Source: an uncultured Trueperaceae bacterium
GTDB lineage: Bacteria; Deinococcota; Deinococci; Deinococcales; Trueperaceae
Length of the DNA: 64,000 nucleotides
Direction of reading: 5' to 3'
Assembly (NCBI GenBank): GCA_963815215.1
Contig: CAWFFU010000008.1
Coordinates: forward strand, 64,001-128,000
In this document: positions 1 through 64,000 of the stretch, piece by piece
Layout: every line of letters begins with the position of its first letter
How positions within the stretch are numbered: position 1 is the stretch's first letter
Notes under the pieces: model-generated
What the model saw: the letters and a program-made list of their open reading frames with translations, nothing else
Databases searched by the model: none
Told to the model about the DNA's origin: nothing
Program-made: the position numbers and the translations under genes

Positions 1-1
1 G

Positions 2-955
2 GGCGGCGGCAGCGGCTACCTCACGCGCTCCGCCGGCCTCACCATCGACAACCTTCTCAGCGCCGATGTGGTCCTCGCCGACGGACGCCTCGTCACCGCG
101 AGCGCCGACGACCATCCCGACCTGTTCTGGGCCCTCAAGGGCGGAGGCGGCAACTTCGGCATCGTCACCAGCTTCCTGTTCCGCGCGCACCCCGTCAAGA
201 ACGTCATCGGCGGACCCACCATGTGGGCCGTGGACAAGGCGGAGGACGCGCTCCGCGGGTTCCAGGATCTCATCGAAACCGCGCCGGAGGAGCTGGGCGG
301 CTTCTTCGCTTTCACCACCGTCCCGCCCGTGCCCCCCTTCCCCGCGGAGCTCCACGGCCGCACCGTCGCCGCCGTCGTGTGGTGCTACAACGGCACCCAG
401 GAAGGCTTCGACGACCTCGTCGGACCCTTCGTGGAAGAGGTGGAGCCACTGCTGCACGGCCCCCACGAGCTCCCCTTCCCCGCCCTTCAATCCTTCTTCG
501 ACCCGCTCTACCCTGCCGGCCTGCAGTGGTACTGGCGCGCCGACTTCCTGCCGGCGCTCTCGGACGAAGCGATCGCCGAGCACGCCCGCTTAGGCGGCAC
601 CCTTCCCACCCCGCAGTCCACCATGCACCTGTACCCCTTGAACGGCGCAGCGGCACGGGTGAGCGCCGACGCAACCGCCTACCGCCACCGCGACGCGCTG
701 TGGTCGCAGGTCATCGTCGGCGTCGACCCAGACCCCGGAATGGCCGGCGCGCTGCGCGACTGGGCGGTCGGCTACTACGATGCCCTGCACCCGTACTCCA
801 CCGGCGCGGCCTACGTGAACTTCATGATGGATGAAGGCCACGACCGCATCCAGGCCAGCTACGGCGTGAACTACGAGCGCCTGACCAGGGTCAAGCGCCG
901 CTACGACCCGGACAACCTGTTCCAGGTGAACCAGAACATCCCGCCAGCCGCGTGA
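2..955 (+). CDS. FAD-binding oxidoreductase, berberine-bridge-enzyme (BBE) family; 5' end lies outside the window
   Basis: Frame open from base 2 (GGGSGYLTRSAGLTIDNLLS...). Contains DLFWALKGGGGNFGIVT and the C-terminal BBE signature YVNF...YGVNYERL..VKRRYDPDNLF. Confidence 0.9.
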   Translation, partial: GGGSGYLTRSAGLTIDNLLSADVVLADGRLVTASADDHPDLFWALKGGGGNFGIVTSFLFRAHPVKNVIGGPTMWAVDKAEDALRGFQDLIETAPEELGGFFAFTTVPPVPPFPAELHGRTVAAVVWCYNGTQEGFDDLVGPFVEEVEPLLHGPHELPFPALQSFFDPLYPAGLQWYWRADFLPALSDEAIAEHARLGGTLPTPQSTMHLYPLNGAAARVSADATAYRHRDALWSQVIVGVDPDPGMAGALRDWAVGYYDALHPYSTGAAYVNFMMDEGHDRIQASYGVNYERLTRVKRRYDPDNLFQVNQNIPPAA

Positions 956-1012
956 GTCGCGGGCACCGTAGGGCCGGCGGCAGCGACGCCCCCGCCCGTC
1001 CGGACCACGGAA

Positions 1013-1041
1013 AGGGGCCCGCCGAGCGTCGGCGGGCCCCT
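1013..1041 (-). terminator. Intrinsic-terminator-like hairpin between convergent genes
   Basis: AGGGGCCCGCCGA-GCG-TCGGCGGGCCCCT is a 13-bp perfect stem with a short U-tail on the minus strand, downstream of the sulfur operon. Confidence 0.6.
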
Positions 1042-1090
1042 CCTACGCCCGGAGGCAGGGGCGTCACGAACTACGTCAGGCGAGCTGACG

Positions 1091-1702
1091 TCAGGAGAAC
1101 TCGTGCCCGAGGTTCTGCATCACCGCGAGCGCGAAGGCCATCACCCGGCGCGTGTCCGGGTCGTTGGCGGAGCGCAGGGCTCCGAAGATGCCGCCGACCG
1201 GCGGTACCTTCACGTCGGGGTACTGCGCCTGTCCGGCCTTGAGGGCGCGGGCGGCGCGCTGCAGCGCATCCAGCACGAAGGGATCGAGGATGAGTTCGCC
1301 GAGGATACCGACCTTGCCCACCAGCCCGGCGACCATCTCGTCGGTCATGCCGGCCTGGACCAGGTTGAGCGCACCCGTGAGGCCGCGCAGCCCTTCCAGC
1401 GTGTTGGGGTCGGTGACCTGCCTGAGCGTGGCCAGCACCTCGGGGCTCTTGATCCGCTCGAGCAGCTCGAGCACGCCGGGATCCAGGATGACCTCGGCCA
1501 GGGTGGCGATCTTCGACACCAGACCCTTGAGCATGTCGTCGGTCATGCCCGACAGCATCAGGGAGAGGGGGCCGCTGAGCTCGCCGATGGGGCCGGCCTC
1601 GAACGCGTCGAGGCGCCGCTCGATCCCCTCCATCTTGCCGAGGATCAGGTCGAGCTTCTGCGACAGGTCGGCATCGGTGGGAAGGGTGCTTTCGTTCGCC
1701 AT
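1091..1702 (-). CDS. DUF1641-like helical protein
   Basis: MANESTLPTD... with RBS GAGGAGG. C-terminal PPVGGIFGALRSANDPDTRRVMAF matches the DUF1641 pattern. Repeated GMTD(D/E)M helices. Follows the SQR-like gene. Confidence 0.75.
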   Translation of the reverse strand: MANESTLPTDADLSQKLDLILGKMEGIERRLDAFEAGPIGELSGPLSLMLSGMTDDMLKGLVSKIATLAEVILDPGVLELLERIKSPEVLATLRQVTDPNTLEGLRGLTGALNLVQAGMTDEMVAGLVGKVGILGELILDPFVLDALQRAARALKAGQAQYPDVKVPPVGGIFGALRSANDPDTRRVMAFALAVMQNLGHEFS

Positions 1703-1713
1703 GGTCGCCTCCT

Positions 1714-2853
1714 CTACAGAGCGCCCTTGGCGGTGAGCCAGTAGGCGTTGTTGTAGGCGAGCTTGGCCCAGTGGATCATCTTGGTCGGGGGCTGCACCAC
1801 GGGAGGCCGGACGTAGTTGAACTCGATGAAGGTCGCGCTGTCCAGGCCCGCCTCGATGAAGCAGATGGTCTTGCCGTCGTAGCGGGCGACGGGTCCCGAG
1901 CCGTGTACGCGGGCCGCGACATTCTTGGCCAGCGTGGCGGACTGGTAGTGGGCCACCGAGCCGGCCTTCGAGACCGGCAGGCCGGTAGTGTCGCCCAGCG
2001 CCCAGATCCCCTCCTGGCCCTTGACGGCGAGGGTGTCGCGGTCGGTAGGCACCCAACCCGCCTCCGTCAGCCCGGATTCCTCCAGGAACGCGGCGCTGCG
2101 GTGCTCGGGGATGGCGATGAGGATGTCGAACGGCAGCTCGGTGCCCTCCATGCTCTGCAGCACCTTGGCCTCGGGATCGACCGACTCGGCGTTGAAGAAC
2201 GTCTCGATCTGCACGTTGCGCTTCTGAAGCTCGGGCGTCGCCCACTCGGCCAGCGAGGCGATGGAGTGGGTGCGGTTGATCGGGTAGGTGTAGGCCAGCT
2301 CGACCTTGTCGCGCCGTCCACGGCGCTCGAGCCACTGGTCGAGCATGAAGGTGACCTCCAGCGGGGCGACCGGGCACATGTGCGGGATACCGATCACCGA
2401 CACCACGATGCGGCCCTGCTCGAGCGCCTCGAGCTTGTCGTGCAGGCGTTGTGCGCCCGCCTGGTCGTAGAACCAGTCGCCGGCCTCGGCAAGGCCCGGC
2501 GTGGAGCCCGGGTCGAGCCGCGTTCCCGTGGCGATGACGAGCTGATCGAAGGGGTGACTACCGCCGCCTTCGACCATCACCTGGCGCTGCGCGGTGTCGA
2601 CCTTGGTGACGCGCTTGATCACGACATCGACGTACGGGCTGACGAGCCCGCGGACCGGCCGCCGGATGTGCTCCGGGGACTCCAGCCCGAAGGCTATGTA
2701 GAGGAAGCCGGGCTTGTAGACCTGGTCCGGTTGGTCGGTGATGAGCTCGATCTGGACTTCGCCGCTGCGGAGCTCGTCTCCGAGTTGCTCGGCGAGGTGG
2801 TTCGCCGTGATGGTGCCGCCGGGCCCCCCTCCGATGATGACGATCCGATGCAT
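1714..2853 (-). CDS. sqr: Sulfide:quinone oxidoreductase-like flavoprotein (probably type III SQR)
   Basis: N-terminal GGGPGG FAD motif, CPVAPLE cysteine, ALGD..., SKAGS and C-terminal YDGKTICFIE cysteine. Operonic with tusA and dsrE. Confidence 0.75.
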   Translation of the reverse strand: MHRIVIIGGGPGGTITANHLAEQLGDELRSGEVQIELITDQPDQVYKPGFLYIAFGLESPEHIRRPVRGLVSPYVDVVIKRVTKVDTAQRQVMVEGGGSHPFDQLVIATGTRLDPGSTPGLAEAGDWFYDQAGAQRLHDKLEALEQGRIVVSVIGIPHMCPVAPLEVTFMLDQWLERRGRRDKVELAYTYPINRTHSIASLAEWATPELQKRNVQIETFFNAESVDPEAKVLQSMEGTELPFDILIAIPEHRSAAFLEESGLTEAGWVPTDRDTLAVKGQEGIWALGDTTGLPVSKAGSVAHYQSATLAKNVAARVHGSGPVARYDGKTICFIEAGLDSATFIEFNYVRPPVVQPPTKMIHWAKLAYNNAYWLTAKGAL

Positions 2854-2866
2854 GGTTGCCTCTCGG

Positions 2867-2916
2867 GATCGTCCCGGATCGGGGCGCCGGTTGCGGCGAC
2901 CGGGTCCGGGACGATC
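2867..2916. other. Intercistronic hairpin between tusA and sqr
   Basis: GATCGTCCCGGA...TCCGGGACGATC outer 12-bp stem with an inner CGCCG/CGGCG stem. Confidence 0.6.
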
Positions 2917-2932
2917 AGGCGCTAATGCAGCG

Positions 2933-3172
2933 CTACTTGGTCTTGCGAACGACGAAGCGGTGGTACTCGCCGTGGTCTTCGTTGGACAGCAGTTCGTAGC
3001 CGATCTTCTCGACCCACTCCGGGATGTCCTTGTTGGAGCCGGGGTCGGAAGACAGCACCGCGACGGACTCGCCGACGGTGGATGCCTTGATGCCGCGGAT
3101 AAGCTCCATCAGCGGGCCGGGGCAAGCGCTTCCGCGCGCGTCGATCTCCTGCTTGACGTTGGTGTCAGCCAT
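2933..3172 (-). CDS. tusA: TusA-family sulfurtransferase
   Basis: 79 aa with the DARGSACPGPL CPxP motif and SDPGS..DIPEW. Confidence 0.88.
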   Translation of the reverse strand: MADTNVKQEIDARGSACPGPLMELIRGIKASTVGESVAVLSSDPGSNKDIPEWVEKIGYELLSNEDHGEYHRFVVRKTK

Positions 3173-3208
3173 GGTTGGATCTCCTTCCTCGTGGTCGAAC
3201 CCGTGGGC

Positions 3209-3628
3209 TCAGAAGACCAGGACCTCGGCATCGTCACACATGGAGATGAATCCGGCGACACCCTTCTCGCCGTCGACGATGTCCTCCAGGTCCTCCATCT
3301 TCATTCCGAACATGTCCTGCGTCATGCTGCAGGAGTAGACCTTGATGTCGCCGATCTCCTTGGCGGTCTTCAGGGTCTGCATCCAGGGGTTGATGCCCAT
3401 GCTCTGCATACGCTCCTGCATCATGGCTCCGAACTCCTGGTACTCGGCCGGCAACTTCTGCTGCGAGGGATCCTGCCAAGCACCCTTCTTGAACGCCATC
3501 AGGCCCCAGAAGGTCACGAACAGGGTGACCTCCTTACCCATGGCGACGGCGCCGGACACGATCGTGGACATGGCCAGAAGCTTGTCGACCGTGCCGCTCA
3601 TGACGATGATGTTGAGCTTGTCCTTCAT
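3209..3628 (-). CDS. DsrE/DsrF/DrsH-like (DsrE2) protein
   Basis: MKDKLNIIVMSGTVDK..., LFVTFWGL, VYSCSMT conserved Cys, GVAGF. RBS GGAGG/GAGG upstream. Confidence 0.85.
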   Translation of the reverse strand: MKDKLNIIVMSGTVDKLLAMSTIVSGAVAMGKEVTLFVTFWGLMAFKKGAWQDPSQQKLPAEYQEFGAMMQERMQSMGINPWMQTLKTAKEIGDIKVYSCSMTQDMFGMKMEDLEDIVDGEKGVAGFISMCDDAEVLVF

Positions 3629-3692
3629 GGTTCCTCGCCTCCACCCGCCCCCGTCGCTGTCATCGGCAGGCGGGACGTTTCCTTCGCGCCTG

Positions 3693-3721
3693 ACAATATC
3701 CCTAGGGGGTTTGTGAACCAA
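3693..3721 (-). promoter_or_regulatory. Putative promoter of the dsrE operon with a CsoR/CstR-like operator
   Basis: Minus strand TTGGTT-17 nt-TATTGT. The spacer and -10 overlap ACAAACCCCCTAGGGATATTGT, a C/G tract flanked by AT-rich inverted arms. Confidence 0.5.
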
Positions 3722-3730
3722 TGGACAAAT

Positions 3731-3750
3731 GCCCTGACGGTAGTCAGGGC
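3731..3750. promoter_or_regulatory. Perfect inverted repeat in the divergent intergenic region
   Basis: GCCCTGAC-GGTA-GTCAGGGC. Confidence 0.4.
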
Positions 3751-3786
3751 CCGTTCACCAGCTCGCCATCGCGTACACTCGACGGC

Positions 3787-4830
3787 ATGATTCCCGTGTT
3801 CGACGGCCACAACGACACGCTGTTGATGCATCTCGAGCGTCCCGACCGCGACTTCTTCGAACGGCACGACGACGGCCACATCGACGAGCCACGCGCCAGG
3901 GAGGGCGGCTTCGCAGGGGGCTTCTTCGCCATGTTCCCGCCGACCCTACCCGGCAGCGAGCCCTTCATGAACCGCCGCGAGACCGACAGCGGCGGCTTCG
4001 TCACGCCGCCTGCGCCGCCCGTGGACGAGCTCCACGCCGTGCACTCCGAGAACCGCATGCTGAGCATCCTCTACCGGCTGGCCGCGACCGGCCGGGTACG
4101 CCTGGTGACCACGGCGGACGAGCTGCAGCGCAGTATCGACGAGGGCGTGCTGGCCGCCATCGCGCACTTCGAAGGCGCCGAGGCCATCGACAGCGAGCTG
4201 GCCGCGCTCGACGTCTACTACCGCGCCGGCCTGCGCTCGTTGGGGATCGTCTGGAGCCGCGCCAACGCCTTCGGACACGGCGTGCCCTTCAGCTTCCCCA
4301 GCAGCCCCGACACGGGGCCCGGCCTCACCGCGCTGGGACGCCGGCTGGTCACGCGCTGCAACGAGCTCGGCATCATGATCGACCTGTCGCACATCACCGA
4401 GCGCGGCTTCTGGGACGTCGCCGAGCTCAGCCGGGCGCCCCTGGTGGCGACGCACTCCAACGCCCACGCCGTGTGCCCGAGTCCCCGCAACCTCACCGAC
4501 GAGCAACTCGAGGCGGTACGCGCCTCGGACGGCATGGTCGGGCTCAACTTCGCGGTCGGGTTCCTCGACCCCTCGGGCGGTCACGACACCGACACCAGCC
4601 TCGACGTGATGGTGCGGCATATCGACCATCTGGTGGACAAGCTCGGCATCACGCGTGTGGGGCTCGGCTCCGACTTCGACGGCGCCCGCATCCCCGCCGC
4701 CATCGGTGATGTGGCGGGCGTCCAACGCCTGCTCGAAGCGCTCTCGGAGCACGGCTACGACGAGGACGCCCTGCTCAAGATCGCCCACCAGAACTGGGTC
4801 CGTGTGCTACGTAGCAGCTGGAAGGCCTGA
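3787..4830 (+). CDS. Membrane dipeptidase (peptidase M19 family)
   Basis: MIPVFDGHND, HFEGAEAI, IDLSH, ATHSN, RNLTD, GLGSDFDG motifs. TACACT 7 nt before the ATG. Confidence 0.92.
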   Translation: MIPVFDGHNDTLLMHLERPDRDFFERHDDGHIDEPRAREGGFAGGFFAMFPPTLPGSEPFMNRRETDSGGFVTPPAPPVDELHAVHSENRMLSILYRLAATGRVRLVTTADELQRSIDEGVLAAIAHFEGAEAIDSELAALDVYYRAGLRSLGIVWSRANAFGHGVPFSFPSSPDTGPGLTALGRRLVTRCNELGIMIDLSHITERGFWDVAELSRAPLVATHSNAHAVCPSPRNLTDEQLEAVRASDGMVGLNFAVGFLDPSGGHDTDTSLDVMVRHIDHLVDKLGITRVGLGSDFDGARIPAAIGDVAGVQRLLEALSEHGYDEDALLKIAHQNWVRVLRSSWKA

Positions 4831-4882
4831 CGCAGCCACCGTGACAACGACGGCGTGATGCGGAAGGCATGACGGGGGCGAC

Positions 4883-5347
4883 ATGACCCTGGGAGCCGCC
4901 CGGGCGTTGGCGACGGCGCTGATGGAACGGCACGGGCTGGAGGGCTGGAGCTTCACCTTCGACCGGGCGCGCAAGCGGCTCGGTTCGTGCCGGCCTTCGT
5001 CGCGGCGCATCACCCTGTCGGCGGCCTTGACCCGCCTCAACGACGAGGCCGTGGTGCGCGACACGATCCTCCATGAGATCGCTCACGCACTGACGCCCGG
5101 CGACGGCCACGGTGCGCGCTGGCGCGCCGCCTGCCGGCGGCTCGGCGCCAGGCCCGAGCGGCTGGTGCCGGCGAGCGACGTCGTGCTGCCGGAGGCGCCC
5201 CACGCCCTGGTCTGCGATCACTGCGGCAGCCGCTACCCGCGCTTCCGCCGCTCCCGGCTGCGCTACGCCTGCGGCCGCTGCCGGGCGGAGGCCGGCATCG
5301 AGGTTCCGTTGCGCTGGGTGAGCGGCCGCAGCTCCGAACGGAGCTAG
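4883..5347 (+). CDS. SprT-like zinc metalloprotease with C-terminal zinc ribbon
   Basis: LHEIAH (HExxH), HGARW, CDHC...CGRC. Confidence 0.88.
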   Translation: MTLGAARALATALMERHGLEGWSFTFDRARKRLGSCRPSSRRITLSAALTRLNDEAVVRDTILHEIAHALTPGDGHGARWRAACRRLGARPERLVPASDVVLPEAPHALVCDHCGSRYPRFRRSRLRYACGRCRAEAGIEVPLRWVSGRSSERS

Positions 5348-7797
5348 CCGAGCTTCACGGTCGACAGCGTGGCGAGGCGCGCCGGAACCTCGTCCGCCGG
5401 CATGGGCGCGGCCAGGTAGAAGCCCTGCACGGCATCGCACCCCACCCGCTCGAGGGCCCGGAGCTGCTCCGGCGTCTCCACCCCTTCGGCGACGACGCTG
5501 GCGCCCAGGCTGCGCCCCAGCGACACCACCGCGGCCAGGATGCCCTCGTCGGCGGCCGACGCCGCCGTACCCAGCCGACGGACGAAGCTGCGGTCGAGCT
5601 TGATGGCGTCGAACGGCAGGTCCCGTAGATAGGCCAGCGAGGCATAGCCGGTACCGAAGTCGTCGAGCGTCACACGCGCGCCCAACGCACGCAACTCTTC
5701 GAGCACCTCGGCGCCGCGGCGCGCGTCGAGCATGGCGGCGGTCTCGGTGATCTCGAACTCGACGCGTTGGGGCGGCACTCCGCACGAGCGGAGCACGTCG
5801 CGGATCCCGTCCACCAGCGCGGTGGAGCGGAGCTGCACGGGCGACAGGTTGACCGCCACCCGCTCCACGTCGAGCCCCTGGTCGATCCAGCTGCGGAGCT
5901 GCCCGCAGGCCTGCCGCAACACCTGCAGACCCAACTCACGGATCATGCCGGTCTCCTCGGCCAACGGGATGAAGGCGTCCGGCAACAGCAGCCCCCGCAC
6001 CGGATGGCGCCAGCGCACCAGCGCCTCCACCCCGACCGCGCGGCCCGTGGTGAGCCCCACCATCGGCTGGTAGTAGAGCACCAGCTGGTCCGTGCCCAGC
6101 GCCGCGCGCAGCTCGCCCTCCAGCGCGAAGCGTTCGCGAGCGAGCACGTCCATCGCCGGCGTGAAGTAGGCGAAGGCGGCGCCGCCACGGGTGCGGGCGC
6201 GCGCCAGCGCCAGCGAGGCCTTCTTGAGCAGGTCGGCGGGGTGCTCGGCGTGGTCGGGGAACACGGCGATGCCCAGACGGGGACGCAGCGACGTCGCCCG
6301 CCCCGCCACTTCGACCGGCTCCTCCAGCGCGCCCAGCATGCCCGCCGCGACCTCGACCGCGTCGACCGCCTGCGACAACGGGCCGGTCACTACCGCGAAC
6401 TCATCGCGCGTCAGGCGGGCCACCGCACCCGCATCGCCCAGCGCCACGCTCACGCGCCGGGCGGCGAGGCGCAGCAGCTCGTCGCCGGCCTCGGCCCCGA
6501 GGCTGTCCTTGAGGAGCTGGTACCCCTGCAGATCGAGCACCAGCACCGCCGAGCGGCGGCCGTCGGCGCGTCGCTCGGCCAACGTGGCGACCAGCCGGTC
6601 CTCGAAGCCGACACGGTTGAGCAGGTCGGTGAGCGCGTCGTGGCTGCCGAGGTACTCGAGCTGGGCGGTCATCGCACGCCGCTCGGTGATGTCCTCGGCC
6701 ACCTTCAGGTACTGGCGCACGCGGCCGCTCTCGTCGGTGACGGCCGTGATCTGAGCCCGCTCCCAGCTGCGGCCGCCCCCCTTGGTGAGGTTCACCAGCT
6801 CACCCCGCCACACGCCGTCCCGCCGAACGGCCTCGGCGATGTCGCCGAGCCGGGGGTTGTCGGCGCCGGGCGCGGAGAGGTCCGCCACCGTGCGGCCCAC
6901 CGCCTCCTCCTTGGAGAAGCCCGTGACCTCGCTGAAGCGGCGGTTGGCGTAGCGGATGCGGCCTTCGGCATCGGTCAGCAGGACGCTGCTCGAACCCTGC
7001 TCGACCGCCTGTCGAAGCTCGCGTAGCTCGTCGACCTGGAGCTTCTCCTGCGTCACGTCCCGAACCTGGACCTTGAGGAACGTCTCGCCGCCGATATCGA
7101 GGCGCAGCAGGTGCACCTCGCAGGTGAACGGCGTTCCGTCGGGCCGCACGTGGACCCACCCGAAATGCTGCTCCTCGCCCGCCATGGCCGCGCCCATGCG
7201 GGCCTCGGCAGCGGCGCGCGACTCCTGCCCATCCGGCTGGTAGGGGGGTGACAGCTCGTGGGGTTGGCGCCCCAGGAAGCGTTCGCGCGGCAGGCCGAAC
7301 ACCGCGGCGGTACGGCTGTTGCACTCCACGAAACGGCCCTTCTGGATCAGGCCGATGGCGTCGTAGGCGTTCTCGAACAGGACCCGGAACTTCTCTTCGG
7401 CACGGAGCAGGCTGGAGAAGGCGCCACGGTCGCCGCTCACGTCGGCCACCAGCACCAGCCTCGCCGGCGCGCCGCGGTAACGCAGCGCGAACACGCTCAC
7501 CACCGCGTCGAACACGGTGCCGTCCTTACGCCGGTGGCGGAAGGTATCCGCCAGCACGTAGGGAGGCTCGCGGCCGGCGCGGGCGGTGAGCATGCGCTCG
7601 ACCTCCTCGGCCGGACGGATGTCGAGCAGGGTCAACGAGGTGAACTCGTCTTCAGGGTAGCCGTAGTGGGTCACAGCCGCCGCGTTGACGGCAAGGACCC
7701 GGAGGGTATCCGGCTCGTAGACGATCATCGGTTGTGGGTGCGAGCGGAAGAACGCGGTGGCGCCGCTGCCCTTCTCAGCTCCTGCCCAATCGACCAT
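5344..7797 (-). CDS. [14 protein letters not shown](degenerate)-EAL protein, probable c-di-GMP phosphodiesterase
   Basis: Three PAS repeats; HDALTDLLNR; GGDEF position reads TRDEF; VEALVRW, EITE, DDFGTGY, KLD and EGVE intact. Start codon is uncertain. Confidence 0.85.
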   Translation of the reverse strand: MVDWAGAEKGSGATAFFRSHPQPMIVYEPDTLRVLAVNAAAVTHYGYPEDEFTSLTLLDIRPAEEVERMLTARAGREPPYVLADTFRHRRKDGTVFDAVVSVFALRYRGAPARLVLVADVSGDRGAFSSLLRAEEKFRVLFENAYDAIGLIQKGRFVECNSRTAAVFGLPRERFLGRQPHELSPPYQPDGQESRAAAEARMGAAMAGEEQHFGWVHVRPDGTPFTCEVHLLRLDIGGETFLKVQVRDVTQEKLQVDELRELRQAVEQGSSSVLLTDAEGRIRYANRRFSEVTGFSKEEAVGRTVADLSAPGADNPRLGDIAEAVRRDGVWRGELVNLTKGGGRSWERAQITAVTDESGRVRQYLKVAEDITERRAMTAQLEYLGSHDALTDLLNRVGFEDRLVATLAERRADGRRSAVLVLDLQGYQLLKDSLGAEAGDELLRLAARRVSVALGDAGAVARLTRDEFAVVTGPLSQAVDAVEVAAGMLGALEEPVEVAGRATSLRPRLGIAVFPDHAEHPADLLKKASLALARARTRGGAAFAYFTPAMDVLARERFALEGELRAALGTDQLVLYYQPMVGLTTGRAVGVEALVRWRHPVRGLLLPDAFIPLAEETGMIRELGLQVLRQACGQLRSWIDQGLDVERVAVNLSPVQLRSTALVDGIRDVLRSCGVPPQRVEFEITETAAMLDARRGAEVLEELRALGARVTLDDFGTGYASLAYLRDLPFDAIKLDRSFVRRLGTAASAADEGILAAVVSLGRSLGASVVAEGVETPEQLRALERVGCDAVQGFYLAAPMPADEVPARLATLSTVKLG

Positions 7798-7924
7798 GCC
7801 ACGCCGCCTCGCTCGCGCCTTCGCGTCTCGACACCGCATCGGCTCCCCCGGACCACGGCGATCCTTGCGCGCAGCTTTTCCGGGCGATTCTATCCGACAG
7901 GATGGGCGCGGCCCTGGGCGGCGC

Positions 7925-9070
7925 TCACGCCCTGCGGAGCGTCTCGGGAACCCGGTAGGCGAAGACCCAGGCAGCACCCAGCCCCACGACGGCCACGGCC
8001 ACCGCCGCCAGCCCCAGGTCCAGCACTTCCGCCACCACGCCCACCAGCAGCGGGCCCCCACTCGCGCCCGCGTCCCCCACCAGGTTCCACACGCCGAGGA
8101 ACTCGCCCAGTGCCTCACGGGGTGCCAGGTCGGCGCCCAGCGTCATCATGGTGCCGGCGCTCAGCCCGTTGCCGAGCCCGAGCGCGACGGCCACCACCAG
8201 CAGTCCCACGAAGCCGTGGGTGAGCGGTACCAGCGCCAGCCCCACGGCCTGCGCCAGGAAGCTGGGCACGATGGCGAACTTCCGTCCCCAGCGGTCCATC
8301 AGCCACCCTGCCGGGTAGAACAACGACAGGTCGGCGAAGGCCGATGCGGAGAGGATGATCCCGACGGTCCCGACGTCGAGGCCGAGAACCTGGCTGGCGT
8401 ACAGCGGCAGCAACACCTTGCGCCCGGCCCGCAGCATCTGGGCCATCAACTGCGCCAGCCCAGCGGTCGACAGCACGCCGGCGAACTGCCGCACGGCGGC
8501 GAAGCCGGACGCCGCCGCCTTCCGCGGCTGTGGCGGGCTGGATGGCACGAAGCGCAACACCCCCAGCAGCGCCACCAACGCCACCGCGCCGTAGAGCACG
8601 AACGGCGCGCGCAGTCCGAACGCCGCCGCGACCAGTCCGCCGATCGCGGGACCCAGGAAGGCCCCGGCACGGCTGACCCCACCGAAGGTGGAGATCGCCC
8701 GCCCGCGCTTGCCGTTGTGGGTCGCCTCGGTGAGGAAGGCGTGGCGCGAGAGGTTGAACAGCGCCAGCCCGAAGCCCGATGTCAAGCGCAGCGCGATGAC
8801 CGGCAACACGCCGTGGCTGGGCACCAGCAGCAGCACCGACGCGCCGACCAGGGCCAACCCGCCCGCCATGACGACCTTCCCGCTGAAGCGCCTCAGGAGC
8901 GCGCCTGCGGGCACGTCGGCGATGAGCGTCCCGATGGCCTCGGCGCCCAGCACCAACCCCACCACGCTCAGCGACGCATGCAGGCTGCTGGCGAACAGCG
9001 GCAACGTCGGAACGAGCATGCCGTTGCAGAACGACAACAGCAACGCTGGGAGGTAGACGGCGGTGATCAC
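7925..9070 (-). CDS. MFS transporter
   Basis: About 12 hydrophobic segments; MFS motif A GWLMDRWGRK. Confidence 0.88.
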   Translation of the reverse strand: MITAVYLPALLLSFCNGMLVPTLPLFASSLHASLSVVGLVLGAEAIGTLIADVPAGALLRRFSGKVVMAGGLALVGASVLLLVPSHGVLPVIALRLTSGFGLALFNLSRHAFLTEATHNGKRGRAISTFGGVSRAGAFLGPAIGGLVAAAFGLRAPFVLYGAVALVALLGVLRFVPSSPPQPRKAAASGFAAVRQFAGVLSTAGLAQLMAQMLRAGRKVLLPLYASQVLGLDVGTVGIILSASAFADLSLFYPAGWLMDRWGRKFAIVPSFLAQAVGLALVPLTHGFVGLLVVAVALGLGNGLSAGTMMTLGADLAPREALGEFLGVWNLVGDAGASGGPLLVGVVAEVLDLGLAAVAVAVVGLGAAWVFAYRVPETLRRA

Positions 9071-9213
9071 GGCGATCCTGGAGCGTGGTGGCGGCCGGAC
9101 CCGCGGCGGGCCGGCGGCGCGACGCCGGAGGCGAGTCTACCTCCGGGGACCGCGTGCGACCTGGGGCGCGAGCGCTCGCACGAGGACACGCCAGGCGCCG
9201 ACGCCAAAATGAT

Positions 9214-9238
9214 GGGCGCCGCCCCGTCGGCGGCGCCC
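9214..9238 (-). terminator. Terminator-like hairpin after the small hypothetical gene
   Basis: GGGCGCCGCC-N5-GGCGGCGCCC followed by ATCATTTT on the minus strand. Confidence 0.5.
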
Positions 9239-9267
9239 AACCCCGGAGAGGAGTCCTTCAGAAGCCT

Positions 9268-9561
9268 TCAGGCCCGCAACGGCCCGTCGGCACCCGCAGG
9301 CAACTGGAGCACGACGCGCCGGTCCTCGACACGGCGCGAGTGGCCGGCCCAGCTCACCACGTCGTTGAACGACAGCAGCAGCATGGTGACGAGCGCGGTC
9401 TGCATCCACGCGTCCTCGCTGTCTCGAACCCGAAGGCGCAGGGAAGCGGCCGCCGCGTCGTACTGCACTTCGCAGCGTGCCGCCTGCAGGCGGCGCACGA
9501 GTTGGCGCAGGCGCTGGGCCGAGCCTTCCTCGTGGATCGCAGCCTGATATTCGTAGAGCAT
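9268..9561 (-). CDS. Small hypothetical protein (97 aa)
   Basis: MLYEYQAAIHEEGSAQRL... with a GGAGGT RBS before the ATG and a downstream hairpin. No family recognised. Confidence 0.6.
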   Translation of the reverse strand: MLYEYQAAIHEEGSAQRLRQLVRRLQAARCEVQYDAAAASLRLRVRDSEDAWMQTALVTMLLLSFNDVVSWAGHSRRVEDRRVVLQLPAGADGPLRA

Positions 9562-9691
9562 CCGGGACCTCCGAGACCGATCACAACGCGAGTCGACGAC
9601 CGTCCGACGCATGGCTGGCTTGCGCACAGCGTAGGTTCGTGGCCTCGGCACGAGCCAGGGCCAATTGTCCTCCAGCGGTCGGGCGCGTTCC

Positions 9692-10852
9692 TCAGGCGGC
9701 CTTCGTCCCGGACGGCACGGTTGTCGTCGTGGGCCGAGACCCGTGCAGCCGGAGCGCGCGCTCGTAGAACCCCACCAGGACGCGTGTGCTGCCCTCCCAC
9801 GACCACAGCAGGCTGTCGCGCCGGCCGCGCTCGGCGATGCGGCGACGGCGGTCGGGATCGTCGATCAGCTCCCGCAGCGCCCGCGCCAACGCAGCACCCT
9901 CACCCGGCTCGACCAGGACACCGTTATCGCCGTCGCGAACGATGTGCGGGATGCCGCCGGCGCGGGCGGCGACCACGCACACGCCGGCCGCCATGGCCTC
10001 GATCGCAGCGAAGCCGAGCGTCTCCGAGTCCGACGGGAAGGCGAACAGGTCCCCGCTCGCGTAGGCGGCCGACAGCTCATCGCCTTCCAGGAAGCCGGTG
10101 AACACCGTGTCGGTGCCGGTCAGCTCGCGCCGCAGCCAGTCCAGCGCAGGTCCCTCCCCCACCACCGCGAAGCGCACCCCGGCCAAGCGCCTCACCGCGT
10201 CGGCCAGCACATCGACGCGCTTCTCGAACGACACCCGGCCGGCGTACACGACCAGCGGCCGCTCCGGCTCGCCGCCGCTGAGGCGCGCCCGCATGGCATC
10301 CGTTGCCTTGCCCGGGTCGAAGCGCCGGCTGTCGACCGCCTTGGGCCACAGCCGCACCCGCCGGATGTGCAGGCCGCGCGCCAGCTCGACCATCTGCGGG
10401 CTGGTGCACAGGGTCACGTCGGCAAGGTTGTGCACCTCGCGGTCGACGATTTCGAGCGGGCGTTCCAACCACCCCAGGCCCAACCGCCGCACCACCTTGG
10501 GATCGGTGTGGAAGCTGGCGACCAGCGGCAGCCGCCGGCGGCGCGCCCACAGCGCACCCCAGCTCCCGAACACCACCGGGTTGACGACGTGCACCACGTC
10601 CGGGTCGAAGGCGGCGGCGGCGGCCGCCAACCGCGTCGACGGGAGTGCAACCCTCAGTTCGGGGTACCACGGGAAGGGCAGTCCGGGCGCCGCCACCACC
10701 GCGTAGCGGCCGTAGCGCTCCGGAGCCGCGGGCGGCGCCAGGACCAGCACCTCGTGGCCCAGCTCCTGGAGGGCGTCCAGGGTGTGGACGAGGCGCGTCA
10801 CGACGCCGTCGACCTTGGGGAGGAACGTCTCGGTGATGATCGCGATGCGCAC
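9692..10852 (-). CDS. GT4 glycosyltransferase, SqdX (sulfolipid synthase)-like
   Basis: MRIAIITETFLPKVDGVVTRL, PELR, HVVNP, ASFHT, GRVSFEK, FPSDSETLG..IEAMAAG (ExxxxxxxE). Confidence 0.85.
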   Translation of the reverse strand: MRIAIITETFLPKVDGVVTRLVHTLDALQELGHEVLVLAPPAAPERYGRYAVVAAPGLPFPWYPELRVALPSTRLAAAAAAFDPDVVHVVNPVVFGSWGALWARRRRLPLVASFHTDPKVVRRLGLGWLERPLEIVDREVHNLADVTLCTSPQMVELARGLHIRRVRLWPKAVDSRRFDPGKATDAMRARLSGGEPERPLVVYAGRVSFEKRVDVLADAVRRLAGVRFAVVGEGPALDWLRRELTGTDTVFTGFLEGDELSAAYASGDLFAFPSDSETLGFAAIEAMAAGVCVVAARAGGIPHIVRDGDNGVLVEPGEGAALARALRELIDDPDRRRRIAERGRRDSLLWSWEGSTRVLVGFYERALRLHGSRPTTTTVPSGTKAA

Positions 10853-11032
10853 GGCTCGATCCCAGCTCTGTCCAGGGATTCTAACGTAGCCGGGGCGCGC
10901 GCTCGCCTACCGTCACGCCTTGCCTCCGCCCGCCGAGCACACGGGACCCGGCGCTCGGCGCATCGGGTCCCGCAGTCCGGCCGGCGGCCGCGGCGGAGGG
11001 AGCTCGGCGCGCGCTCCCTCTCGCCTGGCCAC

Positions 11033-12064
11033 TCAGTTGTAGGCGCTCATCAGCTCGTCGAGCTGCTCCCTCGTCGGCCGCAGCAGATCGTCGCCGAGCG
11101 AGGAGAGGGCGCGGCCGTTGAGGCCGCTCACTTCGGCGAGCGATGGCCGGCTCTGGTCGTAGTAGATCAGGCCGGTGATGAACTCGTGGCTGTCCTCGGC
11201 CTTCTGCAGGCGCTGCATGGCCGCTCCCTTATCGGTGGGATCGTAGTTGGCCTCGAGGTTGTGGAGCTTGATCTTCGAGCCGTCGTGGAGCTGCACCGTG
11301 GTGGTCTCACCGGGCTCCTGCGCGTCGATGATGATCTCCTCGTCCGCGGGGAAGAAGCCGATGTCCTGCAGGGCATGCTCGTGCTCGCGGCCGTAGCTGT
11401 AGCTCTTGGGCGACTCGTCCTCGTTGTTGAACGCGACACAAGGGCTGATGATGTCGAGCACGGCCGTGCCGCGATGGCTGAGGGCGGCCTTGAGCAACTC
11501 GCGCACCTGTTTGGCGTCGCCGGCGAAGCTGCGCGCCACGAAGCCCGCGCCCGCCACCAGCGCCTCCATGCAGAGGTCGATGGCCGGGAAGTCGTTGTGG
11601 CCCGCGTACTTGAGGTCCTGCCCGTAGTCGGCGGTGGCTGAGAACTGCCCCTTGGTGAGGCCGTACACACCGTTGTTCTCGACGACGTAGACCATCCGCA
11701 CGTTGCGCCGCACCAGATGCTTGAACTGTCCCATGCCGATGCTACCGGTGTCACCGTCACCACTGATGCCCAGGCCGCGCAGGGTGTGGTTGGCCGTGAG
11801 CGCGCCGGTCGCCAGTGAGGGCATCCGACCGTGCAGCCCGTTGAAGCCGTGCGACTGACCCAGGAAGTAGGTGGGGGACTTGCTCGAGCAGCCGATACCC
11901 GACAGCTTGATGATCTCGTGCGGCTTCAGGTTGAGCTCGTACGCCACCTGGATGACCTGGTTGGCGATCGAGTTGTGGCCGCAGCCCTTGCACAACGTCG
12001 AGGCCTGGCCGGCGTAGTCCGCCTTCGACATGCCCAGCAGGTTGACCTTCATGGTGCGTTCCAT
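11033..12064 (-). CDS. korB: 2-oxoacid:ferredoxin oxidoreductase beta subunit
   Basis: LCKGCGH, SGIGCSS, HGR, GDGD...ENNGVYGLTKGQFS ThDP motif, SPC. Confidence 0.92.
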   Translation of the reverse strand: MERTMKVNLLGMSKADYAGQASTLCKGCGHNSIANQVIQVAYELNLKPHEIIKLSGIGCSSKSPTYFLGQSHGFNGLHGRMPSLATGALTANHTLRGLGISGDGDTGSIGMGQFKHLVRRNVRMVYVVENNGVYGLTKGQFSATADYGQDLKYAGHNDFPAIDLCMEALVAGAGFVARSFAGDAKQVRELLKAALSHRGTAVLDIISPCVAFNNEDESPKSYSYGREHEHALQDIGFFPADEEIIIDAQEPGETTTVQLHDGSKIKLHNLEANYDPTDKGAAMQRLQKAEDSHEFITGLIYYDQSRPSLAEVSGLNGRALSSLGDDLLRPTREQLDELMSAYN

Positions 12065-12068
12065 GACC

Positions 12069-13901
12069 TCAGTCCCGTCCTTCCGCCAGGGTCGCGAGGA
12101 TCTTCTCGCGCACCCACGCCGCCGTCCAGGGCATACCGTCCAGGAAGGCGACCGACTCGAGCCTCGTGGCGCAGTTGTGACACTCGGCCTTCAGGATCTC
12201 GAAGAGCTGCCCGTCGCGGTTCATCTCCATGACCACGACCCGGTCGTGGGCCTGGATGAACGCGCGCACCTCGTCGCCGATCGGCAGGGCCTTGAGGCGC
12301 AAGAAATCGGTGGGGATGTCCTCGGCGGCGAGCTGATCGCGCGCCTCTTCGATGGCGTAGCGGGTCGTTCCGAACGCCAGGATCCCGAGCTTCGCGCCCG
12401 CCATCTCATCGAGCACCGGCTTGGGGACCAGTGCGCGGGCGGTGTCGAACTTCCGGACCAGCCGGTCCATGTTCTCGGTCCAATCCTCCGGCCGCTCGCT
12501 GTACAGCGCGGCGTCGTTGTGACCAGTGCCGCGCGCGAAGTAGGCCGACATGGCGTTGGTGTTGCCAGGAAGCGTACGGAAGGGGATGCCGTCGCCGTCG
12601 ATGTCACGGTAACGGGCGAAGCCGCGCTCCTCGACCTCTTCGGCGCTGAGCACCTTGCCGCGCCGGATCGGGGTGTCCGGGTACGCGAACGGCTCGCCCA
12701 TCCAGTTGTTCATGCCCAGATCGAGGTCGGACAGCACGAAGACCGGCGTCTGCAGGGTGTCGGCCAGGTCGTGGGCCTTGTACCCCAGCTCGAACGCCTC
12801 CTCGATGCTGGACGGAAGCAGCACCGGGTGCCGGGTGTCGCCGTGACCGAGGTGGTAGGCGAAGCCCAGATCGCCCTGGCTGGTACGGGTCGGCAGGCCG
12901 GTGCTGGGGCCGACGCGCTGGACGTCCCAGATGACCCCCGGGACCTCGGCGAAGTAGCCCAGGCCGATGTACTCGGCCATCAGGGAGATGCCGGGCCCCG
13001 AGGTCGCCGTCACGGCGCGCGCTCCGGCCCAGCCCGCACCGATCACCATGCCGATGGCGGCGAGCTCGTCCTCGGCCTGCACCACCGCGAAGGTGGGGGA
13101 GCCGTCGGGCGCCATGCGCAACTTCGCGGCGTGCTCCCGGAACGAGTCGATGAAGCTGGTGGACGGGGTGATGGGGTACCAGGCGGCCACACTGGCGCCG
13201 CCGAACAGCGATCCGATCGCCCCCGCCTCGTTGCCGTTCATCAGGATGAGGCCCTCGGTGGCGTCCATCGGCTCGACCCGGAAGGGGTCCTTCTTGATCA
13301 GATTGGCCTCGGCCCACTGGTAGCTGTCGCGGACGACGGCCATGTTGCTGTCGATCAGCTTCTGGCGGCGCCAGAAGTGGAACTCCAGCGCCTCCTCGAC
13401 CGTCTCCAGCGAGACGCCGAGCAGCCAGGCCGCCACCCCGACGTAGGTCATGTTGGCAACGTAATCGCGCAGCTTGCCCTTGAGCGGGTTGCCCTTGAGC
13501 AGCTCCTTGACCGGCACGCCGTAGTACACGAGATCCTGGCGACCGGTGTCGGCGTTCAGATCGTCGTTGAAGATACAGACGCCGCCGGCAGGCAGGTTGG
13601 CCACGTCCTTGGCCACGGTAGCGGCGTTGAAGGCCACCAGGATCTCGGCCGGCCGACGGGCGATGTAGCCCTTGTGGCTGACGCGGATGTTGTACCAGGT
13701 CGGGAGACCTTGGATGTTGGACGGGAAGATGTTCTTGCCGTGAACCGGGATACCCATCTTGAAGAAGCTGCGTAGCAACGTCAGATTGGCGGTCTGGCTG
13801 CCGGTTCCGTTCGCGGTGGCGACCGCGATCGAGAAGTCGTTGACGACCGCCTCGACGGCCTGGTCGGGCGCGGGTCTGGTTATCGGTTCAGTGACACCCA
13901 T
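12069..13901 (-). CDS. korA: 2-oxoacid:acceptor oxidoreductase alpha subunit (gamma-alpha fusion)
   Basis: ANGTGSQTAN, YPITP, QAEDELAA, TATSGPG, QRVGPSTGLPT. Confidence 0.92.
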   Translation of the reverse strand: MGVTEPITRPAPDQAVEAVVNDFSIAVATANGTGSQTANLTLLRSFFKMGIPVHGKNIFPSNIQGLPTWYNIRVSHKGYIARRPAEILVAFNAATVAKDVANLPAGGVCIFNDDLNADTGRQDLVYYGVPVKELLKGNPLKGKLRDYVANMTYVGVAAWLLGVSLETVEEALEFHFWRRQKLIDSNMAVVRDSYQWAEANLIKKDPFRVEPMDATEGLILMNGNEAGAIGSLFGGASVAAWYPITPSTSFIDSFREHAAKLRMAPDGSPTFAVVQAEDELAAIGMVIGAGWAGARAVTATSGPGISLMAEYIGLGYFAEVPGVIWDVQRVGPSTGLPTRTSQGDLGFAYHLGHGDTRHPVLLPSSIEEAFELGYKAHDLADTLQTPVFVLSDLDLGMNNWMGEPFAYPDTPIRRGKVLSAEEVEERGFARYRDIDGDGIPFRTLPGNTNAMSAYFARGTGHNDAALYSERPEDWTENMDRLVRKFDTARALVPKPVLDEMAGAKLGILAFGTTRYAIEEARDQLAAEDIPTDFLRLKALPIGDEVRAFIQAHDRVVVMEMNRDGQLFEILKAECHNCATRLESVAFLDGMPWTAAWVREKILATLAEGRD

Positions 13902-14100
13902 GGTCTACCAACTCCTACGTCCGACCCCAGCCAACCCGCGGCTCGCTCGCGAGCCTGGACCGACCGGGGCCTAAACGGTGGTTCCACCACTTCATACTAT
14001 TCCTGGCGCGACGTCGCGCCTGCCGTCGTACCTTCACGTTGACACAGCCTCTTCCGTGGAGCGGTTGGGAGTTGTGCGGCTGCCTCCGCGAGCACGATAG

Positions 14101-14122
14101 CGCCCACCCCGTGGGGTGGGCG
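14101..14122. terminator. Perfect hairpin downstream of recA
   Basis: CGCCCACCCC-GT-GGGGTGGGCG; no clear U-tract. Confidence 0.35.
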
Positions 14123-14159
14123 TGGGACATCTGTCACGTTGGGACACGAGCCCCTGGTC

Positions 14160-14224
14160 GCGGGCGTCGTGGCGGGCGTCGTAGCGGGCGTCGCGGCGGG
14201 CGTCGCGGCGGGCGTCGCGGCGGG
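14160..14224. repeat. 12-bp tandem repeat, 5 copies plus a partial
   Basis: Unit GCGGGCGTCGYR, directly abutting, no spacers. Confidence 0.9.
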
Positions 14225-14256
14225 ACGCCGTCACGGCGGCCCCATGGGGCGAGCGC

Positions 14257-15333
14257 TCAGGCCTCCAGCGCGGCGTCCTCCCCCGCGTCGCCGGAGCCGA
14301 CCTCCTCGACGTCGTAGGCGGAGGCGTGGTGCACCTGCTTGCCGAGCTGGAGCTCGGCCATGACGCGTTCTCGGATCTCCCCGAGGACGTCCGGGTTCTG
14401 GCTCAGGAACTCAACCGTCTTCTCCTTGCCCTGCCCCAACCGCGTCTCCCCGAACGAGTACCACGACCCCGACTTCTGCACCACCTCCACATCACTCGCC
14501 ACATTCACCAGATCCCCCACCCGATCGATCCCCCGACCGAACATGATCTCCACCTCCGCCTCCCGAAAAGGCGGCGCCACCTTGTTCTTCGTCACCTTCA
14601 CCCGCACGCGGTTCCCCACCTTCTCCGCGCCCACCTTCACATCCCCCTTACGCCGCACCTCCATACGCACACTCGCATAGAACTTCAACGCCCGCCCCCC
14701 CGGCGTCACCTCCGGATTGCCGTACAACACCCCGATCTTCTCCCGCACCTGATTGATGAAAATCGCCGTCGACCGACTCTTCGACAACACCGCCGTCAAC
14801 TTCCGCAACGCCTGACTCATCAACCGCGCCTGCAACCCCACATGCGCGTCCCCCATCTCACCCTCGAGCTCCGCGCGCGGCGTCAACGCCGCCACACTAT
14901 CGATCACCACCACATCCACCGCGCCCGACCGCACCAACAACTCCACGATCTCCAACGCCTGCTCCCCCGAATCCGGCTGGCTCACCAACAACTGCTCGAT
15001 ATCCACCCCCAACGCCCGCGCATACGACGGATCCAACGCATGCTCCGCATCCACGAACGCCGCCACACCCCCCGCCGCCTGCGCCTCCGCCACCACATGC
15101 AACGCCAACGTCGTCTTCCCCCCAGCCTCAGGCCCATACACCTCCACCACCCGACCCCGAGGCACACCCCCCACCCCCAACGCCAGATCCACCGACAACG
15201 ACCCCGTCGAAATCACACCCGCCCCCAACAACCGAACCTGCTCCTCCCCCAAACGCATCACCGCGCCCTTACCAAACTGACGCTCGATCTGCGAGATAGC
15301 AGTATCCAGGGCCTTCCTACGCTGCTCGTCCAT
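14257..15333 (-). CDS. recA: Recombinase RecA
   Basis: Walker [73 protein letters not shown]. Confidence 0.98.
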
Positions 15334-15347
15334 GGTGATGCTCCCTC

Positions 15348-15423
15348 CGTGCCGGCGACTCGTGCCGCCGACTCGTGCCGCCGACTCGTGCCGGCGACTC
15401 GTGCCGCCGGACCCGTGCCGCCG
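15348..15423. repeat. 13-bp tandem repeat in the recA 5' leader, 4 copies plus degenerate copies
   Basis: Unit CGTGCCGSCGACT. Confidence 0.9.
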
Positions 15424-15471
15424 CGCGTCGTCGGCGCGCGGGCGCAGCGGCTACGGCGGCGCCCGTCCGCG

Positions 15472-15512
15472 GAATACCTTAAATACTAAGGGTTCGGAAG
15501 GGGTGTTGGCAA
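15472..15512 (-). promoter_or_regulatory. Putative recA promoter with overlapping palindrome
   Basis: Minus strand TTGCCA-18 nt-TAGTAT. CCTTA-N5-TAAGG inverted repeat, extended by GAA/TTC, lies over the -10. Confidence 0.55.
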
Positions 15513-15556
15513 GGGGCGAGCGCCCAGAGGCCCTCGGCACAGCCCCGTCGATCCGG

Positions 15557-16570
15557 CTAGGCCGCCAGCACCTGCCGCACCGCCTCGAGCACACGGCGCG
15601 CGTCGGGACGGTAGTGATGCTCGATGGCGCCGAACGGCGGGTAGGGAGCGTCCCAGCCCGCGACCCGCAGCACCGGCGCCTGCAACGACCAGATGGCGTC
15701 CTCGGCGATGCGCGCGGCGACCTCGGCGCCGAACCCTCCGATCTTGCGGGCCTCGTAGACCACCACCGCGCGGCCGGTCTTCTCGACCGACGCGAGCACG
15801 GTGTCGGCGTCGAACGGCGCGAGCGTCTCCAGGTCGATCACTTCGAGCTCCACGCCTTCGCGCGCAGCCACCTCGGCGGCCTTGAGGCACACCTCGACCA
15901 TGCCGCCGTAGGCGATGAGGGTCACGGCGTTCCCCGGCCGCACGATGCGCGCCTTGCCGAGCTCGATCCGGTAGTGTCCCGCGGGCACCTCCGCCTTGAC
16001 CGACCGGTAGAGCTTGATGGCCTCCAGGAAGAACACGGGGTCGGGGTCCTCGATGGCGGCGAGCAGCAGACCCTTGGCCCGCTCCGGGCTCGAAGGGATG
16101 ACCACCTTCACCCCCGGCACGTGCGCCAGGACCGCCTCCGGGGAGTCGGCGTGCTGCTCGGGCGTGTGCACGCCGCCACCGTAAGGGGCCCGGATCACCA
16201 TCGGCACCGTGAAGCGGCTGCGCGTCCGGTGCCGGTAGCGACCGAGGTGGGAGAGGATGTGGTCGAGCGCCGGATACAGGAAGCCGGCGAACTGGATCTC
16301 GGCCACCGGCCGCATCCCCGCCAACGCCAGGCCGATCCCGTAGCCGACGATACCGGCCTCGGACAGCGGGGTGTCGAACACCCGCCGTTCACCGTAGGCG
16401 TCCCGAAGCCCGTCGCTCACGCGGAACACGCCACCCATGCCCACGTCCTCGCCGAACAGCAGCACCTGCGGGTCGCGCTCGAGCGCCACGTCGAGCGCGT
16501 CGTGGATCGCCTGCACCATGGTCATGCTGCGCACCCCGGCGCCCGCCGTTCCCTCGGCCGCCTCAACCAT
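15557..16570 (-). CDS. 2-oxoacid dehydrogenase E1 beta subunit
   Basis: [36 protein letters not shown] overlaps the stop of the alpha gene. Confidence 0.93.
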
Positions 16571-17597
16571 GACGCAGCACCTCCCAGGCGACGCGCGCAT
16601 CGGGCGTCATGCTCTCGAACACCTCTTCCACCAGCTCCTGCGGCTCGGGCTCCGGGGCCTCGTCTGCCTCCCGGACGGCCGTCCGCCACTCCTCGTTCAG
16701 CTCTTCCGCCATGGCCCGCTCGCGCTCATCGTCCCACGCCTCCATCGCGGTCAACGCCGTGCGCAGCCGCGCGACCGGGTCGCGGGCCTCCCAGGCGGCG
16801 GTGCTCTCGGCGCTGCGGTAGCGCTTGGGGTCGTCGCTGGAGGTGTGCGGGCCCATGCGGTAGGTCACAGCTTCGATGAGGGTCGGCCCCTCGCCGTCGC
16901 GGGCGCGCTGAACCGCCTCACGCGCGGCGTGCCACACCGCGGTCACATCGTTGCCGTCGACCACCACCCCGGGGATGCCGTACCCGGCCGCACGATCGGC
17001 GATGCGCGGGTTGCGCATCTGCTTGGCGGTGGGCACGCTGATCGCCCAGCCGTTGTTCTCCACCAGCAGCACCAGCGGGGCCGAGAACACGGCGGCGAAG
17101 TTCAGGGCCTCGTGGAAGTCGCCCTCGCTGGTGCCACCGTCACCGATGGTCGTGAGCGCCACCCAATCCGCGTCCTGGTACCGCCCCGCCGACGCCACCC
17201 CTACGGCATGCAGGAGCTGCGTGGCGATGGGGATGTAGAACGGCAGGATGCGCAGGTCGTCCGGGTAGCGCCAGCCGGCCGGCGTAGCGCGCCAGTAGAG
17301 GATGGCCTGGCTCATGGGCAACCCATGGGTCAGGGCCGCGCCGGTGTCCCGGTAGCTCGGCACCAGCCAGTCGTCGGCCGCTAGCGCCAGTGCCGCCCCG
17401 ACCTGGGCGGCCTCCTGGCCGCGGTAGGGAGGGTAGACGCCGAGTCGGCCCTGGCGTTGCAGGGTCATGGCCCGCTCGTCGAAGACGCGGGCCCGGACCA
17501 TGGCGCGGTAGCCGCGAACCAGCTCGTCCACCGAGAACGGGAGCCGGTCGGCTCTGCCGCCGTCTTCCGCGATGAAGCGCAACGGTTCCATAGTCAT
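16563..17597 (-). CDS. 2-oxoacid dehydrogenase E1 alpha subunit
   Basis: LQRQGR, GQEA, PSYR, ThDP motif [12 protein letters not shown]...[20 protein letters not shown]. Confidence 0.93.
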
Positions 17598-17728
17598 CTC
17601 CTGGTGCCGCCGTGGGGAGCCGGTCCTCCACAGGGATTGGGTCTCGCCGGTAGGCTAACCCACGAGCGCCAAGCGCTCCGCTATCGGGCGCTCAGGCCGG
17701 TCAGGCGCGTCGTTCGCCATTGCGCCGC

Positions 17729-17758
17729 TTGTCGAACGAACGCTCGTTCGCCTATACT
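17729..17758 (+). promoter_or_regulatory. Leaderless promoter of paaR-paaABCD with PaaR operator
   Basis: TTGTCG-18 nt-TATACT, 6 nt before the GTG. The spacer contains CGAACGCTCGTTCG (17737-17750), fitting the Thermus PaaR consensus CNAACGNNCGTTNG as recalled. Confidence 0.75.
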
Positions 17759-17764
17759 CCGTGG

Positions 17765-18352
17765 GTGACCCGACGGCAGGAGATCCTGCAGACCGCCGGC
17801 GACCTCTTCCAGCGCAACGGCTATCACGCCACCAGTATGCGCGAGATCGCCCGGAACGTGCAGCTCCAGGGCAGCAGCCTCTACGCCCACATCCAGTCCA
17901 AGGAGGAGCTGCTCCGGAACATCGTCAACGAGGCCGCCGAGACCTTCCTGGCCGCGGCGCGCCAGGTGGACGGGTCGCTCCCGCCGCCCGAGCGCCTGCG
18001 CGGACTGGTGCGCGCCCATCTGGGTGTCATCCGCGACCAGCTTCCGCACGCCACCGTGTTCTTCCACGAGTGGGCGCACCTTCCCCCCGACCTGCAGCGG
18101 GAGCTGATCGAGCGTCGCGACGCCTACCAGGCGATCTTCCGCGACACCGTGGAGGACGGCGCGCGCGACGGCAGCTTCGTGGTCGAGGACGCACCGCTGG
18201 CGACCCTGTTCGTGCTGTCGTCGTTGAACTGGACCTACCAGTGGCTCGACCCGGCCGGCCGGCTGTCGCTCGACGCCCTTGCCGAGCGCTACGCGTCCCT
18301 GCTGCTGGGCGCGCTCGGCGCCGCTCCGGAGGACGGACGGGGACGGCCGTGA
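17765..18352 (+). CDS. paaR: TetR-family repressor of phenylacetate catabolism
   Basis: TetR HTH ([16 protein letters not shown]...[13 protein letters not shown]) and LNWTYQW C-terminal motif. First gene of the paa operon. Confidence 0.8.
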
Positions 18353-19302
18353 GCCGACGGGCTCCCGCCCCCGACGATGGACAGCGACTCGAGGCGTTCG
18401 AGGCCCGGATCGCGCGCGGCGAGAAGATCGAGCCGGGCGACTGGATGCCGGAGGCCTACCGTCGACAGCTCGTGAGGATGATCAGCCAGCACGCCCACAG
18501 TGAGGTGGTCGGCATGCTCCCCGAGGGCTTCTGGATCACGCGGGCCCCCAGCCTGCGGCGCAAGCTCATCCTCATCGCCAAGGTGCAGGACGAGGCCGGC
18601 CACGGCCAGTACCTCTACCACGCCGCCGAGACCCTGGGCGCTTCCCGCGACGAGCTTCTCGACGCCCTGCTGGCGGGTCGCGCGAAGTACTCCAGTGTCT
18701 TCAACTACCCCACCCTGAGCTGGGCCGACGTCGGAATGATCGGGTGGCTGGTGGACGGCGCGGCCATCCGCAACCAGCTCATGCTGGCACAGTGCTCCTA
18801 CGGCCCGTACTCGCGCGCGATGGTGCGCATCTGCGCCGAGGAGACGTTCCATCACAAGCAGGGCAAGGAGATGGTGCTGACCTACGCTCGGGGCAGCGCC
18901 CGGCAGCGGGCCATGACGCAGGGCGCGCTGGACCGTTGGTGGTGGCCGTCGCTGATGATGCTGGGCCCGCACGACGGCGACTCACCGAACACGCCCCAGC
19001 TCGCCCGTTGGGGGATCAAGACGAAGACCAACGACCAGGTACGGCAGGAGTTCATCGACGAGCACGCTCCCGAGCTGATGGAAGCGGGCCTCGCCCTCCC
19101 CGACCCGGAGCTGGCGTTCGATGCGTCGAGCGGTCACTGGCTACACGGCCCCATCGACTGGGACGAGTTCTGGAGCGTCGTGAAGGGGCACGGGCCGCTC
19201 AACGCCGAGCGCCTCGCCGCACGCCGCAAGGCCCACGAGGACGGCGCCTGGGTGCGCGAGGCGATGGCCGCCCACAGCGCCCGCACGCAGGGGGCCGCCT
19301 GA
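18349..19302 (+). CDS. paaA: Phenylacetyl-CoA 1,2-epoxidase catalytic subunit A
   Basis: [42 protein letters not shown]. Confidence 0.96.
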
Positions 19303-19852
19303 TGGCCGGCCGCGCCCCCCGCGACGGCCAGGGCCCGCGCTGGGAGGTCTTCAAGCAGGACGCCCCCGACAGGCCCCACCAGGCCGTCGGCTCGGTGCAC
19401 GCCGCCGACCCCGAGCACGCGCTGCTGATGGCCCGCAGCGTCCACGCCCGCCGCCCCTCCGCCGTCAGCCTGTGGGTGGCGCCGGCCGACGCCGTCTTCG
19501 CCGTGACCGCGGAGGAGCTACACGCCGCCGCACCCTGGCCGGTCGAGGAGGGCGGCTCTAGCCGCCGCTTCCTGGTGTTCCGCAAGACGAGCCACCGCCG
19601 CGCCATGACCTTCGTCGATCACGTCGGTGCGGTGGATGCGCCGGGTCCGCGCGCGGCCGTCGCGGCCGCGAAGCGTACTTTCCCCGAACCACCGGCCCTG
19701 ACCTGGTGGGTGGTGCCGGCCGACGACGTGGTCGCCAGCCCCGAGAACGAAGCGGACGCCTGGTTCGACCCCGCCCGCGACAAGACCTACAAGCTGCAAT
19801 CGGCCTACGGGCTGCTGGCGCCCGGCAAGCACACGCGCGCGGGGGGCGGCTC

Positions 19853-19856
<4 letters not shown>
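19302..19856 (+). CDS. paaB: Phenylacetyl-CoA epoxidase subunit B with two tandem PaaB domains
   Basis: WEVF...VGSVHAADPEHAL..AR....RR....SLWV, then a second copy FLVF...HVGAVDA...WWVVP, ending PARDKTYK. Confidence 0.85.
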
Positions 19857-20629
<773 letters not shown>

Positions 20630-20685
20630 CGGCGTCGCCGACATCCGACCTCGGCCAGCACCGGCACCGTAGAGGAGGAACCGGC

Positions 20686-21201
20686 ATGGACCCGGCCCCC
20701 AAGCCCGTCGGCACGAGCGCGTCCCCGACCCCCGAGGCGGTGTGGGCCGCCTTGCAGGACGTGAAGGACCCCGAGATCCCGGTGGTGTCGGTGGTCGAGC
20801 TCGGCATGGTGCGCGCCGTGGAGGTGACGGGCACGCACGTGCGGGTCGACATCACCCCGACCTTCGCGGGTTGCCCCGCCTTCCATGCCATCCGCGAGGC
20901 CGTGAGCGACCGCATCCGGACGCTCGGCGCCGGCGAAGTCGAGGTGCGGCGGCGGCTCGCGCCGGCCTGGAGCTCGGACGACATGAGCGACGCCGCGCGC
21001 ATCAAGCTGCACGCCTTCGGCATCGCTCCCCCACGCGCTCACGGCGGCCTCGTTGTGCCTGAGCTCGAGGCGCCGGTCGCATGCCCGCGCTGCAGCAGCT
21101 TCGATACCGATCTGCGGGGCGCCTTCGGCAGTGCGTTGTGCCGGGAGATCTACACCTGCCGCTCCTGCCAGGAGACCTTCGAGCGCTTCAAGCCGCTGTG
21201 A
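20686..21201 (+). CDS. paaD: Phenylacetyl-CoA epoxidase subunit D (PaaD/PaaJ)
   Basis: VKDPEIPVVSVVELG, TPTFAGCPA, CPRC...C..IYTCRSC..F..FKPL. RBS GAGGAGG. Confidence 0.93.
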   Translation: MDPAPKPVGTSASPTPEAVWAALQDVKDPEIPVVSVVELGMVRAVEVTGTHVRVDITPTFAGCPAFHAIREAVSDRIRTLGAGEVEVRRRLAPAWSSDDMSDAARIKLHAFGIAPPRAHGGLVVPELEAPVACPRCSSFDTDLRGAFGSALCREIYTCRSCQETFERFKPL

Positions 21202-21232
21202 CGCCCGGTCACAGCCCCTCTCACAGCCGCTC

Positions 21233-22099
21233 TCACCGCAGCAACGCCACGATGACCAATGCGAAGCCGCCGGAGCTCACCGCTGCCAGACGCATGGCGG
21301 CGCGGTAGTTGGCGGCGACCTGCGCCTCGTCGAAACGCGCGGCCCACGCGAGCATCCAGCCTCCGACGGCCACGAAGAACAGCGCCACCGCCGCCACCCA
21401 GCCCGGCGCCGCCCGCTGCCACAGCTCTACCAGCATCACGCCGCCGCCGGCGGCGAGCGCTGCCACCGCCAGGCGCAGCGCACGCCGGGGACCGAGCAGC
21501 ACCGGCAGTGTGCGGTCGCCGCGGCGGCGGTCTTCCAGCGTCTGGTAGCTCTGCGTGACCACGTACAGGCCGGTCACGACCAGCGCCGTGCTGAGCATAC
21601 CGATGGCGCCGGTCGCGGACGCCAGCCCCAGAGCCGGCGCCACCGCCAGCCATCCCAGCGCGAAGCCCAGGGCCCCCTGGCCCAGCGCGATGGCCGCCAG
21701 GGCACCTACGGGGTTCGCCTTCAGGCGCACCCACGGGTGCGAGTAGGCGGCGAACACCAGGAACAGCAGCAACCACGCCACCGTGAAGCCGCGCCCTACC
21801 AGCAGCGCCAGCGGCAGGCCGAGCGCCTGCACGGCCAGCGAGAACGGCAGCAGCCCGGGGCTCACCCCGGGCGGCTCCAGCATGCCCCCCACCGGTCCCT
21901 CGTCACGGTCGTAGTAGGAGTTGAAGGCGGTGGTGCCGCCGTAGAGGAAGAGGTGGACGGAGAGGTACCCGAGCCACACGCCTCCGTCCAGCAGGCGGCC
22001 CCCGCCCAGCAGGACGCCCCACAGGTAGATGGGGCTCAAGAGAACGTTGAAGTGGAGCCGGAGATGGCGAACGAACGGGTGCGACCACGGCGCGCTCAC
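21233..22099 (-). CDS. UbiA-family prenyltransferase, read in frame as the C-terminal part of ORF 21233..23356
   Basis: About 8 TM segments, NSYYDRDEG, YSHPWVRLK and EDRRRGDRTLPV motifs. Own GTG with GGAG 8 nt upstream. Confidence 0.85.
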   Translation of the reverse strand: MSAPWSHPFVRHLRLHFNVLLSPIYLWGVLLGGGRLLDGGVWLGYLSVHLFLYGGTTAFNSYYDRDEGPVGGMLEPPGVSPGLLPFSLAVQALGLPLALLVGRGFTVAWLLLFLVFAAYSHPWVRLKANPVGALAAIALGQGALGFALGWLAVAPALGLASATGAIGMLSTALVVTGLYVVTQSYQTLEDRRRGDRTLPVLLGPRRALRLAVAALAAGGGVMLVELWQRAAPGWVAAVALFFVAVGGWMLAWAARFDEAQVAANYRAAMRLAAVSSGGFALVIVALLR

Positions 22100-23356
22100 A
22101 CGGCGGACTCCGATGGCGGACCGGCATCGAGACCGGCATCGAGACCGGCATCGGCGCTCGAGACCCCGCATCGTGAAGCGCCGCGCGAAGACCCCCGCCA
22201 GGGGGGTGCGGAGCCCCGTCCACACCGCGGCCGCTCGCAGGCTCGGCGCCGGCGACGCCCGGCCGACCCGCAGGTTGAACGCCGCCCGGTGCGCGGCCGT
22301 CCGTGCCGCCGGCAATCGCGCCGCCTCGTAGCCGGCCAGCGCCCGCTGCAGCCCCTCGACCGGTAGCTGGGTCAGGTCCTGGCCGGCGCGGGCGGCCAGC
22401 ACGCGGGCGGCCAGCACACCGGCGTCGAGCCAACCGAGGTTCATCCCCTGACCCCCGAACGGCGGGAGCACGTGCGCAGCGTCCCCCGCCAACGCCACCC
22501 GGCCGGCCACCAGGCGGCGCATCAGCAACGTGCGCACCCCGAAGGCGCTCACCATGCTGCAGCGGTGCGCGTCCAGGCGTTCCCCCACCCGCTCCAGCAC
22601 CCGGTCGGCCAGCCAGCTCGCGGCGCGCCGATCCGTCGCGGCACGGGGTTCCGGGGCGTCGCCGGGTTCCGGGGCGGGCCTGCCGTCGGATGAGACCGCC
22701 ACCACCCAGCGCCGCAGACCGTCCGGCAGGGGGAACGACTCCACCACCCCACCGGCGGTGAGGTAGATGGCAGCGTCAGGCCCCAGCCGCGTTTCGTCCG
22801 GGAAGTCGCCCATCATGAAGCGATCGGGGTAGCGGCGCTCCTCGAAGGGAAGCTCGAGCCAGCCGCGAACGGCACTGTCGTGCCCGTCGCAACCGACCAC
22901 CAGGGCGGCCTCTAGGCCACCGCCGTCGGCGAACTGCAGGCGCACGCTCGCCTCGGCACGCTCCAGCGCCACCACCTCCACCCCCCGACACAGCTCCACG
23001 CTCGGATGGGAGGCCAGGCGTCTCTCCAGCAGGCGCTCGCTCTCGGCCTGGGGCAGGGTCAGCACGAAGCGGTAGGGAGGTGGGCAGCTCCGGAACGACA
23101 GCGTGCCCAGGCGGGTGCGGCCGGCGTAGGCATGCCCCCGCTCGACGCACACGCCGCGCGTCACGAACGACTCGGCCAGGCCCAGGCGAGCGGCGATCTC
23201 CAGGGCCGGGGGGTGCACCCCGATCGAGCGCGAGTGGGTGGACCGTTGCCGTCGGCGCTCGAGCACCGCCACCCGCACGCCCTGGTCGGCCAGCAGGCAG
23301 CCGAGCAGCAGCCCGACCGGGCCGCCACCGACCACGGCGACCTCGACGCGACTCAC
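22096..23356 (-). CDS. FAD-dependent monooxygenase (UbiH/PHBH-like); no in-frame stop before the UbiA domain
   Basis: GGGPVG, GCDG, GDAAH..PPFGGQGMNLG..D motifs. Confidence 0.88.
22119..22153. repeat. 12-bp tandem repeat (about 3 copies) at the monooxygenase/UbiA junction
   Basis: Unit GACCGGCATCGA. Confidence 0.85.
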
Positions 23357-24057
23357 CCCCGCGCCTCCGCCTCGCGCCGCTCGAACGCCAGCAGCGCACG
23401 GAACGGCGGCATGCGCTGCACCCGCCAGCCCTCGGGCGCCAGGGCGCGCAGCTCGTCAGGCCGGTAGGCACGGCGGATCGAGCGCAGACCGTCGGGCACG
23501 ATGAACGATCCGCGGAACAACGGCCGCAGCGGCGCGAACGCCAGCAGCGCCAGCGCGTTGCGCCGCAGGTCGTTGTGGAGCGCCGCGACACGGGCCAGGC
23601 TCGCCGTGGCAGCGAGGAAGGCGGGCACCTCCGCCTCGCTGAGGTGGTGCAGCACGTGGTTGGAGATCACGAAGTCGTAGCGCTCCCCGTCGGCGAGAAG
23701 GTCTTCCACGGCGGCCTGGCGGTAGCACACCTGCGGGTTCGACCCGTGCGCCCGGGCGAACGCCAACGCGCGGGCGTCGGGGTCGACGGCGGTGATCGCC
23801 AGCGGGACTCCCGCCGCCGCCGACCACGTCGCGAGGTTGCGCGCGACGTCGCCGCCGCCGCAACCGACGTCGAGCAACGTCGCGCCGGGCCGCGCGCGGG
23901 GCTCGAGCCAGCGCTCGAACACGCCGCGCCAGCCCGCCAGCCAGCGGTTGACCACGGCGAACTGGGCGTAGGTGGCGCTCAACCGCTCGCCGTCACAGCC
24001 CGGATCGTCCATGGCCTCGCGCAGGTCCGTGGCGCGGCGCCGGAGCAACAGGCTCAT
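23353..24057 (-). CDS. Class I SAM-dependent methyltransferase
   Basis: [18 protein letters not shown]...; [32 protein letters not shown]. 4-nt start/stop overlaps with both neighbours. Confidence 0.9.
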
Positions 24058-25151
24058 GCCGCGCTCAACACCCCCGCGTCGACCGTCAGCCCGGGGCCGA
24101 ACGCCATGGCAACGACCGGCTCGCCAGGCTCGAGCCCGTCCTCCAGGATCCTCTGCAGCACGAACAGCACGGTCGCGCTCGACATGTTGCCGTAACGCGC
24201 CAGCACCGCACGCGAGGCTTCCAGCGCCGCCGGGGGCAGTGCCAGGCCGCTCTCGACGCGGTCGAGGATGGCGCGTCCGCCCGGGTGCACCGCCCAGCGT
24301 CGTACGTCCTCTCGGCGCGTGCCGGCTGCCCGAAGAAGTGGCTCCACGGCCTCCTGCGCACGCGCCCCCACGATCCTGGGCACGTAGCTGGAGAGCACCA
24401 TCTCGAAGCCGGTGTCGCCGATGGTCCAGGCCATCGCGTCGGCGCCTTCCGGCGCGACACCCGAGGAGAAGTGGTCCAGGCGCAGGCCCCCCGCCTCCGG
24501 CCGCCGCGCGCTCACCACCGTGGCGGCGCCACCGTCGGCGAACACCGAGCCCGCCACGAGCGCGTCGAGCTCGCAGCTCGGCTGCAGGTGGAGCGAGCAC
24601 AGCTCCACCGCCGCCACCAGCACCACCGCGTCGGGGTCGGCGCGGCAGAAGGCCTCGGCCATGCGCAGCGCCGGGAAGGCGGCGTAGCAGCCCATGAAGC
24701 CCAGGTGGTAGCGCTCCGTGGAGGGCGCCAGCCCCAGCTCGCGCACCACGGCGAGGTCCGGGCCCGGCGCCACGAACCCTGTGCAGGACACGGTGATGAC
24801 GTGGGTGACATCCGCGGCGTCGAACCCGTCGGCGCGCTCGAGGGCGCGGCGCGCGACCCGCGGGAAGAGCGCCATCGCTTCGCGTGCGTACACGGCGTTG
24901 CGCTCGGCCGTGCCCGGGCTCCGGAACGCGCCGCTGGCGGCGTCGCGGTAGAAGCCGCGCGCGCCGTCCGGCGCGAAATCGCCCACCACGCTGTGGCGGG
25001 TGTCGATGCCGGAGTGCTGGTAGATGCGGTGGAGCAAGTGGTCGGTGCGGCGATCGCCGCCCACCCACGCCTTCATCACGTCGCGCGCGACGGTCTGGTC
25101 GTAGGCCGTCTCGGGCACGGCCGATGCAACACCGTGCAGGTATGCGGACAT
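24054..25151 (-). CDS. Type III polyketide synthase
   Basis: Catalytic triad Cys (FMGCYAAF), His (AVHPGG), Asn (YGNMSSAT); ELCSLH; AFGPGL. Confidence 0.95.
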
Positions 25152-25255
25152 GGGTCATTATGCAGGCCGTCGCGTCGGGCGACGGTAGGCCGGCACCCAG
25201 GCCCGCGGGCGGCGCGCTTTCAGACCTTTCATGTGCGCCCTGACAAGATGGCTGC

Positions 25256-26404
25256 ATGGTCCAGCCGATCCTCCCCCCACACGCAACCCGCCGGCGGGCC
25301 GTCCTGCTGCTGGCCGCTGCCATGCTGGCGCTGGCGACGGCCGGCGCCGCCCTGGCACAGGACGCCGGCTCCGCCTCCACCCCGTTCGTCGACAAGCAGG
25401 GGCTCGATCTGGCGGAGAAACGTGTCATCAACGTCTACAACCGGGTCGCGCCGTCGGTGGTCAACATCACCACCCAGGTGCTCCAGCCCAGCTTCTTCTA
25501 CGGCTCGGTCCCCGCGCAGGGCGCCGGCTCCGGCTTCGTCATCGATACCGACGGCCACATCCTGACCAACTACCACGTCATCGAGAACGCACAACGCATC
25601 GACGTCGCCTTCGGCAACGGCACCACGCTGAAGGCGACGCTGGTCGGCAGCGACGCCCGCAACGACATGGCGGTGCTCAAGGTCGACGCCCCCAAGAGTC
25701 TGCTCAAGCCCGTCACCTTCGGTGACTCCGAGCACCTGCAGGTGGGGCAGCGCGCTATCGCCATCGGCAACCCGTTCGGCGAGTTCGGCCGCACCCTGAC
25801 CACCGGCGTGGTCAGCGCCCTGAACCGCTCCATCCAGGGCCCCTCCGGCCTCCCCATCACCGGCATCATCCAGACCGACGCCGCCATCAACAAGGGCAAC
25901 TCGGGCGGACCGCTGCTCGACAGCGCTGGACGCGTGATCGGCATCACCAGCGCCATCTTCAGCCCGTCGGGGACCAACGCCGGGGTGGGCTTCGCGTTGC
26001 CGATCGCCACGGTCAAGCGGGTGCTGCCGTCGCTGCTGAAGAGCGGCTCCTACCCCCACCCCTACCTGGGCGTGAAGTACGCCCACACCCTGACGCCGGC
26101 GCTGTCTCGTGCGCTGGGGTTGAAGAGCGACCACGGCCTGTTGCTGGTGCAACTCGTCTCCGGCAGCCCGCTCGATCGGGCCGGCCTGCAGGGCGCACAG
26201 CAACAGCAGGTGGTGGGCAACCGCTTGTTCTACGTCGGCGGCGATGTGCTGCTGGCGGTCGACAGCCACACGGTCCGGAATCTGGGCGACCTCAAGGCTT
26301 ACCTCGAGAACCACTATCGCGTGGGCGACAAGGTGAGCGTGACCTACTCACGCGCGGGCCAGCAGAAGCAGGTGACGCTCACGCTGGCGCGCGAGCCGCA
26401 GTAG
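25256..26404 (+). CDS. HtrA/DegP-like secreted serine protease with PDZ domain
   Basis: Signal peptide with TRRR, GSGF, TNYHV, QTDAAINKGNSGGPL, C-terminal PDZ. Confidence 0.93.
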   Translation: MVQPILPPHATRRRAVLLLAAAMLALATAGAALAQDAGSASTPFVDKQGLDLAEKRVINVYNRVAPSVVNITTQVLQPSFFYGSVPAQGAGSGFVIDTDGHILTNYHVIENAQRIDVAFGNGTTLKATLVGSDARNDMAVLKVDAPKSLLKPVTFGDSEHLQVGQRAIAIGNPFGEFGRTLTTGVVSALNRSIQGPSGLPITGIIQTDAAINKGNSGGPLLDSAGRVIGITSAIFSPSGTNAGVGFALPIATVKRVLPSLLKSGSYPHPYLGVKYAHTLTPALSRALGLKSDHGLLLVQLVSGSPLDRAGLQGAQQQQVVGNRLFYVGGDVLLAVDSHTVRNLGDLKAYLENHYRVGDKVSVTYSRAGQQKQVTLTLAREPQ

Positions 26405-26424
26405 CGGCAGGCGCCCGCCGCAAC

Positions 26425-26453
26425 GGTGCGGGGCGCTGCCTGCGCCCCGCACC
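26425..26453. terminator. Hairpin between convergent htrA and acyl-CoA dehydrogenase genes
   Basis: GGTGCGGGGCGC-TGCCT-GCGCCCCGCACC 12-bp stem. Confidence 0.5.
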
Positions 26454-26480
26454 TCACGACGCCATGGCGTCGGCGTCAAG

Positions 26481-28226
26481 CTAGAAGGGGTAGCCGTCCG
26501 CCGCCAGCACCGCCTGGGCCGCGTCGCGTCGCAGCGCGATGAGGTCGACGCCGTGGTCAGCCAGGTAGTTGGCTGCGCTGCCCTGCGCCTGCGCCCCTCC
26601 CGGGATGCGCCGCAACGCCTCGGCGGCGAGCGGACGCGCGCGATCGACGGCGGCCAAGGCGTAGAGCCTCGCAAGCAACGCGGCGCGCTCGCCGGCCTCG
26701 CCGCCGAGTAGACGTTCGGCGCGCAGCAGCGCCGAGTCGGCCAGGTAGACCAGACCCACCATGTCCGCGGCGTGGCCCATCAGCTCCTGCTCGTGCTCGA
26801 GCTTCTGGGCGTAGGCCATCGCGCCCATGCCGGCCACCAGCAGGGTGGCGCGTTTGAGGTTCTCGACCGCCACCACTGCGTCGGCCAGCGCCTCCGGCGC
26901 GTCGACCTCCGCCACGGGCTCACCTTGCAGCGCGGCCTGCGCCGGTCCCAGCAGGTCGACCGCGCCGCGCATGGCGCGCTTGAGGAGCTGCTCGACGGTC
27001 AGCAAGCGGTTGATCTCATTGGTGCCCTCGAAGATGCGGTTGATGCGGCTGTTGCGGTACGCGAGCTCGACCGGGTAGTCGGCCGAGAAGCCGTAGCCGC
27101 CGTACACCTGTAGTGTTTCGTCCACCACCATGTCGAGGATCTCGCTACCGAACACCTTGATGAACGAGTACTCGACCACGTACTCGTTGAGCGCCCGTGA
27201 CTGCTCGGGGCCTTCGGGAACGCCATCGAGCACCGTGTCCATATCCCCGGCGAGGCGGTAGACGGCGCTCTCGAGCGCGAACGCTTCGGCCGCCATCCGC
27301 CCGAGCTTGTCCTGGATGAGCCCGAAGCTGGCGATCGGCACGCCGAACTGGTGGCGCTCCTGGGCGTATCCGCTGGCGAGCCCGATGAGCTGCTTGACGC
27401 CGCCCACCGCACCCACCGCGAGCTTGTAGCGGCCGATGTTGAGGGTGCCCAGCGCGATGTGCGCGCCCTTGCCGACCTCGCCGAGGAGGTTCTCCACGGG
27501 CACGCGCACGTTCTCGAGGATCACCTGGCGCGTCGAGGACCCCTTGATCCCCATCTTCTTCTCTTCGGCCCCGAAACTGAGGCCCGGCGACGCGCGCTCG
27601 ACCAGGAAGGCGCTGAACTTGTCGCCGTCGATCTGCGCGAAGACCGTGAAGAGGTCGGCGAAGCCGGCGTTGGAGATCCACATCTTGGTGCCGTTCAGGA
27701 CGTAGGCGTCGCCATCGAGCACCGCACGCGTGCGGGCGGCCAGCGAGTCGGAGCCGCTGCCCGGCTCCGTGAGGCAGTACGCGGCGATCCACTCGCCGCT
27801 GGCCAGCTTGGGCAGGTAGCGCCGCTTCTGCTCGTCGGTACCGAAGTAGACCAGCGGCAGCGTGCCGATGCCGCTGTGGGCGTTGAAGGTGACGTTGAAC
27901 GAGCCCGAGCGCGCCAGCGCCTCGGTCACGACCGCCGACGCCGCCTTGCTGGCGCCCAGGCCGCCGTACGCCTCGGGGATCTCCACGGCCAGCAGGCCCT
28001 GCTCCCCGGCCCGGCTCATCGCCTTGCGACTGAGCTCGTAGGAGAGGTGCTCGAGCTCGTCGAAGACGGGGTCGATCTCCCGCTCCACGAAGGTTCGGGC
28101 CGTGGCGCGCATGAGCTTGAGTTCGTCGTCGAGCGCCTCGGGGATGAGGACGTTCTCGGCGGGCGTGCGTTCGATCAGGAAAGCGGAGCCGGTGGCGGCG
28201 CGAACTCGTTCGTCGGACACGGACAT
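26481..28226 (-). CDS. Long-type (FadE/VLCAD-like) acyl-CoA dehydrogenase
   Basis: AYCLTEPGSGSD, NGTKMWISN, KMGIKGSST, R.QFG, QVYGGYG, RINRIFEGTNEI. RBS GAGGAGG. Confidence 0.93.
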   Translation of the reverse strand: MSVSDERVRAATGSAFLIERTPAENVLIPEALDDELKLMRATARTFVEREIDPVFDELEHLSYELSRKAMSRAGEQGLLAVEIPEAYGGLGASKAASAVVTEALARSGSFNVTFNAHSGIGTLPLVYFGTDEQKRRYLPKLASGEWIAAYCLTEPGSGSDSLAARTRAVLDGDAYVLNGTKMWISNAGFADLFTVFAQIDGDKFSAFLVERASPGLSFGAEEKKMGIKGSSTRQVILENVRVPVENLLGEVGKGAHIALGTLNIGRYKLAVGAVGGVKQLIGLASGYAQERHQFGVPIASFGLIQDKLGRMAAEAFALESAVYRLAGDMDTVLDGVPEGPEQSRALNEYVVEYSFIKVFGSEILDMVVDETLQVYGGYGFSADYPVELAYRNSRINRIFEGTNEINRLLTVEQLLKRAMRGAVDLLGPAQAALQGEPVAEVDAPEALADAVVAVENLKRATLLVAGMGAMAYAQKLEHEQELMGHAADMVGLVYLADSALLRAERLLGGEAGERAALLARLYALAAVDRARPLAAEALRRIPGGAQAQGSAANYLADHGVDLIALRRDAAQAVLAADGYPF

Positions 28227-28308
28227 GCGGGGCCTCCTCACGGACCCGATCGAGGGCCCGGGCGGCGCTGGAGCGCGCGAACGCGTCCCCGGCGGCATCG
28301 ATGTCCGG

Positions 28309-28339
28309 AGTATAGCCATCCCCTTGTACTCGGTACAAG
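28309..28339 (-). promoter_or_regulatory. Promoter of the acyl-CoA dehydrogenase gene with a FadR(TetR)-type operator
   Basis: Minus strand TTGTAC-18 nt-TATACT. Palindrome CTTGTAC-TCG-GTACAAG covers the -35 and fits the Thermus FadR consensus TTRNACYNRGTNYAA as recalled. Confidence 0.7.
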
Positions 28340-28399
28340 TTGGTGACGGCGTCGCGGTACAAGGCGCCCAGGTACACGCCACCGGGCGCGTTCCTGTCT

Positions 28400-29161
28400 C
28401 TAGAACAGGGCCTCGACCACGCCTCCGTCCACTACCAGCGTCTGCCCCGTCATGTAGCCCGCCTGTTGCGAAGCCAGGTACGTCACCGCCGCCGCGATCT
28501 CGGCAGGCTCCGCCAGGCGCCTGGCCGGGATGCGGTCCACCAGCGCCTGCTTGGCCTGCTCGTTCTCGAACAGGTCGTCGAGGCGGGCCGTAGCGGTGTA
28601 GCCGGGCGCGACGTTGTTGACCGTGACGCCGTCCGCGGCGATCTCCTCCGAGAGCGTCTTGGCGAAGGCGGTCACCCCGGAGCGCAGCGCATTGGACAGC
28701 GCGAGCGTCAAGAGGGGCTGCTTGACCACGAAGGACGTGATGTTCACGATCCTGCCCCAGCGCTGGCGCCGCATGGCCGGCAACACCTCGCGCACCAGGC
28801 GCACCGACGACATCAAGGTGAGCTCGACGGCGCGAGCCCAGGCCTCCTCGTCGAGCGCGGTTGGCATCCCCGCGGGTGGGCCACCGGCATTGGCGACCAG
28901 CACCAGCGGATCCCCGACCAGGCGCCGGGTCTCCGCGACGATCCACTCGACCTCCGACAGACGGCTTACGTCTCCCGGCACCGCCACGGCCTCGCCCCCG
29001 GCCTGCTGGATGCGGTCCACGGCAAGGTCCAAGGCCGCACCGTCCCGCGCCACCAGGACCACTGTGGCGCCCTCGCCCGCCAACGCTTCGGCCACGGCGA
29101 GGCCGATCCCTTTCGACGCTCCCGTCACCAACGCGATCTTGCCCTTCAGTCCGAAATCCAT
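28400..29161 (-). CDS. SDR-family oxidoreductase
   Basis: TGASKGIG, NAGGPP, SNALR (SxxxR variant), NNVAPG, DGG. TACAAT 5 nt before the ATG. Confidence 0.92.
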   Translation of the reverse strand: MDFGLKGKIALVTGASKGIGLAVAEALAGEGATVVLVARDGAALDLAVDRIQQAGGEAVAVPGDVSRLSEVEWIVAETRRLVGDPLVLVANAGGPPAGMPTALDEEAWARAVELTLMSSVRLVREVLPAMRRQRWGRIVNITSFVVKQPLLTLALSNALRSGVTAFAKTLSEEIAADGVTVNNVAPGYTATARLDDLFENEQAKQALVDRIPARRLAEPAEIAAAVTYLASQQAGYMTGQTLVVDGGVVEALF

Positions 29162-29212
29162 GCGGCATTGTAAGCGCCCGCCGGAGGCGCCGAAGGGGAA
29201 CCCACGCACGTG

Positions 29213-30226
29213 TCAGCGAAACCGCAGCGGCAACCCCTCGAGACCGGCCAACCGCGCGACGCCGGATCCGTGCATCGCGACGCGCAGCTCGAACACCAGG
29301 CGCCTCAAGACGGCCTCCACCGCCTCCGGCGATTCGGTCGCCGGCGCGAGCAGCGGACGCGCGACCGCCGCCACGCGGGCGCCGAGCGCCAGCGCCTTGG
29401 CGATGTCGACGCCGCTCCGGACGCCGCCCGAAGCGATGAGCGGCATACCGGGCACCGCCTCGCGCACCTCTTCCAGGGCGTCCACAGTGGGGATCCCCCA
29501 CTCCGCCAGGTCCGGGTGGCGCACCTCGCCGTAGCGCGCCAGGTCCTCGACCTTGGCCCAGGAGGTCCCGCCTGCGCCGGCCACGTCGAGCGCCGCGAAG
29601 CCGACGTCGCGAACGGCGTCCGCCACGGCGCCAGACAGCCCGTGGCCGACCTCCTTGAGCAACACCGGGCGACCCACCTCCGGCACCACCTCCGCGAGCC
29701 GTGCGACGAGATCCCGGAAGTCCGCGTCGCCACCGGCCTGCAGCGCTTCCTGCAGGGGGTTTGCGTGCAGCGCCAGGGCGTCGGCGCCGACCAGGTCGAC
29801 CGCCTCGCGGAGCTCCTCGGCGCCATACCCGCGACCGAGCTGCGCCACCCCGAGGTTGCCGATCAGCAGGATGTCGGGGGCGTAGCGGCGCACCTGGAAC
29901 CCCGGGCGCGCCGATGGGTCCTCCAGCATGACGCGCTGCGAGCCGAGCATCAGGCCGAGGCCCAGCCGCTGCGCGGCCGTCGCAAGGTTGCGGTTGATGA
30001 GGCTGGAGAGCGCGGCCCCGCCGGTCATCGCCCCGATCAGGAGCGGCGCGGACAGCTCGCGGCCGAGGAAGGTCGTACGGGTGTCGATCGCCTCCAGGTG
30101 CGTCTCCGGCAGCGCACGGTAAGGCAGGTCGTAGCGTTCGAATCCTGTGGTCCGGGTCGCGTATTCGACCTCCCGCTCCAGGCAGACCTCGATGTGCTTG
30201 AGCTTGCGGCGGGCCAGGTCGGACAC
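29213..30226 (-). CDS. fni: Type 2 isopentenyl-diphosphate delta-isomerase (FMN-dependent)
   Basis: RRKLKH, AMTGG, GSQR, HANPLQE, KEVGHG, GAGGTSW, SGGVR. Confidence 0.95.
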   Translation of the reverse strand: MSDLARRKLKHIEVCLEREVEYATRTTGFERYDLPYRALPETHLEAIDTRTTFLGRELSAPLLIGAMTGGAALSSLINRNLATAAQRLGLGLMLGSQRVMLEDPSARPGFQVRRYAPDILLIGNLGVAQLGRGYGAEELREAVDLVGADALALHANPLQEALQAGGDADFRDLVARLAEVVPEVGRPVLLKEVGHGLSGAVADAVRDVGFAALDVAGAGGTSWAKVEDLARYGEVRHPDLAEWGIPTVDALEEVREAVPGMPLIASGGVRSGVDIAKALALGARVAAVARPLLAPATESPEAVEAVLRRLVFELRVAMHGSGVARLAGLEGLPLRFR

Positions 30227-30360
30227 GGCGCGCCCATTGTACGGCGGCGGAGGTCGCACGGTGGCGGCGGCGTGCCCCGGAGCCCGGCACCGACGCACTC
30301 GGACGAGCGCAAGAGCAACGCTCGCAGCGGGTACAGCCATCGAGCGGGTATAGTCCGGCA

Positions 30361-32148
30361 ATGCGCTCCGTCCGGAATACTGCCCTGGCGCTGTTGGGGC
30401 CCGCACTGCTGTCCCTCGCGGGCTGCGGGCTCTTCCAGACGTCGAATCAGCTCTCAGTCTCGCCCTCCAGCGTGACCCTCGACAGCTCCACGTCCCAGGC
30501 CGTCGTCACGCTCAGCAACACCAGCAACGCCTCGACCTCCTGGACCGCCACGTCGTCGGACACTCACGCGTCCGTGAGCCCGGCCCAGGGCACGCTCGCG
30601 GCCGGGAGCAGCACCTCAATAACGGTCTCGGTCGATAGCAACGGGCTCAGCCAGGGCCAGACGATCACGCCGACGGTCACCTTCGATTCCGGCGTCGGCA
30701 CGGCCACCCTCGACGTGAGCTTCACCATGACAGCCGGCAGCCTGGTCCAGTGCGGGACAGATCCCGTCGACGCTGTCGCTGGGGTCGATCGCAGGCAGCG
30801 CGACGGCGACCTGACGCCGCGCCCGATAGCGCACCCCACGGCGATCGCGCCCGACGGCCGGAGCTACGTCCCCGGCGAGGTGCTGGTGAGCTACAACGCG
30901 GCGGCCGCGCCCCAGAGCGCGGGCGGCGCGGCCGCCACGCTGCGGCAGCTCTCGGCCGACGTGCGCTCGAGCTACGGGCTCCAGCTGGTGCGGGCGGGCG
31001 CGCCGGGCGCGCCCGATCTGGTGCGGGCGAGCGACGCGGTGGCGGCGCTGGCTCGCCTGCGCGCCGACCCGCGCGTGAGCGCGGCGCAGCTCAACTACTA
31101 CCTGAAGCCGATGGCGTTCACGCCCAACGACACCTACTACGGCCAGCAGTGGAACCTGCAGGAGTTCGGCCTGGAGCAGGCCTGGAGCACCGAGACCGGC
31201 GCCAGCCACCGGACCGTCCTCGCGGTGATCGACACCGGCGTGCAGATGAACCACCCCGACCTGCAGGCCAAGATCGTCGGCGGCTGCGACTTCTACTCCG
31301 GCGACAACGACCCCACACCCGGCCCCGGCATCGACCACGGCACGCACGTGGCCGGCATCGCCGCCGCCATCGGCAACAACAACCTGGGCGTGGCGGGCGT
31401 CGCCTTCGGTCCGCAGGTCATGATCGAGCCCATCAAGGTCTTCGACGATGCCGGCGGCGGCGCCACCACCAGCATCCTGATCGACGCCATCCGTTGGGCC
31501 GCCGGCCTGGCGGTGAGCGGCACCGCCACCAACCCCAACCCCGCCGACGTCATCAACATGAGCATCGGCGTCGACGGCGACCAGCCGCTGATCGACCAGG
31601 CCGCCACCGCCGCCTTCAACGCGGGTTCGCTGCTGGTGGCGTCGTCGGGCAACTACGGAACCGGCGCGCCGTTCCCCACCAACCCCGGCGTGCTGAGCCC
31701 CGCCAACGCGCCAGCCGTCATCGCCGTCGGCTCGGTCGACAGCGACCACCACATCTCCGGCTTCTCGGCCTACAGCACCGGCGCCGGTTACGCCACGGGC
31801 GTCGAGGTGATGGCGCCGGGCGGCTTCGAGGTGTCGAGCAGCTACCCCGGCAACGCCTGCCTCTACCACTACTACACCACCACGTCATCGGACTACGGCG
31901 TCCTCAGCACCTACACCGGCAGCAACTACGGTTGCGATGTCGGCACCTCGATGGCGTCACCGTTCGTCGCCGGCGTGGCGGCGCTGCTCAAGAGCCACAC
32001 GCCGAGCCTGACGCCCACGCAGCTGCGTCAGACGCTCGACAACACGGCGCTGTTCGAAGGGGGCATGACGACCGACGAGTACGGCCACGGCATCGTCTGC
32101 GCCGACCTGGCGCTGGACCCGCTCAGCGTCACCCAGTGCGGGCAGTAG
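30361..32148 (+). CDS. S8 subtilisin-like lipoprotein protease with N-terminal BACON/Ig-like domain
   Basis: Lipobox LSLAGC; Ser/Thr-rich beta domain; catalytic VIDTG, HGTHVAG, GTSMASP. TATAGT 6 nt before the ATG. Confidence 0.92.
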   Translation: MRSVRNTALALLGPALLSLAGCGLFQTSNQLSVSPSSVTLDSSTSQAVVTLSNTSNASTSWTATSSDTHASVSPAQGTLAAGSSTSITVSVDSNGLSQGQTITPTVTFDSGVGTATLDVSFTMTAGSLVQCGTDPVDAVAGVDRRQRDGDLTPRPIAHPTAIAPDGRSYVPGEVLVSYNAAAAPQSAGGAAATLRQLSADVRSSYGLQLVRAGAPGAPDLVRASDAVAALARLRADPRVSAAQLNYYLKPMAFTPNDTYYGQQWNLQEFGLEQAWSTETGASHRTVLAVIDTGVQMNHPDLQAKIVGGCDFYSGDNDPTPGPGIDHGTHVAGIAAAIGNNNLGVAGVAFGPQVMIEPIKVFDDAGGGATTSILIDAIRWAAGLAVSGTATNPNPADVINMSIGVDGDQPLIDQAATAAFNAGSLLVASSGNYGTGAPFPTNPGVLSPANAPAVIAVGSVDSDHHISGFSAYSTGAGYATGVEVMAPGGFEVSSSYPGNACLYHYYTTTSSDYGVLSTYTGSNYGCDVGTSMASPFVAGVAALLKSHTPSLTPTQLRQTLDNTALFEGGMTTDEYGHGIVCADLALDPLSVTQCGQ

Positions 32149-32179
32149 CCTGGTGACCGAGGACGGGCGCAGGTAGGAC

Positions 32180-34165
32180 TCAGTTCTTCGCGCCCCACAG
32201 GGTGCTGACTCCACCCTTCTCCACCAGGCCCGCGATGTCGCCCCCCGGCATGGGCGGAGCGAAGAAGAAGCCCTGCGCCCGGTGGCAACCGAGCGCCAGC
32301 AGCCGATCGAACTGGGCACGGGTCTCGACACCCTCGGCCACGATCACCAGGTCGAGGTGACGGGCCAGTCCCAGGATCGCCTCCATCATGGCGAGGCCGA
32401 AGCGCGGCACCTCCTCGGCGGAACCCAGGTCCTGCACCACTTCGCGGGCGATCTTCACGGCGTCGACCGGTAGGTCGCGCAGGTAGGCGAGCGAGGAGAA
32501 GCCCCGGCCGAAGTCGTCGATGGCGATGCCGACCCCCAGACCGCGCAGACCGCGCAGGGTGCCCTGCACGTCCTCGACCGGGCCGCGCACGATGCTCTCG
32601 CCCAGGTCGAGCTCGAGCGCATCGGCCGGCAGGCCGGACTGCTGCAGCGCCTTCACCACCGAGCCGAAGAAGGACGGCTGGGCGAGCTGCAACGCGGAGA
32701 CGTTCACGCTGACGCGCAGGCCCGGCGCCGTCGTGCGCCAGCTCCCGAGCTGACGACAACCCTCTTCCAGGGCCCAGCCGCCGAGCGCGACGATCGCGCC
32801 GCTCTCCTCGGCCAGCGGGAGGAACTCCTTCGGTGACACCATCCCGTAGCGTGGGTGATTCCAGCGCAGCAGCGCCTCGAGTTGTCGCAAGCTGCCGTCG
32901 CGCATGTCGAAGACCGGCTGGAAGGCCAGCGAGATCTGCCCCGCGCGCAACGCGCCTCGCAGGTCGCGCTCGAGCTCGCCCCTTCGCTCCATGCTGGCGT
33001 CGATCTCGGGGGTGTAGTACTTCAGGCCGTTCTTGCCCGAGCGCTTGACGCGATACATGGCGCTGTCGGCGTGGCGCAGGAGGGTGCGGGCATCGTTACC
33101 GTCCTCGGGGAGGAAGGCCACCCCGATGCTCACCGTCAGGCCGAGTTGCGAGCCGTTGAAGCTGAACGAGCTCGACAGCGCCGCGAAGATGCGATTGGCG
33201 ATCTCGACCGCCTCGGAACGGTGACCCAGGCCGCATGCGACCACCACGAACTCGTCGCCCGACATGCGGGCCACCAGATCGCCCTCGCGTATGGCGCTCA
33301 GGAGCCGTTCCGCCACCAGCTTCAAGAGCGCGTCGCCGGCCTCGTGCCCCAGGGTGTCGTTGATCACCTTGAAGCCGTCCAGGTCGAGGAACAGCACAGC
33401 CGCGCGGGCCTCATCGGCGGAATCGATCAGGGCTTCCAGGTCGGTCTCGAGCGCGCGACGGTTGGGCAGTCCCGTCAGCAGGTCCTGACGGGCGAAGCGT
33501 TCGGCGAGCTGTCGCTCTGTGCTGGCCCTGGCATAGGCCTCCTTGAGACCGATCAGCGCGAAGGTCAACGCCAGCTGCACGCTGTTGGCCAGGTTCATCT
33601 CGGTCAGGGCGTAGACCATCCCCCAGTGCGCGCCGCGAAGTGCGGGGTTGAGCCCGTACACCGCCGACATGACGAACACGGCCCCAGTGAACAGCGTCGC
33701 CAGGATGCGGCCGCCGCGACCGTCCGGAAGCAGGAAGGACAAGAGGTACACCGCCGGGATCCAGAAGAAGCTCTCGGTCAACTCCCATCGCGGATCGAGG
33801 CCGGCGGGTAGCGCGAACAGCAGCAGCGCGAGCTTGGCGACGAAGAACGCGCCCGTGCCTGCCACAGCGGTCGTCACCGCCCACCGCAGCGTCGCCGGCC
33901 AGAACAGCACCAGCAGCTCCAGCACCGCCATGCCCGCCGCCATGACGGGATAGCTCACCGTATCGAAGGCAGTCGGCTGCCCTCCCGGACCTTCGAAGAG
34001 CATGCCCAGGACCAGCGCCAGTATCCCGAACGGCATGACCACCAGGAAGACGCGTCGCCATAGCACGAGGAACGCCTCGACCGTGGACCCCGGGCCGACG
34101 GCCCCGACACCCCCGCCCCTGCCCAGCAGCAGGTGCGCCATCGGTAGGTTGCCGGACTCGTTCAT
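32180..34165 (-). CDS. Membrane-anchored GGDEF-EAL protein
   Basis: About 6 N-terminal TMs; DLLTGLPNR, FLDLDGFK.INDTLGH..GD, SGDEF; LEALLRW, DDFGRG, EGVE. Start codon approximate. Confidence 0.88.
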   Translation of the reverse strand: MNESGNLPMAHLLLGRGGGVGAVGPGSTVEAFLVLWRRVFLVVMPFGILALVLGMLFEGPGGQPTAFDTVSYPVMAAGMAVLELLVLFWPATLRWAVTTAVAGTGAFFVAKLALLLFALPAGLDPRWELTESFFWIPAVYLLSFLLPDGRGGRILATLFTGAVFVMSAVYGLNPALRGAHWGMVYALTEMNLANSVQLALTFALIGLKEAYARASTERQLAERFARQDLLTGLPNRRALETDLEALIDSADEARAAVLFLDLDGFKVINDTLGHEAGDALLKLVAERLLSAIREGDLVARMSGDEFVVVACGLGHRSEAVEIANRIFAALSSSFSFNGSQLGLTVSIGVAFLPEDGNDARTLLRHADSAMYRVKRSGKNGLKYYTPEIDASMERRGELERDLRGALRAGQISLAFQPVFDMRDGSLRQLEALLRWNHPRYGMVSPKEFLPLAEESGAIVALGGWALEEGCRQLGSWRTTAPGLRVSVNVSALQLAQPSFFGSVVKALQQSGLPADALELDLGESIVRGPVEDVQGTLRGLRGLGVGIAIDDFGRGFSSLAYLRDLPVDAVKIAREVVQDLGSAEEVPRFGLAMMEAILGLARHLDLVIVAEGVETRAQFDRLLALGCHRAQGFFFAPPMPGGDIAGLVEKGGVSTLWGAKN

Positions 34166-34267
34166 GCAACGAAGGTACGAGAACGGCACTAACTCAAGAC
34201 TTACTCCTCAGTCACGAGGTTCTTACGCGTTCCCCCAGCTGTCCGGCGGGCGCCGCCCCACCGCCGT

Positions 34268-35839
34268 TCAGTGCAGCGCACCGGCGCTGGTGACGACGGC
34301 CATGACCAGCGCCAACCCCATCAACGCCACGCCGAGCGCGCCCGCCGCGCGCCCGATGCGACGGTCGGCCGGCAGCCCCTGCCGGATGAAGCCCCACAGC
34401 AGCCCGCCAACCACCCCGCCGGCATGGCCCCACAACGATACGTTGGGAACGGCCACCGAGAACAACGCGATCAGCACCATCCACTGCACCAGTCCGCGCA
34501 GCAGCATTCGGTCGCTCGGCAGTGGCGAGCGCAGCACGTCCGCCAGCAGCGCGCCGGCGATGCCAAGGATGCCCCCCGACGCGCCCACCAGCACCAGCGC
34601 TTGGTGCGCCTGGGCGAGGCTCGTGAGGTAGGCCCCGGTGGCCGTACCCATCACGAAGGCGGCCAGAAGATTGCCCCAACCGCGTCGGGCCTCGTAGATG
34701 CGCCCCAGATCGACCAGCACCCACACGTTGAAGCCGATGTGCACCAGGTTCGCGTGGAGGAAGGCGTAGGTGAGCAGCCGCCACCAGGCATGCTCGCCGG
34801 GCACGCCCGGGATGTTGAGCAGGAACGCGGCGGTGAAGGAGCTGAGGTGAAGGGTCTGACCACCGACCCGGACGGCGCCGATCAGCCGGTCGACCAGGTT
34901 CTCGGCGGCGTACGCCAGCACCAGCGCCCCCGCCAGCGACAGGGTCGCGACCGGCACGCCCGAGCGCCGGGTCAGCGGCGGCGGATCGCTGCCCAGAGCG
35001 CGTAGCTTCTCGGCGTAACGCTCGGTCAGTCCCTGCGGCGCCGCCTCATAGGCGTGCGTGTACAGGGTCACGGCCACGTCACGCTGGTGGCTTCGCTCCG
35101 CGGCGCGGCCCAGGATGGCGTAGAGCGTCGAGGGATGAACGCCGACGAGTGGCTGTTGCAGGTCCTCCCGCACCTTCTCGAAGGCGCCGTCCTCGGCGTC
35201 GCAGCGGGCCTCGCTGACCACCAGGCTGCGGAAGCCGATGGGACCGCGCGGTCCCGACTCCCAACGGCGGCGCATCTGCCCGACCTCGCTTCGCGCTTGC
35301 CCGACGTGGCCGAGCGCCAGCAATGCCTGGATGCGGGCGGACGTCGCCAGGAAGGCGTTGTCGCCCTCTCGAGGCAGCGCCTCGAGACGCAGGATGGCAT
35401 CCCAGTCCTCTTGGAGCACGTACGCCTGGAGCAGCAACAGGCTGTCGTGGGTCGGCGCCAGCCGCAGCGCGGCGTCGGCGTCACCCCGTTGCAGGGCCGC
35501 CTGCGCCAGCAAACGCCGCACGGCGCCCCGGCCCTCGGTGGTCCAGTACAGCGCATCCACGATGACGCCCGCGGCGCGGTAGCGGCGATTGCGCGCCAGC
35601 GCCACCAGCAGCAACGGTCCGAAAACGTACACCGGCCCGACCACCAGCGCGATGTCACGCAACAGCGTGGACACGTTCAGGTGGGTGAAGCCCGCCGCCG
35701 CCACCATGCCCGCGAGCGCCGTAGCGATCAGCGTCTTGGCCGGGAACTCGCTCCACAGGGGCGCCAACCGCGCCGCCCAGCGAACGGCGTAGACCCCGGC
35801 GATGGCGACTAGCAGCAGGAAGAGGGTGCTCTCGGTCAC
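34268..35839 (-). CDS. Rhomboid-family intramembrane protease with N-terminal TM and TPR-like region
   Basis: WRLLTYAFLH...HIGFN, GASG, GHAGG; helical repeat region in the N-terminal half. TAGGGT 7 nt before the GTG. Confidence 0.85.
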   Translation of the reverse strand: MTESTLFLLLVAIAGVYAVRWAARLAPLWSEFPAKTLIATALAGMVAAAGFTHLNVSTLLRDIALVVGPVYVFGPLLLVALARNRRYRAAGVIVDALYWTTEGRGAVRRLLAQAALQRGDADAALRLAPTHDSLLLLQAYVLQEDWDAILRLEALPREGDNAFLATSARIQALLALGHVGQARSEVGQMRRRWESGPRGPIGFRSLVVSEARCDAEDGAFEKVREDLQQPLVGVHPSTLYAILGRAAERSHQRDVAVTLYTHAYEAAPQGLTERYAEKLRALGSDPPPLTRRSGVPVATLSLAGALVLAYAAENLVDRLIGAVRVGGQTLHLSSFTAAFLLNIPGVPGEHAWWRLLTYAFLHANLVHIGFNVWVLVDLGRIYEARRGWGNLLAAFVMGTATGAYLTSLAQAHQALVLVGASGGILGIAGALLADVLRSPLPSDRMLLRGLVQWMVLIALFSVAVPNVSLWGHAGGVVGGLLWGFIRQGLPADRRIGRAAGALGVALMGLALVMAVVTSAGALH

Positions 35840-36021
35840 GTCGCCTACCCTACCCCGGCGGCCGCGGTTCGCCGGCCTTACGAAGAGGTTCTTGGGAACC
35901 GTCCGCGCCTCCCGGGGGACGGTAGAATCGGAGACGTCATCCGCAGCGGCACGTCCACGCCGCTCCGCTGCGTCCCCCACGACGAAGCCGCGCCAGGCGC
36001 GCGCCCCTTCGGAGGCAAGCC

Positions 36022-36642
36022 TTGCTGGACCTCGCGCTCTCGGCCGTATTCATGGTGATCGGGTACCTGCTCGGTACGATCCCCACGGGCTACCTGGTGG
36101 CCAAGGCGCGGGGTGTGGACATCCAGTCCTCCGGCTCGGGCAACATCGGCGCGACCAACGTGATGCGCACTCTCGGCGTACTCCCGGGCATCGTCGTGGT
36201 GCTCGTCGATCCCCTCAAGGGGGCGGCCGCCGTGCTGCTCCCCACACTGCTCGGTGCCAGCAACTGGGCCATCGCGCTGACGGCACTGGCAACCGTTCTG
36301 GGGAACAACTTCAACATCATGCTGCGCCTACGTGGCGGCAAGGGCATCGCCACCACCGTGGGCGTATTCTTCGTCATCAACCCGCTGGTGTCCGCGCTGT
36401 GCGTGCTGCTCGGGGTCTTCACCATCCTGTTGAGCCGCTACGTCTCGCTCGGTTCGATGGTCGCCCTCTTCGCCGCCCCGTTGATGCTCATCGCCAGCCT
36501 GTCCTACCCCATGCCCGACCTCTACCTTGCGTTCGCCCTCGCCGCGCTGGCCATCGTGCGCCATCGAGACAATATCCGCCGTTTGATCGCCGGCACCGAG
36601 CGCCGCCTCGGCGAGCGCGCGCACGTGAAGCCGAAAGAGTGA
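36022..36642 (+). CDS. plsY: Glycerol-3-phosphate acyltransferase PlsY
   Basis: YLLGTIP, GSGNIGATN.MR, D.LKG, GGKGIAT, RH.DNI.RL..GTE. Confidence 0.96.
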   Translation: MLDLALSAVFMVIGYLLGTIPTGYLVAKARGVDIQSSGSGNIGATNVMRTLGVLPGIVVVLVDPLKGAAAVLLPTLLGASNWAIALTALATVLGNNFNIMLRLRGGKGIATTVGVFFVINPLVSALCVLLGVFTILLSRYVSLGSMVALFAAPLMLIASLSYPMPDLYLAFALAALAIVRHRDNIRRLIAGTERRLGERAHVKPKE

Positions 36643-37319
36643 GCGCGCTCGACCTGCTGGTCATCGGCCCTCACCCGGACGACGCCGAGCTGGGCCTGGG
36701 CGGGACCCTCGCCCGCGCCTCCGACCTCGGGTTTCGAACGGGCGTGCTCGACCTGTCACGCGGCGAGGCCGCCACCAAGGGAACACCGGAGGACCGGGCA
36801 TCCGAGGCGGACGCTGCCGCGCGCGTGCTGGGGCTGTCGGTCCGGCGCAATCTGGGCTGGCCGGACTCCCGGCTGCGCGACGACGAGGAGCGGAGGTTGC
36901 ATCTGGCGCGCGAGTTGCGCGAGCTCCGGCCACGGGTCGTCATGGCTCCGCACGCCAACGACCGCCACCCCGACCACGTGGCCGCTGCGGCCATCGTGCC
37001 GGCCGCGGTGCATCTGGCGGGCCTGCGCAGCAGTCCGCTCCCAGGGGAGCCCTGGAAACCTCAGCGCCTGCTCTCCTACATGGGGAACGGCCCCTTCGAA
37101 GCCACACTCGTCGTCGATACCAGTGACTACATCGACATCTGGGAGGAAGCGGTCCGCTGCTACCGCAGCCAGTTCACCGGTGACGCGGCCTCGGAGACGG
37201 TGACACCCGACATCTTCCGCACGCGTCGGGGGCGTGCCGCCTACTGGGGAACGTTCATCGGAGCGCGTTTCGGCGAGCCGCTGTGGACGCCGAGCCCCGT
37301 GGCCTACTGGCCGTTCTGA
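36639..37319 (+). CDS. bshB1: PIG-L family deacetylase, probably bacillithiol biosynthesis BshB1
   Basis: PHPDDAELG.GGT, LSRGE, RHPDH, Y.SQF; GTGA overlap with plsY. Confidence 0.75.
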   Translation: MSALDLLVIGPHPDDAELGLGGTLARASDLGFRTGVLDLSRGEAATKGTPEDRASEADAAARVLGLSVRRNLGWPDSRLRDDEERRLHLARELRELRPRVVMAPHANDRHPDHVAAAAIVPAAVHLAGLRSSPLPGEPWKPQRLLSYMGNGPFEATLVVDTSDYIDIWEEAVRCYRSQFTGDAASETVTPDIFRTRRGRAAYWGTFIGARFGEPLWTPSPVAYWPF

Positions 37320-37359
37320 GGCGCCGGGGCGGCCGACCGGCGCTACACGGCCCGCCGCT

Positions 37360-38253
37360 TCAGCCGCGCACCGCCGCGGCGTGTCGTGCAGCGCGCTGCT
37401 TGACCGCGTTCACCAGCACGATGCCGACGATGGCCACGGCGCCGCCGGCGATCGTCAGCGGACTGGGGACCTCGCGCAGCACCAGCCAGGAGAAGAACAG
37501 CGCCGATACCGGCACCAGGTAGAGATAGGTGGTCACGACGGTGACGGGTGCTCGCGAGAGGCCGATGGCGAACAGCGAGTAGGCCAGCGCCGACGGGAAG
37601 ATACCGATGTAGGCGACGGCGGCGAGCGACGCAGGACCTGCCGACGCAACGTCGCCGAAGAAGCCCGGCAGGAACAGAAGCATCGGTGCGGTGCCCGCCC
37701 AGGTCGCGAAGGCGGTGACCTCGACCGCCCGGTAGCGCACGAACATACGGCGCTGCGCGATCGCGAAGAACGAGGTCGACACCGCCGAGAGCAGCACGAA
37801 CAGGGCGTACGGGTTGAAGGTGAGCGCGCCTCCGGCGCCGAGGGAGATGAGGGCCACGCCGGTCAGCGCCAGCAGCGAGCCGAACCACGCCCCCGGCGGC
37901 ATCCGCTCGCTCAGGAACAGGTGGGCCAGCACCGCCGTGATCGCCGGCGCGGTCGCGATGATGAGGCTGCTCGCGCCGGCCGGAACGCGCACCTCGCCGA
38001 TCACCAGAGCGGTCTGATAGATGGTGAAGCCGAGCAGGCCCAGCAGCAAGAAAGCAGGCAGGTCGCGCCGGTCCGGGAAGCGCCGCAACCGTCGCAGCCA
38101 CAGCACCGGCACGAAGCACGCCGACGCCACCAGGTGGCGAGCCAGCGTCAGGTGGAACGGGTTGAGCCCGTCCAACCCCACCTTGATCATCGGGAAGGCC
38201 GACCCCCACAGGGAAACCAACACCAGCATGGCGACCACGACCGCGGGCGTCAT
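37360..38253 (-). CDS. DMT/EamA-family transporter
   Basis: 10 TM segments, WGSAF, two EamA repeats. TACAGT 7 nt before the ATG. Confidence 0.9.
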   Translation of the reverse strand: MTPAVVVAMLVLVSLWGSAFPMIKVGLDGLNPFHLTLARHLVASACFVPVLWLRRLRRFPDRRDLPAFLLLGLLGFTIYQTALVIGEVRVPAGASSLIIATAPAITAVLAHLFLSERMPPGAWFGSLLALTGVALISLGAGGALTFNPYALFVLLSAVSTSFFAIAQRRMFVRYRAVEVTAFATWAGTAPMLLFLPGFFGDVASAGPASLAAVAYIGIFPSALAYSLFAIGLSRAPVTVVTTYLYLVPVSALFFSWLVLREVPSPLTIAGGAVAIVGIVLVNAVKQRAARHAAAVRG

Positions 38254-38292
38254 GGCGCGTACTGTATCAAGCGAAACGGGGTTGCGGCACCT

Positions 38293-39285
38293 TCAGGCGG
38301 GGAGAACCACCGGCCGGCCGCAGGCACAGAGCTCGTCCTCGCGGACCATGCGTGCCTGCCCTTCGCGGTACCACAGAGTGTCGCAGTCCGGGCAGCGGAT
38401 CTCCTCGCCCGTGAGCGAGCGGATGACCTCTGGCTCGATCCAGCGCCGCTCGCCGCACCAGTGGCACACTGCCTCCGCGCCGCCGTCCTCACGGATCATG
38501 GCCTCGCGCTCGGCGGGCGTGAAGTAGGCCAGCGCATCGAGCGCCTTGGCATCGCTGCAACGGCAGGCGAAGGCGAGCGGGAACGGCGGATCGGTGAACA
38601 GCTCGAACCCCATCTGCCAGCACAGCTCTTCGTCCAACAGCTGTCGCAACGGCGCCCTCGCCATGCCGCCCGTCAGCGTGCCGAACGCCTTGACGTTGGC
38701 CTCCAGCAGGTCTAGCGCTGCGTCCTCCACGCCTGGCAGGGCCTGTAGCAGTACGCCGCCGGCGTGCTCGACCGCTCCATCGGCGTCGAACGACACCCCC
38801 AGCAACACGGCCGACGCGATCTGCTCGGAGACGGCCAGGAAGGTTGCGATGTCCTCGGCCACCTCCCCGCTGGCCAGCTCCAGGTTGCTGGCGTACGGGT
38901 CGCCGTAGGGAGCGTGGGAGCGGATCACCTCGATGTCGCCCTCGGCACCGACGGCGCCGCCCACGTCGAGCTTGCCGTCGGGGCGCGGCGGCAGCTCGAC
39001 CGACGGGTCGTGCACGTAGCCGCGCACGGTGCCGTCGAGGCCGGCGTCGGCGATGACGCCGCCGAGGGGCCCGTTGCCCCGCAGACGCAGGGTGACGCGG
39101 TCCTGCGGGTTCTTCAGCAACACGTGGGCCAGCAGCAGTGCTCCGCTCAGCGTTCGGCCCAGCGCTGCGCCGGCGGTCTGGGTGGCGCCGTGCCGCTCGA
39201 TCGCTTCACGAACCAGGTCGGTGGTGTCCGCGGCCACGACGCGGATACCGCCGTTCGCCGCCATGCCTCGAAGCAGGAATGCCAT
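38293..39285 (-). CDS. hslO: Hsp33 redox-regulated chaperone with extra C-terminal Cys cluster
   Basis: ALGRTL, GNGPLG, GKLDVG, SGEVAED, SEQI, GG.LLQ.LP, CRC...CHWC, plus CPDC...CAC. Confidence 0.93.
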   Translation of the reverse strand: MAFLLRGMAANGGIRVVAADTTDLVREAIERHGATQTAGAALGRTLSGALLLAHVLLKNPQDRVTLRLRGNGPLGGVIADAGLDGTVRGYVHDPSVELPPRPDGKLDVGGAVGAEGDIEVIRSHAPYGDPYASNLELASGEVAEDIATFLAVSEQIASAVLLGVSFDADGAVEHAGGVLLQALPGVEDAALDLLEANVKAFGTLTGGMARAPLRQLLDEELCWQMGFELFTDPPFPLAFACRCSDAKALDALAYFTPAEREAMIREDGGAEAVCHWCGERRWIEPEVIRSLTGEEIRCPDCDTLWYREGQARMVREDELCACGRPVVLPA

Positions 39286-39397
39286 GATCGTCCTCTCGCG
39301 CCGCCGGCTTCCGGCAGCGCGCCCACGAGTATACGAGCGCGGGCCGCGCGCCCACGTCGGCCGTGGGGCACCCGGCGCCGTGGCTCGGGAGGGTCGC

Positions 39398-39904
<507 letters not shown>

Positions 39905-40858
39905 CTACTCGCTCCCCTGCAGCGCATCGCGTTGTCGGGGAGCCTCTTCCAACAGCCGCCGCACGATCTCGCGCGGTGTCGTGAGCCCGGCCATGACCGC
40001 CTCGACCGCTTCGTCCTCGCGCGCTCCCAGCGCGCGCCGGAGCTGCTCGCCGATGATCGCCAGGATCTCGAAGCGCACCCGCCGCCGCCGTAGCTCCTCG
40101 AGCCGCCCGGTGTCGGCGAGGTGGGCCCGATGGGCCTCCACCTGATCGAGCACCTCCGCGGCGCCCTCGCCACGGGAGGCGATCACTTCCAGCACCGGCG
40201 GTATCCAGCTCCCCTCCGGGAAGGGGCCGAGCTGCAGCGCGCCGCGGATCTCTCGCTTGAGCCGGTCCCCTCCGGGCAGGTCGAACTTGTTGACACAGAA
40301 GATGTCGGCGATCTCCATGATGCCGGCCTTGAACGTCTGCACCGCGTCCCCGGCGTTCGGCGTCAGCACCAGCACGGTGGTGTCGGCCACCCCCACGATG
40401 TCGACCTCGGACTGGCCCACGCCCACCGTCTCGACCAGCAGGGTGTCGTAGTCGGCGGCGTCGAGAACGGCCAGCACCTGCAGCGTGGCGGCGGCCAGAC
40501 CCCCGAGGTGCCCGCGCGTGGCCATGGATCGGATGAAGACGTCGGGGTCGTCGTGCCACCGGGTCATGCGGATTCGGTCGCCGAGGATGGCGCCCCCGCT
40601 GAAGGGGCTGGTGGGGTCGACGGCCACCACCCCCACGCGGGCGCCGCGCCCGCGGGCGACCTCGATCAGCCGATCGGTGAGGGTGCTCTTGCCGCTTCCG
40701 GGCGCGCCGGTGATGCCGAGGATGCGGGCTCGGCCGGTGCTCGGCCGCACGTCCCGGAGCAGTTCCTCGCCCCGCTCACTGCCCGACTCCACCAGGCTGA
40801 TGGCGCGGGCGAGCGCCCGCTCGTCGCGGCCGCGCAGGCGTTCGATGAGGGCGTCCAC
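39905..40858 (-). CDS. meaB: Methylmalonyl-CoA mutase-associated GTPase MeaB
   Basis: GITGAPGSGKST, VDPTSPFSGGAILGDRIRM, ETVGVGQSE, NKFD. Confidence 0.95.
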   Translation of the reverse strand: MDALIERLRGRDERALARAISLVESGSERGEELLRDVRPSTGRARILGITGAPGSGKSTLTDRLIEVARGRGARVGVVAVDPTSPFSGGAILGDRIRMTRWHDDPDVFIRSMATRGHLGGLAAATLQVLAVLDAADYDTLLVETVGVGQSEVDIVGVADTTVLVLTPNAGDAVQTFKAGIMEIADIFCVNKFDLPGGDRLKREIRGALQLGPFPEGSWIPPVLEVIASRGEGAAEVLDQVEAHRAHLADTGRLEELRRRRVRFEILAIIGEQLRRALGAREDEAVEAVMAGLTTPREIVRRLLEEAPRQRDALQGSE

Positions 40859-41071
40859 GCGTCGAGCCTACCGCAGCCCGCGCGCCGCCCGCCCGTGTCG
40901 CGGCGCGTCGCAACTCGCGTGGCGCGGGACGTAGAGCCTCGCGAGCGGCAGCCGTTCCTGGCATGATCGGGATGGGGCCTCAGGGTGCGCGGCCCGCAGC
41001 GTCGAGGTTCCGGCGCCGCGCGCCGGCCGATGCGGATCGACGCCGGCCGCGGCCCGAGCGAAGGAGTCGGC

Positions 41072-42526
41072 ATGAGCGAACGGACCGTGACGCTGGGCAT
41101 CGACGTCGGTACGAGTGGCATCAAGGCCGTCGCGGTCGACGACCGAGGTGAGTTGCGCCTCGAGGTCGATCGCGGTTATCCGCTGCTCACCCCCCGGCCG
41201 GGTTGGACCGAGCAGCGGCCCCAGGACTGGTGGGCGGCCGCCTGCGGCGCGCTGACGGAGCTCGTCTCGCGCCTCGACGGCGCCGAGGTGACGGCCGTCG
41301 GGTTGAGCGGGCAGATGCACGGCATGGTGCCTCTGGACGGCGCGGGTGAGGTCATCCGGCCCGCCATCTTGTGGAACGACCAGCGCACCGGCGACGCCGT
41401 GGCCGAGATCGAACGGACCGTCGACCGCGACACCCTCATCCGCCGCGGCGGGAACCCCGCCATCACCGGCTTCCAGCTCGCCAAGGTGGTGTGGCTGCGC
41501 CAGGCCGAGCCCGAGGCTTTCGCGCGGTTGCGCACGGTGCTGTTCCCCAAGGACTACCTCGGCCTGCGCCTGACGGGCCGCGCGGTAGCGGAGCCCAGCG
41601 ACGCCTCCGGCTCCAACGCCTTCGACCTCGCCCGCGGCGTCTGGGACGAGGTTGTGCTGGACGCGCTCGCCATCGACCCCGGGCTCTATCCAGAGGTGGT
41701 CGCTTCGGACGCCGTCGTTGGGCCTCTCACGGCCGAGGCCGCCTCGCAGACGGGCCTCCCGGCAGGCGTGCCGGTGATCGCCGGCGCCGGCGACAACGCC
41801 GCCGCGGCCACCGGCTTGGGCCTCTCCAGCGCCGACCCGGAGCTCGGCAGCGTGTCGCTGGGCACCTCCGGCGTGCTCTTCGCGCCGCTGGCCGAGCCCA
41901 CCCCCGACCCGCACGGGCGCGTGCACCTGTTCGCGCACGCCGACGGCGGCTACTACCTGCTCGGGGTCACGTTGGCCGCGGCCGGCTCGCTGCAGTGGCT
42001 GCGCGACACCCTCTTCCCGGAGCTGACCTTCGATGACCTGTCGGAGCTGGCCGCCACCAGTCCGGCAGGGGCGAACGGGGCGACGTTCCAGCCCTACCTC
42101 GCGGGCGAGCGCACCCCCTACATGGACCCGAACCTGCGGGGCGCCTGGCGCGGCCTGACGTTGGCGACCGGACGGGCCGAGCTGGTGCGGGCCGTGCTCG
42201 AGGGGGTGACGTTCAGTCAGCGCGACTCGCTGGAGGTGATGCGCCCGCTGGCCGGGCTCCGGCGCGTGCTTGCGACCGGTGGCGGGAGCCGCTCGCCGTT
42301 CTGGCTGCAGCTCCTGGCGGACGCGCTCGAGCTGCCGCTGAGCCAGCTCGCCGGCGCGCCCGGCGCCGCCTACGGAGCGGCCCTGCTGGCGCACAGAGGT
42401 TCCGGGCGCGAGGTCGCGCCCCGACTGCGGACGACGGCTTCGTTCGAGCCCACGCCGAACGCGGGGCTGCGCGCAGCTTATGAACGCTACCGGGCGTGGT
42501 CGCCCGGGCCGCTCGCCGACGACTGA
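41072..42526 (+). CDS. xylB: Xylulokinase (FGGY family)
   Basis: [51 protein letters not shown]. Confidence 0.9.
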
Positions 42527-43467
42527 GGGGGCGCCGGCGCGAAATCGCGGGCGAGCGCCAGCACGACGCTCTCCAGCGCCCACTCCGGGTCCCCGCCGCT
42601 CTTGGCACGGCGGTCGGCGTCGAGCAGCAGATGGAGCGTCCGGCGGAGGCTCGCCTCGTTGAAGTGTCCGGCGATGGCGAGCGCACGCCGCGCCGCGGTG
42701 GGGTGGGCGCCGAGCGCCGCGGCCGCGCGACCGACGTCGAGCTTCGGCTCGGCGGCACGCAGCGCCACTGCCTTGGCGACCAGCCCGAACTGCCAGGTCA
42801 GCGCCCCGAACACCCGCTGGGGCGCCTCGCCGTGCTCGAGCACGGCCCGCGCCACTGATAGGGCGCCGGCGGCGTCGCCGGCCACCATTCGCTCGATCAG
42901 GTCGAAGGCGTTGCGCGCCGCCGGCCGGTTGGCCAGCGCCCGGACCCGCTCGGCGTCGATCTCCTCGTCGAGCACCGCCAGCTTGACGATCTCAGAGGCG
43001 ATGGCGGCGGGGTCCTCGCCGAACAGGTCGGCGAGCGTCTGGGGCACGTCTCTCTGGAAGCGCACACCGGCGGCCTTCAGCTCGGACGCCACCCAACCCG
43101 GCAGCCGCTCGTAGCGCGGCGTCGGCCGGTGGTCCAGCGCGCCGAGCGCGCGGTAGCGCTTGTGCCGGGCGGCGGTGGCGCTGCTGTCGAGCACCACCAC
43201 CAAGGCTGCGTCGTCAAGCTGCTCCAGCGCGGCGATGGCCTGGTTGCGCGGCTGCACGCCCGCCTGCCCGCTGAAGGCCTCGTCGAAATCGAGGAACAGC
43301 GCCACCTGCCCGAACAGGCCGCCCTGGGAGGCGGCGCGCGCCACCTCAGCGGGCTCCAGCCCTTCCCCGAAGACGACGATGTCGCTCCCGGCCACGCCAC
43401 GCTCGGCGAGCGCCTGCCTCGCGGCACGGCGTGCCAGGAAGGGATCTCCGCTGAAGGACAGGATCAC
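42487..43467 (-). CDS. holA: DNA polymerase III delta subunit
   Basis: GDPFL, GLFG, SEIVKL, AFDL, D.RAKSG pattern; downstream of comEC. Confidence 0.85.
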
Positions 43468-43478
43468 GTCGGGGGCGT

Positions 43479-44228
43479 TCAGGCCCGGCTGGGAACCAGG
43501 CTCAGCGCGTCACGCATGGCGCTGGCGCTCTCGAAGCGGTCGCCCGGGTCACGGCTGAGTCCCTGCATCACGATGTCCCGGAGCCCGCCCGCGCTGCCGG
43601 GAAGGGCATCGAGCGGCACCCGGTCGTCGCCGGCCAAGAAGCGCAGCACCTGCCGGCCGTAGGGGGGCGCGCCGCTGAGCATGTGGTACAGCACGGCGGC
43701 CGTGGCGTACAGGTCGGAGCGTGGATCGGTCCGAACGCCCTTGAATTGCTCCGGCGCCATGTAGTTGGGCGTCCCCAGTGCCATGTGCTGGCCGGTGATG
43801 GCGGTGAGCGCCAGGTCCTTGGCGAAGCCGAAGTCGGTCAGCATCGCCCGCTCCCCCTTGATGAGGATGTTGCCGGGCTTCACGTCCAGATGGATGATGC
43901 CCTCGCCGTGGGCGTAGCTGAGCGCGTCGAGCACGTCCCGCGCGATCTTGAGGCTGCGCCGGAGCGGCAACGGACCGCGCTCCAGCGCCTCGGCCAGGCT
44001 CACGCCGGGACAGTAGGCATAGACCAGCGCCCCGTCCTCGGCACCGAGGAGGGGCACGATGTTGTCGTGCTGGAGCTTGGCGATCACCTCGGCTTCACGT
44101 CGCAGGCGCTCCCCGAGCACCGGGTGGCTGCCCTGCAGACGCTTCACGACCACCAGCCGGTCGCGCCAGCGAGCGAGCTCGACCTTGATCGGGCCCTGCT
44201 CGGCCAGCACGCGAACAGTCGTGAGCAT
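43479..44228 (-). CDS. Hanks-type Ser/Thr protein kinase (kinase domain only)
   Basis: VVVK, HLDVKPGN, DFG, GTPNYMAPE, DLY. TAGATT 7 nt before the ATG. Confidence 0.9.
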   Translation of the reverse strand: MLTTVRVLAEQGPIKVELARWRDRLVVVKRLQGSHPVLGERLRREAEVIAKLQHDNIVPLLGAEDGALVYAYCPGVSLAEALERGPLPLRRSLKIARDVLDALSYAHGEGIIHLDVKPGNILIKGERAMLTDFGFAKDLALTAITGQHMALGTPNYMAPEQFKGVRTDPRSDLYATAAVLYHMLSGAPPYGRQVLRFLAGDDRVPLDALPGSAGGLRDIVMQGLSRDPGDRFESASAMRDALSLVPSRA

Positions 44229-44399
44229 TGTGAACAATCTATCACACGCCCCGACCCGCGTCCTGGACTGCGCCTCTGCCCGCCTCATGGCGGCCCCCCT
44301 TCCTACACGAAGACGCCCGACCGTCGCCGAACGGAGATGGTCCACCGAGTCCTTTGCTTCTAAAGGTATCAGAAGCGACCCCGCCGTGCGTGACGACCA

Positions 44400-46676
44400 T
44401 CACCGTTCCGCCCCCTCCTGGACGGTACCACTGATCTCCAGGGGACCGCCTGCGGCCAACGGCAGCCGCAGCGCGCCACGCCGCAAGGTGGTGAGCACCT
44501 GCACGCCATGGCGTGCCAGCCGCTCCAACACGCCGGCATCGGGATGTCCGTAGCCGTTCTCGCCCACGGATACGACGGCCGCCCGTGGCCGGGCGGCCCG
44601 CAGCAGCGCTTCGGAAGTGCTGAAACGCGAGCCGTGGTGGGCCACCTTGACGACCGGCACGTGCGGCACCGCCAGCATCCGCTCCACCGAGGCCGGGGCG
44701 TCGCCGAGCATCAGCAGCTGCGGCGCGCCGCGGTAGCGGAGCAGCAAGGCCACCGAGTTCTCGTTGGTGGTGGGCAGTGGAAGCGCACCAGGGTGCAGCA
44801 CGTCGATCTCGACCGCTCCTCGGCCGCGCCCGAGCCGCCACCGCTCCGCGCGCACCGCCCGATGCACCGGGATCCCGCGCGACCGCGCGATGGCCCGCAG
44901 CCGACCGTCGATGGCAGCGTCGGGCCACGGCGGCCCCATCACCAGCGTGCCGACGGGGAGCGCCTCGAGCACGGTCGCGAGACCCTCGACGTGATCGAGA
45001 TCAGGGTGGGTGGCCACCACCACGTCGAGCGCACGCACGCCCAGGGCACGCAACGCCGGCAGCACCACGTCCGCGCCGATGTCGCGGTCCGAGAAGGGCG
45101 TGCCGCCGCCGTCGACCAGCACCTCGATGCGGCCGGGCAGGCGCAGAAGGGTGGCGTCGCCCTGTCCCACGTCGAGGAACACCACCTCGGGAGCCGGGTG
45201 GGCCGGCGGCACGGCCGCGCTCACCGTGCCCGCGCACAGGGCCACCAGCAGCGCGCGCCAGGGCCGCAGGCGACCGTGCAGGGCCAGCGCCAGACCGGCC
45301 AGGGCCACCGCGTAACAGCCGTGCCCGAGCGTCTCGACCTCGCCCCAGGGCAGGTGCGGCAGGCGGGCGCCGAGCGCGGCGACGGCCAGCAGCAGCGACG
45401 CGAGCGGGCCCACCAGGTGGTTGACGAGGCCTGCGGCGGCCGGCGCCGCCACCCCCACCACGGCCGCCAGGAAGCCCAGCGGCACCAGCACGCCCGCCAA
45501 CGGAACCGCTACGAGGTTGACCAGCGGCGACGCCAGCGGCACCCGACCGAAACTCCCGGCCACCAGCGAGAGGCTGGGGAGTTGCGCCGCCACGCTCGCC
45601 AGCAACGCCGGTAGCAACCAGCGCCGCAGCCGCGACCCGCCCCAGGGCCGACGCGCCCCCCGCGCCGCCGCCAGGCGGGCGAGCGGTGGCACGAACAGCA
45701 ACATGCCGATCACCGCGAGGTAGGAGAGCTGGAACGAGGCATCGGCGAGCTGGGCGGGCGCCAGCAACAGCGACACGCTTGCGGCCAGCGCCAACGACGG
45801 CCAGGCCTGGATACGCCCGTGCCCCGTCGCCAGCCCTGCCAGCCCGGCCAGCACCATGAGGGCCGCGCGCACGACGCTGGGCGTAGGGCCGACCAGTGCC
45901 ACGTACGCTACGGTGGCGACGGCCAGCAACGGGTAGCGCCGACGGCCGAGACCGGAGAGCGCGCGGCCGAGCGCCGCCATCAACACCCCGACATGCAGAC
46001 CCGACAACGCCAGCACGTGCGCCAGCCCGGCGGCGGCGAAGCGGTCGCGCAGGTCGCCCAGATCGTCGCGCACGCCCAGTGTCATGGCCTCCATCAGGGC
46101 CGCCTGGCGGGGCGCGAGGCCGCGTGTGGCCCCGCGCCGGAAGCGGGCCAGCAGCGGGGTGACGGGTTCGGCGCCGACGACCTGGCGTACCAGCAGCTGA
46201 CCCTCGATACCGCGCCGCGCCAGGTAGCCGCGGTAGTCGAAGCCGCCGGGGTTGCGCCGCACGGGCGCGCGCACCACCCGGCCGCGCACCGTCACCCGTC
46301 CGGCAGGCACCAGGCCGGCCGGGGCCAGAGCCAGCCGCAGACCGCGCGGAGAAGCGAGCCGCAACACCTTCCCGTCGCTGCGCCCGCGGTAGACCGCCTC
46401 GCCCCCCAGCAGCGGCGCCACCCGGTCCGGCCGGGCCTGCCAGGCCCACGAGCGCGCGCCACCGGCCACCAACCCGACGGCGACCAGCAGCCACCAACCG
46501 CGTGAGCGACCGGCGCCCGTGGGCGCCAGGGCGAGGGCGAGGGTGGCAGCTCCGAGGGCGAGCGCGAGCAGCGGCGTCACCCCCGCCAGCGCAACCCCCG
46601 CCGTGATGCCGCCGGCCAGCGGCAGCGCCCACGGTACGAAGCGCGACTCGCCCGCTACGCCTGCCGCGCCCGTCAC
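44400..46676 (-). CDS. comEC: DNA uptake channel ComEC/Rec2
   Basis: [46 protein letters not shown]. Confidence 0.95.
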
Positions 46677-47170
46677 AGCCTCAGCCGCGGACGGAGCGCC
46701 GCCAACGTCTTCGGGCCGATGCCGGGAACGCGCAGCAGGTCGTCCACGGTAGCGAACGGCCTGGCCGCCACGATGCGTCGTGCCAGCGTCGGGCCGATGC
46801 CGGGCAGGCGGACGAGCGTCGCGGCGTCGGCCTCATTGAGGCGCACCCGCGGGTCGCCGTTCCCGGCAACGGCGCGCGGCACTTGCACCACCTCACCGTC
46901 GGTCAGGGGAGCGGCCAGCGCGACCAGCTCGCGCGCGGCGCCGGGCAACGGACCGCCGGCGGCACCGACCAGGTCGGCCACACGCGCGCCCCACGGCAAC
47001 CGGTAGACGCCGGGGTGGGCCACGGCTCCCTCGATGGAGGCGGAGATCTCGGACCGCTCGACGCGCAGCGGCACAGGCCGCTCCACGAGCCGCGGGAGCA
47101 GCGTGAGCGCGGCCAGCGCTGCGCAGGCAACCAGCAGCGCCGCAGTCAGTGCGTTCTCGCCGAGGCGCAT
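46673..47170 (-). CDS. comEA: Competence DNA-binding protein ComEA
   Basis: N-terminal TM, SLBB (GAVAHPGVY), two HhH motifs LPGIGP/VPGIGP. TAGTTT 5 nt before the ATG. Confidence 0.92.
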   Translation of the reverse strand: MRLGENALTAALLVACAALAALTLLPRLVERPVPLRVERSEISASIEGAVAHPGVYRLPWGARVADLVGAAGGPLPGAARELVALAAPLTDGEVVQVPRAVAGNGDPRVRLNEADAATLVRLPGIGPTLARRIVAARPFATVDDLLRVPGIGPKTLAALRPRLRL

Positions 47171-47314
47171 GCCCCAAACTAGAGCCACCGCGCCCGCCCC
47201 GCGCGGCCGATGCCGGCGCCTGCCGGGCGCCGCTCGGCACGCGAAGGGCCGGAGCGCATCCACGCTCCGGCCCAGCGGCCGCCGCCTCCCTGGCGGCGAC
47301 GGATCAACGCAGGC

Positions 47315-47926
47315 TCAGTCGGCCGCTGCGAACTTCTCCGCGACCTTGTCCCAGTTCACGACGTTCCAGAAGGCCTCGATGTAGGCCGGCCGGCGGTTCT
47401 GGTAGTTGAGGTAGTAGGCATGCTCCCACACGTCCAGACCCAGGATGGGGGTATGGCCGTTCATCAACGGCGAGTCCTGGTTCGCCGTGGAGTAGACCTG
47501 CAGCCTGCCGAAGGCGTCCACCACCAGCCACGCCCAGCCCGACCCGAAGCGGCTGGCCGCGGCGCCCGCGAACGCCTGCTTGAAGGCATCGAAGCCGCCG
47601 AAGGTCTGGTTGATGGCCGTGGCCAGGTCGCCGCCGGGCTGGCCGCCGCCCTGAGGCCCCATGATCTGCCAGAACAGTGAGTGGTTGGCGAAACCGCCGC
47701 CGTTGTTGCGCACGGCGGTCTGGATGTCGGCAGGTACGCTGTCGAGGTTGCCGAGCAGGTCCTCGACGCTCTTGTCGCCGAGCTCTGGGTGCTTCTCGAG
47801 CGCCCCGTTCAGGTTGTTGGTGTAGCCGGCATGGTGCTTGTCGTGGTGGATCTCCATCGTCCGCGCGTCGATGTGCGGCTCGAGGGCATCCTTCGCGTAC
47901 GGTAGATCGGGCAGCTTGAAGGCCAT
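47315..47926 (-). CDS. sodA: Superoxide dismutase (Mn/Fe family, Mn-type residues)
   Basis: [22 protein letters not shown]. Confidence 0.95.
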
Positions 47927-48049
47927 GCTTCTCCTCTCGTGCGTGCGTGGGAAAATCAGGGCGAACCGGATGAACCTCCGGATTGGGACGAGTCTAGCAA
48001 GGTGTGTGTCAGACCACGTTTTCCGGGCCAACATTGGGGCTGTCGCGCC

Positions 48050-48571
48050 TCACCCGCCGCCCCGTGCCTCGGCTGCGGCCTGGCGGTAGGCGTCCTCGTC
48101 GGCGGCGGAGAAACACACCATCAGCACCCGCTCGGGGAGCGCATGCGCGGATAGGAAGTCGCGCACCGCGGCGAGCGCCACCGGCGCGGCGCGCTCGACG
48201 GGGTAGCCGTAGGCCCCGGTGCTGATCGACGGGAACGCTACCGACCGGAGCCCCGCTTCCTCGGCGATCTCGAGCGAGCGCCGGTAGCAACTCGCCAGCT
48301 TCTCCGCCTCACCCGATCCACCGCCGTCCCAGACCGGACCCACAGCGTGGATGACGTGAGCGGCGGGCAGCAGGTACCCACCCGTCAGCCTGGCGTCGCC
48401 GGTGGCGCAGCCGCCCAGGGTGCGGCACTCCGCGAGCAGCGCCGGACCCGCCGCGCGGTGGATAGCGCCGTCCACGCCCCCTCCGCCCAACAGGCTGCCG
48501 TTCGCCGCATTGACGATGGCGTCGACCGGAAGACGTGTGATGTCGTCTCGCACGATCTCGATGCGGTCCAT
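48050..48571 (-). CDS. Macrodomain O-acetyl-ADP-ribose deacetylase (YmdB-like)
   Basis: [34 protein letters not shown]. Confidence 0.93.
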
Positions 48572-48616
48572 GGCGATCTCCTTCGACCGAGCCCAACTCG
48601 CCGCCCCACGTCGCGC

Positions 48617-49636
48617 TCAGGCCGTGAGGCGCACAACGACGCGGCCGACGACGGCGCCGACCAGGATGTCCTCGATGGCGGCCTCGAGCCCGTCGAGATC
48701 CACCTCGGTGACCAGCCCCGGCACGTCGGCCAACCCCTCGACCCGCCACGGTCCGGCCAAGTGCCGCCACATCGCCTGCCGCCGTTCCATGGGGTAGTGC
48801 TGCGAGTCGATGCCGAGCAGTGCGACGCCGCGCAGGATGAACGGGAACACGCTGATGTTGAGGTCGGCCCCGCCCACCATGCCGCAGGCCGCAACGGCAC
48901 CCCCCACCTCGGTGCGCTTCAGCAATCCCGCCAGCGTGTCGCCCCCGACCGTGTCGATCCCGCCACCGTAGAGGCCCTTCAGCATCGGCCGGGCGGTCGG
49001 GGTGGCGAGCGCATCGCGCTCCAGCACCTCCTCGGCACCGAGCTGCGCCAACAGCGGATAGGCGCGCTGGGTGCCGCTGCTGGCGACCACCCGGAAACCC
49101 GCCTTCGCCAGCAGCGCCACCGCCAGCGTCCCAACGCCGCCGGAAGCGCCGGTCACCACGTAGGGTCCACGCTCCGGCGAGGCACCGAGGTGCTGGAGCA
49201 ACTCGAGCCCGATGCCAGCCGTGAGTCCGGCGGTCCCAAGCACCATGGCGTCGCGCTCGTCGAGTCCGTCGGGCAGCGGGACCAGCCATTCGCCGGGCAC
49301 TCGGATCAGCTCGCTGAAGCCGCCCGCCGTGTCCATCCCTAGGTCGAAGCCGGTGCACAGCACCCGGTCGCCGGGCGCGAAGCGGGGATCGCGCGAGGCC
49401 AGCACGGTCCCCGCTGCGTCGATGCCGGGCGTGTGCGGGTAGTTGCGCGTCACGCCGCGATTGCCGCTGGCCGACAGCGCGTCCTTGTAGTTGAGCGAGG
49501 AGTACGCCACCCGCACGGTGACTGCGTGATCGGGCAGGGTGTCGGTGGCGAGCTGCGCGACCGAGCGGTGGGCCCGTTCACCGTCCAGCTCGACGCGCAG
49601 CGCGCGGAAGGTGGCGGGCACGTCGATGGAGGCCAT
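48617..49636 (-). CDS. YhdH/AcuI-family NADPH quinone/acryloyl-CoA reductase
   Basis: YSSLNYKD, PGID, GTAG.TA, TGASGGVG, PFILRGV.LLGIDS. Confidence 0.92.
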   Translation of the reverse strand: MASIDVPATFRALRVELDGERAHRSVAQLATDTLPDHAVTVRVAYSSLNYKDALSASGNRGVTRNYPHTPGIDAAGTVLASRDPRFAPGDRVLCTGFDLGMDTAGGFSELIRVPGEWLVPLPDGLDERDAMVLGTAGLTAGIGLELLQHLGASPERGPYVVTGASGGVGTLAVALLAKAGFRVVASSGTQRAYPLLAQLGAEEVLERDALATPTARPMLKGLYGGGIDTVGGDTLAGLLKRTEVGGAVAACGMVGGADLNISVFPFILRGVALLGIDSQHYPMERRQAMWRHLAGPWRVEGLADVPGLVTEVDLDGLEAAIEDILVGAVVGRVVVRLTA

Positions 49637-49731
49637 GGATCCATGCTACCGCGCGTCGGCGCAGCCCCGGCAAGCGCCGGGGTCACGCCAGAACGACCGC
49701 TTCTCACGCGACCTCCTGTAGACTGCGGACC

Positions 49732-50406
49732 ATGAACCCGAGAAGGCTAACGCTCGTGACCGTCATCGTCGCGATCGTGGTGCTGGCGGCGGTTGTGGTC
49801 GTGCCGCGCCTCACCTCGAGCAGAACCCAGCCGACCGCTTCGAGCTCGAGCAGCTCGAGCGCCACCCTCACGTACGATGGACAGCCCGCCATCGGCAACG
49901 CCAACGCCCCGGTGAAGATCGCGCTGTTCGAGGACTTCCTGTGCCCGCACTGCGCCGAGTTCAGCGATCAGGTGTGGCCGCAGATCAAGCGCGCGTACAT
50001 CGATACCGGCAAGGCCAGGGCGGTGTACTTCTACTTCCCCGTCATCGACCAGGTGCAATCGCGGGTCATCGGCGGGCTCGGGCAGTGCGTCTACCTGCAG
50101 AGCAACGACGCCTTCTGGCAGCTCGAGCAGATCCTGATGCGCACGCAGCAGCAGCTCATGAACACGCCCCGGGCGATCGACATCGCCACCCAGTACGCTC
50201 CCGGACTGAACCGACAGCAACTCCAGACGTGCGTCGACAACGGCACCGGAGCGAAGGTGGTCGACAAGGACAACGCACTGGGACGGTCGCTGGGCGTCCA
50301 GGGGACGCCGACCGTGTTCGTCAACGGCAAGATGGTCACGAACGCCAGCTGGGACTCCGTGAAGAAGGCCATCGACGACGCTCTGGCTTCATCGTCCGGC
50401 GGCTGA
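49732..50406 (+). CDS. DsbA-family (BdbD-like) thiol-disulfide oxidoreductase
   Basis: N-terminal TM, DFLCPHC, GVQGTPTVFVNG. Confidence 0.9.
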   Translation: MNPRRLTLVTVIVAIVVLAAVVVVPRLTSSRTQPTASSSSSSSATLTYDGQPAIGNANAPVKIALFEDFLCPHCAEFSDQVWPQIKRAYIDTGKARAVYFYFPVIDQVQSRVIGGLGQCVYLQSNDAFWQLEQILMRTQQQLMNTPRAIDIATQYAPGLNRQQLQTCVDNGTGAKVVDKDNALGRSLGVQGTPTVFVNGKMVTNASWDSVKKAIDDALASSSGG

Positions 50407-50816
50407 TGAATCGGAACACCAACCTCTACCTCGCCTGGCTGGTGGCGCTCGCCGCCACCCTGGGGAGCCTGTACTTCTCCGAGGTGCGCCACTTCGTGCC
50501 CTGCACGCTGTGCTGGTACCAGCGCATCTTGATGTACCCGCTGGCGATCGTGCTCGGCATCGCCAGCTACCGGCAGGACGGGGCCGTGCGCGGCTACGTG
50601 CTGCCACTGTCGGTGCTCGGCATGGGATTCGCCACCTACCACGTGCTCGAGCAGAACATCCCCGGCTTCGGCTCGCCGGCGCTGTGTCGCGCCGGCATCC
50701 CCTGCAGCCTCCACTACATCCACTGGCTCGGCTTCATCACCATCCCTGTGCTGTCGCTGACGGCATTCACGTTGATCACCGTGCTGCTGTCCACGATGCG
50801 CGGGCGTCGGGCGTGA
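50406..50816 (+). CDS. Disulfide bond formation protein DsbB/BdbC
   Basis: [21 protein letters not shown], second Cys pair, ITIP. Confidence 0.92.
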
Positions 50817-51298
50817 GCAACTACCGCCGCGCTCTGGCGTTCCACCTGCGCATCGGCGACCGGCCACCACCGGCGCCGACCACGCCCGATGCCGCCACCC
50901 TGGCGCTGCGGCTCCGCCTGCTGCGCGAGGAGGCGCAAGAAGCGCAGGAGGCGCTGACGGCGCTGGCGGACGCGCCCCGGCCGGTCGCCGACGAAGCGCC
51001 GGCCGGCCCCGGCCGGCGCGCCGCCGCCGAGGCGGCCGCGGCCCACGAGCTGGCCGACCTGCTGTACGTCGTCTACGGCACCTTCGTGGCGTTGGGCGTC
51101 GATGCGGACGAGGTCTTCGCGGAGATCCACGAGGCCAACCTGCGCAAGGCCGGGGCGCCGCGCAGGCCGGACGGTAAGCAGCTCAGGCCCGACGGCTGGC
51201 GGCCTGCAGACGTGAGCGCCGTGCTGGAGCGCCAGCGCGCGGGCGCCCCCCAGGGGCGCATCATCGACGAGCTCGAGGGGGCGCGCGCCGGCGGCTGA
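50813..51298 (+). CDS. MazG-like all-alpha NTP pyrophosphatase (DR2231/dUTPase-like)
   Basis: LLREE..E, HELADLLYV.YG, EIHEANL.K, RPDGKQL.P.GW.PADV. Confidence 0.82.
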   Translation: MSNYRRALAFHLRIGDRPPPAPTTPDAATLALRLRLLREEAQEAQEALTALADAPRPVADEAPAGPGRRAAAEAAAAHELADLLYVVYGTFVALGVDADEVFAEIHEANLRKAGAPRRPDGKQLRPDGWRPADVSAVLERQRAGAPQGRIIDELEGARAGG

Positions 51299-51314
51299 GG
51301 CGTCCTGCCGCGGC

Positions 51315-52202
51315 TCAGGTCTCCGCCACCACTTCGACGCCCGCCCCCACCGGCGGCGGCGGCGTGAAGCGCTGCTCGAAGCGCCGCCGGAACTCCCGCC
51401 ACGCGTCCTCGCCGTGCGGGCGCCCCTGCTCTTCGCACCACATCAGGAACGGGACCAGGTAGGAGCGAGCGTTGCGCAGCTCCTCCAGGAAGATGTGGGC
51501 GCTCAGTCCGCCACCGTCCAGATAGCCGCTCTCGGAGAACGCGCGCAAGGCCGCGTCCCGGTCGTACGGGACACGCCTGAACTGCATCTCCCAGGCGCCG
51601 CCCTCGAGGGTCAACAGCAGGTACTGGGCGCGCGGGTCGCCGTTGAACGGCGAGCCGACCGCGCCGGTGTTGAGCACCAGGTAGTGGCCCCAGCGCCGCA
51701 GCAGCGGGCGATGGGTGTGGGAGCCAACCAGCACGTCTGCCGGGTGCATCTGCGTGATCTCGGAGATCGCCTCGTCGGTGAGGAACTTGCCGTAGCCCTC
51801 GCGGTAGTGCCGGGGGCTGCCGTGTGCGATCAGCAGGCTTGGCGCCCCCGCCACGGAGACGCGCAGCGTCATCGGCAGACGTCGGATCGTCTCGATGAGC
51901 CCCGCCGCCCGGAGCCGGCCGGCGGCCCATCCCGCGCTCGCCCAGAAGGGGTCGTCGAACCACTCGCCGGGCAGGCTCGGGTCGTGGTCGACCCACATGC
52001 GCATCAGGTCGTCGTGGTTGCCGAGCGTGCCGTTCGCCTCGCGCTCACCCAGCAGCCGCATCGCCTCCACGTTGCCGGGGCCGCGGTTGACGACGTCGCC
52101 GTTGACCACCAGACGATCCGCCCCCAGCCGATCGATGTCCTCCAGAACGGCCTCCAGCGCCGGAACGTTGGCGTGGATGTCGGCGATGACGGCCACCCTC
52201 AC
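51315..52202 (-). CDS. Calcineurin-like metallophosphoesterase
   Basis: DIHAN, GDVV, GNHD, AHGSP, SHTH, NTGAVG. Confidence 0.9.
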   Translation of the reverse strand: MRVAVIADIHANVPALEAVLEDIDRLGADRLVVNGDVVNRGPGNVEAMRLLGEREANGTLGNHDDLMRMWVDHDPSLPGEWFDDPFWASAGWAAGRLRAAGLIETIRRLPMTLRVSVAGAPSLLIAHGSPRHYREGYGKFLTDEAISEITQMHPADVLVGSHTHRPLLRRWGHYLVLNTGAVGSPFNGDPRAQYLLLTLEGGAWEMQFRRVPYDRDAALRAFSESGYLDGGGLSAHIFLEELRNARSYLVPFLMWCEEQGRPHGEDAWREFRRRFEQRFTPPPPVGAGVEVVAET

Positions 52203-52307
52203 GGTTCACCACTCTAGCAGGCGCCTCATGACGCCGGAGGCTCCGCCCCCGGGGTCCGAAAAGCCACGGACGGCCGCCGTCGGTCGGCTTACAATGGGCC
52301 CCCTGCC

Positions 52308-53309
52308 GTGGATGCCGTCGCCCTCCTCATCGCCACTCAACCCGACCGATCGACGACGCTGACACAGGCGCTGTCGCGCGCAGGGTGGCAGGTCGTCGCG
52401 GCAACGGAGCCTCAGGACGCGCTCGGGCGCCTGCGAGGCGGCGGGCTCTCGGCGGTGTTCTGCGACGACTACCTGCGCGGCGCCAGTCCGGGCGGGTTCC
52501 TGGCCTGGTGCCGGCGCGCCGCTCCGGGCCTGCCGTTCTACCAGTTCGCGAGCGACCCGAACGCTACGCGCAGGGCGTTCTACGCCCCCGACGCGGTGCT
52601 CCCCTTCCCACCCGAAGCGGGCAAGCTGCCGCGCCCACAACTCGGCGGCCCGGCCTCCGAAGCCGCGGAGGGAACCGGCGTGCCGCTGCAGGGTGATCTC
52701 GCGCTGCTGCCGCTGGGCGGACTGCTCGACATGATGGCCGTGGCGGGCCAGAGCGCCGTGATCCGGGTGTCGGGGGAGGTCGAGGGCGAGCTGGTGATGG
52801 ACCACGGCGTGCTGCAGCACGCGGTCGCCGGCGAAGGCGTGCTGGGAGTGCGGGCGGTCGCGGATCTCATCGCGTTGCGGGCGGGCTCGTTCCGCGTCGA
52901 CGCCTACGCCCCGCCCCGGCGCCGCACGCTCAGCCTCCCGACCGCCACCGCGCTCACCGAGGCCGCCAAACTCGCCGACGAGCTGGCGCGCGACCGGGCG
53001 CTGGTGGAGCGGGCGCGCCGGGCCCTGCCCGGCGCCCGCGCAGTGGCGGCCGGCTACCCGCTCTCACCGACTTCCATCGTCGGCGACGGCGACGTGCGCG
53101 CGACCTTCGACCGGGCGGCGCGGCTGCTGGAGGTGAACCGGACCGAGATCGGACGCTTCACCCACCTGTGCCTAGAGAACGACGAAGGCGCCATCGCGCT
53201 GGTGGTCTACGGGCAGGGCCGCTTGCTGACGGCGACGGGCCCGCGCGGCACCAGTGTGAAGTTGCTGACGGCTCTGGCGGCCGCGCTCCGGACGAACACC
53301 TCCGGCTGA
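52308..53309 (+). CDS. REC-like and DUF4388 domain protein with possible roadblock-like C-terminus
   Basis: N-terminal receiver-like alpha/beta region (VFCDD); LQGDL...L..LL.M...GEL....G.L.HA DUF4388 pattern; TALTEAA...DE. Confidence 0.65.
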   Translation: MDAVALLIATQPDRSTTLTQALSRAGWQVVAATEPQDALGRLRGGGLSAVFCDDYLRGASPGGFLAWCRRAAPGLPFYQFASDPNATRRAFYAPDAVLPFPPEAGKLPRPQLGGPASEAAEGTGVPLQGDLALLPLGGLLDMMAVAGQSAVIRVSGEVEGELVMDHGVLQHAVAGEGVLGVRAVADLIALRAGSFRVDAYAPPRRRTLSLPTATALTEAAKLADELARDRALVERARRALPGARAVAAGYPLSPTSIVGDGDVRATFDRAARLLEVNRTEIGRFTHLCLENDEGAIALVVYGQGRLLTATGPRGTSVKLLTALAAALRTNTSG

Positions 53310-53316
53310 GGCCGGC

Positions 53317-54144
53317 TCAGCCCAGAGCCTCCTCGGCCGCCGCCCGCATGACCTCGACGGGCGCGGCCCGACCGAACCAGCGCTCGAAGGCCAGCGCGCC
53401 CTGATGGACCAGCATCGGCAGTCCGTTCTGGGTCGCCAGGCCGGCGGCCCGCGCCCGCGCCAGCAGCAGGGTCTCCCGCGGCCGGTACACGAGGTCGACG
53501 ACCGCGCCCTGGGCCGGCAGCACGCTCTCGGCGAGCGGCGACGAACCCTCGGCGGCGCCCTCCATGCCGGCGGCGGTCGCCTGGATCAGCAGGTGCGCCG
53601 AGCGCACCGCCCCCTCCACGGCGCCCTCGCCGATCACCGCCAGCGCGCCATGGCCGGCGAGATCGGCCGCCAGCCGCTCGGCGCGCAGGCGCGTCCGGTT
53701 GTGGACCGTCACCCGGGCGCCGGCCTGCAGGAGCGCCAGCGTCACCGCTCGGGCCGCGCCACCCGCGCCGAGGACTACCGCCTCCTGGCCCCCCGGCGCC
53801 ACTCCCAGCTCGGCCAGCGCCCGCAGGAAGCCTTCGCCGTCGGTGTTGTCGCCCACCAGCCCGCGCGACGTCGGCACGATGGTGTTGACCGCGCCGACCG
53901 CCCGAGCGGCGTCGGTGAGCCCGTCGAGCCAGCGCATCACCGTGCGTTTGTGCGGGATCGTCACGTTGGCGCCGGCCACGTCGTCGCCCCGCAGGCCCTC
54001 CACCGCCGCGGCCAGCGCGTGTGGCGGCACGTCCGACGCCCGGTAGCGGGCATCGATGCCGCACGCGCGCAGCGCGGCATTGTGCATCGCCGGGCTGAGC
54101 GAGTGCCCGGCAGGATGGGCGAGCAACAGCACGCGGAGCGTCAT
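53317..54144 (-). CDS. aroE: Shikimate dehydrogenase
   Basis: HSLSP.MHN, NVTIPHK, GAVNT, NTDG.G, GAGGAAR, DLVY, ML.HQG. Confidence 0.95.
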   Translation of the reverse strand: MTLRVLLLAHPAGHSLSPAMHNAALRACGIDARYRASDVPPHALAAAVEGLRGDDVAGANVTIPHKRTVMRWLDGLTDAARAVGAVNTIVPTSRGLVGDNTDGEGFLRALAELGVAPGGQEAVVLGAGGAARAVTLALLQAGARVTVHNRTRLRAERLAADLAGHGALAVIGEGAVEGAVRSAHLLIQATAAGMEGAAEGSSPLAESVLPAQGAVVDLVYRPRETLLLARARAAGLATQNGLPMLVHQGALAFERWFGRAAPVEVMRAAAEEALG

Positions 54145-54160
54145 CGGTGGGGCGCCGACT

Positions 54161-55192
54161 TCAGGCGGTCGCGACCGGACGCACCTGTCGAAGCAGGACC
54201 TCCAGGGCGCGGTCGACGTCCTCGTCGGTCACCTGGTGATGCGTCGCCAGCCGCACGCGACCCGGCGCGACGGCGTTGAACCGCACGCCCTGCGCCGCGC
54301 AGCGCTCTGCGAAGGCCGGCGCGTCGGCGACGGCGAGGTAGACCATGTTGGTCTGCACCGTCTCCAGGTCGATCTCCACGCCGGGCAGCTCGGCCAGCCC
54401 TTCGGCGAGGCGACGGGCCCGGGCGTGGTCCTCGCGCAACCGCTGTGGCATGGTCTCCAGGGCGTAGAGGCCGGCCGCCGCCAACACGCCGGCCTGGCGC
54501 ATGCCTCCGCCCAGCATCTTGCGGTAGCGGTGGGCGCGATCGATGAACGCGCGGCTCCCCAGCAACACACTGCCCACCGGGGCGCCCAGGCCCTTGCTGA
54601 GGCAGATCGATACCGAGTCGAACCCGGCGCACACCTGGTCGATCTCCACCTCGAGCGCGGCCGCCGCGTTGAAGGCGCGCGCGCCGTCCAGATGCACCGG
54701 TAGGCCCTCGTCGTGGGCGAGCTTGGTGATGGCCCGGCTGACCTCGAGCGGCACCACCGTGCCGCCGGCGCCGTTGTGGGTGTTCTCGATCGAGATCAGG
54801 CCGGTCGGGGCCTGGTGCGGACTGTGGTGGATGGCCGCGCGCACGTCCTCGACACCAGGAACACCGTGTGGAGCCGGCACCAGCCGGGGGACCAGTCCGC
54901 CCACCACCGCCAACGACGCCAGCTCGTAGTCGTAGATGTGCGCTCCCTCGGGAGCGATCACCTCCACGCCTCGCTGGGTGTGGGTGGCCAGCGCCACCTG
55001 GTTGCTCATGGTGCCGCTGGGCATGAAGAGCCCCGCCTCGAACCCGGCGCGCTCGGCCAGGCTGCTCTGGAGACGGTTGACGGTGGGGTCCTCGCCGTAG
55101 ACGTCGTCGCCCACCTCGGCCTCCGCCATGGCCTTGCGCATGGCGGGCGTGGGCTTAGTGACGGTATCGCTTCGAAGGTCGATGGCGCGCAT
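54161..55192 (-). CDS. ltaE: Low-specificity L-threonine aldolase
   Basis: [46 protein letters not shown]. Confidence 0.94.
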
Positions 55193-55245
55193 GGCGGCAT
55201 TGTATCCCCGCACCCACCGCACGCCGCCTGCCGGAGAGACCCCGT

Positions 55246-56211
55246 TCAGCCGGCCTCGAACGCCGCGGAATAGCTGCACAGCGTCGGCAGGTCGACGTTC
55301 CCGCCGCAGATCACGAGCACCAGGCGGGCGTCGTCGGCGATGCGGCCCTCGCGGCGCAGGCGGCGCGCCGCCGCGACCGTGCAGCCGGCCGCCAGCTCCG
55401 CCGTGACCTTGGCGCGCTCCAGCAGCCAGCGCGCGCCGTGGTACGCCTCGGCATCCGCGACCACCACGACGTCCTGCGCACGCCTCCGGACCACCTCCAG
55501 GGCGAGATCGCAGGTGGTGGGCGCGCCGAGCGTGCGCGCCAACGAGGTCGGCTCCATGCTGACCGGCCGCCCCGCCGCCAGGGAACGCGTCATCACGTCC
55601 GCTCCCTCGGTCTCCACGCCCCACAGCCGGATCGCGGGCAACCGCTCCGCGAGGGCGGTGGCCACGCCGCCGAAGAGCCCTCCGCCGCCGATGCTGACGA
55701 TCGCGTCGGTGGCGTCCGGGAGGTCCTCCGCGATCTCGAGCCCCAGCGTGCCGTTCCCGGCCATCATCGCTTCGGGCGCGAAGGGGTGGAGCAGCACCCA
55801 GCCGTCCTCCCGGTAGCGCCCGCTGCGCTGGAACGCGGCCGGGATGCCGGGCGTCAGCTCGACCTCGGCGCCGTAGCCGCGGGTCGCCTCGACGTAGTTC
55901 GACGGCGTGGTCTCGGGCATCAACACCCGACAGCGCACGCCCAGCTCACGCGCGGCGAAGGCCGCACCCTGCGCGAAGTTCCCGCCGCTGACGGCGACCA
56001 CGCCGCGCTCACGGGCCTGCGGCAGGACCTCCAGCAGCTGGGCGAAGGCCCCGCGCGGCTTGAACGAGCCCGTCTTCTGGAACAGCTCGAGCTTGAGCCA
56101 CGCCTCACACCCCAGCTCGCGGCTCAGGCTGGCGCTGTGCTCGATCGGCGTGCGACGCACGTAGGGCGCGATCCGTTCACGGGCGGCCTCGATACTCGTG
56201 AGATCCAGCAT
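55246..56211 (-). CDS. Threonine/serine dehydratase (PLP fold type II, no regulatory domain)
   Basis: [29 protein letters not shown]. Confidence 0.88.
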
Positions 56212-56249
56212 GCTAGGCTCCTCCGAGTCCCCGCTCCACTTCGGCGCCG

Positions 56250-57596
56250 TCAACCGCTCACGGCCTCGCCGTGACCCGTCCCCAGCGCATCGGCCAGCCA
56301 CCCCTCGAAGGACGCGAGACCGCGCCGGTACATCGCCGTGCGGCGCTCCTTCTTGCCCTGCCCTTTGCGCTTGGGTAGGGCCGGCACCAGGCCCCAGTTG
56401 GCGTTCATCGGCTGGAAGCCGTCGGGGTTGGCGCCCGCCAGGAAGCGCACCAGGCCGCCCAGCATGCTGTCCTCGGGCGGCAGCACGCTCTCCAGTCCGA
56501 GCGCCCTGCGGGCGGCGTTGGTACCTGCCAGCCAGCCCGTCGCCGAGGACTCGAGGTAGCCCTCGGTGCCCGCCAGCACGCCGGCCGTGAACCACTGAGG
56601 GTGCTCGCGGAAGCTCAGGCTCGGCTCCAGCAGGCGCGGAGCGTTGAGGTAGGTGTTGCGGTGCATGACGCCGTAGCGCACGATGTCGGCCTGCTCGAGC
56701 CCGGGGATGGCGCGCACCACCTCCTTCTGGTCGCCCCACGCGAGGCCCGTCTGGAATCCCACCAGCGACCACATCTGGCCGCGGGCGTCCTCCTGCCGCA
56801 TCTGCGCCACCGCGAAGTAACGGTCGCCGGTCTCCGGGTGCTCCAGCCCGACCGGCTTCAGGGGGCCGAAGCGCGGGGTGTCGTAGCCGCGCCGCGCCAG
56901 CTCCTCGATCGGCATGCAGCCCTCGAAGAACTCGAGCTTCTCCCAGTCGTGCCCAACGTGCTTGCGCGCCGCCGTGAGGAGCTCATAGAAGGCGTCGTAG
57001 CGCTCCTTGCTGAACGGCAGGTTCAGGTAGTCCGCCGCCTGGTCGTAGCGGCCCTTGCGGAAGGCGATGTTCATGTCGACACTGTCGACGTCGATGACCG
57101 GCGCCGCCGCGTCGTAGAAGCCCAGGAAGTCGGTGCCCAGGCGCTCCTTCAGCGCCGCGGCCAGCGCGTCGCTGGTGAGCGGGCCGGTCGCCAGCACCAC
57201 GATCCCCTCGGGCAGCGACGCCAGCTCGCCGGTGTGCACCGTGATCAACGGGTGCGCGCGCACCGCCTCGGTGACGGCCCGGCTGAAGGCCTCGCGGTCG
57301 ACGGCCAGGGCGCCACCAGCCGGCACCCGGCAGGCGTGTGCCGTGGTCAGCACCACCCCGCCGGCAGCCCGCATCTCGGCCTGCAGCAGCCCCTTGGCGT
57401 TGCTCTCCCCCTCGCCGCCGAAGCTGTTGGAGCACACCAGCTCGGCGAAGTCCCCGGTGTGGTGGGCGGGCGTCATGGCGACGGGGCGCATCTCGTGCAG
57501 GTGCACGCGCACGCCCAGGCGCGCGGCGGCGAGCGCCGCGTCGCTGCCGGCCATGCCGGCTCCGACGACGGTGATGGAGGGCCGTGACTCGCTCAT
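56250..57596 (-). CDS. trmFO: Folate/FAD-dependent tRNA m5U54 methyltransferase TrmFO
   Basis: GAGMAG, AELVCSNS, ALAVDR, FYDAAAP, FFEGCMPIE, VGFQT, RYGVMHRNTY. Confidence 0.96.
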   Translation of the reverse strand: MSESRPSITVVGAGMAGSDAALAAARLGVRVHLHEMRPVAMTPAHHTGDFAELVCSNSFGGEGESNAKGLLQAEMRAAGGVVLTTAHACRVPAGGALAVDREAFSRAVTEAVRAHPLITVHTGELASLPEGIVVLATGPLTSDALAAALKERLGTDFLGFYDAAAPVIDVDSVDMNIAFRKGRYDQAADYLNLPFSKERYDAFYELLTAARKHVGHDWEKLEFFEGCMPIEELARRGYDTPRFGPLKPVGLEHPETGDRYFAVAQMRQEDARGQMWSLVGFQTGLAWGDQKEVVRAIPGLEQADIVRYGVMHRNTYLNAPRLLEPSLSFREHPQWFTAGVLAGTEGYLESSATGWLAGTNAARRALGLESVLPPEDSMLGGLVRFLAGANPDGFQPMNANWGLVPALPKRKGQGKKERRTAMYRRGLASFEGWLADALGTGHGEAVSG

Positions 57597-57643
57597 CCGG
57601 TGAGTGTAGCAGCGCCCCCGTCGTGCGCCGGTCCGCCCCGACG

Positions 57644-57807
57644 CACGCGAACCACCCCGCTCTGCAGGGTGGTCCGTGGGTGGCTCTCAGGCGCTCAGGG
57701 GGGGACGCCAGGCCGAGTTCGCGATTCGGCTCACCTACAAGGTACGCCCCCATCAGGAGAGGGCGATGACTGGGAGGTGAAAAGGCTGAGCGAGCCGAAG
57801 GCGTCTC
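57644..57807. ncRNA. Candidate structured RNA of unknown family
   Basis: Six complementary segment pairs within ~165 nt of intergenic DNA, two of them crossing (pseudoknot). See findings. Confidence 0.45.
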
Positions 57808-57887
57808 GCGGGACGTTGCACCGTCGCGTACGGGGCGCATCCGGGGCGCATCCGGACCGACTAGACTGGGCCTCGACGGGAGGCGCC

Positions 57888-58391
57888 ATGCAATCCACCC
57901 CTTCGGCCGGATCGATCCAGGAGGCCATCCCCAACAATCACTGCTGGGGTTGCGGCACGTTGAACCCGGAAGGCCTGCACATCCACAGCCACTTCGAGGG
58001 CGACACGTCGGTGTGCGTGCACCTGCCGGACGCCGCCTTCATGGCCGGCCCGACGCACGTGCTCAACGGCGGCATCCTCGCCACGCTGGTCGACTGCCAC
58101 TGCGTCTGCACCGCCATCGCCGACGCCTACCAGAGCGAGGGGCGTGCCGTGGGCGAGCCGCCCGAGATCTGGTACGCCACGGCCAACCTGTCGCTGGACT
58201 ACCGGCGCCCCACGCCGCTGGAGGGTCCCGTCACGCTGCGCGCGCAGATCGTCGAGCGCTCTCCGCGCAAGCGGGTCCTGCGCTGTCGCGTGGACGCGCG
58301 GGGCGAGCTCACCGTGGAGGCGACGGTGGTGGCGGTGCGGGTGCCGCCCGAGTGGCGCGAGGCCCACGGGCACGCCGGTGGCCGCGTGTGA
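57888..58391 (+). CDS. PaaI-family hotdog thioesterase
   Basis: CWGCG.LNP.GL, NGGILATLVDCH, TANL.LDY.RPTP. RBS GGAGG. Confidence 0.85.
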   Translation: MQSTPSAGSIQEAIPNNHCWGCGTLNPEGLHIHSHFEGDTSVCVHLPDAAFMAGPTHVLNGGILATLVDCHCVCTAIADAYQSEGRAVGEPPEIWYATANLSLDYRRPTPLEGPVTLRAQIVERSPRKRVLRCRVDARGELTVEATVVAVRVPPEWREAHGHAGGRV

Positions 58392-59443
58392 ACGGTGCCA
58401 TGGGGCGCCGCGGGCGCGCGCTCGCCGTGCTGGCGCTGGCGCTCGCGGCCGCCGCCATGCCGGCCCGGACCGCGACCGCCCAGAGCGCCGCCGTGGGACA
58501 GAGCCCCACGGCCTGGAGCGCTCTCTACCGCGGCACGGCAGGACCCGCCCCGGCGGTGCTCGAGCTGACGCTGCGGGGCCCGCAAGCGAGCGGCCGGCTG
58601 CTGCTCGACGGCCACAGCGTCACCCTCGAGGGTCACGGTGCCATCGACGCCTCCGGCGCCGTGACCCTCACGCTGGAGGGCCCCGACGGCGCGGTTCGCG
58701 GCGCGCTACGCGGGAGCCGTTCGTCGGCCCCCAACGACGACGGCCGCAGCTTCCGCGGACGCCTCACCCTCGCCGGCGCCAGCGAGCCCGTCACCCTGCA
58801 ACGCGTAGCACAGTTCGTGGACCTCGACGTGCGCGAAGGCCCGATCCACGTCAGTTTGCGCTACCCCAGCTTCGCCGGCGGCCCGCTGGCGGCGCTCAAC
58901 CCCGCCATCGAGCCGGCGGCGCGCGCGGGGCTGATCGCATTCATCGACCAGGGCCGGAGCGCGCAGGCGGCCGGCGAGCTGTTCCACGGCTGGGAGCGCA
59001 TCACCACCACCCGGATCGAGGGGCTGGCCGGACCCTTCGTGAGCCTGCGCACGCAGAGCTACGTCTACAGCGGCGGAGCTCACGGCAACACCAGCTACGC
59101 CACCCACACCTGGCGCCTGGGCGGACCGGCCCCGCGCGAGCTGCGGCTGTCCGACCTGTTCCGGCCGAACGCGGCGTATCTGCCGCGGCTCGTCCCGTTG
59201 GTGCTGGCCGACCTCGAGGCGCAGCACGCGACCTGGGTCGTCGACGGGCAGATCTCCACCCTCGGCGAGGCGGACCTGGCGCTGTTCTCGCTCACCCCGG
59301 CCGGGTTGGCGTTCACCTTCCCTCCCTACGCCATGGGGCCGTACGTCGAGGGCACCTTCACGGTGGTCGTGCCCTACCGGAAGCTGCTCGACCTGGCGCT
59401 TCCCGGCGGCGCCATCGACGCCTTCAACGGCGCGACGCCCTGA
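58388..59443 (+). CDS. Secreted RsiV/PdaC-like protein (DUF4163 and DUF3298)
   Basis: Signal peptide; YSGGAHG; L.LSDLF; F.F.PY.MGPY..G. Start GTG 58388 or ATG 58400. Confidence 0.8.
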   Translation: MNGAMGRRGRALAVLALALAAAAMPARTATAQSAAVGQSPTAWSALYRGTAGPAPAVLELTLRGPQASGRLLLDGHSVTLEGHGAIDASGAVTLTLEGPDGAVRGALRGSRSSAPNDDGRSFRGRLTLAGASEPVTLQRVAQFVDLDVREGPIHVSLRYPSFAGGPLAALNPAIEPAARAGLIAFIDQGRSAQAAGELFHGWERITTTRIEGLAGPFVSLRTQSYVYSGGAHGNTSYATHTWRLGGPAPRELRLSDLFRPNAAYLPRLVPLVLADLEAQHATWVVDGQISTLGEADLALFSLTPAGLAFTFPPYAMGPYVEGTFTVVVPYRKLLDLALPGGAIDAFNGATP

Positions 59444-59485
59444 TCCCAGGGCCGCCGCGGGTAGGGCGCAGTGGTCCGCCGTCGC

Positions 59486-59514
59486 TTGCCAGGGAGCGCC
59501 CGTCGAAGTAGCCT
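59486..59514 (+). promoter_or_regulatory. Putative sigma-70 promoter of htpG
   Basis: TTGCCA-17 nt-TAGCCT. Confidence 0.6.
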
Positions 59515-59527
59515 GAAGGGCGTGCCG

Positions 59528-59567
59528 GACGCCCTCTCGGCGCCCGGCCGGGCGCCGAGAGGGCGTC
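59528..59567. repeat. Perfect 40-bp palindrome in the htpG leader
   Basis: GACGCCCTCTCGGCGCCCGG followed directly by its exact reverse complement. Confidence 0.92.
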
Positions 59568-59599
59568 GCAACGACCCTGCAACGACCCTGCAACGACCC
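59568..59599. repeat. 11-bp tandem repeat x3 just before the htpG RBS
   Basis: Unit GCAACGACCCT. Confidence 0.88.
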
Positions 59600-59610
59600 C
59601 GGGAGGCCAC

Positions 59611-61515
59611 ATGCCGAACGAGACCATCGCCTTCAAGACGGAGATCACCCAGCTCCTGGACATCCTGGTCCACTCGCTCTACACCGAGCGCGAGATCTTC
59701 CTTCGCGAGCTTCTGTCCAACGCCTCCGACGCGCTCCACCGCTTCAAGCTGGAGAGCCTCGGCCAGGGCGAGGTCGCCGACCCGGCGCTGGAGCCGGGCA
59801 TCTGGATCGAGCCCGACGCCGACGCCGGCACGCTGACGGTACGCGACAGCGGCCGGGGCATGAGCCGCGACGAGCTGGTGCAGAACCTCGGTACCATCGC
59901 CCACAGCGGAGCCCGCCGTTTCGCCGAAGCCATGAAGGAGCTCAACCAGGGCGACAGCGCCTCCGCCCGCGACCTGATCGGCCGCTTCGGCGTCGGCTTC
60001 TACAGCGTCTTCATGGTCGCCGACGAGGTGGAGGTCCGGTCGCGCGGCCTGGCGCCGCAGGAGGAGCCCGCTCGTTGGCTCTCGCGCGGCGACGGCAGCT
60101 TCGAAGTGGGGGCGGCTGAGGACTGCGAGCGCGGCACCGAGGTGCGGCTGCACCTCAAGGAGGACGCCCGCGAGTTCCTGGAGCCGCAGCGTCTGCGTCA
60201 CATCGTGCGTACGCACTCCAACTACGTGCCCTTCCCCATCTACCTGCGCGAGGACGGGGCCTGGACCCAGGTCAACGACCGCACGGCGTTGTGGCGCGAG
60301 CGCCCCGGCAGCGTCAGCGACGAACAGCACCGCAGCTTCCTGGGGCAGCTCCGCTTCGGAGCCGAGGCGCCGCTGCTCACCGTCCACCTGCAGGCCGACG
60401 TTCCGCTGCAGTTCTACGCGCTGTTGTACGTGCCCGAGCACCGCGACCCGATGGCGCTGCGCGACCCCGACGGCGACGGACTGCGGCTCTACGCCCGCAA
60501 GGTGTTGATCGAGGAGCACAACCGGTCGCTGCTGCCGCGCTGGCTCCGCTTCATGGTGGGCGTGGTGGACGCCGAGGACCTGCCGCTCAACGTCTCACGC
60601 GAGACGGTGCAGGCGACGCCGGCGCTGAGTCGGATCCGGACCGTGCTCGGCAAGCGCGTGGTGGGCGAGATCGCGCGCCTCGCCGAGGAGGACGCCGAGC
60701 GCTTCGAGCGCTTCCTGCACGAGTACGGACCGTTCCTCAAGGAGGCCGTCGCCACCGACCCCGGGCGCGACGAGCGCATCCCCGACCTGTTGCGTTTCAC
60801 CACCACACGCGGCCAGGCGGTCTCGCTGAAGGACTACGTCGAGCGGATGAAGGACAGCCAGAACGAGATCTACTACGTGCAGGCCGACGACGTCGGGTCC
60901 GCGCTGGCGAGCCCCCATCTGGAGCCTTTCGAACGCCGTGATCTCGAGGTGCTGGTGCTGGAGGGGCCGCTCGACGCGTTCCTGCCGATGGGGCTGCCCA
61001 TGTACCACGACCACGCGCTGCGCGACGTCGGCGATGCGGACCTGGAGCTGCCCGACGTTCCCGAGCGGGATGGAGCCGAACGCCCTGCCGGCGACGGGGC
61101 TGCCGAGCTCGACGACGCACTCTTCGATCGCCTGCTGGAGCGCTTCCGGCGCTCGCTCGGTGAGCGTGTCGCGGAGGTGCGCGAGAGCCGCTTGTTGGAG
61201 CGCGGTCCGGCCCGGCTGGTGGCGCCGGCGGGCGCGCCGGCCGGGATGGAGCGGCTTCGGCGCCTCACGGAGGAGGGCTACCAGGCCGCTCCGAGGGTAC
61301 TCGAGCTCAACCGCCGCAGCGAGCTGCTCCGGCACCTCGGCGAGCGGCTGCGGGCCGATCCGGACGACGCGTTGCTCGACGAGCTCATCGTTCAGCTCTT
61401 CGAGACCCAGCTCCTGCTGGAAGGCCTGCACCCGAACCCAGCGGCCATGGCGGCCCGCATCGAGCGGCTGCTCACCGCGGCCAGCCGGGCGCCGGCGCCG
61501 AACGACTCAGAGTAG
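59611..61515 (+). CDS. htpG: Hsp90 chaperone HtpG
   Basis: HSLY..REIFLRELLSNASDA, D.G.GM, NLGTIAHSG, IGRFGVGFYS.FMV, LPLNVSRE, SPHLE. Confidence 0.96.
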   Translation: MPNETIAFKTEITQLLDILVHSLYTEREIFLRELLSNASDALHRFKLESLGQGEVADPALEPGIWIEPDADAGTLTVRDSGRGMSRDELVQNLGTIAHSGARRFAEAMKELNQGDSASARDLIGRFGVGFYSVFMVADEVEVRSRGLAPQEEPARWLSRGDGSFEVGAAEDCERGTEVRLHLKEDAREFLEPQRLRHIVRTHSNYVPFPIYLREDGAWTQVNDRTALWRERPGSVSDEQHRSFLGQLRFGAEAPLLTVHLQADVPLQFYALLYVPEHRDPMALRDPDGDGLRLYARKVLIEEHNRSLLPRWLRFMVGVVDAEDLPLNVSRETVQATPALSRIRTVLGKRVVGEIARLAEEDAERFERFLHEYGPFLKEAVATDPGRDERIPDLLRFTTTRGQAVSLKDYVERMKDSQNEIYYVQADDVGSALASPHLEPFERRDLEVLVLEGPLDAFLPMGLPMYHDHALRDVGDADLELPDVPERDGAERPAGDGAAELDDALFDRLLERFRRSLGERVAEVRESRLLERGPARLVAPAGAPAGMERLRRLTEEGYQAAPRVLELNRRSELLRHLGERLRADPDDALLDELIVQLFETQLLLEGLHPNPAAMAARIERLLTAASRAPAPNDSE

Positions 61516-62949
61516 GCTGCGGCGCCGCGGACGGAAGCGCTGCAGCAGCGCCAGGACGAGGGCGAGCAGGATCAGCGCGCCGCCGAAACCGAGCACGATC
61601 AGATGGTCGCGCAGCGGGATCGCCCACACGTCGGCGGGCAGCGAGGTGGCCAGGTAGCGCGCGCCTGCCGCCAGGCCGCCGAGCGCCCCGAACTGCGCCA
61701 GTGACGCCTGCGGCGACGCGGTCGCCGCGTGCAGCGAGGCCAGGCGCTGGAACACGTAGCTGCCGCCCGCGGCGCCCATCGCGATCGCGATGCCGGCGTA
61801 CGCCAGCCGTTGCAGCCCCGCCGAGGTGGCGAGCAGGATGATGAAGAACAGCAGCGATAGGACACCTGCCGACCACGTCCAGGTCAGGTAGCGGCGGTTG
61901 GCCGCCGCCGAGAAGGCGTTCAACGCCGGCGCCACGCGTTCCACCTTGGTCTTCTGATCGCCGCGCGTCATCAGCGCCACGATGGCCGATGCGCCTTGCT
62001 CGTAGCTGCGCTTGGCCAACGCGTCCAGCACGGCCGAATCGGCCTGCTCACGGGTGAGGCCCGCGAGCTCCGAAGCGGGTAGCAGGCCGGCCAGGCTCTC
62101 GCTCTTCTGCTGGTCACCCTGGACGGCCGCCTTGGCTTCGGCCAGGCGCGACGCGATGGCGTCCTGGTGGCCACGGAAGAGCGTGGCGTAGAAGCTGTGG
62201 AGGCTGGCGGGCACCGAGCCCTGCAACGCCTCGTCGTAGCGTGCGCGTAGGTTGGAGTTGACCACCTTCTGTTGCGTCGGCGCCGTGCCGTCGGCGAGGA
62301 CCGAGTCGGCCAGCTTGGAGACCACCATCTCGCCGATCTGACGGTTGTTCATGGTGCGGAGCTGCGCTGGCTGGGCGTAGACGAACACGCCGACGATGGG
62401 CTGGACCGGCTGACCGGGGTGGTCGAGCGCCTGCTTGGGCCAGTCGGCAAGGCGCGAGCCGTCCTCGAGACCCGACGGCAGCATCTGGGCCCCCAGACCC
62501 GCCCGCACCAGCTCGGGCACGGTTCCCTGCAGCGCCTGCTGGAGTTGAGCCCGGATGCCCGCGTCGGTCACCAGCTTGAGCGCTGCCGGGCCGCCGCCGC
62601 GGAGGGTCTCGTCGGTCAGTACGCCGGCGATCCGGTTGATGGCCTGGTCCACCGTGAAGGAGGGCACCTCGGTCGGATCGGCGTAGACCTCCACGCCGGG
62701 CAGGAGCGTGAGCTTCTGGCCCGGCTGGTAGGCCGCGCCGGTCCGGACCGCCAGTCCGGCGTTGCCCGATCCCTCGGGCAGCAGGGTGAGCGCGAGCATC
62801 TCGTGCAGCAGTGGCAGCGCACGCGAGCGCACCGACAACTCGGCCAGGCTGAACGCCAGCGTGCCGACCGCCAGACCGAGCATCAGCAAGATGGCGCTCA
62901 GCCACTTGACGTCACGATGCCAGGCGGGGCTCCGTTCGGTTCGTAGCAT
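61507..62949 (-). CDS. Hypothetical membrane protein with a large extracytoplasmic domain
   Basis: MLRTERSPAWHRDVKW... with RBS GAGGAG. One N-terminal TM, about 3 C-terminal TMs, internal repeats. Confidence 0.75.
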   Translation of the reverse strand: MLRTERSPAWHRDVKWLSAILLMLGLAVGTLAFSLAELSVRSRALPLLHEMLALTLLPEGSGNAGLAVRTGAAYQPGQKLTLLPGVEVYADPTEVPSFTVDQAINRIAGVLTDETLRGGGPAALKLVTDAGIRAQLQQALQGTVPELVRAGLGAQMLPSGLEDGSRLADWPKQALDHPGQPVQPIVGVFVYAQPAQLRTMNNRQIGEMVVSKLADSVLADGTAPTQQKVVNSNLRARYDEALQGSVPASLHSFYATLFRGHQDAIASRLAEAKAAVQGDQQKSESLAGLLPASELAGLTREQADSAVLDALAKRSYEQGASAIVALMTRGDQKTKVERVAPALNAFSAAANRRYLTWTWSAGVLSLLFFIILLATSAGLQRLAYAGIAIAMGAAGGSYVFQRLASLHAATASPQASLAQFGALGGLAAGARYLATSLPADVWAIPLRDHLIVLGFGGALILLALVLALLQRFRPRRRSLL

Positions 62950-63085
62950 CGACTCCTCATCCTCGGGGTGGCCACGGGCGGCACCCCTGGCCCGCGAGCG
63001 GGCGATGGCCCAGCTTACCGTGTCGGCCCCCGACCCCGTCAGCCCGGCGGCCGACAACCGCCGGAGCGACGCGTATCCTGGAGCC

Positions 63086-64000
63086 ATGTCCGACGTCGAT
63101 CCCAAGGCCGTCACCATCGTCCCGCTGCTCGGCCCGCTCCACCTACGGCTCCCGCAGTACAACGCCGTCAGCGTGCTGCGCTCAGTCGAGGCGTTCGAAC
63201 CGACGATGCTCGCGCTCGCGCCGCTGGCGCCGGGCGAGTTGGCCGAGCCCGGCTGGCAGGACTGCCTGGAGTTGCCGTTGCCACATACTGTGGTGCCGTG
63301 GGCGCGGCGCAGCGGGACGCGGTTGGTCGAGGTCGGCAGCCGCACCGACGACGAGGGCGCCGAAGGCGACTTCCGCCGCTACCTGCAGTCGTTCGAGGGC
63401 GGTCGAGCCCTGCTGGCCTCGGTGGACGCCGAGGAGCGCCCCATCCGCGAGCTACTGGATCGCCCGCTGACGCTCGACAGCGTGCTCGACGAGCTGCTCC
63501 CCGCCGTCGAGCACTTCCAGAAGCGGCGGCGTGAGGCCTTCGGCGAGGGCCCCGGCACCGGCTGGCAGGAGCAGCGCGCCCGCGCCGCGGCCGCTGCGGT
63601 GCTGGCCTTGGAGGGCGAGCGTATCGCCGTGCTGGCCGGCGTCGACGACGTCCCTTCGTTGTCGGCCGAGCTCGCCGGGCGGGTCACGCTGCGGCGCCCG
63701 CCCGCGCCGGCGGTCGACGACGCGGTCCGGCGCCGCAGCCTGCTCGACTACGCCATGCGCGGTGAAGCGCCCGACCCCGGCGCCCTGCTGGGTCAGCTCC
63801 AGGAGATCGACGAGCCGGAGGCGCGCTACCTCGAAGCCAACCTGTTGCTACAGGTCGGCGAGGCCCAGGAGGCGCTGGAGGTGCTCGAGAACGCCAGCAC
63901 GATGGACTTCGTGGAACCGTACTACCTGCCGGGTTTCCTCCTCTCCCGTCTCGGTCAGCTCTACGACCTGGTCGGGCGGCGCGATGCCGCCCTGCGCGCC
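63086..64000 (+). CDS. Hypothetical protein with C-terminal TPR-like helices; 3' end outside the window
   Basis: Open from ATG 63086 (MSDVDPKAVTIVPLLGPLHLR...) to the window end (...LLSRLGQLYDLVGRRDAALRA). TATCCT 6 nt before the ATG. Missing from the supplied track because it has no stop. Confidence 0.78.
   Translation, partial: MSDVDPKAVTIVPLLGPLHLRLPQYNAVSVLRSVEAFEPTMLALAPLAPGELAEPGWQDCLELPLPHTVVPWARRSGTRLVEVGSRTDDEGAEGDFRRYLQSFEGGRALLASVDAEERPIRELLDRPLTLDSVLDELLPAVEHFQKRRREAFGEGPGTGWQEQRARAAAAAVLALEGERIAVLAGVDDVPSLSAELAGRVTLRRPPAPAVDDAVRRRSLLDYAMRGEAPDPGALLGQLQEIDEPEARYLEANLLLQVGEAQEALEVLENASTMDFVEPYYLPGFLLSRLGQLYDLVGRRDAALRA

Follow-up and report, generated by a model that had tools for sequence, protein, structure and literature searches.

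The locus analysed here raises the question of why a short stretch of non-coding DNA, enclosed between two divergent genes that have promoters of their own, is conserved as a unit, and in which form and on which strand it would act. The two genes, trmFO and a thioesterase gene, are separated by a gap of 291 nt. A previous sequence-only reading of the window, that is, of the whole 64,000-nt stretch of DNA under analysis, had flagged positions 57644 to 57807 inside this gap as a multi-helix, pseudoknot-capable element and had offered several identities for it: a novel sRNA, a cis-regulator, a ribozyme or a non-autonomous mobile remnant. The conserved feature itself is real. Among the identities offered, a novel sRNA fits best, because the block is conserved, syntenic and single-copy, contains conserved hairpins and has no match in Rfam; a cis-regulator of the thioesterase, a ribozyme and a mobile remnant all fell away. 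The interpretation that we favour, with a probability of roughly 55%, is that the element is the gene of a stand-alone, trans-acting sRNA on the minus strand, which has its own promoter, is located upstream of trmFO and points in the same direction as that gene.

The host genome (G000) comprises 3.32 Mb in 14 contigs, with about 70% G+C. The trmFO gene (minus strand, 56250–57596) was identified by its Pfam GIDA domain (E 1e-92), and the thioesterase (plus strand, ATG at 57888) by a 4HBT domain (PF03061, 24.2 bits). Each gene had been assigned a proximal -10 box of its own; both boxes were confirmed and are conserved in relatives. In trmFO, the hexamer TACACT (minus strand, 57608–57603), which lies outside the predicted sRNA, is found 6 nt before the ATG (57596–57594), and the arrangement GCTGCTA(C/G)ACT-N6-ATG is common to the window and to the three most distant carriers of the element (G048, G007 and G019). 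No Shine-Dalgarno (SD) sequence is visible by eye before the trmFO ATG in any of these four sequences. The trmFO mRNA is probably leaderless, since the -10 hexamer is placed 6 nt before the start codon, with no visible SD. The thioesterase is preceded on the plus strand by TAGACT (57862–57867) and by the SD sequence GGGAGG (57878–57883), its ATG occupying 57888–57890. The upstream motif CTA(G/C/A)ACT(G/A)GG is kept in eight orthologues, and a conserved CTAGACTGGG is followed by GGGAGG and then by the ATG. A spacer of about 70 nt, which is not conserved, separates this -10 box from the element. The thioesterase is absent from one of the carriers, G048, in which the divergent neighbour is a homologue of the next gene of the window.

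The conserved block (approximately 57640–57791) lies a short distance upstream of trmFO and on the same strand, and is single-copy. When the 292-nt intergenic region was searched by BLAST against its own genome, only the region itself was recovered, all other matches being 15–54 nt long with E values of at least 0.04. This single copy, together with a syntenic position in all carriers, refutes a mobile remnant and rules out a mobile element of the MITE or REP type. Orthologues were found by BLAST among 40 relatives: seven of the nine congeneric genomes carry the element, and no copy was detected in the 16 genomes that represented the four other families of the order Deinococcales; a 30-nt match in G018, which belongs to a different genus of the family, was left out of these counts. 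In the same-genus alignment the block is 72–92% identical and both flanks are unalignable. A first covariance model (R1) detected the element in eight of the nine congeneric genomes and in two genomes outside the genus, G048 (68.8 bits) and G019 (42.4 bits), one from each of the genera g11 and g25. A second model (R2), built from 15 sequences, scored 110 and 82 bits in g25 and g11, respectively, and yielded no additional carrier among the 128 family genomes; the scope of both covariance-model searches was the family. Two weak matches in the unpublished genome G118 (30–32 bits) were set aside and no claim is built on them, and a 21-bit match in G050 was judged false and was gone with R2.

The element is carried by 11 of the 128 Trueperaceae genomes searched and by four metagenome contigs. 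The latter came from a scan with a pattern that was taken only from the left side of the block, outside the hairpins, and that demanded the promoter islands and the TAnnnT hexamer described below. The scan returned seven contigs of Trueperaceae or Deinococci MAGs, seven metagenome contigs, which contained four new distinct sequences, and three evident chance matches (two in Lysinibacillus and one in an archaeon) in unrelated lower-GC genomes, with partial covariance-model matches of 17–20 bits. The comparison set is composed of 15 distinct sequences, 11 found without any motif and four metagenomic ones found via the pattern; as this pattern requires the islands and TAnnnT, the latter four cannot test them in any of the counts given for the 15. 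The carrier genera are known mostly from metagenome-assembled genomes. In all carriers, which span three genera, the element is upstream of trmFO and on the same strand. Conservation starts at about -58, relative to the predicted transcription start, and stops right after the 3′ hairpin. By its bounds and its internal order, the block therefore resembles a compact gene, with a promoter from about -58 to -7 followed by an RNA of about 91 nt.

The predicted promoter is on the minus strand. A putative -10 hexamer of the TAnnnT type (TACCTT, 57744–57739) stands at a single alignment column throughout the 15 sequences, its three middle bases being freely variable, and a purine is found 7 nt downstream of it in all 15, with the first conserved hairpin beginning at or beside that base. 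On the plus strand, no alignment column contains TAnnnT in four or more of the 15 sequences. TAnnnT is described as the -10 consensus of Deinococcus deserti, the majority of whose mRNAs are given as leaderless (PMC4007540). In the host genome, TAnnnT precedes the ATG of ORFs of at least 150 codons by 6 or 7 nt in 115 and 125 cases, respectively, against a background of about 20, which represents a 5- to 7-fold enrichment. The predicted promoter follows this spacing, which is the customary one in the genome and recurs at both flanking genes.

Three islands are located upstream of this hexamer, so that the order on the minus strand is CTCAGCCTTTTCA, GTCATC, TCTC and TAnnnT, with variable spacers of fixed length between them. 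The outermost, CTCAGCCTTTTCA (57790–57778, about -58 to -46), is nearly invariant among the 15 sequences and conservation ends directly upstream of it; it is possibly an activator site or an UP-like element. The other two are GTCATC (57770–57765, about -38 to -33), of which GTCAT is invariant in 15 of 15 and the last C is present in 14, and TCTC (57760–57757, about -28 to -25), also invariant in all 15. TCA-like cores are found at about -49, -38 and -27, roughly one helical turn apart. A scan for sigma-70 consensus promoters gave none on either strand, because there is no good -35, and indeed no -35 is recognisable. The poor -35 and the three conserved islands between about -58 and -25 suggest that the sRNA promoter is activator-dependent. 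The islands may resemble direct repeats of the PhoB/PhoP type, which was kept as a lead. When the host genome was scanned with a position weight matrix of the 52-bp promoter segment, no other site was recovered (self 74.5 bits, next best 9.7), so that no regulon hints at the putative activator. Regarding the stand-alone character of the gene, its own promoter, as recognised from sequence features only, is placed directly upstream of the predicted RNA.

The predicted transcript is about 91 nt long (minus strand, 57732 to about 57642). Its 5′ end would be at 57732 (or 57731), and its 3′ end a few nucleotides beyond the last hairpin, at about 57640–57645. It contains three hairpins, A, B and C. 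Hairpin A, at the 5′ terminus (57732–57710), is built on the core GCCGA/UCGGC (57730–57726 with 57716–57712), with a stem extended to the 5′ end and a 9-nt loop that contains a GGAA or CGAA motif. Across the 15 sequences 95.6% of its cells are paired, and one A-U pair is changed to G-C on both sides in G048. Hairpin B (57709–57690), which had been overlooked in the sequence-only reading, is formed by GGCGU (57709–57705) and GCGCC (57694–57690), and its loop in the window is CCCCCCCUGA. All of its 66 lettered cells (100%) are paired, the pair types including GC/GU and UG/UA/CG. The length of this loop ranges from 7 to 13 nt across relatives; the loop, or the stretch aligned to it, contains at least CCCC in 11 of the 15 sequences, and CCGAGA, CUGAGA or CCUAGA in the other four. 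It is followed by a C-rich linker (ACCCAC/CCCCCAC). Finally, hairpin C (57679–57646) is a GC-rich 3′ stem-loop of 12–14 bp (CGGACCACCCUGC ... GCGGGGUGGUUCG), with a nearly invariant stem (97.1% of cells paired) and a loop that varies in sequence and measures from 3 to about 8 nt. Despite its terminator-like look, hairpin C lacks a U-tract, so that a terminator scan found none on either strand. A 3′ hairpin lacking such a tract is not unusual in this genome, since T-rich tails follow perfect 8-bp hairpins at about the binomial expectation (4134 hairpins, first contigs).

For the three hairpins together, 97.2% of 362 cells are paired in the 15 sequences, against 34–42% when the partners are slid by 1–3 columns. 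Four of the 25 pairs have changed on both sides, and none of 500 shuffles reaches this covariation score; this support, although real, is thin, as no change is seen at 14 of the 25 pairs, the sequences come from close relatives and the alignment had been made to fit the structure, and the shuffle counts overstate the support because of this kinship and of the invariance of most stem columns. The minimum free energy fold of the predicted RNA consists of three local hairpins, and folding of the 93-nt sequence by itself gave no improvement over shuffled sequences on the minus strand (z -1.59, 13 of 200 as good) or on the plus strand. Kissing loops between A and B (CAGG/CCUG) were considered and rejected, their complementarity being absent by eye in the window and in G008 and G009.

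Structure alone gives a mixed answer on the strand. In the covariance-model alignment, 352 of 362 cells are paired on the minus strand vs. 327 on the plus strand, with 29 and 4 G-U cells, respectively. Hairpin C has, in the lower part of its stem, a further position outside the covariance model, seen on a structure-blind MAFFT alignment, which is an invariant A·C on the minus strand and a G·U on the plus strand; when it is added, the tally becomes 352 vs. 342 of 377. The energy of the consensus hairpins is better on the minus strand in nine of the 15 sequences and on the plus strand in six, including the three most divergent. It is thus mainly the promoter motif, present on one strand only, that supports the choice of strand, and not the wobble pairs. 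On this basis, the element is most likely to be read on the minus strand, opposite to the strand favoured previously.

The fold proposed in the sequence-only reading was compared with this picture. The six pairs of complementary segments on which it was founded all exist at their positions, with mismatches on the plus strand at 57650/57674 and 57750/57760. The 164-nt stretch folds somewhat better than its dinucleotide shuffles, both on the plus strand (z -2.32, 5 of 200 as good) and on the minus strand (z -2.11, 4 of 200), which is weak evidence in a sequence with 70% GC. Among eight same-genus orthologues, the full multi-helix fold is not preserved: 80.2% of its cells are paired, and 103 of 500 column shuffles do as well. 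Two of the six helices were kept in relatives, the hairpins at 57649–57675 (94% of cells paired in the eight orthologues) and 57712–57730 (93%), and the remaining four were not. The closing helix (57702–57709 with 57800–57807) is 75% paired, its 3′ arm lying in unconserved sequence; the pairing of TCACCT with AGGTGA, supposed to sequester an SD, is 72% paired, with mostly one-sided changes; and the inner helix CGCCCCC/GAGGGCG is only 54% paired. The pseudoknot CGCTCAG/CTGAGCG is 87.5% paired and joins two invariant islands; it shows no double change and by eye is lost in G007. The segment 57733–57791, approximately the right-hand third of the flagged interval, is better read as the promoter DNA of the minus-strand gene rather than as RNA.

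In our favoured interpretation, an activator bound to the upstream islands would switch on the sRNA promoter, and transcription would start at the purine 57732 from the TAnnnT promoter at 57744–57739. The resulting RNA of about 91 nt would display a 5′-terminal stem-loop and a second hairpin, whose loop is C-rich in most relatives, followed by the C-rich linker, and the long GC-rich hairpin at its 3′ side would end or stabilise the transcript. The C-rich loop and the linker would then pair in trans with G-rich, SD-like stretches of mRNAs, a mode of action that we infer by analogy with the C-rich RNAs discussed below.

That the element invariably accompanies trmFO, in the same orientation in three genera and even beside a different other neighbour, can also be understood in cis. 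The element would then be a structured 5′ leader of trmFO transcribed from a tandem promoter, its 3′ hairpin would serve as an attenuator or weak stop, and read-through would either occlude the trmFO promoter or produce a leadered mRNA with an internal, SD-less AUG. Termination at a hairpin that has no U-tract may be leaky, the element lies only about 25–140 nt from the trmFO -10 box, and the absence of a visible SD before the trmFO ATG in four sequences is also consistent with such a leader. We nonetheless judge this arrangement unlikely, if worth keeping in sight: in the same four sequences trmFO has its own well-placed -10 box, TA(C/G)ACT-N6-ATG, the spacer between hairpin C and the trmFO promoter is unconserved and of variable length, shared gene order may suffice to explain the linkage among close relatives, and no conserved alternative (antiterminator) pairing was found. 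A more elaborate proposal, which must be regarded as speculative and improbable, is that the upstream promoter acts as a switch that substitutes a leadered mRNA, without an SD and hence poorly translated, for the leaderless trmFO mRNA, and releases the C-rich sRNA as well; for this, a conditionally activated promoter would have to transcribe through the U-less hairpin and across the trmFO promoter. Were it true, the regulation would follow a logic peculiar to leaderless mRNAs and would couple the m5U54 methylation of tRNA to an external signal.

The short invariant islands with variable spacers of fixed length are typical of protein-binding DNA, and this raises the doubtful alternative of regulation at the DNA level only, in which proteins bound to the islands and inverted repeats would control both divergent promoters, without the production of a functional RNA. 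Most stem columns are invariant, so that pairing has hardly been put to the test by evolution, the structural evidence on the strand is mixed, and folding is no better than that of shuffles, all of which suits such a view. Dimeric operators, however, rarely tolerate a variable spacing of their arms, and here the arms of the inverted repeats are separated by 7–13 nt in loop B and 3–8 nt in loop C. This variation in the length and sequence of the loops, while the stems stay, fits RNA hairpins and not protein operators. The changes observed also preserve pairing, as in the A-U to G-C replacement of hairpin A and the GC/GU and UG/UA/CG types of hairpin B, and TAnnnT with its purine at +7 directly precedes the first hairpin. 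Furthermore, the distance to the promoters supposedly served is not fixed, being about 70 nt to the thioesterase -10 box in the window and about 140 nt to that of trmFO in G019.

A plus-strand reading, in which a structured leader or sRNA with a four-codon mini-ORF and a GGAG-like SD sequestered by TCACCT would control the thioesterase, is very unlikely. The mini-ORF described in the sequence-only reading does recur, the pattern ATG-ACN-N6-TGA being kept by eye in 14 of the 15 sequences (G004, which has no TGA, would read seven codons), and a GGAGA or CGAGA motif is seen, also by eye, 6–7 nt upstream of this ATG in all 15. The greater stability of the consensus hairpins on the plus strand in six of the 15 sequences and the invariant G·U that exists solely on that strand point in the same direction. 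However, the start of the mini-ORF and its SD are GATGAC and GAGA, the plus-strand faces of the islands GTCATC and TCTC, and the four-codon frame arises automatically, because ATG and TGA are the complements of TCA cores (GTCAT and TTCA) that are 11 bp apart; codons 3 and 4 are not conserved. No plus-strand promoter accompanies the mini-ORF, no TAnnnT column being shared by four or more of the 15 sequences, and the upstream DNA of the window has no TA-containing hexamer. The one-sided changes of TCACCT/AGGTGA, with 72% pairing, speak against sequestration. In addition, the thioesterase has its own conserved -10 box and SD beyond the unconserved spacer of about 70 nt. This -10 box, which is downstream of the element, and the carrier G048, which keeps the element without the thioesterase, rule out a riboswitch or attenuator acting as the leader of that gene; nothing points to a riboswitch or a ribozyme, and the thioesterase is dispensable for the element. 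Finally, conservation by descent alone, as functionless intergenic DNA that has not yet diverged among close kin, would agree with the restriction of the carriers to a few related Trueperaceae genera and with the thin covariation, but it is the least credible explanation, given that the flanks are unalignable within the same alignments in which the block is 72–77% identical where trmFO DNA is about 77–80% identical, and that the element is still recognisable in g25 and g11 at 110 and 82 bits (R2).

Under the stand-alone sRNA interpretation, the element probably represents a new sRNA family, ordinary in kind and restricted to a few genera of the Trueperaceae. If it is transcribed, it would represent a candidate sRNA family for the Trueperaceae, and a compact, well-delimited gene of this type would be an easy test case for sRNAs in a phylum whose mRNAs are mostly leaderless and do not offer an SD as the customary target site. 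The islands conserved upstream would, in turn, point to a putative activator.

The relationship of the element to known RNAs was examined with Rfam 15, first over 56500–59000 and then over 57620–57810, with E values up to 10. Only sub-threshold noise was obtained, none of the matches reaching half its gathering score, in a search whose scope included riboswitches, ribozymes, 6C, RsaE, 6S, Y RNA, tmRNA, SRP, RNase P and other families. The best of these, the Transposase-2 RNA motif (RF03015; minus strand, 57663–57727, 16 bits against 42.7, E 0.39), is attributed to chance; the stretch that it matched, GAAUCGCGAAC, is not conserved, and most relatives carry ACAGGAAGC instead. 6S RNA is about 180 nt long, has a central bubble and joins its 5′ end to its 3′ end in a long closing stem; it is ruled out by the architecture found here, in which about 91 nt hold three local hairpins that are separate from one another. 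The Rfam 6S model had no match in the whole host genome, and the same model matched only five of 14 control genomes.

Within the phylum, the Deinococcus sRNAs known from transcriptomics include the Dsr RNAs and PprS. The element can be likened to them by general kind alone, as an intergenic RNA of less than 200 nt with its own promoter, and no description of such an RNA came up in the open-access literature searched for Truepera sRNAs and for small or C-rich RNAs of Deinococcus. The RsaE/RoxS-type sRNAs of Firmicutes have C-rich unpaired motifs that are proposed to pair with G-rich ribosome-binding sites. The analogy with these is one of working mode only; neither an Rfam match nor similarity in sequence nor a connection with a known regulator was found. 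A further likeness is that to the 6C sRNA of Actinobacteria, also a short stand-alone sRNA of high-GC bacteria with a hairpin that presents a run of at least six C residues. Nevertheless, 6C has two C-rich loops, whereas the element has a single C-rich hairpin loop and its second C-rich stretch is a linker; the C-run is absent in four of the 15 homologues, the phylum is Deinococcota, and the 6C model of Rfam gives no match. The C-rich loops of Mycobacterium tuberculosis 6C are described as binding several mRNA targets without a chaperone (PMC6486639), and the 6C of Corynebacterium glutamicum is described as having its own promoter (PMC5014011). By analogy, the Trueperaceae element would function like these sRNAs with C-rich loops, 6C and RsaE/RoxS, while being a member of neither family.

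Rfam model RF00013 found no match to 6S RNA in the 97%-complete genome (G000) to which the window belongs. A divergent 6S RNA may nevertheless be present there and have been missed, since just 5 out of the 14 genomes used as controls gave a positive result with the same model. Hairpins of this genome were counted as perfect 8-bp stems with loops of 3–8 nt over the first contigs (n = 4134), and T-rich tails follow them at about the frequency expected from a binomial distribution. On sequence grounds, U-tract terminators of the canonical type look rare in G000.

The thioesterase side of the element varies among its carriers. The same-genus relative G007 (locus L028, ~1657–1685) is without the ~70-nt unconserved spacer that separates the element from the thioesterase promoter; there, the thioesterase −10 TAGACT directly abuts the CTCAGG island of the element, and only 27 nt lie between this island and the thioesterase start codon. 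In the window, the spacer holds a small local hairpin on the plus strand (57801–57816), CGTC/GACG around TCGCGG and followed by TT, and a similar CGTCCTGGAC is found in three same-genus relatives (G005, G002 and G009). This hairpin competes with the closing helix proposed in the sequence-only reading (57702–57709/57800–57807). G048, a carrier from another genus, has no thioesterase at the locus of the element; the divergent neighbour (L027, 362–1435, minus strand) is instead a homologue of the next gene of the window (58394–59443), whose secreted product carries the motifs FHGW and GGAHG. This neighbour seems to have a leaderless start of its own, TACACT-N5-ATG.

On the opposite side, the −10 hexamer of trmFO, TA(C/G)ACT, lies within a conserved GCTGCTA(C/G)ACT (57594–57608 including the ATG, minus strand). 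In the window and in three other genomes (L027, L028 and L029; three genera), the ATG is found exactly 6 nt past this hexamer, and no SD is visible before it in any of these four loci. The trmFO mRNA thus appears to be leaderless. Across the whole of G000, the −10 consensus TAnnnT is enriched 5- to 7-fold at 6–7 nt before the ATG of ORFs of at least 150 codons, with counts of 115–125 versus ~20 at other spacings. Judged from these spacings, this member of the Trueperaceae seems to possess many leaderless mRNAs, as is the case in Deinococcus.
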